This document shows, in pieces, positions 1 to 64,000 of a stretch of 64,000 bases of DNA. Source of the DNA: Patescibacteria group bacterium (GTDB lineage: Bacteria > Patescibacteriota > Patescibacteriia > JAHIZJ01); the NCBI GenBank assembly GCA_028714495.1, contig JAQTMH010000001.1, forward strand, positions 9,721-73,720, written 5' to 3'. The first letter of the stretch is position 1; each line of letters opens with the position of its first letter. The notes under the pieces are model-generated. The model was not told where the DNA came from and made no database searches. It saw nothing but the letters and a program-made list of their open reading frames with translations. Position numbers and translations under genes: made by a program.

Positions 1-1
1 T

Positions 2-496
2 TCAGTTCTCTGGCGGCTGGAGCTCGATGGTGGCCGTAAAACGCTGCTCCACCCAGGCATCAGAGAGTTTGTCCAGAAAATCCGCTCCCAGTGCTTCAAT
101 CAGCGAGACAACCGTCCCGCCAATCGTCTTGTAGATCACCACCGTGATGTCAAGTTCCTGCCCGTAACGAAACGTGGCTGGCTTGATATCCATTCCCCGG
201 CTGCCCGTATAGCTGTCCGACAAGACGACAATCGATGGTTCTACATGATCCACCACGTACAGCCCGATTGCCCGGTCATTGCCGTTGATGAAAGTGATGG
301 TCTTGCCGGCAATGGTGCCGAAATTGAACTGAAGTTCGACATTGCCGATCTTCTTTACCGTGACATCCGTGTCAGAGCAAGGCCTCAAGACTTCTTTCTC
401 GCCACAGCCCACGGTATTCGATAGCAGGATAACCAGCAACAGCCAGGCCGGCCAGGCCAATATGGCTGCTACCACGGTTCTCAACAGCTTTTTCAT
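2..496 (-). CDS. hypothetical lipoprotein/exported protein
   Basis: 164-aa ORF; hydrophobic N-terminus ending in lipobox-like TVGC; strong SD (GAAGGAGG); TTGACA promoter at about 563-592. Confidence 0.7.
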   Translation of the reverse strand: MKKLLRTVVAAILAWPAWLLLVILLSNTVGCGEKEVLRPCSDTDVTVKKIGNVELQFNFGTIAGKTITFINGNDRAIGLYVVDHVEPSIVVLSDSYTGSRGMDIKPATFRYGQELDITVVIYKTIGGTVVSLIEALGADFLDKLSDAWVEQRFTATIELQPPEN

Positions 497-615
497 GACC
501 CACCCTCCTTCTATTGAAATGGGCAGAAATACCTAGGATATTACCAGTTTTCCGAGAAAATTACTTTATCGCAAAAATAGGAATATTGTCAACTTACTTT
601 TTGTAGTTTGACCAT

Positions 616-650
616 AAAAAAAGCGGCTCTCGATGTATTGATCAGCCGCT
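616..650 (-). terminator. intrinsic terminator after biotin-carrier gene
   Basis: AGCGGCT/AGCCGCT stem followed by T7 on minus strand. Confidence 0.6.
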
Positions 651-677
651 CAGATGTCCTAATAGAACGGGGCCAGG

Positions 678-1037
678 CTATGCCAGCAAAGGTCTAACTC
701 GAAAGAGCACCTGATTCTTGCTGACTGTTTGTCCTTCCTGAACCAACACGGCTGAAATGGTCCCCGCTCTATCGGCGTTGATTGCGTTATGCATCTTCAT
801 CATCTCAACCATACACACTTGTTGCCCGGCCTGAACAGTCTGGCCAACCTCGACAAATGGCTTGCCTCCAGGACTCGGTCCCAAATATGCGGTTCCTTGA
901 AACGGCGACAGAATTAATGTCTCCGTTACTACTTGGCCGCCTTGATCCGGCCCATCCCTCGGGGTTGTGGCCTGTCCCGACTTTACCACATCGATGAAAT
1001 TCACATAGCAGTCTTCTTCATCGTCGCCGCTACCCAT
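678..1037 (-). CDS. accB: biotin carboxyl carrier-like (biotinyl/lipoyl attachment domain) protein
   Basis: SPFQGTAYLGPSPGGKPFVEVG...VEMMKMHNAI..GTI..VLV.EGQTV matches the BCCP C-terminal domain (canonical motif EAMKM). Confidence 0.75.
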   Translation of the reverse strand: MGSGDDEEDCYVNFIDVVKSGQATTPRDGPDQGGQVVTETLILSPFQGTAYLGPSPGGKPFVEVGQTVQAGQQVCMVEMMKMHNAINADRAGTISAVLVQEGQTVSKNQVLFRVRPLLA

Positions 1038-1154
1038 GGCTTCCTCCTAGATTTATTGCTTGCCTGGTGTTAAACCCTTTTCCTTACCAGCTAATTGAAC
1101 AGAAGGAGCTGTCTCGATGTTATCGAATATCCTCAATATTGTAAAGAATCCCAC

Positions 1155-1181
1155 AAAAAACTAGCCTATTTTGGCTAGTTT
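1155..1181 (-). terminator. intrinsic terminator closing candidate ncRNA
   Basis: AAACTAGCC-AAAATA-GGCTAGTTTTTT on minus strand. Confidence 0.75.
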
Positions 1182-1186
1182 ATGTC

Positions 1187-1330
1187 TGATCTTCAAATTA
1201 CTACCAACAAGCGCAAGAATCCGCCCGATAAACGAGCTTCACCTTGTCTTGCGGGCTACTCGAGCAGATAGGAGGGGTTCCTGCTGTTTTCGCCGCTTGC
1301 TGGCAGTAATTAAAAGGTCAAAACGCGGGA
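1187..1330 (-). ncRNA. candidate structured ncRNA (class unknown, possibly 6S-like)
   Basis: 18-bp closing stem (1196-1213 with 1294-1311) whose two mismatches are G-U only on the minus strand; internal hairpins; own promoter and terminator. Confidence 0.55.
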
Positions 1331-1336
1331 TGTCCT

Positions 1337-1364
1337 AGCTTAGCAAATAATAAATATTTGTCAA
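1337..1364 (-). promoter_or_regulatory. sigma70 promoter for candidate ncRNA
   Basis: TTGACA-16nt-TAAGCT with extended -10 TG. Confidence 0.6.
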
Positions 1365-1442
1365 GGGGGTATGTTTTGAAATCTTATTATCCCCTTGTTC
1401 CCTTGTTTCTTTTCAAAATTCATGCTAAACTAAGGGTAGTAC

Positions 1443-4400
1443 ATGAAAAAAACGCATCGCCTAGAGGCAAGCTCTAAAGGTGTTTTTGCTTTTTCAGGAC
1501 TGCCTTCAGAATCTGCCCAAACCCACTTTTTAGCCCATCTTAACGCCCCAAATTTAAAACATGAGGCGGTTTTGTGGTTTGTGCCAGAGCCAAAAGACGC
1601 CAGAAGGCTGGCTTCGCTTTTCCGATTTTGGACCCTTGAAAGCTGGCCCGACCCCCTGCTAATTCCTGGGGAAACCCCGGATTCGCTCATCCTCTGGCAC
1701 TTACTAAACGGCCAACCAGGAATCATCTTCCTGCCAATCAGCCTGCTCGACCAGCCTACTGTCTCGCCTGAGACCTTTTCCAAAGAGGGTCTCTCGCTCC
1801 GACCCGGCGTCAGGTTTTCCCCGGCTGAGATCTGCGCTGAATTAGTCAGGCTGGGTTACGATTTTAACACCAAAGCTGAAGCGCCCGGGTATTTTGCCAG
1901 GCGAGGCAATCTTGTTGACGTTTGGCCAATCCAAAATAACCAGCCGGTCAGAATTGAATTCGGCCAAACGGTTATTGACTCACTGACGGTTTACGACAGA
2001 ATTACCGGTAAAATCGGAGAGTGTTTGGAGATGGCGCAAATTATTCCAGCCCGAGTCGACCAATATGAATCGGCTAGCATTTGGCTGGAATATTTGAAAA
2101 CCGCCAAAGAGAAAAAGCGCCTCTTCATCTACGCTGACCCGGACGAACTCGATCTGAAAACCCCGCATTGGTCAGAGGTCAAATTGCTCATCAAGTCCAA
2201 ACCGCAAATTATTTTTTATCCCCTGCCCGAAACCAATACAAAAGACCTGGAATATTCCCACGCCCCTCTCTACCATGGCAACTATAAATCGCTGCTGGCT
2301 GATTTGAAAAAGTGGCAGCGTGAAAAATATACCATCTATTTCCCTGATTCGCTTCAGGTCGCCTTGGCTGATCTCTGGCGCGAGCATAAGCAGGAAGTGG
2401 AGCTTAAAGCTCAGTTTCTTTCTTCGGCTTACCTCGACGACCAGGCCGAAGGCTTTATCTGGCAAGCTAATAAAACGGTTTTTCTGACTAAACGCGAAAT
2501 TGTCGGTTTGCGCGATCATGAACCAGCAATAAAAAAACATCGGCTCGACCTCCATTTTATCGCTGAATTAAAGCCGAACGATTACGTAGTCCACTTGGAT
2601 CATGGCATCGGGCATTTTCGCGGCTTAGTGAAAAATGTGGTGGATGGAATACCCAAGGAGTATTTCCTCCTTGAATACGCGGCCAAAGACAAGCTTTCGG
2701 TGCCGATTGAACTGGCCTATAAAATAGATAAATATATCGGCTCTGAGGTGCCGAAGATCCATCGCCTCTCGAATACCACCTGGTATCAGATGAAGTGCCG
2801 AATCAGCCAAGAAGCGAAAAAAATCGCTGGCGAGCTTTTACAGCTTTACGCCCAGCGCGCTACTGCCACGGTCGAGCCTTGGCTGCCGCCAACCCCGGCT
2901 GAGATAGAGCTAGAAAAAAGCTTTCCCTTCGATGAAACACCAGACCAGCTTCAAGCCATCCGCGAAGTGAGTCAAAATCTGGAAGGCGACACACCAATGG
3001 ACCGGCTGATTTGCGGGGACGTGGGTTTCGGCAAAACCGAAGTGGCAATCCGGGCTGCTTTTAAGGCCGTGATGAACGGCAAGCAGGTGGCGGTCATGGC
3101 TCCGACCACGATTCTGGCCCAGCAACACTATGATACCTTTGTAAATCGCCTGAAGAAATTTCCCGTAAAAATTGAATCTTTGAGCCGTTTCAAAACAAAA
3201 AGCCAGCAAAAAGAGGTGGTGGCAAAATTAAAAACCGGCGAAGTCGATATCGCCATCGGCACGCATCGCCTGCTGTCATCGGATATTGAATTTAAAAAGC
3301 TGGGTTTAATCATTATTGACGAGGAACAACGCTTCGGCGTCCAGCATAAAGAAAAGTTAAAATCCTTGAGAGTCAACGCCCACATTCTGACCTTAACCGC
3401 CACGCCGATTCCGCGGACCCTGAATCTCGGCCTGTCAACCCTGCGCGACATGAGCGTAATCCGTACTCCGCCAGAGGGGCGCCAGCCGATTGAAACCATT
3501 ATCCAAAAACACAACGAGGAGACAGTTAAAAAAGCCGTCAATTTTGAATTAGCCCGCGGCGGCCAGGTTTATTTCCTGTATAATCGGGTTGAAACTATCA
3601 ACCTAAAGGCCAATCAGCTGAAAGAGCTCGTTCCCAAGGCTAAAATCGGCGTCATTCATGGTCAGTTGCCTGAGTCCCAGCTCGCCCACACCATGTCCGA
3701 ATTCGACAATCGAAAAATCAACGTGCTGGTTTCGACCACCATTATTGAAAACGGTCTCGATCTGCCGAATGTCAATACCCTGATTGTCGAAGACGCGACT
3801 CGCTTCGGCCTGGCCCAGCTTTATCAGCTGCGCGGGCGGATTGGCCGGGGCGACCGGCAAGCCTATGCTTATTTTCTCTACCCCCAGAGAAAGCTTACCG
3901 GCGAGGCTAAAAAAAGGCTTCAAGCTATTCTCGAGGCCAAGGAGCTGGGCTCTGGCTTTCAGCTGGCTCTGCGCGACCTGGAAATCCGCGGCGTCGGCAA
4001 TATCCTCGGCAGCGAACAGCATGGCCGGGTCAATGCCGTAGGTTTGAGCCTATATACCCGCCTCCTCAGCCAGGCCATCGAAGAGATTAGAACCGGACAG
4101 CCGGCAAAAATTCTCCGCGATATCGCGATTGACCTCCCGCTGCCTATCACCATCCCAGCTGACTACATCCCCCTGGAAAACCAGAGGCTGAAAGTTTATC
4201 GCGAGCTTTCCGAAGCCAATGAACTTTCCGAACTTGACGAGCGCCTCCAGGGCGTGGAAAAACAATACGGAAACTTGCCGCCCAATGTTAAAAACCTCCA
4301 TTGGCTGCTTAAGCTCCGGCTGCTGGCCCAAGATACCAACATCGCCTGCCTTGATACCATCCACGTGACCGAGGCTGGCATCGTGAAGCCGCGCCTGGTT

Positions 4401-4568
4401 ATCAAATTCAACGCCCAGTACACCCCGCCGCAAATAAAAGATTTGCTGGATTTGAATTCCAACTGGGTGCTGGGCGAAAACCAGGTAAAAATAGATTTTG
4501 AGCTACTGGATAAAAAATGGGCTCCGGAAATCGAGCAGGTGGTGGAAATATTTAGAATAAAGGAGTAA
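1443..4568 (+). CDS. mfd: transcription-repair coupling factor Mfd
   Basis: UvrB-homology segment, CarD/RID (DYVVHLDHGIGHF), SF2 motifs GDVGFGKT, DEEQRFG, TATPIPRT, QLRGRIGR, TRG motif and TRCF C-terminal domain. Confidence 0.97.
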   Translation: MKKTHRLEASSKGVFAFSGLPSESAQTHFLAHLNAPNLKHEAVLWFVPEPKDARRLASLFRFWTLESWPDPLLIPGETPDSLILWHLLNGQPGIIFLPISLLDQPTVSPETFSKEGLSLRPGVRFSPAEICAELVRLGYDFNTKAEAPGYFARRGNLVDVWPIQNNQPVRIEFGQTVIDSLTVYDRITGKIGECLEMAQIIPARVDQYESASIWLEYLKTAKEKKRLFIYADPDELDLKTPHWSEVKLLIKSKPQIIFYPLPETNTKDLEYSHAPLYHGNYKSLLADLKKWQREKYTIYFPDSLQVALADLWREHKQEVELKAQFLSSAYLDDQAEGFIWQANKTVFLTKREIVGLRDHEPAIKKHRLDLHFIAELKPNDYVVHLDHGIGHFRGLVKNVVDGIPKEYFLLEYAAKDKLSVPIELAYKIDKYIGSEVPKIHRLSNTTWYQMKCRISQEAKKIAGELLQLYAQRATATVEPWLPPTPAEIELEKSFPFDETPDQLQAIREVSQNLEGDTPMDRLICGDVGFGKTEVAIRAAFKAVMNGKQVAVMAPTTILAQQHYDTFVNRLKKFPVKIESLSRFKTKSQQKEVVAKLKTGEVDIAIGTHRLLSSDIEFKKLGLIIIDEEQRFGVQHKEKLKSLRVNAHILTLTATPIPRTLNLGLSTLRDMSVIRTPPEGRQPIETIIQKHNEETVKKAVNFELARGGQVYFLYNRVETINLKANQLKELVPKAKIGVIHGQLPESQLAHTMSEFDNRKINVLVSTTIIENGLDLPNVNTLIVEDATRFGLAQLYQLRGRIGRGDRQAYAYFLYPQRKLTGEAKKRLQAILEAKELGSGFQLALRDLEIRGVGNILGSEQHGRVNAVGLSLYTRLLSQAIEEIRTGQPAKILRDIAIDLPLPITIPADYIPLENQRLKVYRELSEANELSELDERLQGVEKQYGNLPPNVKNLHWLLKLRLLAQDTNIACLDTIHVTEAGIVKPRLVIKFNAQYTPPQIKDLLDLNSNWVLGENQVKIDFELLDKKWAPEIEQVVEIFRIKE

Positions 4569-4586
4569 GGCTAAAATAGAAGAAGG

Positions 4587-4805
4587 TCAGATAATTTCAA
4601 ATACCTTATTTTTTGATTTTCTCCCGGCAATCAGACTGACTCTGGTCGGCGGCACCTTTAAATAATCAGCCAATGCCTTGATTATCGCCTGATTAGCGTA
4701 ATTTTCAATGGCTCGCTCTTTCACCGCTACGATAAAATTGCCATCGCTTAATTTTTCGATTCTGGGCTTTTTTGAATTCGGTTTTGACAAAACACATACT
4801 TTCAT
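4587..4805 (-). CDS. DUF167/YggU family protein
   Basis: KPNSKK..I...VAVKERA..NYANQAIIKALADYLKVP...V.LIAGRKSKNK pattern. Confidence 0.85.
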   Translation of the reverse strand: MKVCVLSKPNSKKPRIEKLSDGNFIVAVKERAIENYANQAIIKALADYLKVPPTRVSLIAGRKSKNKVFEII

Positions 4806-5424
4806 ATTGATACCTTTCTCTATATAGCCATACTATCAATCTACTTGGCTAGTGTAAATACCAATCTTGAATACTTGGGGGTTTTTTGTTTGTGAATATT
4901 TTTAACAAATGAGTAGATGAAAAAATATAATTTACGTTTATTATAGGGTTATTAAATGGCCTAGCCATTTGTTCTTTTGTCAGCAAAAGAACCAAAACTG
5001 CTGGGGGTAATAATTCACTCTCATTGGCATGGTTTCTCTGTACGGTCTACTCTGACGTTCAGTATTACCCCCAGACCCCCAGTCCGCTTGGCATGGTTTG
5101 CTAAAAATATTTATTATTGCTACTATATAAAAAGAACGCAGGGAGAACCTGGGTTTTTTGTTATTACCCGGATCTACCTGCGCGCTTGCGAGGGCGAAAG
5201 AGCCAGAGAAATTCCCCAGGGAAGGAGAAACGCTAGTCCGCCAGCAACCAGGCCGATGAGTGACAGAAGCGGCGTGATCAAAATGAGGAGAACTGCCAGA
5301 ATTCCGTAACCCCAATACTTCAGGTTCTTTATGACCGAGCTCATCCCAGCCTCCTGCTACTGCTAGCCTTAAACCTCGCTTAATCACCTCAACTCTATCT
5401 AAACCAATATCCCAAGTCAAGCCC

Positions 5425-6300
5425 ATGGAAAAATACCCAATCAAAACAATCACCCTCCAAGACAAAGCTTATCCCAGCCTGCTGAAAGAAATTTACCATC
5501 CGCCAAAAATTTTGTACTACCGAGGGAAGCTGGATGAGCCTGGCCAATACATTCTCTCAGTCGTGGGGACTCGCAAACCCTCTGCCTATGGCCAGCGCGT
5601 AACGCGCGACCTGGTTCAAACCATCGCCTCCAGGAATATTCTGATCGTGTCTGGACTGGCATTCGGCATCGACGCCCTGGCTCATGCCGCGGCCATTGAA
5701 GCCGGGGGTAAAACCTGGGCAATCCTGGGTTCTGGTCTGGATCAAATCTACCCAGCCACCAATCGTTTCCTGGCTGAAAAAATCCTGGAAACCGGTGGCG
5801 CTCTGATTTCAGACTATCCGGCTGGAACGCCTCCTTTGAAACAGCACTTCCCGGCCAGAAACCGCATTATTGCCGGTTTAAGCAAGGGTACCCTAATCGT
5901 TGAGGCGCCAGACAAATCAGGCGCTCTGATTACCGCCAATTTCGCCCTGGAAGATAACCGGGAAGTCCTGTCTGTCCCCGGCGAGATATTTAATCAGAAT
6001 GCGGTCGGTACGAACCGCCTGATTAAACAGGGAGCGAGACCGGTTGTTGACGCCGCTGATATTTTGGAAATATTCGATCTGGAAATTGTCCCGAAAGGCG
6101 GGAGAGAATCAATATTTCAACCCCAAACCCAGGAAGAGAAAATAATAGTCGAAGTCCTGCAGGCTGGACCGCAGACAGTTGACCAAATCCTGGAGAAGTG
6201 TAAACTGGAGATTAGTATTATTAATTCTACGCTCTCGGTTCTGGAAATGTCAGGCAAGATAATCCAGACTGAAATGCAAACTTACGCCTTGAATCTCTAA
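5425..6300 (+). CDS. dprA: DNA-processing protein DprA
   Basis: VVGTRKPS.YG, SGLAFGID, FPARNRIIAGLS, EAPDKSGALITA; C-terminal winged helix; adjacent to topA. Confidence 0.97.
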   Translation: MEKYPIKTITLQDKAYPSLLKEIYHPPKILYYRGKLDEPGQYILSVVGTRKPSAYGQRVTRDLVQTIASRNILIVSGLAFGIDALAHAAAIEAGGKTWAILGSGLDQIYPATNRFLAEKILETGGALISDYPAGTPPLKQHFPARNRIIAGLSKGTLIVEAPDKSGALITANFALEDNREVLSVPGEIFNQNAVGTNRLIKQGARPVVDAADILEIFDLEIVPKGGRESIFQPQTQEEKIIVEVLQAGPQTVDQILEKCKLEISIINSTLSVLEMSGKIIQTEMQTYALNL

Positions 6301-6303
6301 AAA

Positions 6304-8541
6304 ATGGCGAAACAGCTTGTCATCGTGGAATCTCCCACCAAAGCTAAAACCATCTCCCGTTTCCTCGGGAAGGCTTTTATTATAAAATCATCAAACGGCC
6401 ATGTGCGCGATTTGCCCAGGAGCAAAATGGGCGTGGATATTGAGCATGATTTCGCACCGCAATACGTGATCCCGACGCGCAGCCGGAAAACCGTCACCGC
6501 CCTGAAAAAGGAGGCCAAAGCGGCCGATTCCATTCTCTTCGCGACAGACGAAGACCGCGAAGGCGAGGCCATATCCTGGCATTTAGCTCAATTGTTGGAA
6601 GTTCCCGATGAAAAAGTTAAGCGGATTACCTTTGAAGAAATTACCGAAGGCGCTATCAAAAAGGCGGTGGTGAATCCGCGCCGAATTGACACAAACTTGG
6701 TTAACGCCCAGCAAGCCCGCCGAATCCTAGACCGGCTTTTGGGCTATGAACTCTCTCCCTTTCTCTGGAAAAAGGTGGCCAAGGGCTTGTCAGCTGGCCG
6801 GGTGCAATCCGTCGCCTTGAGAATCATCGTCGAGCGGGAACAGGCTATCTTGGCTTTCAAACCGGTGGAGTATTGGCTAATCCAGGGAGAATTTGACAAG
6901 TCAGACCATTCAGAACCGCATATCACCGCCCGCCTCTTTCAATACAAAGACAAGCGCTTTGAGAAGCTTTCTCTCACCAGCAAGGACGCGGGAGAAAAGG
7001 TTGTCAAAGATTTGAAAGATGCCACCTTCGCGGTCCACAAGCTTGAGCAGAAAGAAATGAGGCGCTGGCCCTTGCCGCCTTTTACCACCTCGACTCTCCA
7101 GCAGGAAGCTAATCGCCGGTTTGGTTTCTCAACCCGGCAAACCATGTTTTTAGCTCAAACCCTTTACGAAGGTCTTCCTGTGGGCGATGAAGGCCCGGTC
7201 GGTCTGATTACTTACATGCGAACCGACTCGGTCAATCTGTCTGAAGAATTTCTATTAAAAGCCGTGAAATTTGTCAAAGATACCTACGGACCAGACTATA
7301 CCGGCTCCCAGCCTCGGCGCTATACCACTAAGCAGAGACTGGCCCAGGAAGCCCACGAGGCCATCCGGCCAACCGACGTCACCCGCACTCCGGAAAAAGT
7401 CAAACCATATCTTGATTCGGCTTCCTACCGCGTTTATTCCCTGATCTGGTCCCGGGCCGTGGCCTCGCAGATGACCGAGGCGGTTATGGATCAAACGACT
7501 ATCGATATAAAAAGTTCCAGCGATTATATCTTCCGGGCCACGGGCAGCGTCGTGAAATTCGACGGTTATCAAAAAGTTTACGTGACCAACCAAAAAGACG
7601 TGGTCCTGCCAAAAGTCGCGGCCAACGAACCCCTGAACCTCCTGGATTTAAAACACGAGCAGAAATTCACCGAACCGCCCAGCCGCTTTTCCGAGGCTGG
7701 CCTGGTCAAAGCCCTTGAGGAATACGGCATTGGCCGGCCGTCAACCTATTCCCCGACCATCTCAACCCTGGTCGAGAGAAAATACGTGGAAAAAGAGCGC
7801 CGCCGGCTAAAACCCACTGAAATCGGCATCCTCGTCACGGATTTGCTGGTCAAGCATTTTCCCCAGGTGGTTGATTATAAATTCACGGCTCAAATGGAAG
7901 AGGGGCTTGATTTAATCGCCGCCGGGAAAAAAGAATGGGTGCCTCTGCTCAAAGATTTTTATACGCCCTTCAAAGAGCATCTCACGAAAAAAGAGCTTGA
8001 GATTTCAAAGAAAGAACTGACCGAAACCGCCACTGACCAGGTTTGTGAAAAATGCGGCAAGCCCATGGTTATAAAAATGGGGCGCTTCGGCAAATTTATG
8101 GCCTGCTCCGGCTACCCCGAGTGTAAAAATACTAAGCAATTAAACGGCGACGGCACCGGTCCGGAAGCTGTCGAGCTGACCGATGAAAAATGTCCGGAGT
8201 GCGGCAAACCCTTGCAGCGGAAAGTCGGCCGCTTCGGCCCCTTCTTCGGCTGTACCGGCTACCCCGATTGTAAATTCATTAAAAATATCGAAAAGTCCAC
8301 CGGCGTTAAATGTTCCCAGTGCGGCGAGGGCGATTTAATTGAGAAACGAAGCTTCAAAGGCCGAACCTTTTATTCCTGCAACCAATATCCCAAATGCCGT
8401 TTTGCCCTGTGGTCAAAACCCACCGGCGAAAAATGCCCGGACTGCGGCTCACTCCTGGTCTACGCGAAAAAAGGCACTATTGCCTGCTCCAGCAAGGAGT
8501 GCAAATTTACCAAATCAGCCGACGAGATAAAAACGGGATAA
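6304..8541 (+). CDS. topA: DNA topoisomerase I with C-terminal C4 zinc ribbons
   Basis: LVIVESPTKAK, ATDEDREGEAI, SAGRVQS, ITYMRTDS, EAHEAIRPT, GIGRPSTY; several CxxC ribbons. Confidence 0.98.
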   Translation: MAKQLVIVESPTKAKTISRFLGKAFIIKSSNGHVRDLPRSKMGVDIEHDFAPQYVIPTRSRKTVTALKKEAKAADSILFATDEDREGEAISWHLAQLLEVPDEKVKRITFEEITEGAIKKAVVNPRRIDTNLVNAQQARRILDRLLGYELSPFLWKKVAKGLSAGRVQSVALRIIVEREQAILAFKPVEYWLIQGEFDKSDHSEPHITARLFQYKDKRFEKLSLTSKDAGEKVVKDLKDATFAVHKLEQKEMRRWPLPPFTTSTLQQEANRRFGFSTRQTMFLAQTLYEGLPVGDEGPVGLITYMRTDSVNLSEEFLLKAVKFVKDTYGPDYTGSQPRRYTTKQRLAQEAHEAIRPTDVTRTPEKVKPYLDSASYRVYSLIWSRAVASQMTEAVMDQTTIDIKSSSDYIFRATGSVVKFDGYQKVYVTNQKDVVLPKVAANEPLNLLDLKHEQKFTEPPSRFSEAGLVKALEEYGIGRPSTYSPTISTLVERKYVEKERRRLKPTEIGILVTDLLVKHFPQVVDYKFTAQMEEGLDLIAAGKKEWVPLLKDFYTPFKEHLTKKELEISKKELTETATDQVCEKCGKPMVIKMGRFGKFMACSGYPECKNTKQLNGDGTGPEAVELTDEKCPECGKPLQRKVGRFGPFFGCTGYPDCKFIKNIEKSTGVKCSQCGEGDLIEKRSFKGRTFYSCNQYPKCRFALWSKPTGEKCPDCGSLLVYAKKGTIACSSKECKFTKSADEIKTG
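8412..8532 (+). repeat. 121-bp direct repeat, copy 1 (topA 3' end)
   Basis: matches 10913-11033 with 3 substitutions. Confidence 0.95.
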
Positions 8542-8846
8542 TTACCAGTATTCGTTTCATTATCGAAAAAATATCACTGTTTGCCAGCCCACCCGGCAGA
8601 CAATTATTCGAATTCAAGAAGATAGATTTCCTGGGGTCCATAAAGAAGCGCTCTTGCCTACAACCAGGGCAATCGCGGAATTGCCTGAGTTTGGGAGTGC
8701 CTCAATTATCTTTATTCCGTCTGGAATAATCAATAGCGCTTGACTCCAATCCATTTCAGTGCTACATTAACAAGCTCATTTGCTGTTTGAAATCACGATC
8801 CCTAGACCTCCAATCCCGCGTCGCGGGTGATGAAAGGAGTCTGTCC

Positions 8847-10196
8847 ATGAAAACGGGCCTCATTACCTGCGCCGTCCTCGCCCTCGTACTCGCTGGCTGC
8901 GGCGAGAATGGAACCGAACCGGACGAGCACGGCACCATCATCTGCCAAACGTTGCCGGATAGCGCGGCCATCTGGCTTGACGGTATCGACACCGGCAAGG
9001 TGACGGATGCCGAGCTGACCGACATTGACTTTGGCGAACATGTGGTTACCTTCACGATCCACGGCTACCACGACTATGCTGAAACGGTCACAGTCAATGC
9101 TTCCCCCGTCATGGTGTACCGCAATTTCCCGGAACATAAACCGCCTGCCCTGCGCGTACTGTCAAATCCGCCCGGGGCAATCATCACGCTCAACGACACG
9201 ACACTGTCTGTTGTCACGCCGGCGGTCTTCCCCGACGTTCCGCTTGGCTGCAACGACCAATGCGACGTCTACCTGCGCTTGCCAGGCTATTACCCGCATT
9301 TTGAAACGGTACTGCTAGACAGCGAGAACACAATCACGGTCTCAGCCACGCTCGAGCCCTGCCCGGACATCGACCTTACGTTCGCGCGGAACGATACGCT
9401 CTATGCCATGAAAGCCGACGGCTTGACGCGGCGGGTGCTGGCGACCGGACTGGGCAATGGCGGCCTGTACCAGGTATCGCCCAACGGCCAGTATATCGCC
9501 TACTCGGCTATTACCGGTATCGTCGTCGCGAATCGGGACGGCAGCATCAGGGCTGAGATGCCAAGTCTGTACGGCGGAGATGACTACGCCTGGTCAAACT
9601 CAGGCGACCAGCTCGTCTTCGGCCAGTTCGTCGACGGCATCTATCTTTACGACGCGCCGTCGAACACTACCCGGGAGATTCTTGAGACGCGGGGCTTTCT
9701 CTACGACCACAGCCCGACTTTCTCGCCCGGGGATTCATATGTCGCCTATGTCTATTACGCCGACGGGAACGACGCCGCCATCAAGGTGATGCGAGCCGAC
9801 GGAAGCGAAGCGCGCACGGTCTTCTCGCGGGCCAGAACCAAGTATGACGCGTCGTCGCTGCGACTTTGTTGGGCAGCTTCCAACGCGATCATCTGGACCA
9901 ACACCAGTGGCATCTACCGGGTGGATCCGAATGCCGGAACCAACGAAAAGGTGGTAGACGCCTACCTGACCTCTGTCGCCTATTCACCCGATCGGACGAA
10001 ATACGCGTTTATCGAGAGCGGTGACCAACACGGCCTGTACATCGGAACGGTCGGCCAGTGGGATCGCCGCCGCCTGCTGGACACCCACGCGGACGCGCCG
10101 CGCTGGCTGCCTGGGAATGACTGTCTTCAGTACTGGGGAGACGGCCATCTCAAGTTGATGTCCTCGGACGGCACCACGCACATCATTGCTCCATAG
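8847..10196 (+). CDS. PEGA-domain and TolB-like beta-propeller lipoprotein
   Basis: start MKTGL after GAAAGGAG; lipobox LAGC; two PEGA-like units (T.PDSAAIWLDG; SNPPGAIITLN); PD40-like SPNGQYIAY, FSPGDSYVAY, YSPDRTKYAF; GC-rich relative to flanks. Confidence 0.8.
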   Translation: MKTGLITCAVLALVLAGCGENGTEPDEHGTIICQTLPDSAAIWLDGIDTGKVTDAELTDIDFGEHVVTFTIHGYHDYAETVTVNASPVMVYRNFPEHKPPALRVLSNPPGAIITLNDTTLSVVTPAVFPDVPLGCNDQCDVYLRLPGYYPHFETVLLDSENTITVSATLEPCPDIDLTFARNDTLYAMKADGLTRRVLATGLGNGGLYQVSPNGQYIAYSAITGIVVANRDGSIRAEMPSLYGGDDYAWSNSGDQLVFGQFVDGIYLYDAPSNTTREILETRGFLYDHSPTFSPGDSYVAYVYYADGNDAAIKVMRADGSEARTVFSRARTKYDASSLRLCWAASNAIIWTNTSGIYRVDPNAGTNEKVVDAYLTSVAYSPDRTKYAFIESGDQHGLYIGTVGQWDRRRLLDTHADAPRWLPGNDCLQYWGDGHLKLMSSDGTTHIIAP

Positions 10197-18996: not shown

Positions 18997-19781
18997 GGTT
19001 TAGGTGTATTAATTGGTTTTATTTCAGTATCGATAACTTCTCGGCCCAGCCGCTGATAGGCGTTGGCTGCCCGGGAGCGCAGAGCGTAGTCCCGAATCGG
19101 CAGGCCGTGGCTGGGCGCTTCGGCTAGTTTGATATTTCGGGGAATGACTGAACGGAAAATGCGGTTGGGAAAGTATTTGTAAAGTTCTTCCATTACTTCC
19201 CGGGTCAATTTATATCTCGGATCATACATAGTCATGACCGCGCCCAGAATCTGCAAATCACTGTTTAGATTGTTTCTTACCAAATCAATCGTATTCAGAA
19301 GCTGGCCCAAGCCCTCCAGGGCAAAATATTCGCACTGGACTGGAATCAGCACCTCCCGCGAGGCGACCAGGCCATTGATCGTCAATAAGCCGAGCGAGGG
19401 CGGGCTGTCGATAATAATATAGTCATAGTCTGACAATACTTCACGAAGATTGTCTTGCAAAAGATACTCCCGGCGCGGCAAATTTACCAGTTCGACTGTC
19501 GCCCCGGCCAGAGAAATGGTCGCCGGAGCAATTTTATAGCCGTATAAATGGGTGTCGCGAACAACCTCGCTCAAGGACGTCGGGGTCAAGAGAACCTCGT
19601 AAATGCCCCGGTCTATTTCTCGGTGGTTCAGGCCTAATCCGCTGGTGGCATTGGCCTGCGGATCAATATCAATCAGCAGGACAAATTTGCCCATGGCGGC
19701 TAAAGCCGCGCCAAGGTTTATGGCCGTGGTGGTCTTCCCCACTCCGCCCTTTTGATTGACAACCGAAATTATCCTGGACAT
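18993..19781 (-). CDS. parA: chromosome partitioning ATPase ParA/Soj
   Basis: NQKGGVGKTTT, DIDPQANAT, IDSPPSLG, LAEAPSHG. Confidence 0.97.
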   Translation of the reverse strand: MSRIISVVNQKGGVGKTTTAINLGAALAAMGKFVLLIDIDPQANATSGLGLNHREIDRGIYEVLLTPTSLSEVVRDTHLYGYKIAPATISLAGATVELVNLPRREYLLQDNLREVLSDYDYIIIDSPPSLGLLTINGLVASREVLIPVQCEYFALEGLGQLLNTIDLVRNNLNSDLQILGAVMTMYDPRYKLTREVMEELYKYFPNRIFRSVIPRNIKLAEAPSHGLPIRDYALRSRAANAYQRLGREVIDTEIKPINTPKP

Positions 19782-19877
19782 TATCCCGGGTTACTGCTTA
19801 ACTAATGACCTAAGTATAAAATAAAAATGGTATTATTTCAATAGCGTTAATCAGCAATTTTTTATCAATAATATTCA

Positions 19878-19906
19878 TTGACAAAAAGCTAATTTTTCCT
19901 TACGCT
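19878..19906 (+). promoter_or_regulatory. sigma70 promoter of tRNA locus
   Basis: TTGACA-17nt-TACGCT. Confidence 0.75.
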
Positions 19907-19917
19907 TACTGCTGAAA

Positions 19918-20221
19918 GCCGGAGTGGCGGAACCCCGCACTACAACTCACTCCGTTCGTCGAGTACGGGGCAGGCTGGCAGACGTATCCCGCATCTGTGG
20001 TGGGCGAGTGGCGGAACTGGCAGACGCACAGGACTCAAAATCCTGCGAGCGCAAGCTCATGAGAGTTCGATTCTCTCCTCGCCCACCACTAGTGCGGGAT
20101 ATGCGGGACTCTAGCCCAGTACCGGAGCAGAGCGACTGGTACTGGGCAAAATCGTGCGGGGATGATCCCATGTCGATTCGACGGAGTTTATCCTGACGAA
20201 TGTCAGGAATCGGCGGCACTA
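19918..20221 (+). pseudogene. outer tRNA-Leu(CAA) remnant interrupted by four palindromic insertions
   Basis: removing inserts gives GCCGGAGTGGCGGAACTGGCAGACGTGCGGGACTCAAAATCGTGCGGGGATGATCCCATGTCGATTCGA..ATCGGCGGCACTA. Confidence 0.75.
20002..20088 (+). tRNA. tRNA-Leu (CAA)
   Basis: GGGCGAG/CTCGCCC acceptor stem, CT-CAA-AA loop, long variable arm, GTTCGA, encoded CCA. Confidence 0.97.
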
Positions 20222-20401
20222 ACTACCTGAATTTCTCTAGCGCACGGACACGTCTGATGACTTGAGATAAATTACAATTCACCTTTTAGTTAAAAGGTGA
20301 ATTGAGACCCGTCGACGGCACCAGCTGGTGGTGATTACCGTTCCTTGATAAATATTCCAATATGCGCTATTATATAAACCACGGATAATATCCGTTAACG
20401 T

Positions 20402-20477
20402 CGCGGGGTGGAGCAGTTGGCAGCTCGCAAGGCTCATAACCTTGAGGTCGCCGGTTCGAGTCCGGCCCCCGCAACCA
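20402..20477 (+). tRNA. initiator tRNA-fMet (CAT)
   Basis: CGCGGGGTGGAGCAG start, C1:A72 mismatch, CTCATAA loop, CCA. Confidence 0.95.
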
Positions 20478-20612
20478 TGAACGACTCGCTGACGCTCGCA
20501 TTCATGGCTTGCGCCAGACATAATCGACACACTGACGCTCGCATTCATGGCTTGCGCCAACAAGATTCGGCGAGTCATTCATGCCTTGAACCAAAATACA
20601 TTATTTGGTTCA
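20478..20612 (+). repeat. structured post-tRNA repeat, copy 1
   Basis: GAACGACTCGC/GCGAGTCATTC stem enclosing two identical 28-bp units (20489-20516, 20532-20559); homologous to 21060-21215. Confidence 0.85.
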
Positions 20613-20654
20613 GGGCGATTAAAGTGATGGCACGGGAGATAAGGAGTATCATAA

Positions 20655-21005
20655 GTGAAAAACTGGTTCTATGTTTATGTCCTTATCAGTCTACTGGATG
20701 GCATGTTCTATCTTGGTTATACGACGAATCTCCGACAGAGAGTTATACAACACAATAACGGACTGAATGTCTCCACCGCTAAACCTCGTCCGCTTCGTCT
20801 CATCTACTATGAAGCTCATCGATCACAAGAAGATGCATTTCGCCGGGAAAGTTATTTCAAAACAGCCAAAGGAAAGATAATGCTTCGCTATATTATCCGT
20901 TCATCTTTAAGAGAGCGACAAACTCAAATCGCAAAGCTGGGTACCGCCGATGGCGTATACCCGAGCGAAGCGAGTGGTATACGCCAGGGTAGCTCAGTTG
21001 GTTAG
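20655..21005 (+). CDS. small GIY-YIG nuclease (UPF0213/YhbQ-like)
   Basis: FYVYVL...FYLGYTTNLRQRV.QHN...LIYYE...AFRRE..FK; C-terminal tail runs into the next tRNA. Confidence 0.9.
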   Translation: MKNWFYVYVLISLLDGMFYLGYTTNLRQRVIQHNNGLNVSTAKPRPLRLIYYEAHRSQEDAFRRESYFKTAKGKIMLRYIIRSSLRERQTQIAKLGTADGVYPSEASGIRQGSSVG

Positions 21006-21059
21006 AGCGTGGGACTCATAAGCCCAAGGTCGTGGGTTCGATCCCCACCCCTGGTACCA
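20983..21059 (+). tRNA. tRNA with CAT anticodon (elongator Met or Ile2)
   Basis: GCCAGGG/CCCTGGT stem, TAGCTCAGTTGGTTAGAGC D arm, CTCATAA loop, CCA. Confidence 0.92.
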
Positions 21060-21215
21060 TAAACGACTCGCTGATGCTCGCATTTATGGCATAAGCCAGT
21101 AATACTCGACATATTGACATTCAGATTCGGAGCTTGCGCTAGCTAAGGTTCGGCGAGTCGTTTACGCCCTGAACCCGACCATGGACCATAGCGGTTCATG
21201 GGATTGGTTTAGAGC
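21060..21215 (+). repeat. structured post-tRNA repeat, copy 2
   Basis: TAAACGACTCGC/GCGAGTCGTTTA stem, diverged copy of 20478-20612. Confidence 0.8.
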
Positions 21216-21263
21216 GAAAGTGAATGAAGGGCTGAAGTATATTTATACCTGTAAATAGGTAAA

Positions 21264-21797
21264 ATGTTTCTCACCACTCACGCGGCAGCGGGCGTTTTAA
21301 TCAGTCAGAGGTTTGATTCGCCCCTGTTGGTTTTTTTTATTTCGATTTTTGCCCATTTTGTCATGGATTTTATCCCGCACGGCGATGAAAATCTCTATCA
21401 GGAATGGGATCCGAAAAAAAGAATGCGGGCCGCTCGGGTAAGTGTTATTGACTTCCTGATCGTCGTAATTATGATAATGGTTCTCTATCGCACCACCGAC
21501 CTGCCGCGCTTCGGGCTGGTCAGCGCTGGTTTGGCCGGATCGCTTTTACCCGACCTGGCCTCAAATTTTTTTCCCTTGCTGCATAAAAAATTCCGCGAGG
21601 TTTTCATCTTTCGTTCGCTTGGCTTCCTGAGAAAAAAGATTTTTCTGCTTCATCCGATTATGAAAAGACAGGACATTTGGCATCGTTGGTTCCACCGTTT
21701 TTTTGACCACTTTCTGGACTACCGCATTTCTCCAGTGGCGGGCATAGCGATTCAAATTATTATTATCGCGATATTTCTAATCACTGAAATTCGTTGA
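21264..21797 (+). CDS. membrane-bound metal-dependent hydrolase-like protein
   Basis: HAAAG, HFVMDFIPHGD, LPDL, H..FH motifs with TM helices. Confidence 0.7.
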   Translation: MFLTTHAAAGVLISQRFDSPLLVFFISIFAHFVMDFIPHGDENLYQEWDPKKRMRAARVSVIDFLIVVIMIMVLYRTTDLPRFGLVSAGLAGSLLPDLASNFFPLLHKKFREVFIFRSLGFLRKKIFLLHPIMKRQDIWHRWFHRFFDHFLDYRISPVAGIAIQIIIIAIFLITEIR

Positions 21798-21798
21798 T

Positions 21799-22317
21799 AT
21801 GTTTATCACGGTCCACGCCTCCTGCGGTATTTTTATCAGCCAGGCGGTTAAATCGCCTATTTTAGTTTTTTTACTGTCTTTATTTTCACATTACCTTCTG
21901 GACATTATTCCCCACGGTGATCGGGACTTAAGCGAGTGGATCGGGAAAAAGCCGGTTCGACTTTTTAAAATAGAAGCGATCGACCTGACAATACTGGCAG
22001 TCTATTTGGGAATCCTTTTCTGGCAAGGCTCCGAATCCAATATATTATTATTGGTAATTAGCATAATCGGCGCGGCTCTACCCGACATCCTGTCAGAAAT
22101 ACGCCATCAATCAATAAATAGTCTGGCGACTTTTTATCGGCAATTTCGTCTGCTTGATCGCATCAGATTAATAAAAGGATTCCTTAACTGGCAAAACCGC
22201 GTTCATGATAAACTTCATTGGCTGATTAAAACAAACATGGGATGGGTTGGGGGAATTTCGATACAAGTAATACTGGTATTGATGTTTTTCTTTCTTACTG
22301 CCAAATTTTTTAAATAA
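21799..22317 (+). CDS. membrane-bound metal-dependent hydrolase-like protein (tandem paralog)
   Basis: HASCG, HYLLDIIPHGD, LPDIL, HDKLH. Confidence 0.7.
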   Translation: MFITVHASCGIFISQAVKSPILVFLLSLFSHYLLDIIPHGDRDLSEWIGKKPVRLFKIEAIDLTILAVYLGILFWQGSESNILLLVISIIGAALPDILSEIRHQSINSLATFYRQFRLLDRIRLIKGFLNWQNRVHDKLHWLIKTNMGWVGGISIQVILVLMFFFLTAKFFK

Positions 22318-22348
22318 AAAAGGGGCAGTTTCAGATGAAACCGCCCCA
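22316..22348 (-). terminator. intrinsic terminator
   Basis: GGGGCGGTTTC-ATCT-GAAACTGCCCCTTTTTT. Confidence 0.7.
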
Positions 22349-22373
22349 TTAAGAATGTGCATTCCGGTGTCAG

Positions 22374-23474
22374 TCATCGGAACAGGGGTCTGCCCGGTGG
22401 CTCAATCACCTTCAACCGTACCACGACCTCACCTTCGCAATTGTTCGGATCATAGTACAGAGTTCCGTCGTCCTGTTCGCGGCACCTTGAGGGGTTGAAG
22501 TCCACCCAGAGAATCCCTCCGGGCAGAGACACCATCCCTTTATAGATGCCGCTCCACGTAAAGGGAGCGCACCATTCCCCATCGCCGATGCGATACATGA
22601 AAGCGCCGCATGGCACATCCCGGTTTTTGAACCAACCGGGATGTTCGTAATCCCTGGGGTATCTCGGCATTCCATTGCCCAAGGTGTCGCCAGACACAGA
22701 AACCCAGCGTTCCTTGTGCTTTTGATTGCCCCAGTATTTGTACACTACTCCGGGGACTTTCTCCCAGACCAATCGCGACCCGGGTCGAAGTTCGAGATTG
22801 CCTTGGCCGATCTGAATAGGATGCGGTCCTTGCGACCGGGTGTCGAAGCGGATCAGGGCGCCGTCAGAACTTCTGGGATCACCTTCGAGTATGGCGTACT
22901 CGACTGACACGCCCTGGGTGTTTCCGGGCACTCCTTTGGCTGAAGGGAAAACGAACCCCTTGGCGTTGACCAACGTAAGCACCAGCAGGATCAGGTAGAG
23001 AATCTTGATGGCCAAGTTCCAGCGCCAGGCAATAACCACCGCCATGAGAGCGATGACGACTGCATAGAACGACCAGACTGGTCCGATTGTACCCAAATGG
23101 CTTAGTGCGCCCTGAACCGCGCCGGGTAAGATATTGGACAAACCCCGAGGAATCAAGAGAAAGAGCACCACAAGGGTCAACGCAACCTGGAGTAACATGA
23201 TGAATCTGCCCCCTATTCGTTTGATGAATAGGGCGTAACCTAAGGTGCCAAGTAACAGAATGCCAACGATGAGTGTGATGACGTTGGAAAACTTGTACCG
23301 TCCGACTAGGATTCCGACAACCACAAACGCGATGAAAAGACCAGAAAGCCACTTGGCATTACCGTCCCATAATAGATAGAGTCCCCAGGGTCTATCTCCG
23401 CGTCTGGGATTTTTCGGGACTATCAACCTAGCGATGAACCAGAGAAAGGCAAGCGCGCCGATCAAATACCACAT
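22374..23474 (-). CDS. multi-TM protein with C-terminal extracytoplasmic, possibly LecA/PA-IL-like domain
   Basis: about 6 TM segments, then PCGAFMYRIGDG...GGILWVDFN...NNCEGEVVVRL. Confidence 0.6.
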   Translation of the reverse strand: MWYLIGALAFLWFIARLIVPKNPRRGDRPWGLYLLWDGNAKWLSGLFIAFVVVGILVGRYKFSNVITLIVGILLLGTLGYALFIKRIGGRFIMLLQVALTLVVLFLLIPRGLSNILPGAVQGALSHLGTIGPVWSFYAVVIALMAVVIAWRWNLAIKILYLILLVLTLVNAKGFVFPSAKGVPGNTQGVSVEYAILEGDPRSSDGALIRFDTRSQGPHPIQIGQGNLELRPGSRLVWEKVPGVVYKYWGNQKHKERWVSVSGDTLGNGMPRYPRDYEHPGWFKNRDVPCGAFMYRIGDGEWCAPFTWSGIYKGMVSLPGGILWVDFNPSRCREQDDGTLYYDPNNCEGEVVVRLKVIEPPGRPLFR

Positions 23475-23556
23475 TGCTAGTCCTCCTCCTTCAAAGCAGC
23501 GGCAGTCGTGGCCTTAGAGTTTACCAGGCCACAGACACAAACGCCCGCCTGGTTGG

Positions 23557-25629
23557 TTAGGGTTTCTTCCCCTTACCCGATTCGGTATCAACCTCTCTTG
23601 TGTCTTCAGGTGCGGCTCTCCCGGCCTTTTTCAGTAGCGTGGCCAGTAAAGCCTCGCTGGTACTACTTTCGCCAATCTGAACAATGGCCCCACCCTTGGC
23701 CGCGGCAACTGTGTCAAGCCGAGCCAGATCCCGACCCAGCTCTGGACCCTTGTCAGCGTAGGCTTGTACCCGCTGTCTGATGAAAGCAGCTTCGCCTCGA
23801 CCTTCAGTTTCCCGGGCGACGGCTTTCCGTTCAGCCACAATCTGCATGGACAATAGATCTTTTCCTTCCTGGTCCACGGGATTGACTTCCTCAATTGCTA
23901 GAGCAGTAATGACCACGCCGCATTGCTGTAAAGCCATGCGCAGGATATCGGCTTTCCGGCTATAGACGATCAATTGACCGTCGGCGCCAACCGTCTGCTG
24001 GGCTGTGTCTTTCGTATCCAACACTTCGATCCGATATCTCGGCTTGCCCGTCTCTTTGTCCTGAGGCATGGGTGTCACGCAGACCACTCGCTTATTGCCC
24101 TTGACCCCCTCAATGATGAACTCAGCCAATGGCCCCCGTGCGTCAAAAACTGCGAAAAATGGTAAGGCCCTGCTCAAATCTCTGGTTACATCCGAGGCAT
24201 TAGTGATGACGACCTTACGCCAGTTGTCGATCTCGAAGTAAGCCTTATATACATTTCTCACATTGACATAGAGAGTCATGAAGAACTCAACGGCCGGACC
24301 ATCGGCTGTTTCAGCCTTTACCACATGAACGCGCAATTGAATCCGGCCGAGGCCGATTTCCTTGAATTGAAGGGTTTCGGATCCTGGTATACGAACTTTC
24401 ACGCCCTTGTCGTCCACTTTATCAGTCCAGGTTTCGATTTGAACGGTGTGTTCCATCACGGTATCCCAGGGCGCCCCGATCACACGCAAACCGCCCAAGA
24501 TCCCGTGGCGCGGACTTTGGACATTGCGGCAGTCAGCAATGCACCAATCAAGCATATCGGGCGGCAGTCCGGGGATTTCATCCACCAGCTCTTGATGCGT
24601 CATGATATCGTATTTCCAGAATCGCTCTTCATACGCTGGTATGTGAGAGATGGCATCGAGGATTCTCTGGGCCTCAGATTCATTAAAGGCGACAATCTGC
24701 CTAGCCAGTTCCAAATCGCTTTGTATGTTGCTGGCTTCGCTCGTGATCCCACGGAAAGGCTCGGCGTCACCCAAAGCTGCCCGCAGAGCATCCAAGACAT
24801 CTTTGACCTGTGCTTTACGCGAACAGATCAGGAAGTACAGACAATTCAGTCTCAAGGCCGCCTGGGTAGTGATCATCCGCCGGTTTCTGAAGGTCCAGCC
24901 GACCCTCAAAAACATTCCTTTTCTGACGAATATCATGGCAGCGGCTTCTCTGATGTAGGCGAAGCAGAGCTCTCGCTTAGCTAAACCATCAACAACATAG
25001 ATGGTGGTAATCAGCCAAGCGATGAAGATGACCAAACCGACCAACCGATCTGGTATCAAGGCGCAAAGAAGAAAAACCACGCAGCTGGTCGCAATGAAGA
25101 TGAGAAAATACCAGATTTTCAGCGTTTGGTCATCAAGGGTGTAAATCCAGCGATCCAGCCAATGGCTGAACCGCTGATGGACTTTCGATTTGGCGACAAG
25201 GTGTAGCGCCAAACCGATCACCAGAAGGGTGCCAGTGGCGCCAAACAACATGCGCACGTTCTTGCTGATCACTGACGTATGCGCCAGCGACAAGGCAATA
25301 CCGACAATTCCGAGCACCGCCCAGACAACAACAATCCAAATCTTGTGCTTAGACGCACTTCTTTCAACTCGCAGGATTGTCTGCCACAAGCCGGTGCCGG
25401 ATTTCTTCCAACCGTCTCCAGGCATCTTGATTGCCTTTCTTTTCCTCCTAGCCACTCGATGGCTCTCAATCAAATCTCTGATCTGCCGTTGCCGAACAGT
25501 TTCTTCGGATCCCGCCACCATCTGTCTCATGCGTCTGGCCGCCACGACTCTACGCCAACAAACCGTGGCTATAAAGCCAATTACGGTGACAGCCAAAACA
25601 ACGATCAGGACCACTAGCGATTTAGGCAT
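23557..25629 (-). CDS. multi-TM protein with SPFH/band-7-like C-terminal domain
   Basis: TM N-terminus; KAETADG..VEF, GVVITALAIEEVNP, AERKAVARETEGRGEA coiled tail. Confidence 0.6.
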   Translation of the reverse strand: MPKSLVVLIVVLAVTVIGFIATVCWRRVVAARRMRQMVAGSEETVRQRQIRDLIESHRVARRKRKAIKMPGDGWKKSGTGLWQTILRVERSASKHKIWIVVVWAVLGIVGIALSLAHTSVISKNVRMLFGATGTLLVIGLALHLVAKSKVHQRFSHWLDRWIYTLDDQTLKIWYFLIFIATSCVVFLLCALIPDRLVGLVIFIAWLITTIYVVDGLAKRELCFAYIREAAAMIFVRKGMFLRVGWTFRNRRMITTQAALRLNCLYFLICSRKAQVKDVLDALRAALGDAEPFRGITSEASNIQSDLELARQIVAFNESEAQRILDAISHIPAYEERFWKYDIMTHQELVDEIPGLPPDMLDWCIADCRNVQSPRHGILGGLRVIGAPWDTVMEHTVQIETWTDKVDDKGVKVRIPGSETLQFKEIGLGRIQLRVHVVKAETADGPAVEFFMTLYVNVRNVYKAYFEIDNWRKVVITNASDVTRDLSRALPFFAVFDARGPLAEFIIEGVKGNKRVVCVTPMPQDKETGKPRYRIEVLDTKDTAQQTVGADGQLIVYSRKADILRMALQQCGVVITALAIEEVNPVDQEGKDLLSMQIVAERKAVARETEGRGEAAFIRQRVQAYADKGPELGRDLARLDTVAAAKGGAIVQIGESSTSEALLATLLKKAGRAAPEDTREVDTESGKGKKP

Positions 25630-25860
25630 AGCGAACCTCCTTCTTTAGCCCAGAGCTGATTAGCTCTTTTCTTGCCTGGTTAGCGAAGTTCCCTTGGTCA
25701 TTAAGACCCGATCTATCTGTGAATTGTCAATGGACAAATCAATCACTTAGATTGACCTTCGATATTTACATATTTATTACTTTTTGTCAAGGTCAGATAC
25801 GCACAATATAAAAAACGGGTTTTAGCCCGTCATTCTAATTTTGCAAGGGAGTTAAATTGT

Positions 25861-26637
25861 CTAGCCCGCTTGTTTTGCCTTCCTTTTTAAAAATAGCGCA
25901 AGCAGTCCAATCGCGATAGCCCCAAGCGAGAAGAATTGGCTTGGATGCAGGCCCAACCAGACAACCGGATCAGAGCCCGGCAAATCAGTGGCCCTTAGCA
26001 TGTCGGAGAAAAACCTAAACAGGCCATAGAGAACAAAAAACACGAGAATTAACCGCCCAGACTGTTTCTGAAACCAGGGCTTATTTCTCAGCCAGACAAA
26101 AAGCCCATACACTACCAAACCGAAAACAATCTCGTAAAGCGCTGTCTCGTGGCGGATAGTGCCGTCAGCGGTTTTTATTCCCCAAGGCAGAGCTGTAATC
26201 CGGCCCAGGTGGTCAAGAAACAGAAAACACCCGATCCGACCGAAAGCCAAGCCCAGCGGCAAAACAAACCCGATCGCGTCAGCGAAAGTCCAGAAAGGGA
26301 GCTTTTTCAGTCTCAAGTATGCCCAACCGGCAAGCACCGCGCCGATGAACCCGCCATAGATTCCCAGCCCGCCTTCCCAAATCTTCAAAGCCTCGATAAG
26401 GTTGTCGTGATAATAACCCCATTCGTTAAAAACATAAAAAATCCGTCCCCCAATCAACGAAGCGATTAATATCACTATGGCCAAATCTAAAACTGATTCG
26501 CCGGCTAAGCCGCGTCTCCTGGCTTCACGATAGCCTAACAGCGTGGCAGCCAGAAACGCCAGGGCGACAGAAAAACCCCAGACATTTATCGTGACAGGTC
26601 CAAGATTAAAACTGTAGATTTCAAAATAGGGTATCAT
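25861..26637 (-). CDS. lgt: prolipoprotein diacylglyceryl transferase
   Basis: IGGRIFYV, IWEGGLGIYGG, FGRIGCF, HETALYE, YGLFRF. Confidence 0.93.
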   Translation of the reverse strand: MIPYFEIYSFNLGPVTINVWGFSVALAFLAATLLGYREARRRGLAGESVLDLAIVILIASLIGGRIFYVFNEWGYYHDNLIEALKIWEGGLGIYGGFIGAVLAGWAYLRLKKLPFWTFADAIGFVLPLGLAFGRIGCFLFLDHLGRITALPWGIKTADGTIRHETALYEIVFGLVVYGLFVWLRNKPWFQKQSGRLILVFFVLYGLFRFFSDMLRATDLPGSDPVVWLGLHPSQFFSLGAIAIGLLALFLKRKAKQAG

Positions 26638-26733
26638 CTAAATCTAAGTATAATAAAAATATCGATTTCCTACAACAAAAAACCGCCCGAAGGCGTCTAG
26701 AACTTTGCGACTATTAATTATCAGGCCAGAAGT

Positions 26734-26901
26734 TTAGATGTATTTGAATACGATACGCATTTTCTCTTTCTCAAGCATGTCACCGCAACGGCAGGAACCA
26801 GGATTCTTCGCCTCAGTCCAGCACGACGGACAAATATAGCGCGAGCGGTTTAACAGGCGCGCCCTGGCTGCGGTTTTCCGATAATGGACTTTGACTTTCA
26901 T
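26734..26901 (-). CDS. small zinc-ribbon protein
   Basis: MKVKVHYRK...CPSC..CRCG; start inferred. Confidence 0.5.
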   Translation of the reverse strand: MKVKVHYRKTAARARLLNRSRYICPSCWTEAKNPGSCRCGDMLEKEKMRIVFKYI

Positions 26902-27017
26902 ATCAACCTTATCATAGGACAAACGGGTTTTATCTAGAAGTTGACGAGGTGTTGAAAAGCCATCTTTTACGGTGAATAAACCTGTTGAAAAGAACAACGC
27001 CTGGGCTAACCTTGGGA

Positions 27018-27797
27018 TTAATTTATCTCACCGTTTATTTCAGTATTAACCGTGTCTGATTCCAGCTCTTGCCCGGGCAAAAGATAATTAATGATGTCGA
27101 CGAAGTTTTGAGCTGTCAGAGCTCCTTCAGCTTTATAGCCATTGAAGAAAAACGTCGGGACGCCCCTGATGCCGGCAGCCAGACCCGCCTGCGTATCCGC
27201 CTGTACTTCCTTTTGATAACGTCGAGACTCATAGCAACTCTTGAAATTATTTTGATCGAGACCGATATCTCCAGCCAATTTATATATTTGCTCGTCATTT
27301 AATAGCTCGCTCTGCAAAAATAAACGGTCGTGCATTATCCAAAATTTGCCCTGCTCATTAGCGCACTGGGCGGCTTCAGCTAAGCGGCCCGCTCTCTCGT
27401 CAGAATCCGTAACGAAGTCCCGAAAAATCAATTTGACACTTCCGTTGTACACTGACACTATATCCCGAATAGTCTTAGCGGTCTCTTGACAATAGCTTGA
27501 ATGCCAGTCGCAAAATTCAACAATGGTTACCAGAGACGACGTTCCGCCGACAGCCGGATCATCCGCGGTCTCAACCGAATAGGGACTGCCGAGAAATATT
27601 TCTTCTGCCGTTAAGTTGGCTTGAGCTTGATTGGTCAGCTCTGAGACGGACTTCCCGAAAACCAATCCTTGGCAGACGAGATAGACCGCTGACAATATAA
27701 AGATTATGACGAAGGCTATCGCCAAAATCCCCCACCACCGAGCAAACCACGGCAAGGAACGTGATTGATTTTCTGCCGGCCGATCGGACATAAGCAA
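27018..27797 (-). CDS. DsbA/Thioredoxin_4 family protein with altered active site
   Basis: TIVEFCDWHSSYC, LIFRDF, AEAAQCANEQGKFW, GIRGVPTFF. Confidence 0.85.
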   Translation of the reverse strand: MLMSDRPAENQSRSLPWFARWWGILAIAFVIIFILSAVYLVCQGLVFGKSVSELTNQAQANLTAEEIFLGSPYSVETADDPAVGGTSSLVTIVEFCDWHSSYCQETAKTIRDIVSVYNGSVKLIFRDFVTDSDERAGRLAEAAQCANEQGKFWIMHDRLFLQSELLNDEQIYKLAGDIGLDQNNFKSCYESRRYQKEVQADTQAGLAAGIRGVPTFFFNGYKAEGALTAQNFVDIINYLLPGQELESDTVNTEINGEIN

Positions 27798-27840
27798 TTC
27801 AAAGACGCCCCTCGGTTAGAGGCAGCGTCTTTAGATCAAA

Positions 27841-28638
27841 TTATTTTGAGAGTAGTTGTTTGACTTCGGCTTCAAGCGTGGCATAGGGAACCGCGCCACC
27901 AAGTGATTCATTGTTCAGGAAGTTTCCGGGTGTGCCCTGGACGCCTTTTGAAATTCCCAGCTGGGCGTCAGCGTCAATCTTATCAGCGTATTTATCTGAA
28001 CTGACGCAGTCATTGAATTTATCAATATTCAAGCCAAGTTTGGTGGCAGTTTCTACGTAAAAGTCGGCGCCCAGAGAATCTTGATTCGCGTATAGCTCAT
28101 CAGCAAAGCTCCAAAATCCGTCGTTTCCTTTCTGTTCAGCCGCGCACTCTGCGGCTAAAGCCGCGGGTTGAGCCTCGGCATGGAAATCGAGAGGAAAATG
28201 TTTAAAGACCCACCGGACATCGTTCGGATATTTCTCTAGAAGCTGGTTCATGGTATCGTGGAATTTCGAGCAGTATGGGCATTGAAAATCAGACCACTCC
28301 AGAATAGTCACTTTAGCGTCAGCTTTACCGCGAACATAATCCTGGTCAGTCACCGTGTAATCAATCTTTTCTGGCACAGCCGCGGCTTGATTGGTATTGA
28401 CTTGGGCGTTGGTATTGGCATTGGTATTAACCTTTTCGGTGCCGGCTACGGAACCGTTTGTGTCATTTGAATTATCCATTCCGCCCTGGATGTAAACGGT
28501 CAACAGGACAAAGAAGCCGATTGTGCATAAAAGCATCACTCCACCGACTAAACCGGTTACAAAGCTGGCTCTAGGCGAAAGACTGGCAAAAACGCCTTTT
28601 GGCCCCTGAGATGGGGTTTCGTTGTTGTATTGGGACAT
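27841..28638 (-). CDS. dsbA: membrane-anchored DsbA family thiol-disulfide oxidoreductase
   Basis: EWSDFQCPYC, FKHFPL, GVQGTP. Confidence 0.92.
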   Translation of the reverse strand: MSQYNNETPSQGPKGVFASLSPRASFVTGLVGGVMLLCTIGFFVLLTVYIQGGMDNSNDTNGSVAGTEKVNTNANTNAQVNTNQAAAVPEKIDYTVTDQDYVRGKADAKVTILEWSDFQCPYCSKFHDTMNQLLEKYPNDVRWVFKHFPLDFHAEAQPAALAAECAAEQKGNDGFWSFADELYANQDSLGADFYVETATKLGLNIDKFNDCVSSDKYADKIDADAQLGISKGVQGTPGNFLNNESLGGAVPYATLEAEVKQLLSK

Positions 28639-28866
28639 TGATTTTAGTCTCCTCTTTTACATTAATTAAATTGCTCTCTCCTATGGGGTACAGTGTAACA
28701 TAAAATATATTCTTGTCAAATTCACATGAATGCTATTTTCCCCATAACCCTACGTCTAACCCTACATCAGCAAAAAATAGCTCGGGCCGACTACAATATC
28801 AACCTGAATTTATGGTCCTTGAAAACAAAAACGGCCATATCCCGCAGCCAGGAGGTTTTGGCTGAA

Positions 28867-29397
28867 TTATTGTTTTTTGTATTTTTTCAAGACGTAGATA
28901 ATCGCCCCAGCTCCGAGAATCGGCCAGACAATTAAGAATATTGACCAAAAAAGCAGTGAGTTTGTTTGGCTAGTCGCCTGGTCTTCCTGGCCAAGCTGGT
29001 TCAAATAATCGTCGAGCAGCGTTTGCGGAGAAGGGCAAATATTTGACTGGCAATAGAGAATTTCTTCTTCTATCCCGGCCACGACATTCACGTCATAGCC
29101 GGTAAATACCTTCGAGCCGATAATTACGGTCGGTACTGACAAACTAGTCTGTCGGTAAATCGCCATAAAATCCTGAAATACCGCCTGCTTATGTTCATCG
29201 GAACTGACGTCAACTTTGGCTATGGTCAATTCGGGATATTTGGCGTCCAGCACATTAAGCGCGTCAGTCATTCCCTGGCAGGGTTGGCAATCGGTATTTA
29301 AAAAATAAAAAATCTCGATCGCCTCTTTAGCCTGAGCCGCCCTGGGCAAAATAAAAAACGCGGCGAAAATAATAATCAAAAACAGCTTTTTTGGCAT
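28867..29397 (-). CDS. exported thioredoxin/glutaredoxin-like protein with C-terminal TM anchor
   Basis: signal peptide, CQPC, SVPTVIIG. Confidence 0.8.
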   Translation of the reverse strand: MPKKLFLIIIFAAFFILPRAAQAKEAIEIFYFLNTDCQPCQGMTDALNVLDAKYPELTIAKVDVSSDEHKQAVFQDFMAIYRQTSLSVPTVIIGSKVFTGYDVNVVAGIEEEILYCQSNICPSPQTLLDDYLNQLGQEDQATSQTNSLLFWSIFLIVWPILGAGAIIYVLKKYKKQ

Positions 29398-29400
29398 ATC

Positions 29401-31176
29401 TTAAAAGTGTATTACCTGCCCAGGTCTAAGATGCCGGTCGCCCCTTGATTGGGTTTGACCCCCGGGCCTTCTCGGAAATCGGGGTTGCTGATTTTGGGGC
29501 TTCCGGAAGTTTTTAAAAGACATCGGCTCCCGAGTTAAAGCCTCTTTGAGGCTGATCGGCGTCGGGATTGATGATGCTTCTTCGACAATCTTCAAATCCT
29601 TTTCTACCGGCGCTGCTTTGGCTTCCTTTTTTCTTTCGGCTGGCGCGTTTTGATCACCGGCCATAGCCTGCAGAAAATTAATTCCTTCTCTATTCTTGTC
29701 TGGCGCTGTCTCGCGCGGCTTGACCTGCCGTGTTTCAGGCCTCGGACTAACTTTCCCTCGACCCTGCTCGGGATAAGCAGTCGGGGCATTTCTCTCAACC
29801 TTGCCCTGAAATACCATTTTCTCGATTTTTTCTTTTTCTTCGCGCCGCTGTCCATTTTCACCATTTTCCCCTTCCTCCATCTCAGCCATGCCGCTCCAGC
29901 GCATTATTTTATCCTCAACTACCGCCCGAGGCGTGGCATAACGCTCTCGCGAAACCCGGATGATCTTCTCGAGATTTCCCTCCTTAGCTCGGCTGTGAAG
30001 CGGGGGCAGGCCATGAGCTGAGAATGGCTCTGAAGCCACTCCGTCAATCATCAGCTTGAGATACATCTCAAATTTGGTCAGGTTTACCAGATCATTCTGC
30101 ATGAAAACGGGTTCAAATTCTTTTTCGAGATATTCCGCGTCAGTCGCGCCAACCCGGAAAGCCACAATTGTGCCGACATTGCCAAAAACCGCCGCCTGGA
30201 CTTCCTCGTCAAGCTGTTCAATGTACTGGTGGGCGATAATCAGGTCAAGGCGGTATTTCCGGGCTTCAGACAAGATATTGGCAAAACTCTCAGTGGCAAA
30301 ATTCTGAAACTCATCAACGTAAAGAAAGAAGTCGCGCCGTTCCTCCTCCGGAATGTCAACCCGGCTCATGGCCGCCAGCTGTAATTTCGTGATCATCATA
30401 GCGCCAAGTAAAGCCGCGTTATCCTCACCGATCCGGCCTTTAGATAGATTCATAATCAATATTTTCCCGGTATCCATGATTTCCCGCATATCGACTGAAC
30501 TCTTGGTTTGACCCACGATGTTGCGAATCACCGAACTGGATAAAAACTGGCCGACTTTGTTTTGGATTGGCGAAATCGCCTCGGTTCGGAATTGATTGCC
30601 ATAAGCCGCGTACTCCTCAAGCCAAAAGGTTCTCAAAATCGGGTCGTTAATTTTTGACACGACTTTTTTTCGATATTTGTTATCAACCAGTAGCCGGGTA
30701 ATGCCCAAGAGAGTTGAGCCCGGGTATTCCAAAAGGGATAGAACGGTATTGCGGAGTACGTATTCGAGACGCGGGCCCCAGGAATCAGCCCAAATTTTCT
30801 TGAAAACTCCCACTAGACCGGAGGCCACCAGGTGACGGTGGACTGGATTGACTGATTCGAGAACATTGAAGGCAATCGGGTAGTCAATATCGGCCGGATT
30901 GAAATATATCACGTCGTTGATCCGATCGGCTGGAATGTAATCCAATATTTCCTCGGCCAAATCACCGTGAGGATCAACCAGCGCCACGCCCCGGCCAGCC
31001 GTGATATCAGCCACGATCATCTGTTGCAATAGCGTGGTCTTGCCCATGCCGGTTTTACCGATGACATACATATGCCGGCGCCGGTCATCTAATTTAATGC
31101 CAAAACTCCTCCGCTGATTACGGAAATTTGTCTGGGCAAATAGAGCAATGTCTTTGTTGTCGGTGTCGTCGGGCAT
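29401..31176 (-). CDS. VirD4/TraD/HerA-like ATPase (T4SS coupling protein-like)
   Basis: HMYVIGKTGMGKT, VDPHGDL, YVDEFQNF, SEARKY, AHQY, GNVGT. Confidence 0.9.
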   Translation of the reverse strand: MPDDTDNKDIALFAQTNFRNQRRSFGIKLDDRRRHMYVIGKTGMGKTTLLQQMIVADITAGRGVALVDPHGDLAEEILDYIPADRINDVIYFNPADIDYPIAFNVLESVNPVHRHLVASGLVGVFKKIWADSWGPRLEYVLRNTVLSLLEYPGSTLLGITRLLVDNKYRKKVVSKINDPILRTFWLEEYAAYGNQFRTEAISPIQNKVGQFLSSSVIRNIVGQTKSSVDMREIMDTGKILIMNLSKGRIGEDNAALLGAMMITKLQLAAMSRVDIPEEERRDFFLYVDEFQNFATESFANILSEARKYRLDLIIAHQYIEQLDEEVQAAVFGNVGTIVAFRVGATDAEYLEKEFEPVFMQNDLVNLTKFEMYLKLMIDGVASEPFSAHGLPPLHSRAKEGNLEKIIRVSRERYATPRAVVEDKIMRWSGMAEMEEGENGENGQRREEKEKIEKMVFQGKVERNAPTAYPEQGRGKVSPRPETRQVKPRETAPDKNREGINFLQAMAGDQNAPAERKKEAKAAPVEKDLKIVEEASSIPTPISLKEALTREPMSFKNFRKPQNQQPRFPRRPGGQTQSRGDRHLRPGQVIHF

Positions 31177-31179
31177 ATT

Positions 31180-32613
31180 TTATTCAAACGGTAAATTTGA
31201 TGGCGGCTTACTTTTGAATGACGGCGGCGGTGTCTGGGTTTGGGGAACCGACGGCGTTGGCGCTGGCGCCGCTTGAGGGGCTTGGGCCGGAACGCTGGTC
31301 ACCGGTTTAAGCGGCGATCCAACTGATTCTATCGGCAAACCAACTGGCGGCTCACCGCGCTTGCTTTCGATCCTCTTCACCAGCGGCGCCTTCACGGTCA
31401 GGGTCGGGAAATGGAAAATGCTGGCTAATTCTTCCGTATTCAAGATAATGCCCGTACCGGCTAGTCGTTTCTTGTAGTTCTTGACTAGTTTGCGCTGAAG
31501 TGAGTGTAATCTAAGTTTTTTGAAAAAGATAAAGTTGGTCTTAGTAAAGGTTCGCTTATCAGGCCTAAAGCTATTCATGTCCATGGCCGCGAATTGATTG
31601 AGAGAACCGAATATCGCGTTGATTCCGATGCCTTTATTGACTAGCTCTTTTTCAGCCACATAAACGTAGCGGAACTTGGTTTCGAAGGATTTCTTTGAAG
31701 TTTTTATTTGAATGGCTTCAACGACAGATTTTTCTCTCGGGGTGAGCTGCATCATCCAGTTCTTCGGCTGATTTTGTGGCTTTTGTACTTGTTCTGACGG
31801 CGATATCAGAGATGCCGTAATTGTTTCATAGGTGCCATGAGTCACTCCGCCAACTGAACCCAATAGCCCCTTGCTTACGACTTTTTTCTCGCCAATAATT
31901 TTATTAATAATTGATTGGGCTTGGCTGAGGTATTTCTTACCCTCGGTCGGCCGGAGCACCATCTGGATCCAAATTTGCTCACCCTGCTTGATCTTGCTTA
32001 ATATTTCCAGGAGCGAGGCCATCGGATCGGCAAACTGCTGCGACAGACTGTGCTCAAACTCAATATAGGTTTTTATCGGGTAGGGATTCGGCCGATTAAA
32101 GCTAATCACCGAGCCAAACGCTTCATATTTATCATTAGGATATTTTACCGGAATATCAGCCGTGTAATCCTCCACTTCGGTTATCACGGTCTCGGGATAC
32201 TGAGCGTAAATGGCTGATTCAACTAAATCACGATATTTTTCCGGTGTCCGAATTATAAACTGGATATACCCGCCGATACTCACCAGCTCGACGCTAATCG
32301 TCAGCTGGACCTTACCCTTGATATATTTTTCGACGATATTCGGCACGGAAAATACTCCGAAAAAATGGGAATATATGTGTTCGATCGCCTTTAAGTTCGG
32401 CTCAATCTCCCGCGGCACGTCTATCGCCAGCAAGACAAATTTTGTCGAGGCAATAAATTTATTCCGGATGGTTAAAAGCCAGTAATCCCAAAGGATTAAA
32501 ACCATGCCAAACACGAAAAAAATCCAGCCGCCATCAATAAAAAACTGCCAAAGAAAAGAAAACGGTAGGATGTCAGAGACGGAAAAAGCCGTTGAATCAA
32601 TGGCTGTTGGCAT
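31180..32613 (-). CDS. conserved CPR protein usually paired with the VirD4-like ATPase
   Basis: N-terminal TM, VESAIYAQYP, YPIKTY, ILNTEELASIFHFP, EPPVGLP. Confidence 0.75.
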   Translation of the reverse strand: MPTAIDSTAFSVSDILPFSFLWQFFIDGGWIFFVFGMVLILWDYWLLTIRNKFIASTKFVLLAIDVPREIEPNLKAIEHIYSHFFGVFSVPNIVEKYIKGKVQLTISVELVSIGGYIQFIIRTPEKYRDLVESAIYAQYPETVITEVEDYTADIPVKYPNDKYEAFGSVISFNRPNPYPIKTYIEFEHSLSQQFADPMASLLEILSKIKQGEQIWIQMVLRPTEGKKYLSQAQSIINKIIGEKKVVSKGLLGSVGGVTHGTYETITASLISPSEQVQKPQNQPKNWMMQLTPREKSVVEAIQIKTSKKSFETKFRYVYVAEKELVNKGIGINAIFGSLNQFAAMDMNSFRPDKRTFTKTNFIFFKKLRLHSLQRKLVKNYKKRLAGTGIILNTEELASIFHFPTLTVKAPLVKRIESKRGEPPVGLPIESVGSPLKPVTSVPAQAPQAAPAPTPSVPQTQTPPPSFKSKPPSNLPFE

Positions 32614-32636
32614 ATGATTTTTAGATTTATTTTTCT

Positions 32637-33797
32637 TTAGCTGTTTGTTTTTTGAGTATCGGCCTCTTTCGACGATCCTGGCGTCTGTGCAATAGTATAA
32701 CGACCGTCAGATTGTTTGGTAAATCTCTTTTGATCAGTCAGGGCGAGATGAATGGTATTTCGTTTTACCATCCGCTGGGCTAGAACACCTTTGACAATCT
32801 CATCGCGAGTCAGCGACTGATTGGCTCGCTTCAGAACCTCAACGATAACATCGGCCACGACGCCCGGTTTATAGCCCCACTCTTTCAAAGCATAGATGCC
32901 CCGACCGACTAAGACATATCGGTCGTTAAGAATTAATTCGTTGTGAACCGTCGGCGGGTAGGCTTGACGATTATCAAAATGAATTTTGTTTATTCTTTCG
33001 GCAATCTGAGTGAAATGCATCGGTTTGCCTTCTTTCTTGAGCACCAGGTAAATTTTGTCATTCATGCGGCGCGGCACTATCGTCCCCCATTCGGTCAAAC
33101 CGTATTCGCCGAAAGGATTCCGACTGACTTTTTGGCTCATGGTCAGATAACCGACAATTGTCTGATCGCTTATGTCCGAATCCGTGTTTGGATCTTTAAC
33201 CGAATGGGCCGTCTGAAAAGCCTGGATGAAATCAGATTCGGAGAGGGGCTGGTTCTTGCTTTTGATCAGATTGATTAATTTATCAATGACCCTTTTTACC
33301 TTCTCCAGCGATACTGTCGGTAAATACCACGAAGAACGGAAATAGTCGTTAGCTGGCTGGCTTACGAAACGATCGCTTAAAAGCTGCGAAATGATGAATG
33401 ACACTGATTGCCGGCTGATCGGTGTATCAGTGGAGAATTCAAAAAGCTCTTCCATTAGCCTCTCTTTTGACATAGCTCCGCCGTTTTGTTCGAGGACGGA
33501 TTGAATCGCGTGTTCAATCGGTTCAATCAAATTGGTAAAGTTTTTTAAACCCTTTGTTTTTTTAATGGCCGTGCTCTCGATTTGACGGATCCGTTCTCTG
33601 GTTAGATTATAAAACTTCCCGATTTCCTCAAGGGTTTGCTTGGATTTACCATTTAAACCATAGCGGCGGCGCAGGATATCCTCCTCTTTATTGCTCAGCT
33701 GTTTAAGCAAAGAGGCGGCCACTTCGGGTGGGTTGAATTCCCTCAATTCCTGGCTCTGTTTGCTGGAAATTACTTTGTCGAGAATAGACTCTTCCAT
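32637..33797 (-). CDS. sigma-70 region 4 HTH plus C-terminal winged-helix (HARE-HTH-like) protein
   Basis: ILRRRYGL...TLEEIGKFYNLTRERIRQIE; DKIYLVLKKEGKPMHF; VLVGRGIYALKEWGY. Confidence 0.85.
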   Translation of the reverse strand: MEESILDKVISSKQSQELREFNPPEVAASLLKQLSNKEEDILRRRYGLNGKSKQTLEEIGKFYNLTRERIRQIESTAIKKTKGLKNFTNLIEPIEHAIQSVLEQNGGAMSKERLMEELFEFSTDTPISRQSVSFIISQLLSDRFVSQPANDYFRSSWYLPTVSLEKVKRVIDKLINLIKSKNQPLSESDFIQAFQTAHSVKDPNTDSDISDQTIVGYLTMSQKVSRNPFGEYGLTEWGTIVPRRMNDKIYLVLKKEGKPMHFTQIAERINKIHFDNRQAYPPTVHNELILNDRYVLVGRGIYALKEWGYKPGVVADVIVEVLKRANQSLTRDEIVKGVLAQRMVKRNTIHLALTDQKRFTKQSDGRYTIAQTPGSSKEADTQKTNS

Positions 33798-34108
33798 GAA
33801 TATTTTACCTTATAATTAGGCCAAATTCGGCCTAATCGCATATCTTAATACAATTTGCCTGCCAAGTCAATCCTTTACCTTTCTCCTATTAGTATAGCAT
33901 AACTAAGAATTTGTGTCAAGCGCGAAATGGCACGCCCTGATAACCATGCATATAGAATATTACTGCGGAATACTTAGAATTTTCGCATTACTGCTCTTAT
34001 GGGTATAGAAAACATTGGAGTGGATATAAATAATGTTGAGACAGGATTTTATTATCCAAATTAAAAAATGCCCCCGAGGCAGATGTTATCTTGGCAGTTT
34101 ATCCTATA

Positions 34109-35014
34109 TTATGAACGCTTTCTGGATTTGATTTTTTGCCAAATAACCAGGAGCGGGCTGGCAATAAATATTGACGAATAGGTACCGGCGATAATGCCGA
34201 CAATCATGGCAAAAACAAACCACCGGATTGACTCGCCGCCAAACAAATACAGGGCCACCAGTACAAAAATTGTGGTGAGCGAGGTGTTTAATGACCGGGC
34301 TATAGTCTGATTGACGCTGTCGTTAATGATTGTCTCAAAGTCCTGGCCAGAACCGTGAAGCATGTGTTCGCGGATTCGATCAAAAACTACGATCGTATCA
34401 TGGACCGAGAAACCCAGAATAGTCAGCAGGGCGGTAATAAAGAGCGCCCCGACCTCAACCTGATAAAAATATCCGAGAAAAGCGTATAGACCGAGCATAA
34501 AGAGCATGTCATGGGCCAGGGCGATAATCGCGGCTAAGCCCATAACCCAGCTCGGAATGATTGTCGCCTTTGATATTTTTCGAAAAGCAAAGGTGATATA
34601 AAAAATAATTCCCAGCATAACAAGGATAACAGCCGTCACTGCCCGCTGTTTTAATTCTTTGCCGATTGTTGGACCGACTGTTTCATAGGCTTCTTCAGCC
34701 AATCCTGGATAGGTTTCTTGAATGCTTTGCAGGAGCTGGACTCGCTTTTCATTGTCAATCGCCTGCGATCTTATTGTCACACCCTGGTCACCGACTGGCT
34801 GGACCGTCAAATTGTTCAAACCCAATTCCTTCAGCTTTGTCTCCAGCTCTTGGACGGTTGGACGATTCGCGGCAAATTTAAGTTGCCACATCGTACCGCC
34901 AGTGAAGTCGATATTTGGTTTCAATCCGCCCAGTACTAAAAAGATGGCCCCGGGAATGAGCAACAGGCCGGAAAGAGTGAACCAAAGATATTTTTTTTGT
35001 ACTATTCGGTACAT
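34109..35014 (-). CDS. secF: protein translocase subunit SecF
   Basis: IDFTGG, ETVGPTIG, GFSVHDTIVVFDRIRE, GTYSSIFIA. Confidence 0.97.
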   Translation of the reverse strand: MYRIVQKKYLWFTLSGLLLIPGAIFLVLGGLKPNIDFTGGTMWQLKFAANRPTVQELETKLKELGLNNLTVQPVGDQGVTIRSQAIDNEKRVQLLQSIQETYPGLAEEAYETVGPTIGKELKQRAVTAVILVMLGIIFYITFAFRKISKATIIPSWVMGLAAIIALAHDMLFMLGLYAFLGYFYQVEVGALFITALLTILGFSVHDTIVVFDRIREHMLHGSGQDFETIINDSVNQTIARSLNTSLTTIFVLVALYLFGGESIRWFVFAMIVGIIAGTYSSIFIASPLLVIWQKIKSRKRS

Positions 35015-35015
35015 A

Positions 35016-36689
35016 CTAGAGATTAGCTCCTATTAATTTCTTATGCTTAAGCATCCATTCTCCGACAATGAGGCGCAAAAAAGTCCGGGTGATGGTAATT
35101 GCCGAAAACATACTCACGAGAATACCAATAGCCAGGGTCAGGGCGAAGCCTTTAATCAAGCTGCTGCCAAACCAGGTTAGAATCAGGCAGGTAATTAAAC
35201 TTGAAACGTTGGAATCGCGAATCGAAAGCCAGGCCCGCCGGAATCCCTCATCAATAGCGCTGGCTATCGGTTTACCCAAACGTATCTCTTCTTTCAATCT
35301 TTCGAAAATCAGAACATTGGCGTCAACGGCCATGCCGATTGACAGGATAAAGCCAGCCACGCCCGCCAATGTCAGAGTCACCGGCCAAAGCTTGAAAATC
35401 GCCAAAACAATCAGGGAATAAATCAGAAGCGCGATCACGGCCAATGCTCCGGGCAGACGGTAATAAGAAATCATGAAGATCGCGACAATCAATATCCCAA
35501 TCAAGCCGGCTAAAAGACTTTTTTCTACCGAACTTTTTCCTAAAGACGCGCCAATATTCTGTTGATTCACCAATTTAATCGGAACCGGAAGCGCGCCTGA
35601 ATTCAATCGCTGGGCCAGAGTCTTGGCTTCTGGCAGAGTGAATGAGCCCGTAATCACCGCCTCGCCTGAATCGATTTCCTGCTGGACCACAGGCTGACTG
35701 ATAGGCGAACCATCCAGGTATATTCCAACGATCTTGCTGACATTCCGTTTGGTAATGGCGGCAAAAAGTTCTTTGCCTTCGTCATTAAACTTCAGGGACA
35801 CCTGCGGCGCGCCGCTATTCGGATCGAATTGAACGTCAGCGCGCTTCAATTGCTTGCCTGACAATCCGGTATTAACAAATTCCGCAGTGGCCGCAGGCTC
35901 TTCTGACTGTTTCAGTAATAAAATATGGCTGGCGCGCGCCTCGACCGTTGCTTGATCGCCTTCGCCGGTTGTCCGCTCGTCTGTTTTCTTGATAATGTGA
36001 TATCCATACTGAGTTTCCACCAGTTCGGGATAAACTTCTCCAACCTTCATTTTATCAAAGACCACCGTTTCGAATTCCGTCACCATTGTCCCGCGCGCGA
36101 AAAAATCTAAATCCCCGCCGTTCTGGCTCTGGACATTCGACTGATCCTCGGAATACTGATTGGCTAGCGCCGCGAAATCGGCTCCTGGCTGCAAGGCTTG
36201 TTTTAATATGTCTTCGGCCTTTTTCTTCTGCTCGGCGTTCAAAGCCTGGATCGCTTTCTTCTGCTCATCAGTCAAAGGCTCGGGTGTTTTTTGCTCCCGG
36301 AATTCCAAGAGCGGAGTTTCGCCGATCTGCTTAATCGCCTCATTCACGTCAAATACTCCGGCTAATTCAACGATTACCCGCCATTTATCCCCGACCTTGC
36401 TGGTCTGAATCACCGGCTCGGATACGCCAAAAGCGTTGACCCGGCGCTCAATCACGTCCCTGACGCCATCCAAAGCTGAAGAGCGGTCAGCCTCCGCGAT
36501 ATTCGCCACGTCAGCTTCATAAACCAAATGCGACCCGCCCTGTAAATCAAGACCGAGCCTGACGTTAAGTTCTCGAGTTTTACTGCCAATTTTAAGATCC
36601 GGACCCTTCGGATAATCCACCACTCCGGCTAATCCAGCCAAAATGAGGATAAAAAGAAACATTATCCAGACCTTTTTTCGCGTGGTCAT
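35016..36689 (-). CDS. secD: protein translocase subunit SecD with inserted parvulin-type PPIase domain
   Basis: LGLDLQGG, RRVNAFGVSEP, GMAVDANVLIFER; insert DFAALANQYSED..GGDLDFF.RGTMVTEFE..VETQYGYHII..ASHIL. Confidence 0.95.
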   Translation of the reverse strand: MTTRKKVWIMFLFILILAGLAGVVDYPKGPDLKIGSKTRELNVRLGLDLQGGSHLVYEADVANIAEADRSSALDGVRDVIERRVNAFGVSEPVIQTSKVGDKWRVIVELAGVFDVNEAIKQIGETPLLEFREQKTPEPLTDEQKKAIQALNAEQKKKAEDILKQALQPGADFAALANQYSEDQSNVQSQNGGDLDFFARGTMVTEFETVVFDKMKVGEVYPELVETQYGYHIIKKTDERTTGEGDQATVEARASHILLLKQSEEPAATAEFVNTGLSGKQLKRADVQFDPNSGAPQVSLKFNDEGKELFAAITKRNVSKIVGIYLDGSPISQPVVQQEIDSGEAVITGSFTLPEAKTLAQRLNSGALPVPIKLVNQQNIGASLGKSSVEKSLLAGLIGILIVAIFMISYYRLPGALAVIALLIYSLIVLAIFKLWPVTLTLAGVAGFILSIGMAVDANVLIFERLKEEIRLGKPIASAIDEGFRRAWLSIRDSNVSSLITCLILTWFGSSLIKGFALTLAIGILVSMFSAITITRTFLRLIVGEWMLKHKKLIGANL

Positions 36690-36853
36690 AACTTATTTAG
36701 TATATCAAATAGTTCAAATTTTTACAAAAACCCGTTGACAAGTTTGCCCGGGTATGTTAATGTTTCCAGTTCGTTCAGTACTTGCTCTTTTTTGGCAATT
36801 AAACCGGAGGTTTCGGCTTCCTGTATACTTCAACTCCAACAAGGAGGGGTCGG

Positions 36854-37471
36854 ATGTCTACGAGACTGGTTGAGTTCTATGTCATGCGGCACGGTGAGAA
36901 GGACGGTGACGCTCTGACTGAAACAGGAAGGGAACAGGTCAGGCAGGCGACTCGCGAATATCTCGCAGATGCCGGGTTCTTCGCAGCTCTGTCTTCGGAG
37001 ATGGCCCGGGCTCATGAGACCACTCGGGTAGCACTCAAAGAACTGGATCAGGCTATGCTGACCACCCGCCAAGATCCGGGCTTCGGCTACGAGCATGCCA
37101 CCCGGGACTATCCCGAGGACACCATCCAAGCAGCCATGCTGAATGTTCAGTCTGCAGTAAAGGCAGGCGCAAAGGAAACAGTCAGGCTCTGGCTCCGACT
37201 CCGACCTGCTTCATGCCAGATCCGCGGCCGGTTCACCGAGTGCCTGTTCAAGTGGGCAGCTCGGTATGCAGACCGCATGGAGGGTGAACCCCTCATGTTC
37301 CTGGTCGGCAGCCACTCGCCTTGCAGCGAGTTGGCTGTCCTGGATCCTGACAACACCCCGCGTCTCGACTTGGCTGGGATCGTGAAGTATGTGGTCCGGG
37401 TCGATACCGAGACCCTGGAAGCCCAACTGGTCGGCTCCGAGGTGATCTTCCAAGGCTTCCCCGAGGTGTAA
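36854..37471 (+). CDS. histidine phosphatase superfamily protein
   Basis: VMRHGEK, LTETGREQ, SSEMARAHET, VGSHS. Confidence 0.85.
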   Translation: MSTRLVEFYVMRHGEKDGDALTETGREQVRQATREYLADAGFFAALSSEMARAHETTRVALKELDQAMLTTRQDPGFGYEHATRDYPEDTIQAAMLNVQSAVKAGAKETVRLWLRLRPASCQIRGRFTECLFKWAARYADRMEGEPLMFLVGSHSPCSELAVLDPDNTPRLDLAGIVKYVVRVDTETLEAQLVGSEVIFQGFPEV

Positions 37472-37565
37472 CCAACCTCATCATCATCGCTCATTGCGCC
37501 CCCCCCATCTATCGTTCAATCCGATAGTGTGGGGGCTTTTTCTTTTTAAACTATTTTATTTCTTT

Positions 37566-37591
37566 GCTCCCATGCTATGTAGCATGGGAGC
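37566..37591. repeat. REP-like palindrome family A
   Basis: GCTCCCATGCTA-TG-TAGCATGGGAGC; sister copy at 39827-39852. Confidence 0.75.
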
Positions 37592-37634
37592 GCTGTTTAT
37601 ATCTCTATGACGGCTATATCAAGACTAACAATGG

Positions 37635-38162
37635 TCAGTTTATATCTGTAAAATCAATCACCGGATAGCTCATTTCTAAATCATTTATATATTCAACGCC
37701 GAATTTCTCCCTATACCAGTTATAACTTGAATATGGATACTCTCGATTCGCCTTTGCATAACCATGCTTAACCGGATTATGATGTATATAATTCAGCCTA
37801 GTAAAAAAATCTTTTTCCCCACGAATACAATTGTCCCAATAATTCCACCAGACTTTAGGGCCAGCTAGATTATCTAATCTGTTCAATTCATGCGCGCTTC
37901 CGCCATTAATAAATCTCGTCAAAGAACTTAACAATTTACCTCTTGGGAGGCTGAAAAGGATGTGGTAGTGATTCATCAATACTACCCATCCGTATAGATT
38001 AATCCCATATTTAATAATCGATTTTCGTAAACGATCTATTACAATTTCCATCTTCTGATTTGTGTTAAACAACCTTTTGCCATCAATTGTTCTTGAGGTA
38101 ACAAAATACACCCCGTCGTCAATATAGAGGTGTAATGGTATGTGGCGCTTAAATCTAGATAT
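37635..38162 (-). mobile_element. REP-associated tyrosine transposase (Y1 HUH, RAYT)
   Basis: YFVTSRT, WVVLMNHYH (HUH), WWNYWDNCIR, YIHHNPVKHG, YPYSS; frame open to an ATA behind an AAGGAG SD. Confidence 0.9.
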
Positions 38163-38210
38163 AAATTACTCCTTTATCTCCCCACTGTTTTAAGATACCA
38201 CACGCCACTG

Positions 38211-38354
38211 CGGCTTGTAAAGCTTTAGCTTTACCAAAACGCCACCACACATCGCTCCGGCCTGTAAAGCTTTAGCTTTACCAAAACACCACCACGGGCT
38301 CGGGGCCATTTAATCCAGAGTGGATTGTTTTGTAAATCTAAAGATTTACAAGCC
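38211..38354. repeat. REP/BIME-like cluster, family B (3 copies)
   Basis: GGCYTGTAAAGCTTTAGCTTTACCAAAAC at 38211 and 38258; inverted variant at 38327-38354. Confidence 0.85.
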
Positions 38355-38362
38355 TGGAACGG

Positions 38363-39805
38363 TCAGAGCTTTCTAATTACGCCCTCGCTTGCATCCACCT
38401 CCACCTTATCCCCATCCTTAAATACTTTAGTCGCGATTTTTGTGCCGACGATGCATGGTTTATGCAATTCCCGCGCCACAATGGCCGCGTGACAAGTAAT
38501 ACCGCCTTCGTCCGTGACAATCGCCGCGGCTCTCTTCATCACCGGAACGTATTCCGGCAGGGTCATGCCACAGATTAAAACATCCCCACCTTTTACTTTC
38601 CGGCTCGCCTCAGCCACGCCATTGCACACGCGCGCCCGCGCCCGAACAATGCCACTTGTCACACCCAAGCCCTTCAGCTCAGCTACCGCCCGCACAAATG
38701 AGCCAAGCGTCTGCTGCCGTTTTGTCAGAGCGCGACGGCCGCTTAAAATAGTTAAACGGGATTTATTGGCCAGGACAAACATTGTTTTCTTCCTCGTGAC
38801 TAATTCGCGCCGATTAAACTTCTGGCCGCGGAGAAATCGAAATATCTCATGGGAATAAAACCATTCGAGATCCTTGGCTGAAATGCCCAACTGACGCCCC
38901 GCCGCCCGCAGCCAGAGATGAAAGGCGTAGATGCTTCGGCATTGCATTTCTTTACGCCGATCGTGGTAATAGGCGTAACGGTCGAGAACCGCGAGCCAGT
39001 GCCTGATAGCGGATGAAAGTCTATATTTTTTAAGAAGCTTCTTGCGATTCTCGGCCGCGCGCTGAACCAGAGAAGCCATTTTGTTCAATTGCGTCTGACT
39101 GGGACGGTTTTTCCGGAAATGAACAGTCTTCTTAAGATAATCGTCTTCGCGGATAATCCTGGCCTCCTCCCAACCCAAAGGTGTCCACCAATAGCGCTCA
39201 TACAACCTATGAACATCAGCTGTTCTCAATCCCCGCCGAATCGCCTGATCCATGGCTAATTCTTCCTCGGCTACGTAAGTCTGATGAATTGGTGTGGCTA
39301 GTTGCTTGTAAATTTCGGCAAATTTTGCCTCTGACAAACCTTGGGGAAGCTCCTGACGCAGCCTGTCAATCAAGAATGTCTCAAAGACCGCATCCACCGC
39401 GTCAATGTCAAAATCAAGCCAGCCGTGCGCTGGTCCGGTTTCTTGAAAAAGCCACAGATTGAGCTTGATCAACTCGTCGTTGCTCAATCGGCGCAAATCC
39501 ATTTGTCGGACTTTCTCCGAGGCTTGATTCGCGTGCTCAATCAACTTTTGAATATCGCGAAAATGCCTGGCCTGACCGGATTTGGTTGAGCATTTATTTA
39601 TTATTTTTCTCCCCACGGTAAAAAGCTGCCGTTCATCCCAGCCCCAGGTCAAGTTTTGGCCATGCACGGTATAAAGCGCTCGGTCGGCGCGTGACCCGTT
39701 GTACCTAGTGCCGAACACCTGTACCCCCCGTAAGGCGATTTCAAGCCGATAAGCGGGGATGGTGCCGCGGGTGTAGGTAAACCATTTTTGTTTGATAGAA
39801 TTCAT
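38363..39805 (-). CDS. helical N-domain plus C-terminal PEP-utilising mobile domain protein
   Basis: IVTDEGGITCHAAIVARELHKPCIVGTK...VEVDA. Confidence 0.88.
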   Translation of the reverse strand: MNSIKQKWFTYTRGTIPAYRLEIALRGVQVFGTRYNGSRADRALYTVHGQNLTWGWDERQLFTVGRKIINKCSTKSGQARHFRDIQKLIEHANQASEKVRQMDLRRLSNDELIKLNLWLFQETGPAHGWLDFDIDAVDAVFETFLIDRLRQELPQGLSEAKFAEIYKQLATPIHQTYVAEEELAMDQAIRRGLRTADVHRLYERYWWTPLGWEEARIIREDDYLKKTVHFRKNRPSQTQLNKMASLVQRAAENRKKLLKKYRLSSAIRHWLAVLDRYAYYHDRRKEMQCRSIYAFHLWLRAAGRQLGISAKDLEWFYSHEIFRFLRGQKFNRRELVTRKKTMFVLANKSRLTILSGRRALTKRQQTLGSFVRAVAELKGLGVTSGIVRARARVCNGVAEASRKVKGGDVLICGMTLPEYVPVMKRAAAIVTDEGGITCHAAIVARELHKPCIVGTKIATKVFKDGDKVEVDASEGVIRKL

Positions 39806-39826
39806 GATTGTAATAGTTAATCAGGC

Positions 39827-39852
39827 GCTATCATGCTATATAGCATGATAGC
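39827..39852. repeat. REP-like palindrome family A, copy 2
   Basis: GCTATCATGCTA-TA-TAGCATGATAGC. Confidence 0.75.
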
Positions 39853-39860
39853 ATTCACCA

Positions 39861-41309
39861 TTACCTTATCTTTTTTACTATTCCTTTTGTGGCATCAACC
39901 TCAACCCTATCTCCATCCTTCAAAACTTGAGTGGCGATCTTAGTGCCGATGATGCAGGGCTTGCCCATTTCGCGTGAGACAATTGACGCATGGCAGAGAA
40001 TCCCGCCTTCATCAGTGACAAAGGCGGCCGCTTTTTCCATGGCCGATATGAAATTCGGAAAAGTCATGACCGCCACCATGACATCGCCGCGTTTTACTCG
40101 CGATAAATCGCGCGTCGATCGCACGATTCGGACCGTGCCTTTCATCTTTCCTTTATAGGCAACCGTGCCGAAAAACTGTTTATTATCCGGGTGTGTAGAA
40201 AATATCATTCTAAGTCTTTTTTTCCATGTCCGGCCAGAAAAAACGTAATATTTTCCCTCGTGATACCATTCTCCATAAAACTGTTTCCGACGCCGTATTT
40301 CCTCCTTGGAAACAGGCGCCCGACCGGTTTTGGCCATGCGCATCAGTTCAATAAAAGTCAGATAGACAACATCATCTTCAGGAAAGCGCGCGCGTCGGGC
40401 AATTTCATAAAAAAGATTTCGGGCAAAATACCCGGCCGAATATATCGTATCAGAACGCCACGTCCGCAAATAGGCAAATTCTTTCGCTAGTGAAATACAT
40501 GTTTTGAGTATGCGCTGGCGAGTTATTTTTAATTGACGATTTAATGCCTGAGCTCTTTGAAATATCACCCGGCGCTGCGTCTCAATCCTTCGCAACTCAC
40601 GAGCGGGATTTTTCTTTTGCGCTCTAAGCTCTTTTAGACGTATCTCAATGTCTTTTTCGGTCCAGGCGTCATCCCACCAATATCCGCGGGCGCCGATCCA
40701 AGCGAATTTTTCCACATGTTTGGCAAGCCGCAGACGATATGCGGCACGATTCTTCCGAAACAGTTGGAGAAGTTTATACAATGAACGTTCCTCTGTCATA
40801 TGGCTGTTTTCCCTATCTGGAAAAGTTAGCGTGCGTAACCACTCTCTCTTTTTCTCTTCCGGCGCAGGCGGTAATTCATCTAAAATTACCTGGCTAAGGT
40901 ATGAATCTACCACCGCGAGCGGAGTCAGAAAATTATGAGCACATGAAGCGTAACGATGGTATTTCTTTGCATAATATACTAATCGTCTTCGCGGCCAACT
41001 CGAGCATTCCTGCTTTTCCAAGAAATGGGCTAAGCGATCAAGACGCGTAACATGACAGACAAGACGTTGCCTAAATCGACTCAAGAGCTTAACCCCGCCT
41101 CGCTGATATATTTCAGAGAGATTTGCCAGGCAGTGATCGCCGTAGATAAGCGGTCCCTCTGATAACCGAAAAACGTTTTTGACCGGCCAGTGGAATCCGG
41201 CGGCTCGGTAAAAATATTCCCCCGCGTTGTCCGTTATTGAGCGCATAAGCAGGGCTTCACGCCGCGAAACCAGTTGCTGCCACTCGATTTTTTTGATTTT
41301 GTCCAGCAT
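39861..41309 (-). CDS. helical N-domain plus C-terminal PEP-utilising mobile domain protein
   Basis: FVTDEGGILCHASIVSREMGKPC. Confidence 0.88.
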   Translation of the reverse strand: MLDKIKKIEWQQLVSRREALLMRSITDNAGEYFYRAAGFHWPVKNVFRLSEGPLIYGDHCLANLSEIYQRGGVKLLSRFRQRLVCHVTRLDRLAHFLEKQECSSWPRRRLVYYAKKYHRYASCAHNFLTPLAVVDSYLSQVILDELPPAPEEKKREWLRTLTFPDRENSHMTEERSLYKLLQLFRKNRAAYRLRLAKHVEKFAWIGARGYWWDDAWTEKDIEIRLKELRAQKKNPARELRRIETQRRVIFQRAQALNRQLKITRQRILKTCISLAKEFAYLRTWRSDTIYSAGYFARNLFYEIARRARFPEDDVVYLTFIELMRMAKTGRAPVSKEEIRRRKQFYGEWYHEGKYYVFSGRTWKKRLRMIFSTHPDNKQFFGTVAYKGKMKGTVRIVRSTRDLSRVKRGDVMVAVMTFPNFISAMEKAAAFVTDEGGILCHASIVSREMGKPCIIGTKIATQVLKDGDRVEVDATKGIVKKIR

Positions 41310-41310
41310 A

Positions 41311-42825
41311 TTATATTCGTTTTACTATCCCCTTAGTCGCATCAACCTCCACACGATCTCCATCTTTAAATACCTTGGTCGCGATTTTTGTGCCAATCAC
41401 ACAGGGCACGCCGAGCTCGCGCGAGATAATGGCGGCATGCGAAGTTATTCCGCCAGCATCTGTTACGATAGCTGATGCTCTTCGCATGGCTGGAACTAAT
41501 TCTGGAGAAGTTGCCGGTGATATAATAATGTCTCCAGCATCGAATTTCGCCAGATCAGAAGCACTGCGCAGAATAACCGCGTGGCCTTGCGCCCGGCCCG
41601 TACAAGCGCACATGCCCGTCAACTCCCGATAAGTCCCTCTAACTTTTAACGAGTTATTAATCTCATTTATCACCCGTTTGGCCTGATTGGCTGGTAAAAC
41701 ACTCCACTTTAAGCCATCAAGCCAAACCACGGTTTCCTTGGCTCGTTTGAGTAATTCCTTCCGGGTGTAATGTTTTTGAATCAAGACTCGACGCATTTCC
41801 CAAGGAGCCAGCGATTGAATGGCAATCAAAGGGACATTAATTCGTCTGGCTATTTCAACCAGCAGCTCATGAATTAAATATTGGCCTTGAACCGTCAACT
41901 TCTTACGCCAACGTTTCAAGCCGCCAATGTCCCGCAAGGTGATAAATTTACGGCGCTGGCTTGAATCCATTTTTAATCGCTTAAACCAGACGGCCTGCTT
42001 CTGCCTAACCGTTTTATCCGCATGTTTCAGGGCACTCAATTGTTTCTGAAGCTGTCGGCGTGGCTGGCTGGCGTGGCGGAGAATATCATCAAGCGTTTCT
42101 AGAAGTCTTTTTTTGGGGCCGCTGTAACCATACGACAAATAAGCAAACCGCTCATGGTAGGCGGAAATTCGCTTCAGGGTTTTTGAATCATTTTTCTGCA
42201 AGTAGGATAATAAAGCTTCTGGAGATTTGGATTTATTAATATCTGACCGTAAGACTATTTTTATTAGCTCAATTTCAGCCAGCCGGTTTTCATTTTCACC
42301 AACCGGCGTGGTCAGGACCGTAAAGATAGTCCCAGCATCTGATCGTAATCTTTTCGGCGCGGCTGTTTGAAGATATTCATATAGCGGACCGGACAAAACC
42401 GGCTCCTCAAACTCCATCACTGTTCCATAGGTACTGGCGGCCAAAATCCCCTGGGCTAATTTTGACCATTGCTCGTATAATTTTAATAGTTCAATATTGG
42501 CCAGGCTTCGCAAATCTGTCTGGTAAATCTTCTGTGATAGCTTTAAAAACGGTTTAATCAATCGGCGAGTTGTCTGCCACATCCAGGGTAAAAATTTTCG
42601 ATCGGTTTCCAGGCGCTCGAGGATTTTTCGGCCAGGTTCAGCTAAGCCGTTTTTTACCACGCATTCGCGAACCGAACGGCCATGGTAAATTAAAGCGATC
42701 GGTCCGGATCGGGCGCCGACCTTGTGTGAGGCGATTGACGCGCCCATGTAATAAAGCGTCATGGGAAAATTTGCCGCCGGCTCTTCATCAAGCTGTACCC
42801 ATTGACGCGAAATGACCTTGCTCAT
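41311..42825 (-). CDS. helical N-domain plus C-terminal PEP-utilising mobile domain protein
   Basis: IVTDAGGITSHAAIISRELGVPC. Confidence 0.88.
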   Translation of the reverse strand: MSKVISRQWVQLDEEPAANFPMTLYYMGASIASHKVGARSGPIALIYHGRSVRECVVKNGLAEPGRKILERLETDRKFLPWMWQTTRRLIKPFLKLSQKIYQTDLRSLANIELLKLYEQWSKLAQGILAASTYGTVMEFEEPVLSGPLYEYLQTAAPKRLRSDAGTIFTVLTTPVGENENRLAEIELIKIVLRSDINKSKSPEALLSYLQKNDSKTLKRISAYHERFAYLSYGYSGPKKRLLETLDDILRHASQPRRQLQKQLSALKHADKTVRQKQAVWFKRLKMDSSQRRKFITLRDIGGLKRWRKKLTVQGQYLIHELLVEIARRINVPLIAIQSLAPWEMRRVLIQKHYTRKELLKRAKETVVWLDGLKWSVLPANQAKRVINEINNSLKVRGTYRELTGMCACTGRAQGHAVILRSASDLAKFDAGDIIISPATSPELVPAMRRASAIVTDAGGITSHAAIISRELGVPCVIGTKIATKVFKDGDRVEVDATKGIVKRI

Positions 42826-42827
42826 AC

Positions 42828-43754
42828 TTATATTACCTTTTTAATCTGTAATTCCCGGCGCGAGAGGAAAAAGAAAAACCCCACCACGATAAATGTTATG
42901 ACCGGCGATACCCAGGAAGAAACGTGAATCTCAAAGCTTTCCAAAATCATAATCAAACCTAAGAGGCCAATCGAGTACATTGCGCCGTTTTTCAAATAGG
43001 CGTATTTCTTTACTGTGTTAATTCCATGCACGGTTAAATATCGGACAATAAACGCACCGATGCCATTGCCCACAATGATCAGCGGAACGGAGATCGTGAA
43101 TGCGAACGCGCCCAGCACGCCATCAATTGAAAAAGAGGCATCAATCAATTCTAGGTACAAAACCTTGCTGATATCACTTAAATGGCCGTGCATTAGCTGT
43201 TTTTCCTTTTCTTCCGCGTTCCTCTTGAAACCGCTGACGATAAAAAAGGCCGTTGATCCAACCACGGCGCCAAGTGAAATAAGAGGATTAAGCCTGATGG
43301 TCGACCAGACGATTACCAGCAGAATAACCGAAGCGATGGCGTAAAACCAAAAACCAAGCTTGTGGTGAATATGCCGCTCGATGAAAAAGGCGTATTTCTT
43401 TTCTTCGAGAAAAAGCCAATGCAAAAAGAGGAAAATGAGAAAAATGCCGCCACCAGCCAAAAGCACCGGCGCCTGTTTCTCAATCGCTTCTTTGGCGCCG
43501 CCGCCTTGGGAAAACGTCGCGATGAAAGCCTCCCCGATGCTCAAGCCCGGCGTGGAAAGATAGACGATCAAGAGCGGCAGAAGTCCGCGGATGACAAATA
43601 CGGCGAAAAATATACCGTAAATCAAAAACCATCGCCGCCAGCGCGCCGACATAGTACCGAGGATGTCTGCGTTCACAACCGCGTTATCAACACTGGTGAT
43701 TGTTTCAAACAAAACTAGTCCTACAACAACGACGATGATACTTTCTAGGCCCAT
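42828..43754 (-). CDS. DUF475/TerC-related integral membrane protein
   Basis: FETITSVDNAVVNA, YLELIDASFSIDGVLGAFA, YLKNGAMYSI. Confidence 0.88.
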   Translation of the reverse strand: MGLESIIVVVVGLVLFETITSVDNAVVNADILGTMSARWRRWFLIYGIFFAVFVIRGLLPLLIVYLSTPGLSIGEAFIATFSQGGGAKEAIEKQAPVLLAGGGIFLIFLFLHWLFLEEKKYAFFIERHIHHKLGFWFYAIASVILLVIVWSTIRLNPLISLGAVVGSTAFFIVSGFKRNAEEKEKQLMHGHLSDISKVLYLELIDASFSIDGVLGAFAFTISVPLIIVGNGIGAFIVRYLTVHGINTVKKYAYLKNGAMYSIGLLGLIMILESFEIHVSSWVSPVITFIVVGFFFFLSRRELQIKKVI

Positions 43755-43838
43755 TTATTAAAAAGTTTGCGTTATTTATGCTTAAATAATAAGCTATTAT
43801 TGGTCATTTGTCCATCGGTAATCGGTATTGATACAAAC

Positions 43839-43866
43839 GTAGGCGAGGATGATCATCCTCGCCTAC
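43839..43866. repeat. perfect 28-bp GTAG-type palindrome (REP-like or terminator)
   Basis: GTAGGCGAGGATGATCATCCTCGCCTAC. Confidence 0.7.
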
Positions 43867-43890
43867 TGCGAAACTATTATCCAAAATTAT

Positions 43891-45306
43891 TTATGTCACC
43901 AGCGTCAGCCGGTCCTTTTCTTTCCTTATCGTTGCCCACTTAAAAGTGCCGGTGACTGTATCGATAAAAGACGCCTTCAGGTATTTTCGGCCGAGAAGAT
44001 TGGCCAGTTTGGTGGCAATTCTGGCTGAATCAGACTCCAGCATCCCGATTTTGTTTCTTAGAATATACTGCAACCACAGGCTGTAAAAAATCGGGTCAGC
44101 CGGCATCTTGCTAAATTGATCCTCTGCCTCGACGCCGTATTTATCCTTGAGCGACTGGCGAAAACCCGCGTCAGCGGCCATGACCGTGAAGAAGTCCTGG
44201 GTTTTAGCCAAAACAATCAAAAAGGCCACCAGTTTAATCCGATCGCGCTTCTGAATCACCTCATCCAATTCTTGCCTAACATTAAGCGTGCCCTGGCCGA
44301 CTTGAGCTAGAATTGCCCTTTCTTCCTCGGCAATCGCTCTCTGCTCTTCGGGATTCTGGGTGTAGGCCTTGATTATATCTCTTGTCTGCAAATGTCTAGC
44401 TGTCTCTGGCTTAGTAATTTGTTTTTCCTCAATCTCTGGCTTTAACCGGTTAGTTGTTATCCTGTCAGTATCAATATTGTCTGGCGCGTTTCCTGTCTTA
44501 GTCTTTACTGGCGACATTGCGAGATATTTTGCCACCTCGGTTATATTCATCTTTTCTTTTTTATATTCCTCATATTTGTCTAAAACACCTCCGCGAATCG
44601 CCCCAATTGCATCTTCTTCATCGATGTCAGCCACCGACTCAAAACCGGCAGGATCATCAGATGGTGTCTTCAGCTTTTCAACCAAAATTAAAAGCGAACG
44701 CAATTTTTCTCGAGAGTCGGCAGAAATATTTTTCGTGTTAGGACTATTAACTAAGTAATCGGCAAGTTGTACTATCGGGATGCTCTTAGTGCCTAGATTG
44801 ATTACCGAATCTATAAGCCAGCTTTTGATCGTGCCCTTTTGTTCCACCCCGTCCTTAGTCACGGTCTCGGGAGTAAAAATCTCATTATTCTCCCTCAAGG
44901 CTTCAATAATTTTCCTTTTGTACAGGTTGCGGCTTTCCAGCGTCACCATGCTCACGAGAAGGCTTTTTATTTTTTGCCAGGGATCGTAATCAGGTATTTC
45001 ATAAACTAGCGAAAAATGGTTTTTAAAAAATTCTAAAGCCTTGTCTTCGGGATATTGCGTCAATGCGATAAAATTGAGTTTCCACTGCAGTCTGTCGTAT
45101 CCGCGATAAAGCTCGGGCGAGCTTGTCTCCAAGTCGCTCTGGAGTTCCAGCAATCGTTTGATGTTATCTGCCAACATAAAAGCCCCCTCGCTATTGTCAA
45201 ACTTAGCGAATTTTTCATAATACGACTGAAATTCTCTCAGGGTTTCCGGTTTTCGCAAATCCGGCAATTCAACTGGCGGTTTTTTAGTTGCGGAATTGAT
45301 AGCCAT
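43891..45306 (-). CDS. hypothetical soluble protein
   Basis: 471-aa ORF, last gene of giant-protein operon. Confidence 0.8.
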   Translation of the reverse strand: MAINSATKKPPVELPDLRKPETLREFQSYYEKFAKFDNSEGAFMLADNIKRLLELQSDLETSSPELYRGYDRLQWKLNFIALTQYPEDKALEFFKNHFSLVYEIPDYDPWQKIKSLLVSMVTLESRNLYKRKIIEALRENNEIFTPETVTKDGVEQKGTIKSWLIDSVINLGTKSIPIVQLADYLVNSPNTKNISADSREKLRSLLILVEKLKTPSDDPAGFESVADIDEEDAIGAIRGGVLDKYEEYKKEKMNITEVAKYLAMSPVKTKTGNAPDNIDTDRITTNRLKPEIEEKQITKPETARHLQTRDIIKAYTQNPEEQRAIAEEERAILAQVGQGTLNVRQELDEVIQKRDRIKLVAFLIVLAKTQDFFTVMAADAGFRQSLKDKYGVEAEDQFSKMPADPIFYSLWLQYILRNKIGMLESDSARIATKLANLLGRKYLKASFIDTVTGTFKWATIRKEKDRLTLVT

Positions 45307-45329
45307 ACTATTAATATATACCTCAATCT

Positions 45330-48212
45330 TTAAGTAACAGACCTTTTAACATCATGAGCGCGCAGGGTTTCACCAACCTGTCTGATCTTTTCCATTTCGT
45401 CCGTAGACACGCCTCCTTCTTCCGGCTGGGTAGCGGCAAAGTGTTGCAACTGGATTAAAGCATTATCATATTCCTCTAACTTAACATCGACATATTTCTT
45501 CTGAAATACCGGGACCTTAGCATCAATAATCTTGCCATCGCTTCCCAGATACTCTTTCTTCAATTCGGGTGATGCTTCTTTGCTTCTAAGATAACGCTCG
45601 AGCGTACTCCTAGTTTCTGCTTCGGATTTCAGGGTTCTCTCGGTCATTTCGCGCAATGGCCCGGTCAATAAATCCATATTGTATCTGACCAGGTGTGCCG
45701 CGGCATTGGCGTTATATCGCTCTTTTCCAATCAGACTGCTGATAGCTGGAAATTTCTCCACGAACATCGAAGCCCCAGCCTGATTAAACCGTGAATATCG
45801 ACCCTTTGAGGGATCTTTCGGATCATACAGAAATTCATCGCAGGGTGATAATCGACTCGACCTACGCATATGATTTTCGAAATCCATTTTCGACTGCTCA
45901 ATTTTTGACCGCGTCTGCTGGTCATCTGTCGCCCGCTGAAAGAATTTGCCTCGCCTCGAACCAACTCCCTCGATAATTCCGTCATGTCCAGTCTCATAGG
46001 CGATTTTGCTGACGTCACTCTGGAGTCCAAAAGCGGTTTGCTTGTCCTGCCCTAGCTGCCTGACGAACGCTTCCTGGACAAAGGCGCTTAAGCCTCTCTG
46101 GCTATATTCAAAGTGGTCGCCAACCTCGGCAAATGGATTACCTTTATTGTCAAACTGTTTTTCTATCTGTTCTTTGGTCAATTCATGTTTTTTGATATAA
46201 GCCCTCATGTCATTCTCATTCATTACGCCTTCTCCGGCAATTCCTCTAGCCGCATCGCCCCGATGGTGATAATAGTTTGTCGTCGCCGCCGGTCCATAAT
46301 TACATAATTCATTTTCATGCCCGACTTTTGCCGCTTGGAGAAAAATTCCTCTAGCCGCATCAGCATCTCCGCGCGCCATAGCGCCATTGAACGAATCTAT
46401 CAATTCATCGGCAACGTTTGTCGGATATTTCTTTCTTTCCTCCTCGTCCTTAATCCGCCTCATTTGTTGATACAGAGTATCCCGAGGCGCATACCCCTCC
46501 CAGTGCGCTATATCTTTTTTTAAACGATTCACTTGCGAACTCGCGCTGTCCCTTCTCCTGACTGCCGCTATATATTCATCTCCGCCATGTTTCTCAGCTA
46601 ATTCCTTCTGGACCTGGGCAACTATTCTCGGATCATTGATATCTTTTATTCCTGTCTTATCGGCAATTTCACGCTGTCTATTTAAGTATTCAAATGCCAG
46701 CGCGGGGTTTTTTGCCACTGCTTCTTCTATATCTTTTGTCGCTTTATCAGCGCTGCTTAGACCTTTTTCCTTTTCTCGAAGATCTTCGTCTTTTTTCTTT
46801 AACATACCCTTATGGACCAGGGTCTTTAAACCATGAGAATAAGCAAAACCTCGAAAATATGTCGTAACCAGAGAAGGCGCAGCCGCCCCTAATAACGGAG
46901 CTGTGAGGCCGCCTTTCATTAGTCTTTCCTCGGCATACATCTGTTTGAGAAAATCCTCCTCGCCGCGCTTACCAGCCATTCCCCGTTTGATGTTCTGATA
47001 CACATCCACGGGATTGAGCGGCAGACCTTTTAATCTTTCTCCGCCCAGCCATTTTGGCAAACGGCCGGCTGAAGCCTTTCTTGAAAGCCAGTTATAACCT
47101 TGAAACGGCGCCTTGGCGATCCTCGAAGAAACCCCCTGCCTGACTGACTGGGCGAGATTACCACCCAGAGTTTTTAATTCGTTCGCCGCCATGCTCGCCG
47201 CGAAGAGCAAAGCCACGGCCACGATATAATTCATCAAATTTTTCGAACTGGAAATGTCTGAAATCGCCGCGGAGATGCCTAACGGGTTCACTGAATCCTC
47301 GGTGGTTGTAAGACTGTTATTCGCGCCAGCGCTTGCCAATTCTTCACCCGCCTGCCCGGGATGAGCCGGATTAGATAATACGGTCATGGCCAACCACAGG
47401 AAAAAAGCCAAAACAGGCCCCACTACCAAATATTGTCCGAACATCTTCCACCACTTCGAAGCCAGGGACTTCATCTTGTCCATGGCCTCGCCCAGATAAG
47501 CCAACGGCGACAATACCACTAAAATCCATAACATTAGAATCCGCCCCAGCAGAATAATCGTTACCATCAGCACCGCCCCGATCATAATGGCCAGCAAAAT
47601 AATGCCTAAGATGATGGCGCCGATCACCTCGCCCACCTCGACCTTCTGGTCGCCGATCTGCTCGGAAAACATCAAAATTTTCTGCAGGCCCGCCCCGCTG
47701 GTCAGATTACCCGCCGCCGCGTCCTTAAAGGCGTTGACAAAAGTCATCATGATGACTTGCGACAAGTCAATGAAAAATCCGGCAATCGACTTCGAGAAAT
47801 TTATCAGGAAAGCCATGAGGATAAATTTCGGCAAGGAGCGTTTGTAATGATACGATTCGATCCTCATGACCGTGCCCCAGGCGATGATCAGCAGGACTAT
47901 TATTAGCAGCATGTTGCAAAGATCGCGCACCGCTACCCAGCCCTTTTCAACCGCGTATGACCTGACGAAATTATTAAACTTGGCGACTGTCAACATTATG
48001 TCGATCAGCACCAGCAATAATTTACCAAGCAAGGAGAGTATGGTAAATAGGACTTTTGCCAAAAAATTAGCCAACGTTTCATCCAATGGACCAAACAGGC
48101 CTGCCCGCGCCGGGGACCAGGCAACCAAAACTCCTATCAATATAAAAACTACCGAGCCGATAATCAGCCAGCGCCGCGTCTTTTGACTGGGATGGAAATC
48201 TAATCTAAGCAT
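45330..48212 (-). CDS. VirB6/TrbL/TraG-like polytopic membrane protein with long hydrophilic C-terminal tail
   Basis: GWVAVRDLCN, FLINFSK..AGFFIDLSQ, LLGRILMLWILVVLSPLAY..KWW pattern typical of CPR VirB6-like proteins. Confidence 0.7.
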   Translation of the reverse strand: MLRLDFHPSQKTRRWLIIGSVVFILIGVLVAWSPARAGLFGPLDETLANFLAKVLFTILSLLGKLLLVLIDIMLTVAKFNNFVRSYAVEKGWVAVRDLCNMLLIIVLLIIAWGTVMRIESYHYKRSLPKFILMAFLINFSKSIAGFFIDLSQVIMMTFVNAFKDAAAGNLTSGAGLQKILMFSEQIGDQKVEVGEVIGAIILGIILLAIMIGAVLMVTIILLGRILMLWILVVLSPLAYLGEAMDKMKSLASKWWKMFGQYLVVGPVLAFFLWLAMTVLSNPAHPGQAGEELASAGANNSLTTTEDSVNPLGISAAISDISSSKNLMNYIVAVALLFAASMAANELKTLGGNLAQSVRQGVSSRIAKAPFQGYNWLSRKASAGRLPKWLGGERLKGLPLNPVDVYQNIKRGMAGKRGEEDFLKQMYAEERLMKGGLTAPLLGAAAPSLVTTYFRGFAYSHGLKTLVHKGMLKKKDEDLREKEKGLSSADKATKDIEEAVAKNPALAFEYLNRQREIADKTGIKDINDPRIVAQVQKELAEKHGGDEYIAAVRRRDSASSQVNRLKKDIAHWEGYAPRDTLYQQMRRIKDEEERKKYPTNVADELIDSFNGAMARGDADAARGIFLQAAKVGHENELCNYGPAATTNYYHHRGDAARGIAGEGVMNENDMRAYIKKHELTKEQIEKQFDNKGNPFAEVGDHFEYSQRGLSAFVQEAFVRQLGQDKQTAFGLQSDVSKIAYETGHDGIIEGVGSRRGKFFQRATDDQQTRSKIEQSKMDFENHMRRSSRLSPCDEFLYDPKDPSKGRYSRFNQAGASMFVEKFPAISSLIGKERYNANAAAHLVRYNMDLLTGPLREMTERTLKSEAETRSTLERYLRSKEASPELKKEYLGSDGKIIDAKVPVFQKKYVDVKLEEYDNALIQLQHFAATQPEEGGVSTDEMEKIRQVGETLRAHDVKRSVT

Positions 48213-48221
48213 TATGAAAAT

Positions 48222-51200
48222 TTATGAGGTAACTTTTACAATTCCTGAGAAATAGCTCGAACAATAGGCGGGTGAACTGCCGCAAGGGAACGGCTCCGCT
48301 TCAGACCATCGACAAGTCGCGAACGGCGTATCACCGCCCCGGCACGCTCCTTGGCAGCTACCACCAAAACACTCAGCATTATTAGCGCATTGCTGGCCGT
48401 CACGATCACCACCAGAACAATTTCCGCTGCCCTTTTCCCAATTGTCCTGAACCCACACTCTCACGTAGCAGCCATCTGCACAGCTTGGATATACATACTC
48501 ATGGTGGGCATAGTGATAGGGACCATCGGGATTTGAGAGCGGTCCGATTGCTACGTTTATTGTCTGGAGGGGTGTGCCGTCGCCCCAGTCAATAAATATA
48601 TTCTTTATTGGTATCTGTTCAGAATCGACCGTCGAATTAAAGCTCAATATGGCCGTGCCGCCGCCGTTTGGAATTTGTATTGCCCCGGTCCGGTTGTTAA
48701 TCTTGATATTAAATACCGACGGCTGGATCCAACAATAATCATAGGGAAAGCCGCTGGTTTGATCGGGCCGCGTATCAGAACTTTCGCCGGTATTATTTAC
48801 TAAGCGGCATTGAGGCATGCTAGCGAAATCATTGTTATAGGCTGTCCTAAAGAGCGTGGTGTCTTCGAAATATTTAGTGTCGCCCGGATTATAAGTCAGG
48901 CCGTCATCAATCTGATTGCAATAATTATCAGGATTTGTGTAGCCGCCCTGTAACTCATCGCATTGCTGTCCAGACAGTAGGCCGCCAACACAGACCTTAT
49001 CACCGCATTTATCCGGCGCACTAGGGCATTCTTCAATGACGCAGGGACAATCATCCTCGACATTACATCCTTCGCCAATATTATCGCCGACCGTGCAGAC
49101 ACCAATATATTCCTCACAGACGCCGCCGCTCACTCCGAAACAAGCCGCGTCAGAACCGCAGGCCTGGCCGCAGTAATATCCGCAACCTCCGGTTTGCTCA
49201 TCACCTTGCCAGGCGCAAACTGCTTCAGCGCAAAAACCATCCGGCACCTGATTGCCGTGTTCGTCAATGCCCCCCTCGCAATCATTGTCGTCTTCACAAG
49301 CCAGCTTGTCGTTTAAGCCTCCGACGCAGACTGCGTCAGCGCATACCCCCCCGGCTCCGCAAACGCCGGTTTCTTCGCAAAGCTCAAGCGACGTACTGCA
49401 CCTTTCTCTTTCACTGCAGGCCACTCCAGGTTCACAATTGCACCTATTAGCGCTCTTACGGCAGATATCCGCGTCGCTAAGGCAGGTGCCTAAACCCTGA
49501 CAATAATTCTGAGGCGTACCATTTGAAGCGCAAAGCTGGCTCGGCCGGCCGCTGCATACTCCATTAGCGCAGAAGCCGCCTGTGCCCTCGCAGTCGCATT
49601 CAAAAGTTCCGTAGGTACATTTGGAATTTGTATTGCAGGTATAAGTAGTCGGGCAATTGTTTTCAATGCTGCACGACACTGTTGTGTCTCCGTCACAACG
49701 CTGTCTCACCGCGCCGCACATATTGTCTACGGGCAGACACACATCCTTTGGCGGTGGCAGGCCTATGCAATCATCATTAGTCACACAAGGCCTGGAGCCT
49801 AAGGTTCTGCCTCCGCACCACCAACCGCATTCCTCATCTTCCGTGCAAGCGGGACCAGTAAGGTCATCCTGACAAACCGTGACCGTGGTGCAAGTGCCAA
49901 TACCCGGACAGTCGCAGTCTGGATTTGTGTTGGAAACGCACTTTTTATCTCCGCCGACCGAGGAACAGGTCGCGCCGAGCGGACAATTATTTGATATCGA
50001 GCAGGCTGCTCCTGGTTCATCTCCGCCTTCGCAGCGCTCGGATACACAGGCATCGTCTCCTCCGCCAGTACAAATAGAAAGGCCACAGGTTGTGGTCGTT
50101 CCCTCACAGACCCATTTGGGTTCACACACTTCTCCTGCCGGACAGCCGCAAGGCTCACCTTCTTTTTCACCGCCGACGCAGATTTTACCAGCGCAAACGC
50201 CGGCCGCGATATTACAATTCGAATTATCACCTTCGCTGCAGTTTTCTCCGGCCAGCAGGTAGTCCGGGTTACTCGAGGTGCAGGAATATTCATTCACGTC
50301 CGTACACCGTCCATCACCCCAGACCCAGACGCCTAGCACGTCGGCAAAAAGCCTCTCAACCCTCTTCAAACCTAAGCCACCGCCTTCAGCTTCATAACCT
50401 GTCGGCGGCTGTCCGGGCAAGGGCGGATACCCGGGCATGGCCGGATCCAAGCTCCCACTGAACTGCTCAATCGGCTTAAAAGTACTCGGAAATACGTCAT
50501 CGCAGGCTGTTACCCCGCTAGTATTGTGCTTGCACGAATATGGCGCTCCAGCCCGGGCAAGCTCTAAATAACTTGAATCCCAGAAACTCGCGTATGGATT
50601 TAGATCACCGCTTAGATAATAAATCGGCTGCATTTTTGATTTCAAATCATAGGCCTCGGTAAAAGGATCTCCCCAGGCCGAGTTGAAGTCCGAATCCCAG
50701 GTTCCCGGGTCATTAATGTCATTCGTTCCTTCAGCAGTCAGGCTCTGTTCGCCGGGTGGCACTAGGCTGCCGTAGTTATCTAGGTCCGAAGTGGGTTTTT
50801 CCGTATAGCCGATATCCCAAACCGCCGAGAGACCTCCATTTATCCTCTGCGCCCAAGCCGTGTTCTCGCCGTTTGAATCAACCGCCCGGCCGACCACATC
50901 ACAGCGCAGCGCCAATACTTCGGTCTTCAAATATGGGTAATCCCAGGGGCTGTTTCTTCCGCCGACAAGATTTCCATCAAAAGGCGCCCAGAAGCCAGCC
51001 AGGGGTTCTTTTTTACTCGTATATTCTAACGGCTCATCATGATCATCCCCATGTTCATAGTAATCGCAAACATCGCTCGACGGTATCCCATCTGGAATGC
51101 AAACATGCCAGCATTGATCCTGGTGACCGCCACCCCTGACAGCCTTTTCGCAGAGGAATTTATAATAACCATCAGCGCATTTATGGTTATGCGCGTAATT

Positions 51201-54200
51201 GCAGTTATGAAATGCTACGGTGTAGGGTCTCCGATATTCATAGAAGCTCGACTGAAGACAATAATAGAGCGGGGCATCGCCATAATATCCGACGACTTCG
51301 CCACCGCCGAAAATATTCGATTCGCCTTCAATAATATCAACCGGCCACCACTGCAGGCAAATATTAGAGTTCTGCGGATCACGCTCAAGGCAATAGCCCT
51401 TCCAACCCTTGTAAATACGGCTTTGTTCATCGACATAATCACAGGAGAGGGAATTGGCCGCGGGATAGAGCCGGCAAGACCGCTGAACCATGCGCTCGTC
51501 ATCGGGAAGTTCCGGCGGCTGGTCAGTCGCCTTCTTTTCCAGGACGGCTTGAAGCAATATGTCGTCTAAATAGAATTTTATCGGCGGCTCAAGCCCTCCG
51601 CCCTCGCCGTTGGGCAGAGCTTTCACAAAACTCAAATACGTCTGGCTGACAACATTGTCTGTTTTCAAGCTAAGAGTATAGTACTGCCAAAAATCAGTAG
51701 CGATCACCCGGCCGAATTCCTGGCAATTGTCGTTGTCATCGTTGTTATAGCAGTATTGAACCTTAATTGTCTCTCGCGAATCACTTAAAATTCTAAAGCT
51801 GATAATATAATTGCTGTCATTTTGCACCAGCGAACTCATCGAGGTTTTGGCCCCAGCATCCCGATCGGATGGATTAACCATCAATACTTTATTGTCCCCC
51901 GGATTTTTGGGATCATCAATCACGCTGATGTTGCTGGGAATCTGTTCCATGTTTCTGGCTTGCCAGGGACTGATACTGCCATTTTCGAAATCATGGTTCG
52001 GTAGATCCAATCCGCCGCCGATTTGCCTCATCGCGGCTGTCGGATAATAGCCGTGAACTACCCGGCAAATATTGCCGTCATTGGGTGTGCCACATTGATC
52101 ATCCTGGCAGCCGTTGGCTACGCCCGGACAATCATCTTGATCCCGGCATAATCCGCCGTCATTTTCACCGCCTTCGCATATTCCATCGCGCCAACACGAG
52201 GCACCATCTGCGGAACAGCCCCAGGTTAGTCCCACTCTCGAATAGCCGGAGAGATACCTGACCGCGTCTACCGTGGCCGGAGTATAAGTCAAATCAGTCG
52301 GGTGCGATGGAGCGGTGACCAAACGTTCAAGATATTCAGCCGGGGCCGGGGTGTCCGGATGCTCATATTGCGGAGGACGGACGCACTTGCCATTATTTTC
52401 GCAATCAGCGTCCAAACGGCAGGCTCTTTTCGGATCATTGTCGCACTGTCCTTCGCCCACCGGCTTGGTGCATTCGCCGTTCGAACCCATCTCCTGGCAA
52501 TTGCCGATGTCGTAACAAAGTCTCTCGTCTTGCCCATCCTGATTCGTGGAAGTGAAGCTGGTCTTGCAGTAAAGCCATTGATTGCAGACGCGGTCCCGAT
52601 CAACCTTGATAATGGTATTTGAATCGGCTTTACAATTGTCCACGCCTGGGCATTGGACCGGGCTGCCCTTATTTTCATCAATATCGCCGTAGGTCAGATC
52701 GCTATCATAGGTTAACTGGCCGCCGCTGGTATTATTAAAGAGGATGCACCCTTCGTCGGAATTAACCACGCCATAGCATGACGCCGTATCCGTCGAACCC
52801 TTTATGTAATAGTAAGGTTGACAGCCCGGCAAATAGTCTCCTGGCTCGCTGTAAGCGAAAGGATCGCAGTCTCCGTCTAGTTTATAGAAATTGCCCTGGG
52901 CGTCATACTCCACCCGGCAAGAAGCGCGGCAACCCTGATAAACGCACTCGCCGCCATCGCCGCAAGCAGAGTCAGAATCACAGTAGGCCCCAGGGGTCGG
53001 ACCGCCGGCGCAGATTCTATTGTTAGTGCTGGACACCAAAGATGGCTGCGGGTCTTGCGGATCACGGTACTCGTTGCAGCCGCTGGCCTTGTCTTTACAT
53101 TCACCGACCCAATACTCCGAGCAGGAAAGGCCAGCAACACCAGTTATGGACTCGCTGCAATCATCATCGGTCTGGCAGGCTCTTTCGGCGCAATAGCCGT
53201 CATTATCGCCATCTGAATCAGCGCATCCGAAATCCGGATCGTTCGGGTCAGCGTCAGAATCGCATGATTGACCAGCCCGATTACCGCCGTAGCATACTTC
53301 CGCGTGATCAGTGCAGAATCCGTCATTATCGCTGTTTGGATCATCACAGCCCAGGACCGGATCCTGACCGTCTGCCTGAGAGCTGCATTTCTGGTCATTA
53401 CGGTATCCGCCGTGGCAATATTCCTGCTGCTGCGGACCGCATACTTTGGTCGGCTGGGGATTTCCCAGATACTGTTCGCAACTGCCGTCAGGGCACTCGC
53501 CGCCTCCGCCAAAACAGGCCTTGCCTGCATTAGCCCCACCCACACAGGTATATTTCTCGACCGGACAAAGTTTATCGCTTCCCGCCTTAAACCAAGTATC
53601 ATAAAGCTTGCCCAGGATATTTACGCCGGTCCGATATTCGCAGGTCTGCTCGTTCGGGTCTTTGAAATTCGCATAGCTTCCGCCCTCACCGCCGATCGCG
53701 TATGCCTCGCAGGCCTGCTGCGACGCTTCGCAAAGACTGGTGGCATAGTTGTCAGGAACATTCCTAAGGTAAACGGTGTCATATTTATTGACCCGACCGT
53801 CCTGATCGAAGCTTGGTCGGCCGAGAGCCTGGCAGCCTTTTGCCTCGGCCTGGCAATAGCGCTTAGAGTCATTGACCAATGGATGCACGCTGTCAGCCAC
53901 CGTGACCTGGCCTAGGGTATCGGTCTCAAAAGGTGAAACAGAATTCTGGGTATCAATCACGCTTTCACAGCCAACTTTTTCCGGCCGGCACAGGCTGGTG
54001 AAACTCTTTAAGTAATAATCATTCTTTTTACTGTCTCGATAAAGAGAGCAGCCCACCCATTCATCCGGACACTCATTAAAGCTGTTGTATTTAAGATAAA
54101 CATTGCCCTTAGTTTCCCAGAGGATGATATTGTCAATGAAAAACGCGCTGGTGCCGGAAATCTTGAATACCTCATTAGGATCGACATTGGCCAAAAACTG

Positions 54201-57200
54201 GGCTGGACCGAGCACGTAACGATTCCAGCCTTGCTTGGTAGCAACCGCCTCGCCGGCAAAACTAGTGCCACTGGGATCAAAAGAAGCGGTCAGAGTCGAG
54301 TCCGCGTCCACGGCCTTGGCCCAAAACTCCACCAGATAGGTCCGGCCAGTTTCTATCAATGAGGAAACTGAATATCGCATTTCAGAGGGCACTCTGACTG
54401 AAAGGCCGCCGGCCTTGAGCGACTCTGAGCTGATTGCGACTTCAGCCGGCTCCCAACCGTTGGCATCGCCATCTTCAAAATCATCCTGGATAACCCGGCG
54501 GATATTGTAGCCGGTGCTGCCTCGATATTCACGGCAGCCAGCCTGATTACTCGGGCATCTGATACTCTGGGCCGGGATGGCGTTATAGACTGTGCCGTCC
54601 AGAGTATTTCTCAAAGGATGGCAATCGTCAGAACAAGTTATTGTTTTCGTATTCAAACACAAGTAGCTGTTACCGTTCTGGGCATAGTATGGAGTGCAGC
54701 CAGCTTCAGTCGCGGGATCGCAATCACATGTCCCATCAGTTAATTCAGGCGGTCCGCTCGCCGAGCCTTTCAATGATTCGGCCACCAGCTGATAACCTCG
54801 AACATCATCACCTTCCCAGCGGTAATAGGTCGCGCACTCTGGTCCGGGCTTTAAGCACTGACGGATATAAGTATAGTATTCCAGGCCTTCGCCGCCCGCC
54901 GCCACTTCGTCAAGATTAGTGTATTCCTCGCAACCGACGTAGGCGGCTTCGCAGGTTTGGCCGCTCTTGGCGATTAAATTGAAATTAGGCAGACCGGTTT
55001 CCTGATTAATGCCGTTTCTCTCAACCAGGCTTAAATCAGTACCATTGGCTAACGACATCTGCATATACGATTTGCATCCTTCAAATTCAGCCGGGCAATA
55101 ATCAGCCGGAGTGACTACGCCGGGCACCTTGTCGCCTGCTTCAGCCGGGTCATAAAGTTCACAGCCGACCTCATCCATCCGACAAACCAAGGACTCTGAT
55201 GATAAAGACATGCCAATATTATCAACTACTCCGCCACTAAGATTAATTCGAACAAAGGCCGCGCCGCTATTATCAGCCTCTATGCCAAAATCAACCCAGG
55301 TCCATGAGCCATTATCAGCTATGACCTGAGTCCTGGCGTCACTGGCATTGGCAGTCAGATTACAGTCAGCCAAGACGGCGTGGCTTTGGTCCAGACATTC
55401 AGTTGTAATCGGGGCGGCGGCTCCGCCAGTCTTGACCCAGGCATAAACATCATAACGGGAACCTGGGCTTACCGAGACGTCTTGGAAACCGCCCGAACCA
55501 GCGTATTTGTCTCCATAGCCCGCGTCAATGTTTATGGTTGTACCGATCCAGCCGTCAGCCGAACTGTTGCCTGGCTCTCGCGAACTACGATAACCCGCGC
55601 CAATGCCCGGATCATTATTGTACGCCGGATAAAAATCAGTGCCGTTATCAATACTGAAACTGCCATTAGCCACTAGATTCTCACTCTGGTCTTTGACATA
55701 AATTTGATTGGAGCCGGCGTAGTTGACATAAGAGGTAACATCACCCAGTTCAAGCTGAACCGCATCAAGATAGAGTTGGCAAGCCGGCTTGATAATTTTG
55801 AGACCGATCTTGGTGTCATTATCAAAAGGCGTTTCCGGCCGATCTGGAATCGTTGCCGAAACCACCAGTCTCTTCCACTCTCCGGCCGCTATATCAAACG
55901 ACGGATATTGAACTGGATCAACATAGTTTTCCATGATATCATCGCCGTTATGATCAGCGCCTATCTGCATTTCTAGTCCGTTGCAGCCATCGCTCGAGCG
56001 GCCGAAAAACGAGAGGGTAAAAGATTTTCCGTAAGTTTGGGCTGCCGTATCAATCGTATATTCTAGCGCGCCGGACCCGGTAGTCAGCATTGAGTAGCTT
56101 CCCTCATACATCTGGCTAGTGGCATAGGTTGTAATTGTACCGTCTTTCTTCCACTCCCAGTGCGGGTAGCTCGCCATGAAATTATCGGCAAAATTTGAAT
56201 CTGGCGGATCACCCTGGTCATCGGCTTTGCCTGAATCAGGCAGACCTTCGATCTGGCCAAACGACTCAAAGCCCGAATTAGCCACTAAGTTGGTTCCGGG
56301 CACGAGCCTGATGTATTCATGGCAGCCCTGATCTTTCTTTTCACATCCTTCGACGCTGCCGTCAAAGCGTATTTTATCGCCGGAGGCGAGATAGTCTTCC
56401 GAACTGCAGACAAACGAATCCAGGCCAGTCGAATAATCCTGGCAATACCACTGGCAACCGGCGTTATCGCCTGAACAAGAATCGTAATTTACCGTATTTT
56501 GAATATAGGAAACGGTTTTATTATCCGAGTCGGTGAACGTCTGGCAACTGTTTTCGTAGGCCTCGCACTCTGTGCCCTGGAATTTCCAGATCGGCTTTTC
56601 TTCGGTACAGTAGCCGTAAAATTTACAGCTGCCGTCCTCCGCTTCGGCGATACAGGTCCTTTCGTCAGCGCAATAGTTGTTTCGGCTCACAATCCGCTGG
56701 GGCTCATCGGCTTCGTTAATGACATCATCACCATTAGTATCTTTGGTTCTTTCATACTGGTCCGTGACCAGTTGCTCGCCCGGTCCCTCGCGCTTGCAGA
56801 AAGTGTCGGATACCTTCAAAACCCAGTTGGGGTCAATAAGATGATAGAAAGGATTATTTCCGTTTTCCGGTGTCGGCTCAACGTCATACAGATCAACCAG
56901 CTCTTGCAGGCCGAAATTCTTTGCCGGCGAAACGTAATTTTTTATGTAAAGCGCGGCCGCTTCCCAGGTCGATGGGATTATTCGGTATTTTCTTAATATC
57001 ACAAGGCTGCGGTAGGGATAGCCATTGAAATATTCTGGCTCCTGGCCAGTGGCGTCATAGCCAAACGTCCGATCGCCTTTGAGGAGTCCGGCTTCAAGCG
57101 CTTCCTTCACCGTCATCTTCTGATCAAGCGCCGCCCGAAAATCATCGTCTATTACGCAATTATTCGTTTCCTTGAACTCAGCTGGACAGCTTACTAAAGT

Positions 57201-58217
57201 ATTTAATATATCGATTGGTCCGCGCACCCGGAAACTCGGCTTGGTTAATTCCAAATTATAACTCTTGGCCGCCGCGATGCCCGGCCGGCCCATCCCGCCG
57301 GGCGTCAGCGAACCATAATCGGATGGAGCAACGCCCTTTTCAAATATGGTTTTATATAACCGGCTGATCAAGGTATTGGAAAATATATCGATAGCATCGG
57401 CAATAATGCTGCCCGTCGTTGTCGTTTCAGCCTTAGTCGCCATCTCAAGAGTCTTATTAATCACCGCCTCATCCCATTCTCTTGAGGTTTTTATATCCCC
57501 GGTAACAGTATCTTTTGTACCCTCGAAGCTGCTGGCAGTCCGTTCTAGCTCGGCCGTAGCCTTAGCTTCGTACTTGGTATCCGAAACTGTGGACAGGATT
57601 GACATAAAAGCGCCGATCTCGCTCGAGGTGTAATCAAAGCTTTTCTGAAAATCAATCATATCGCTGGTGGTCATCTTACTGATCCGGTCGATATTCCTCT
57701 CTATCTGATGGAGCGGGCATTTAAAAGTCTTATCAATGTCTGGTTCCAGAGTACGCCTGGCCATGATAGTTAGTTTGATCTGCACTTGCGGAGTAAAGGT
57801 GCAAAGGCTCTTGCCAAAATAGGCGGTAGTAATATTATCCAAAAATTCTCCAGCCGCTCCGTCACCAATTTGCTGCATGAATTTACCCGGATTAGTCCAG
57901 AAAAGTGGTTTTTGCCCCTTGCCGCCAGAGCCCAAATAGACTGCCGCGTCATAGGCGACTTTATTGGCAAAATAAGAAAGCGCTTTTTTGTAAGCCACCA
58001 TTCCCGCGTTCTGGGCTACGAACTTCGTCAAAGTCCAGATATAGCTAATCGTATCAGGTATACTGGCCAGAACGCTCACCGGAAAGCCTGCCTGGGTCTT
58101 TGGCACGGTAAATAAAAAGACTCCCACTAAGGAAGAGAAGACAACCGAGAAAAGCATTCCGACAATAAACAATCTAGCGCTTTTTCTTCTGGGAGATTTT
58201 GATTTAGAAGCTTCCAT
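48222..58217 (-). CDS. giant (3331 aa) Cys-rich exported protein with CBM4_9-like and CxGGxxxGxxC repeat modules
   Basis: N-terminal TM/signal; NLVANSGFE, NLVANGSFS, QDDFEDG, NHDFENG domains; many CxGG.N.G..C repeats; C-terminal IDWGDG (PKD-like). Confidence 0.9.
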   Translation of the reverse strand: MEASKSKSPRRKSARLFIVGMLFSVVFSSLVGVFLFTVPKTQAGFPVSVLASIPDTISYIWTLTKFVAQNAGMVAYKKALSYFANKVAYDAAVYLGSGGKGQKPLFWTNPGKFMQQIGDGAAGEFLDNITTAYFGKSLCTFTPQVQIKLTIMARRTLEPDIDKTFKCPLHQIERNIDRISKMTTSDMIDFQKSFDYTSSEIGAFMSILSTVSDTKYEAKATAELERTASSFEGTKDTVTGDIKTSREWDEAVINKTLEMATKAETTTTGSIIADAIDIFSNTLISRLYKTIFEKGVAPSDYGSLTPGGMGRPGIAAAKSYNLELTKPSFRVRGPIDILNTLVSCPAEFKETNNCVIDDDFRAALDQKMTVKEALEAGLLKGDRTFGYDATGQEPEYFNGYPYRSLVILRKYRIIPSTWEAAALYIKNYVSPAKNFGLQELVDLYDVEPTPENGNNPFYHLIDPNWVLKVSDTFCKREGPGEQLVTDQYERTKDTNGDDVINEADEPQRIVSRNNYCADERTCIAEAEDGSCKFYGYCTEEKPIWKFQGTECEAYENSCQTFTDSDNKTVSYIQNTVNYDSCSGDNAGCQWYCQDYSTGLDSFVCSSEDYLASGDKIRFDGSVEGCEKKDQGCHEYIRLVPGTNLVANSGFESFGQIEGLPDSGKADDQGDPPDSNFADNFMASYPHWEWKKDGTITTYATSQMYEGSYSMLTTGSGALEYTIDTAAQTYGKSFTLSFFGRSSDGCNGLEMQIGADHNGDDIMENYVDPVQYPSFDIAAGEWKRLVVSATIPDRPETPFDNDTKIGLKIIKPACQLYLDAVQLELGDVTSYVNYAGSNQIYVKDQSENLVANGSFSIDNGTDFYPAYNNDPGIGAGYRSSREPGNSSADGWIGTTINIDAGYGDKYAGSGGFQDVSVSPGSRYDVYAWVKTGGAAAPITTECLDQSHAVLADCNLTANASDARTQVIADNGSWTWVDFGIEADNSGAAFVRINLSGGVVDNIGMSLSSESLVCRMDEVGCELYDPAEAGDKVPGVVTPADYCPAEFEGCKSYMQMSLANGTDLSLVERNGINQETGLPNFNLIAKSGQTCEAAYVGCEEYTNLDEVAAGGEGLEYYTYIRQCLKPGPECATYYRWEGDDVRGYQLVAESLKGSASGPPELTDGTCDCDPATEAGCTPYYAQNGNSYLCLNTKTITCSDDCHPLRNTLDGTVYNAIPAQSIRCPSNQAGCREYRGSTGYNIRRVIQDDFEDGDANGWEPAEVAISSESLKAGGLSVRVPSEMRYSVSSLIETGRTYLVEFWAKAVDADSTLTASFDPSGTSFAGEAVATKQGWNRYVLGPAQFLANVDPNEVFKISGTSAFFIDNIILWETKGNVYLKYNSFNECPDEWVGCSLYRDSKKNDYYLKSFTSLCRPEKVGCESVIDTQNSVSPFETDTLGQVTVADSVHPLVNDSKRYCQAEAKGCQALGRPSFDQDGRVNKYDTVYLRNVPDNYATSLCEASQQACEAYAIGGEGGSYANFKDPNEQTCEYRTGVNILGKLYDTWFKAGSDKLCPVEKYTCVGGANAGKACFGGGGECPDGSCEQYLGNPQPTKVCGPQQQEYCHGGYRNDQKCSSQADGQDPVLGCDDPNSDNDGFCTDHAEVCYGGNRAGQSCDSDADPNDPDFGCADSDGDNDGYCAERACQTDDDCSESITGVAGLSCSEYWVGECKDKASGCNEYRDPQDPQPSLVSSTNNRICAGGPTPGAYCDSDSACGDGGECVYQGCRASCRVEYDAQGNFYKLDGDCDPFAYSEPGDYLPGCQPYYYIKGSTDTASCYGVVNSDEGCILFNNTSGGQLTYDSDLTYGDIDENKGSPVQCPGVDNCKADSNTIIKVDRDRVCNQWLYCKTSFTSTNQDGQDERLCYDIGNCQEMGSNGECTKPVGEGQCDNDPKRACRLDADCENNGKCVRPPQYEHPDTPAPAEYLERLVTAPSHPTDLTYTPATVDAVRYLSGYSRVGLTWGCSADGASCWRDGICEGGENDGGLCRDQDDCPGVANGCQDDQCGTPNDGNICRVVHGYYPTAAMRQIGGGLDLPNHDFENGSISPWQARNMEQIPSNISVIDDPKNPGDNKVLMVNPSDRDAGAKTSMSSLVQNDSNYIISFRILSDSRETIKVQYCYNNDDNDNCQEFGRVIATDFWQYYTLSLKTDNVVSQTYLSFVKALPNGEGGGLEPPIKFYLDDILLQAVLEKKATDQPPELPDDERMVQRSCRLYPAANSLSCDYVDEQSRIYKGWKGYCLERDPQNSNICLQWWPVDIIEGESNIFGGGEVVGYYGDAPLYYCLQSSFYEYRRPYTVAFHNCNYAHNHKCADGYYKFLCEKAVRGGGHQDQCWHVCIPDGIPSSDVCDYYEHGDDHDEPLEYTSKKEPLAGFWAPFDGNLVGGRNSPWDYPYLKTEVLALRCDVVGRAVDSNGENTAWAQRINGGLSAVWDIGYTEKPTSDLDNYGSLVPPGEQSLTAEGTNDINDPGTWDSDFNSAWGDPFTEAYDLKSKMQPIYYLSGDLNPYASFWDSSYLELARAGAPYSCKHNTSGVTACDDVFPSTFKPIEQFSGSLDPAMPGYPPLPGQPPTGYEAEGGGLGLKRVERLFADVLGVWVWGDGRCTDVNEYSCTSSNPDYLLAGENCSEGDNSNCNIAAGVCAGKICVGGEKEGEPCGCPAGEVCEPKWVCEGTTTTCGLSICTGGGDDACVSERCEGGDEPGAACSISNNCPLGATCSSVGGDKKCVSNTNPDCDCPGIGTCTTVTVCQDDLTGPACTEDEECGWWCGGRTLGSRPCVTNDDCIGLPPPKDVCLPVDNMCGAVRQRCDGDTTVSCSIENNCPTTYTCNTNSKCTYGTFECDCEGTGGFCANGVCSGRPSQLCASNGTPQNYCQGLGTCLSDADICRKSANRCNCEPGVACSERERCSTSLELCEETGVCGAGGVCADAVCVGGLNDKLACEDDNDCEGGIDEHGNQVPDGFCAEAVCAWQGDEQTGGCGYYCGQACGSDAACFGVSGGVCEEYIGVCTVGDNIGEGCNVEDDCPCVIEECPSAPDKCGDKVCVGGLLSGQQCDELQGGYTNPDNYCNQIDDGLTYNPGDTKYFEDTTLFRTAYNNDFASMPQCRLVNNTGESSDTRPDQTSGFPYDYCWIQPSVFNIKINNRTGAIQIPNGGGTAILSFNSTVDSEQIPIKNIFIDWGDGTPLQTINVAIGPLSNPDGPYHYAHHEYVYPSCADGCYVRVWVQDNWEKGSGNCSGGDRDGQQCANNAECFGGSCQGACRGGDTPFATCRWSEAEPFPCGSSPAYCSSYFSGIVKVTS

Positions 58218-58222
58218 ATTTA

Positions 58223-59050
58223 TTATTCTTGGGGGGTCTCATCAATCGCCTGGTTGAAAATCGATTTCAGTGTTTCGTCATCTACTCCGCTCAGGGTGTC
58301 TGCCGGAATGCCGGACAGCTCCATCAGTGTTCTGATTTCAGCGGCGCTAAGCTGTCGGAGTTTATCAATCGACAAGTCGCTGGTCAGGTCTGTCTGATTT
58401 TGATTATTAACGCTGGTATTTGAATTGGCCGGCGCCTGATTGACGTTCGCGTTTACCGTTTCCTCCTTGAGAGCGTCCGCGTACATCTCCCTCAAATCGG
58501 CATCGCTGATTTGATTCAGCTTTTCCTCTGGCACGCCGGAACTTAAGAGCACTTCCCGAAGCTGTTCAATCGGCAATTCATCGGGAGAAGGATTTACATT
58601 CGCGTTTGACGAATTGCTATTGGAGTTGGCATTAGTCGGGAGATTGGCATTCGTCGAGGTATTGGTATTTTCATTGAGCAGATCGTAAAGATTCGTCTGA
58701 GTGTTTGTATTAGCCGTCGGTGTGCGGCAGGTTTTTCCTTCGGGACAATTCGGGTCCGTTCCCATCTGCAGCTCCTGTTTATCAGAAACACTATCGCTAT
58801 CAGAATCTGCCAGGTAGGGCGAGGTGTCATAGATATAAAGTTCGTCAAAATCCGACAACCCGTCATTGTCCGTATCTTTTTGCCGAAGAGCTTGAATTTC
58901 AGCTGTGGCAACTTTTTCGTTGGACGTCTCTGCCAAATCACTAAATGGTCCTTTGATCGACTTGGCCACCTGAAAAAAACCCAAGACTACGCCAGACAGA
59001 CCGACTGCCAGAATAATCCCCGCTATGGTTTTATCTTTTATTTTCATCAA
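58223..59050 (-). CDS. membrane-anchored protein with thrombospondin type 3-like Ca-binding repeats
   Basis: DTDNDGLSDFDE, DSDSDSVSDKQE..GTDPN; Asn-rich linkers. Confidence 0.8.
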   Translation of the reverse strand: MMKIKDKTIAGIILAVGLSGVVLGFFQVAKSIKGPFSDLAETSNEKVATAEIQALRQKDTDNDGLSDFDELYIYDTSPYLADSDSDSVSDKQELQMGTDPNCPEGKTCRTPTANTNTQTNLYDLLNENTNTSTNANLPTNANSNSNSSNANVNPSPDELPIEQLREVLLSSGVPEEKLNQISDADLREMYADALKEETVNANVNQAPANSNTSVNNQNQTDLTSDLSIDKLRQLSAAEIRTLMELSGIPADTLSGVDDETLKSIFNQAIDETPQE

Positions 59051-59133
59051 ATAATTTTGTTTTCTAACCGTTCAATATATGGGAATATTGCTCAAATTTT
59101 ACTACCCCATTATATCACATTAGATGGTATGTG

Positions 59134-59982
59134 TCAAATCGAGGTTTTTGCCTGATTTGTAGCCTTTTCTTGGGTATTTATAGATGTTACCAACATATTC
59201 CAGTCGTCTAGTGACAGCTCCTGGGCTCTGGCTTTTAGGCTAATGCCGCACTTATCAAAAATCTGGTTTATCTCCGAGACATCCAGATGTAATCCGGCGC
59301 GTAAATTATTCTGAAGCTGTTTTCGCCGGGAGGAAAAGCCGATACGGACCAAGCGGAAAAAATCCTTATCCGACTCTTTGGTTTCTCTCAAATGATTGAT
59401 CTGAACCACCGCCGAATCAACTTCCGGCTCAGGCCAAAATAATTCTCGCGGCACTAAAAACATTTTTTTAACGTCGGCGTAATATTGAACTGATACGGCC
59501 AATAAACTTAATTCTCCGGGCTGGGCAGTCAGCCGATCAGCCACCTCATTCTGAATAAGCAAGGTCAGGCTTTTGGGCTTAGGCGGCTGGGAAATAAATT
59601 CCTTGAGCAGATGCGCTGTCAAATAATAGGGCAGGTTAGCTACTATCTTATAATTAAACTCTGGCAAGCTTGAGCCGGCTTTTGCCCGCCAATAAAAAAT
59701 ATCATCACAGATTATTTCGACATTGGAATATGTTTTTAAATTCTTTTTTAAAATTGGCAAAAGCCGGCGATCGCGTTCAACGGCAATAACCTTTTTGCAG
59801 GCTTGGGCTAATAGTTCAGTCAGATTGCCCGGGCCAGCCCCGATTTCAAGCACTAGGTCTTCTTGTGTCAGGTTCGCGGCGCCAACAATTTTTTTAAGAG
59901 TCGCCTGGTCAATTAAAAAATTTTGACCAGTGTCTTTATCCGGCTTATGGCCAAAATCTCTAAGCTGTTTTTTTAGATCCAT
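59134..59982 (-). CDS. rsmA: 16S rRNA dimethyladenosine transferase
   Basis: GQNFLID, VLEIGAGPG, VANLPY, FWPEPEVDS, FSSRRKQL. Confidence 0.97.
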   Translation of the reverse strand: MDLKKQLRDFGHKPDKDTGQNFLIDQATLKKIVGAANLTQEDLVLEIGAGPGNLTELLAQACKKVIAVERDRRLLPILKKNLKTYSNVEIICDDIFYWRAKAGSSLPEFNYKIVANLPYYLTAHLLKEFISQPPKPKSLTLLIQNEVADRLTAQPGELSLLAVSVQYYADVKKMFLVPRELFWPEPEVDSAVVQINHLRETKESDKDFFRLVRIGFSSRRKQLQNNLRAGLHLDVSEINQIFDKCGISLKARAQELSLDDWNMLVTSINTQEKATNQAKTSI

Positions 59983-60001
59983 TTAAACCACGTGATACTA
60001 A

Positions 60002-61168
60002 TTATAAAAAATTATACAGAAGTGACATAGCCCCGGCCAGAAGAAAGGCAAAGACAAATCCGGCTGATAGCCCAAAAAACTGAATCACCAAAATAATACT
60101 GATCAGGGCAAGTACCTTCCCGACTACTAGGGCCATCTCCAGGAAAAGAACCCGGTTCATAATATCGTGACGCCGCGCCTTCAGATAAGTAATGGCTATC
60201 ACCGGCACATAAATCATGTTTTTTGAAATGCGCGAAAGAGTGTCGGCCAAAAAAATCAAGCCGGTCGAGCTAGCCAGATACCGCAGCCACCAGGAAATCA
60301 GATATAAAATACTGCCCAGCTTTATGACCGGGTGTTTATGGTGCTTATCGCAAATCCGGCCGACAAAGAGCGTAACCAGAGCTGTAACCAGGGTGGCCAA
60401 TGCGATAACTGATCCTATTTTCCAATAGCTTTTTATTATCAAATAGATGAAAATCGGCCAGATTACCATGACAACCAGCTCCTCGCCAAAACCCATATAG
60501 GCAAAAAGCCGGCGCCGGCGCTTCGGATGAATCAACTTCTTGTAGGCGTCGCCGTAGGAAAAAGGCTTGGGTGTGACCCGCTCTTCGGTCAGGAGAAACG
60601 GCAGGTTTGAAACCATAATCAGAACGATTACCACGATAAACAGCGTATTGAAACTGGCTAGGGTGATAATTAAACCGCCGATGAGCGGCCCCAGGACATA
60701 AACCAGGTCGTTTATAACTTTCAGAGTGCTTATTTCTCTGGCTTGCTCGCTCTCATCGGAAAAACTGGCAAAGTTCGCGTGATAGCCAGGCCAGTAAAAC
60801 ATTTTTTGCAGGGCTATGGCCGCGGCCGCGAAATAGATGAGCCAGGGCACCAAGGGCAGGGCGTAGAGACAGAGGTAGAAGGCAATCAAGAAAAATGTAC
60901 TGATTAAAATACTTTTTTCATAGCCTCGGGCGTTGGCGTACTTCGCGCCCAGCGGCATAATGGCAAAATACAGGGCGTACATGCCAAGGTAAAAAAGTAA
61001 TATTTTTGCCACCGAATAACCGATGGTGTAGAAATAAATCGGCTCGAAGATTGTCACCGCGGCCGTAGCGAAATCCATTATGGCTACGGAAAGATAAAGC
61101 TCACGCATGGGCCGTTTGAGGCGGCGGGCGAAGAAATGAGACGGATTGTAATTAAAAATTTTAAACAT
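60002..61168 (-). CDS. MFS-like transporter
   Basis: about 12 TM helices; paralog of 61789-62955. Confidence 0.8.
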   Translation of the reverse strand: MFKIFNYNPSHFFARRLKRPMRELYLSVAIMDFATAAVTIFEPIYFYTIGYSVAKILLFYLGMYALYFAIMPLGAKYANARGYEKSILISTFFLIAFYLCLYALPLVPWLIYFAAAAIALQKMFYWPGYHANFASFSDESEQAREISTLKVINDLVYVLGPLIGGLIITLASFNTLFIVVIVLIMVSNLPFLLTEERVTPKPFSYGDAYKKLIHPKRRRRLFAYMGFGEELVVMVIWPIFIYLIIKSYWKIGSVIALATLVTALVTLFVGRICDKHHKHPVIKLGSILYLISWWLRYLASSTGLIFLADTLSRISKNMIYVPVIAITYLKARRHDIMNRVLFLEMALVVGKVLALISIILVIQFFGLSAGFVFAFLLAGAMSLLYNFL

Positions 61169-61784
61169 TCTGGGCGGGAATCTTAATTGCTCCGGCGCGT
61201 AAAACTACCAGCCGGCCCTTGACCACCTGGATAATAGTGGAAGGCGGGCTTGGTTTCAATTTCCCTCCGTCGATAATTAAATCCGGCTGATCGTGCGCCT
61301 TCTCAAATTGAGCAAAAATTTCCTTGACCGAAAAACAGGGCGGTCGGCCGGACAAATTGGCGCTGGTTGAGGTGATCGGCCGGCCGTATTTTTTCAGCAG
61401 GGCCAGGACAAAGGCGTGCTTAGGCTTTCTGGCGGCAATGGTGTCACGACCACCCGTCAGAAGCTTCGGCACCAGATCAGTTTTCGGAAAAACCAGGGCG
61501 AGCGGTCCCGGCCAATATTTCTTCATCACTTCCTCATCCTCCGACGACACCCGGGCCACCGTGTCGAGCTGGGCCCGATTATAAACTACAACCTGAATCC
61601 CTTTGGTGGCTAACCGGCCTTTTATCTGAATCACCCGTTCGATCGCCCGCTGGTCAAAAGGATCAGCACCTAGGCCGTACATGGTTTCGGTCGGGTAGAC
61701 GATAACGCCGCGGGATTTCAAGACTCGGCCAGCCAGGTCAATCACCTGTTTTTGATTAGTTCGCGTCAGCTTGATTATTTTCAT
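61161..61784 (-). CDS. tsaC: L-threonylcarbamoyladenylate synthase
   Basis: YPTETMYGLG, KGR, WPGPL, STSANLSG, PSTII. Confidence 0.95.
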   Translation of the reverse strand: MKIIKLTRTNQKQVIDLAGRVLKSRGVIVYPTETMYGLGADPFDQRAIERVIQIKGRLATKGIQVVVYNRAQLDTVARVSSEDEEVMKKYWPGPLALVFPKTDLVPKLLTGGRDTIAARKPKHAFVLALLKKYGRPITSTSANLSGRPPCFSVKEIFAQFEKAHDQPDLIIDGGKLKPSPPSTIIQVVKGRLVVLRAGAIKIPAQNV

Positions 61785-61788
61785 CTGG

Positions 61789-62955
61789 CTAAATTAAATT
61801 CATAAAAAGCGAAAAAATAGCCGCGAACCAGAAAATGCTTTTCAAGCTTACGATTCCGACCAGAATCAAAAGGACTAAATACATTAAAGCCTTGCCGAGA
61901 TTCAACGACATTTCGCGAAAAACCGTCATTTCATCAACGTAATGTCCGGCATCGGCCATCCGTTCATACGTCATGGCGTCAAAGGGCGTGCGCATTACCG
62001 ATTGAGCCAGATTGTGGTAGGTGGAAACCAAAAAAATTTGATAGCCGGTCTCGACGAATACTTTCAATATCCAGCCGACCGAGTAAATCAAGGTGCCCAG
62101 GTTGAGCAGGCGGCGTTTCGGCATTTGATCGGTGTATTTGCCGGTCAGTAAGCGCAAAACTATCGTGGCGAAAATTATCAAAGCGGAGATCGCGCCGATG
62201 TCAAGGTAATTGCCCTTTAATACCTCGTAAATAAACAGCGGCCAAATCACCAAACCGATCGCATTTTCAGCGCCTTCAGCGCCGTAGGCATAGAGCAGAC
62301 GCCGGTGTTTCGTGAAAAGCCGGCGGAAGGTTTCGAAATAGCCATAGGAATAATTTTCCTTGACCGTTCGGGTAAAAATCAAAGGAAACATCGAAACAAC
62401 CACCAAAATAATCACCATCACGATCAGACTCTGATAACCAAATTTCGCGATAATGAAGCCCGATAGAACCGGCGCCAATACCCCGATCAAAGCCGTGATG
62501 GATTCGAGAAAGCCGATTTGCTTGCCCCGATTCGCCCGGTCCGTGAATTCCGCGAACTCCGTGTGATAGGGCACCCAATATAGCATCCGCCAGACGGTGG
62601 CCGCGATAATCGACATGATTAAAAAGCTCCAGGCATTGCCGACATCGACAAAATACAGGGCGAGGTAGAAAAGAGCCAGGAACGGCACGCTCAACATCAT
62701 CGAGAGCTTCAGGCCGAATTTGCTCATCAGCCTGGCGCCGGGTTGAACCAGAAATAAATACATCAGCCACGTTAAAAAATAATACAGCATCACCGCCGAC
62801 AGGGAGAAATTCAGCTTCTCATACAAAAAAATCGGCAGAAAAAGACCGAGCAAGCCGATCGCCAGTCCCTGAATCAACCGTTGGGAATAGAGCGCGATAA
62901 TGTCAGATGAAAAATGTGTTTTCGGAAAGATGAGGCTCAGCCAGGATTTTTTCAT
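61789..62955 (-). CDS. MFS-like transporter
   Basis: about 12 TM helices; YWVPYH, GKYTD. Confidence 0.8.
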   Translation of the reverse strand: MKKSWLSLIFPKTHFSSDIIALYSQRLIQGLAIGLLGLFLPIFLYEKLNFSLSAVMLYYFLTWLMYLFLVQPGARLMSKFGLKLSMMLSVPFLALFYLALYFVDVGNAWSFLIMSIIAATVWRMLYWVPYHTEFAEFTDRANRGKQIGFLESITALIGVLAPVLSGFIIAKFGYQSLIVMVIILVVVSMFPLIFTRTVKENYSYGYFETFRRLFTKHRRLLYAYGAEGAENAIGLVIWPLFIYEVLKGNYLDIGAISALIIFATIVLRLLTGKYTDQMPKRRLLNLGTLIYSVGWILKVFVETGYQIFLVSTYHNLAQSVMRTPFDAMTYERMADAGHYVDEMTVFREMSLNLGKALMYLVLLILVGIVSLKSIFWFAAIFSLFMNLI

Positions 62956-64000
62956 TTTTTGACCACGAGATTAATCAATCGGCCTGGTACGTAAATTACT
63001 TTTTTAGGCTCCTGGCCGTTGAGAAATGTATTTATTTTTTCGCTGGTCATGGCTTTGGTCTTTGCTTGTTCCTCAGAAATGCCGGCTGGGACCGTGATTC
63101 GATCGCGCACCTTGCTATTGACCTGCACCACCAGGTCAAACGTTTCCTCTTTTATCAGTTCGGGGTCAAATTTCGGCCAGCTGGAATTAAATACTGAATT
63201 TTTCTCACCTAGTCTCCCCCAGAGCTCCTCAGCCAGGTGCGGGGCAAAAGGCGATAGTAATTTAACAAAGCTGCCAAAATCTTTCTTGGAAATTGAAGAT
63301 TCGGCCATCAACCGGTTCGTGAAAATCATCAGGCTGCTTACGCCGGTATTAAAATTGAACGTCTCGATATCGCTCCCTACTTTTCTAATCGTCTGGTGGA
63401 GCAGGCGAAGTGTTTCGCTGTCAGTCGAAGCGCCGACCTTTTCCTGGACAGACCAAACCTTATCAAGGAATCTTTTCACGCCGATCAGGCCATTCGTCTT
63501 CCAGGGCTTGACCGCTTCAAACGGCCCCATGAACATCTCATAAATCCGAACCGTGTCAGCTCCGAATTTCTTGATCATTTCGTCTGGATTGACGACATTG
63601 CCGCGCGATTTGGACATTTTCTGGTTGTCCTCGCCCAGAATTAAACCTTGATTTTTCAACTTTTGGAACGGCTCGGGCGTCGGTATCAATCCCGCGTCGA
63701 ATAAAACCATGTGCCAGAACCGCGCATACATCAAATGAAGCACCGCGTGTTCAGCTCCGCCCACGTACAGATCAACCGGCTGCCAATATAACATTTTCTT
63801 ATTTTGTCTACGCAGCCACTTTTCTAAAAACCTGATCTTCGCGTCATCGCCTAAATTCTTTCGCGTGTCTGATTCGCGTTTATTAATGTAATTGTAGTGG
63901 CTGAGATTGTATTTTGGTGAAACCACCCGGTAGCTGAAATCGAACAGCCTTCCGAGTTCAGCGCTGGGCAAATCAGCCGGTTTCATTTTCTGTGCGGCGT
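62952..64000 (-). CDS. leuS: leucine--tRNA ligase, 3' part (5' end outside window)
   Basis: YWQPVDLYVGGAEHAVLHL, KMSKS, PFAPHLAEELW, VQVNSKVR. Confidence 0.96.
   Translation of the reverse strand, partial: AAQKMKPADLPSAELGRLFDFSYRVVSPKYNLSHYNYINKRESDTRKNLGDDAKIRFLEKWLRRQNKKMLYWQPVDLYVGGAEHAVLHLMYARFWHMVLFDAGLIPTPEPFQKLKNQGLILGEDNQKMSKSRGNVVNPDEMIKKFGADTVRIYEMFMGPFEAVKPWKTNGLIGVKRFLDKVWSVQEKVGASTDSETLRLLHQTIRKVGSDIETFNFNTGVSSLMIFTNRLMAESSISKKDFGSFVKLLSPFAPHLAEELWGRLGEKNSVFNSSWPKFDPELIKEETFDLVVQVNSKVRDRITVPAGISEEQAKTKAMTSEKINTFLNGQEPKKVIYVPGRLINLVVKK

Follow-up and report, generated by a model that had tools for sequence, protein, structure and literature searches.

Genes for tRNA broken by several short inserts at non-canonical positions are known from archaea, as multi-intron and nested-intron tRNAs. 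Among hairpin elements, the REP/BIME repeats with their RAYT Y1 transposases are short, imperfect and non-autonomous, with a four-base tag at the 5' foot and conserved stem mismatches (PMC3333891, PMC3733652), traits shared by the cassette reported here, and TnpA-REP needs both the tag and the imperfect stem (PMC3333891). The passages on tRNA in these two papers concern only genes for tRNA-modifying proteins. Ssn, a small single-domain GIY-YIG protein, has as its substrates hairpins of single-stranded DNA, which tolerate removal or lengthening of the loop (Chenal et al. 2025, PMC11893778), and its NTS/SRM sequences resemble our inserts in having stems of the TCCC..GGGA type; the main text of that paper makes no mention of tRNA and shows neither transposition nor cargo. 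The tDNA-integrating islands (Islander, PMC4383910) are comparable in that a tRNA gene is split and the element restores its function, and SegB of phage T4, a free-standing GIY-YIG protein that recognises a tRNA-gene motif, spreads tRNA genes (PMC2330249). In the literature searched, mostly the main texts of journals accessible without subscription, no description of nested or hairpin-wrapped replacement tRNAs was found.

The locus described here lies in the genome of a Patescibacteria group bacterium (GCA_028714495.1; 1.17 Mb, 6 contigs, 98.9% complete), within a stretch of 64,000 nucleotides of contig JAQTMH010000001.1, referred to below as the window, to which all plain coordinates belong. 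tRNA genes are commonly viewed as stable, vertically inherited and single-copy, whereas in these minimal genomes they have apparently been replaced in place again and again by a protein-free element of 117 bp. The reading that we regard as likely is that a miniature hairpin cassette has replaced tRNA genes in place repeatedly. parA-parB runs divergently from the Leu(CAA) locus, downstream of which stand two tRNA-Met genes; the space between these two holds a small GIY-YIG ORF (20655–21005, plus strand; PF01541, E 3e-13), which lies outside the cassette. A sigma70-type promoter that is divergent from parA occupies positions 19878–19906 of the plus strand and is composed of a −35 box TTGACA (19878–19883), a spacer of 17 nt and a −10 box TACGCT (19901–19906). 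The −10 box of the original prediction is at the stated place, but it matches in only 3/6 positions and was not listed by the promoter scan; the perfect −35 box and the spacer are kept in relatives, TTGACA-N17-TA spacing being found also ahead of the intact syntenic gene in G001, G003 and G006. An AT-rich, terminator-like 13-bp inverted repeat (20275–20304) separates the Leu locus from the tRNA-Met promoter, and the 305-nt region as a whole folds with a z-score of −6.3. Related palindromic repeats were also observed directly after the CCA of each tRNA-Met gene (20402–21170).

The cassette (19983–20099, plus strand) consists of a four-base tag (19983–19986), a left arm (19987–20001), the inner tRNA-Leu(CAA) (20002–20088, plus strand) and a right arm (20085–20099) that overlaps the ACCA end of the tRNA. 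The inner gene, of the GGGCGAG acceptor type and with an encoded CCA, was called intact by ARAGORN and scored 56.2 bits against Rfam RF00005, in agreement with the prediction of a complete tRNA in the loop of a palindromic insert. The arms pair outward over the ACCA, with 12/15 positions in Watson–Crick pairs, and so extend the inner acceptor stem as had been proposed. The cassette has a fold of −63.9 kcal/mol, which was equalled by 0/300 shuffles, and it contains no ORF, so that no mover gene is carried. Since the inner gene is the only Leu(CAA) among the 48 ARAGORN calls of this 98.9%-complete genome, and a conserved promoter stands ahead of it, we infer that it is expressed. Its score in the ungapped arm test was 5 against a threshold of 6, the shortfall being due to a two-base mismatch.

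Around the cassette, a second tRNA-Leu is preserved in five pieces on the plus strand. The acceptor 5' strand and the start of the D-arm (19918–19932) carry the same letters as the start of the syntenic intact genes; the 3' part of the D loop up to A22 (19975–19982) was delimited by sequence and homologue comparison, and homologue comparison likewise identified the decayed positions 23–33, i.e., the 5' strand of the anticodon stem (20100–20110). Homologues and a sequence profile defined the next piece (20147–20181), which comprises the CAA anticodon, the 3' strand of the anticodon stem, the variable arm, the 5' strand of the T-stem and the T loop, while the 3' acceptor remnant ending in ACTA (20209–20221) was recognised from the syntenic site of G005. 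When rejoined and scored with a sequence profile of Leu genes instead of a covariance model, the outer sequence reached 39.8 bits on the profile of 75 other Leu genes (the inner gene, 74.7), whereas only 4/300 shuffles gave any match and the best of them 1.1 bits, so the expected tRNA-like character was borne out on this profile. The match spans model positions 2–72 only, the last 15 nt being eroded, which agrees with the predicted decay of the acceptor 3' strand. Compared with the intact syntenic gene of G001, 67/87 positions are identical, and three of the differences fall within the first 43. Even at a lowered threshold ARAGORN called no plus-strand tRNA in the outer sequence; its intron search at low threshold returned 330 calls, mostly spurious, and these were left out. 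We consider the outer gene dead because the 3' strand of its T-stem is missing, its anticodon stem is mismatched and its end reads ACTA.

The two genes are identical in 61/88 positions and unlike in acceptor, anticodon stem and variable arm, which upholds the view that this is not a simple tandem duplication. The 3' remnant pairs in 5/7 positions with the outer 5' strand, and it is likely to derive from an older shell of the GCCGCCG type. The outer gene would then probably be a patchwork, with 5' and 3' remnants coming from two shells.

Besides the cassette, three empty inserts interrupt the outer gene on the plus strand. Insert 1 (19933–19974) is a decayed tagged hairpin in the D loop with a CCCCG..CGGGG stem and a CAGG tail, for which same-site inserts exist elsewhere; it has the arm design of the cassette in the opposite orientation and holds no cargo. 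Insert 3 (20111–20146), supported by its fold and by same-site inserts, is a tagged hairpin that separates U33 from C34 in the anticodon loop of the outer gene. Insert 4 (20182–20208), recognised by tag recurrence and fold, is a GGAGTTTA-tagged hairpin in the T loop at the place where the T-stem 3' strand is missing. All four inserts that had been described are present, although two boundaries moved: the cassette, or insert 2, runs over 19983–20099 instead of 19985–20101, and insert 3 over 20111–20146 instead of 20112–20147. The new boundaries were chosen by homologue comparison, and the former ones fit the sequence alone equally well. Inserts 2, 3 and 4 each fold better than all 300 shuffles and are hairpins as claimed; insert 1 is no stabler than shuffled sequences, 91/300 of which fold as well.

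The inserts had been taken as unrelated, and this has to be revised: they are tagged CCC..GGG hairpins, related in design, which other genomes carry at these same positions of their tRNA genes. Among 259 loci, 14 distinct inserts of the insert-1 type were found at the D-loop site (insert 1 counted in), 7 other loci carried inserts at the U33/34 site (2 further pattern matches being T-loop false positives), and the tag of insert 4 appeared in 7 distinct contexts. Within the host genome no exact second copy of any insert was detected, which gives no sign of recent spread; this uniqueness, which the original prediction had counted as adverse, does not refute the reading as an element, given that other loci have family members at matching tRNA positions. 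Counts of tagged hairpins in the host were 25/69 near tRNAs (4.2% of the DNA) versus 44/323 elsewhere, overlapping calls included. In three further loci (L071, L053, L032), an empty TCCCG..CGGGA hairpin exactly replaces the anticodon arm of a dead Leu gene.

The parA-linked site was compared across six genomes of the family (G001–G006). A single intact Leu(CAA) is present there in G001, G003 and G006, where it is of the uninterrupted GCCGGAG type that had been anticipated, and in G004, where it is of the GCCGCGG type. In G002, the site holds a relic whose inserts occupy the D-loop and anticodon-loop sites seen here but which lacks a nested cassette; an intact tandem copy lies downstream. The order previously suggested, with the cassette arriving before the other palindromes, is thus not readable from the locus. 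In G005, a GGGCG-type gene, identical to our inner gene in 81/87 positions, stands in other arms, and behind it three 3' ends are stacked, of which the final one agrees with the remnant at 20209–20221. From this six-genome comparison we therefore take the ancestral state to be one gene at the promoter, since overwritten more than once. A distinct strain in sequencing run X3 agrees with the locus in right arm, right junction and insert 3 but has three substitutions at 20103–20107 and other sequence after 20156, including another variable arm and flank; accordingly, the dead shell differs between strains. A second X3 contig carries the same right arm within another Leu shell.

Outside the host, the same 15-nt arm pair, mismatches included, was found around Leu(TAG) in G002, G003 and G005 and around Leu(CAG) in G112, so that it spans CAA, TAG and CAG genes across different genera. 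The right-arm pattern occurred in 14/401 genomes of the class, host included (reversed control, 1), the two-arm pattern in 2/301 genomes of the phylum (the host and one of another class), and the strict left-arm pattern, in a GTDB scan, at 4 loci, two of them in Patescibacteria and two being non-tRNA chance matches. Viral contigs gave 0 matches to the left-arm pattern and 31 to the right-arm pattern, none of these at a tRNA end. Taken over 172 loci from the genome, metagenome and viral scans, the pattern lay at a tRNA end in 38, of which 26 are distinct and all are Leu, with the anticodons CAA, TAA, TAG, CAG and GAG.

The 25 cases other than our own were read by eye. The anticodon of the cassette equals that of its shell in 9/9 readable cases; in 7/25 the cassette replaces the anticodon arm of the shell, as an empty hairpin does in 2, and in 6/25 the shell is unreadable, L212 being ambiguous. 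Three loci (L207, L108, L218) show a clean insertion after A22 with no duplication, and L113 has a 4-nt repeat. An empty site is available as well, G006 having an intact Leu(TAG) at the place that a nest of three layers occupies in G003, a genome of the same genus. Together with the homologous cassettes and the intact syntenic GCCGGAG-type genes, it favours the proposal that a palindromic element brought a replacement into the resident gene and that this gene decayed afterwards. Relic motifs stand on both flanks of 16/36 armed, 2/8 intermediate and 3/26 unarmed Leu genes, and within the 26 armed members arm position −10/82 is paired in 26/26 (14 T-A, 12 C-G), positions 5–11 form 130 pairs versus 100.6 when permuted (0/5000 as high), and mismatches or wobbles are kept at three positions (−5, −6 and −8), all these samples (70 Leu genes; 26 members) being enriched by the search patterns and containing kin that are not independent. 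The four-base tag ahead of the left arm is TTTA in 7/26 and variable in the others, and a D-loop end precedes it in 15; the junctions are not uniform across loci. A tree of 31 tRNAs left 13/28 inner branches open and set apart only the resident GCC-type genes (99/97), with no donor.

Compared with the systems introduced above, the cassette acts like a tDNA-integrating island and is built like a REP element, and it departs in defining traits from REP/RAYT, Ssn/SRM, islands, target-duplicating MITEs and introns. In contrast to REP/RAYT elements, its tags are GTAG or CGTC in 0/26 members, its insertion site is A^C (sense) or G^T (antisense) and not the C^T described for that system, only the D-loop insert site being readable as C^T, and the family sits inside tRNA genes at fixed positions, in one form with a whole tRNA, whereas the Y1 genes here are 3 kb or more from tRNAs. 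The SRM consensus of Ssn was unmatched in 19900–20240 on either strand. Islands differ in that the cassette measures 117 bp, has no integrase, brings a whole gene and not a fragment, is bounded by inverted arms and not by att direct repeats, and leaves the dead gene on both sides. SegB, as described in its source (PMC2330249), makes its cut in double-stranded DNA at a T-loop motif and propagates its own gene together with the flanks, whereas the cassette is ORF-less and enters the D-arm. Class II MITEs share the presence of arms, but L207, L108 and L218 have no target-site duplication. Unlike the archaeal tRNAs with introns, the present locus has a bacterial host, a decayed outer gene and neither a splicing endonuclease nor RtcB that we could find. 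Two further identities were considered and dropped, that of a spliced tRNA intron, given that the exons are not intact and the splicing machinery was not found, and that of a retron or element made by reverse transcription, given that no PF00078 match exists in the genome.

These comparisons bear on several other explanations of the nested locus. The spare tRNA could have arisen by local duplication or recombination, its arms by fold-back template switching that extended the acceptor stem, and the empty hairpins could be separate parasites. Such an origin, which we hold to be improbable, would suit the many host tRNAs with private AT-rich arms and no family motif, the locus L066, where the interior of the inner gene is identical to that of its shell, and the orphan armed genes that exist without a shell; however, template switching is expected to yield perfect, locus-specific arms, whereas here one arm pair, mismatched at the same points, is found around CAA, TAG and CAG genes of more than one genus, and the inner and outer genes differ in three parts of the molecule. 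It is quite improbable that the arms owe their retention chiefly to a role in RNA, as a processing or stabilising stem of the precursor in a natively armed type of Leu gene, with homologous recombination between cells moving the genes and nesting as a by-product. Compensatory arm pairs, G-U wobbles on the sense strand and the presence of RNase III and an RNase P RNA match in the genome speak for that role, but empty hairpins with the same arms and tags occupy fixed sites without any tRNA, genes of the same acceptor type are found unarmed (L033, L034, L036), and recombination alone is not expected to insert precisely after A22. We judge it very improbable that the inserts are scars of integrase-driven islands or prophages that targeted and restored tRNA genes, even though integration into such genes is a classic pattern (PMC4383910): what an island leaves behind is a displaced fragment as a direct repeat, whereas a whole gene between inverted arms is seen here, a search for tyrosine recombinases found a single one (C1:92597), about 63 kb off, and no viral contig has the cassette at a tRNA.

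The possibility that the inserts are introns and that the outer tRNA is spliced to a working molecule, as in multi-intron archaeal tRNAs, would agree with their placement in loops at fixed positions, one of them at 33/34, and with the tRNA-like rejoined sequence. Group I introns are far larger than these inserts, which are much too short to be such; the stems of the outer gene are mismatched or missing, its acceptor pairs in only 5/7 positions and ends in ACTA, a tRNA intron endonuclease and RtcB were not found in the host genome, and the X3 strain has other sequence from 20157 on, so that we regard splicing as hardly credible. An assembly chimera of two alleles is likewise extremely unlikely. 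The locus is not covered from end to end by any one public contig, the break falling inside the inner tRNA, where words are common to other organisms, and the source sample may have been that of runs X1 and X2, which are then not independent of the assembly; but public contigs match 19000–20035 and 20059–20448 with zero differences over both junctions, the X3 strain shares the right junction and insert 3, and the same architecture recurs in unrelated genomes. Set against these alternatives, we prefer the reading in which the cassette is a non-autonomous mobile element that probably broke an older tRNA-Leu(CAA) and replaced it in the same step.

The replacement of the resident gene by the cassette could proceed as follows. 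The cassette would be the tRNA-loaded form of a REP-like family, with a 5' four-base tag and an imperfect CCCG..CGGG stem, that a host-encoded nuclease cuts and joins in trans as single-stranded DNA; the tag and stem design of REP elements and the action of Ssn on single-stranded hairpins suggest that it would move in this form with the tRNA as the loop. Empty insertions into single-copy tRNA genes would be lethal without a spare, and for this reason cassettes loaded with the same anticodon would be the ones to survive; a survivor would take over the resident promoter, leaving the shell free to gather empty hairpins. The agreement of anticodons may stem from guidance by homology, from selection against the loss of a single-copy gene or from a later change of anticodon. 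The inner tRNA could be freed by ordinary 3' trimming, or by an RNase III cut of the arm stem followed by RNase P. A route through RNA, like splicing, is argued against by the failure to find a reverse transcriptase, a splicing endonuclease or RtcB in the host. In its widest form, the idea would be that of a minimal self-rescuing element family: a tagged hairpin of ~120 bp, with a whole tRNA as sole cargo and as homology guide to the gene of the same anticodon. Tiny GIY-YIG nucleases linked to tRNAs would insert it in single-stranded form at cloverleaf loops, and throughout the Patescibacteria essential tRNA genes would be turned over in place continuously and exchanged horizontally. We offer this widest form as a tentative and rather doubtful one.

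If the cassette is mobile, the mover is perhaps one of the small tRNA-linked GIY-YIG proteins, a candidate that we would place a little short of an even chance. All five small GIY-YIG ORFs of the host lie near a tRNA (5/5; 0, 4, 27, 42 and 437 nt). The one at 20655–21005 encodes 116 aa, its end runs into the second tRNA-Met gene, and its closest solved chains are UPF0213 proteins and, weakly, an SLX1 homologue. Among relatives, a GIY-YIG gene within ~2.6 kb was found at 0/26 armed versus 2/20 unarmed loci, a comparison that took long-flank loci only (26 of 36 armed, 20 of 26 unarmed). A Y1 HUH transposase would be the other mover to consider, although we think it unlikely. Six Y1 matches were present in the host, one of them above the NCBIfam RAYT cut-off. 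The Y1 genes at C3:47219 and C4:109306 are each adjoined by one hairpin of the CCCGCC type, in addition to other repeats, none with the cassette arms. The hairpin at C3:47219 has the same arms as those around tRNA-Ala(CGC) and tRNA-Val(CAC), and the one at C4:109306 stands after CAGA inside another repeat, the same context as at the tRNA site. In the window, the Y1 ORF above the NF047646 cut-off (REP-associated tyrosine transposase) is located at 37635–38111 on the minus strand, with repeated palindromes upstream.

With this locus, a cassette family becomes definable through its shared arms and its insertion site is mapped; an empty site is available as control, and the anticodons of cassette and shell agree. 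Should the reading be true, REP-like repeats would gain a cargo-bearing, gene-replacing form, the uncharacterised small GIY-YIG proteins beside tRNA genes would get a testable substrate, and the tRNA sequences of Patescibacteria and their flanks would not follow the species tree. A system that inserts single-stranded DNA with a free loop would moreover merit attention as a tool.

The acceptor stem is extended by the flanks in 19/48 host tRNAs, against 17/2256 swapped pairs, and the Ile(GAT), Phe, Val(GAC) and Pro(TGG) genes of the host are nested likewise. Cassettes themselves get killed, since the Leu(CAG) locus holds the dead 5' half of a GGGCG-type cassette gene. Nested or relic-flanked loci, involving Pro, Phe, Ile, Val, Leu(TAA), Leu(CAG) and Thr genes, are situated at C1:207400–208500, 221400–222000 and 257300–257600, C4:85400–85720 and C5:16000–16400. 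Elsewhere in the window, there are two tandem paralogous membrane-protein ORFs (21264–22317; 177 and 172 aa) that bear a TxHA motif at the N-terminus and matched nothing in Pfam. The ARAGORN calls for the host genome included no tRNA-Asn, which we presume may hide an intron, and no Arg(ACG), with Arg(GCG) and Ile(TAT) present, as well as three His(GTG) calls, two of them in tandem on C3.
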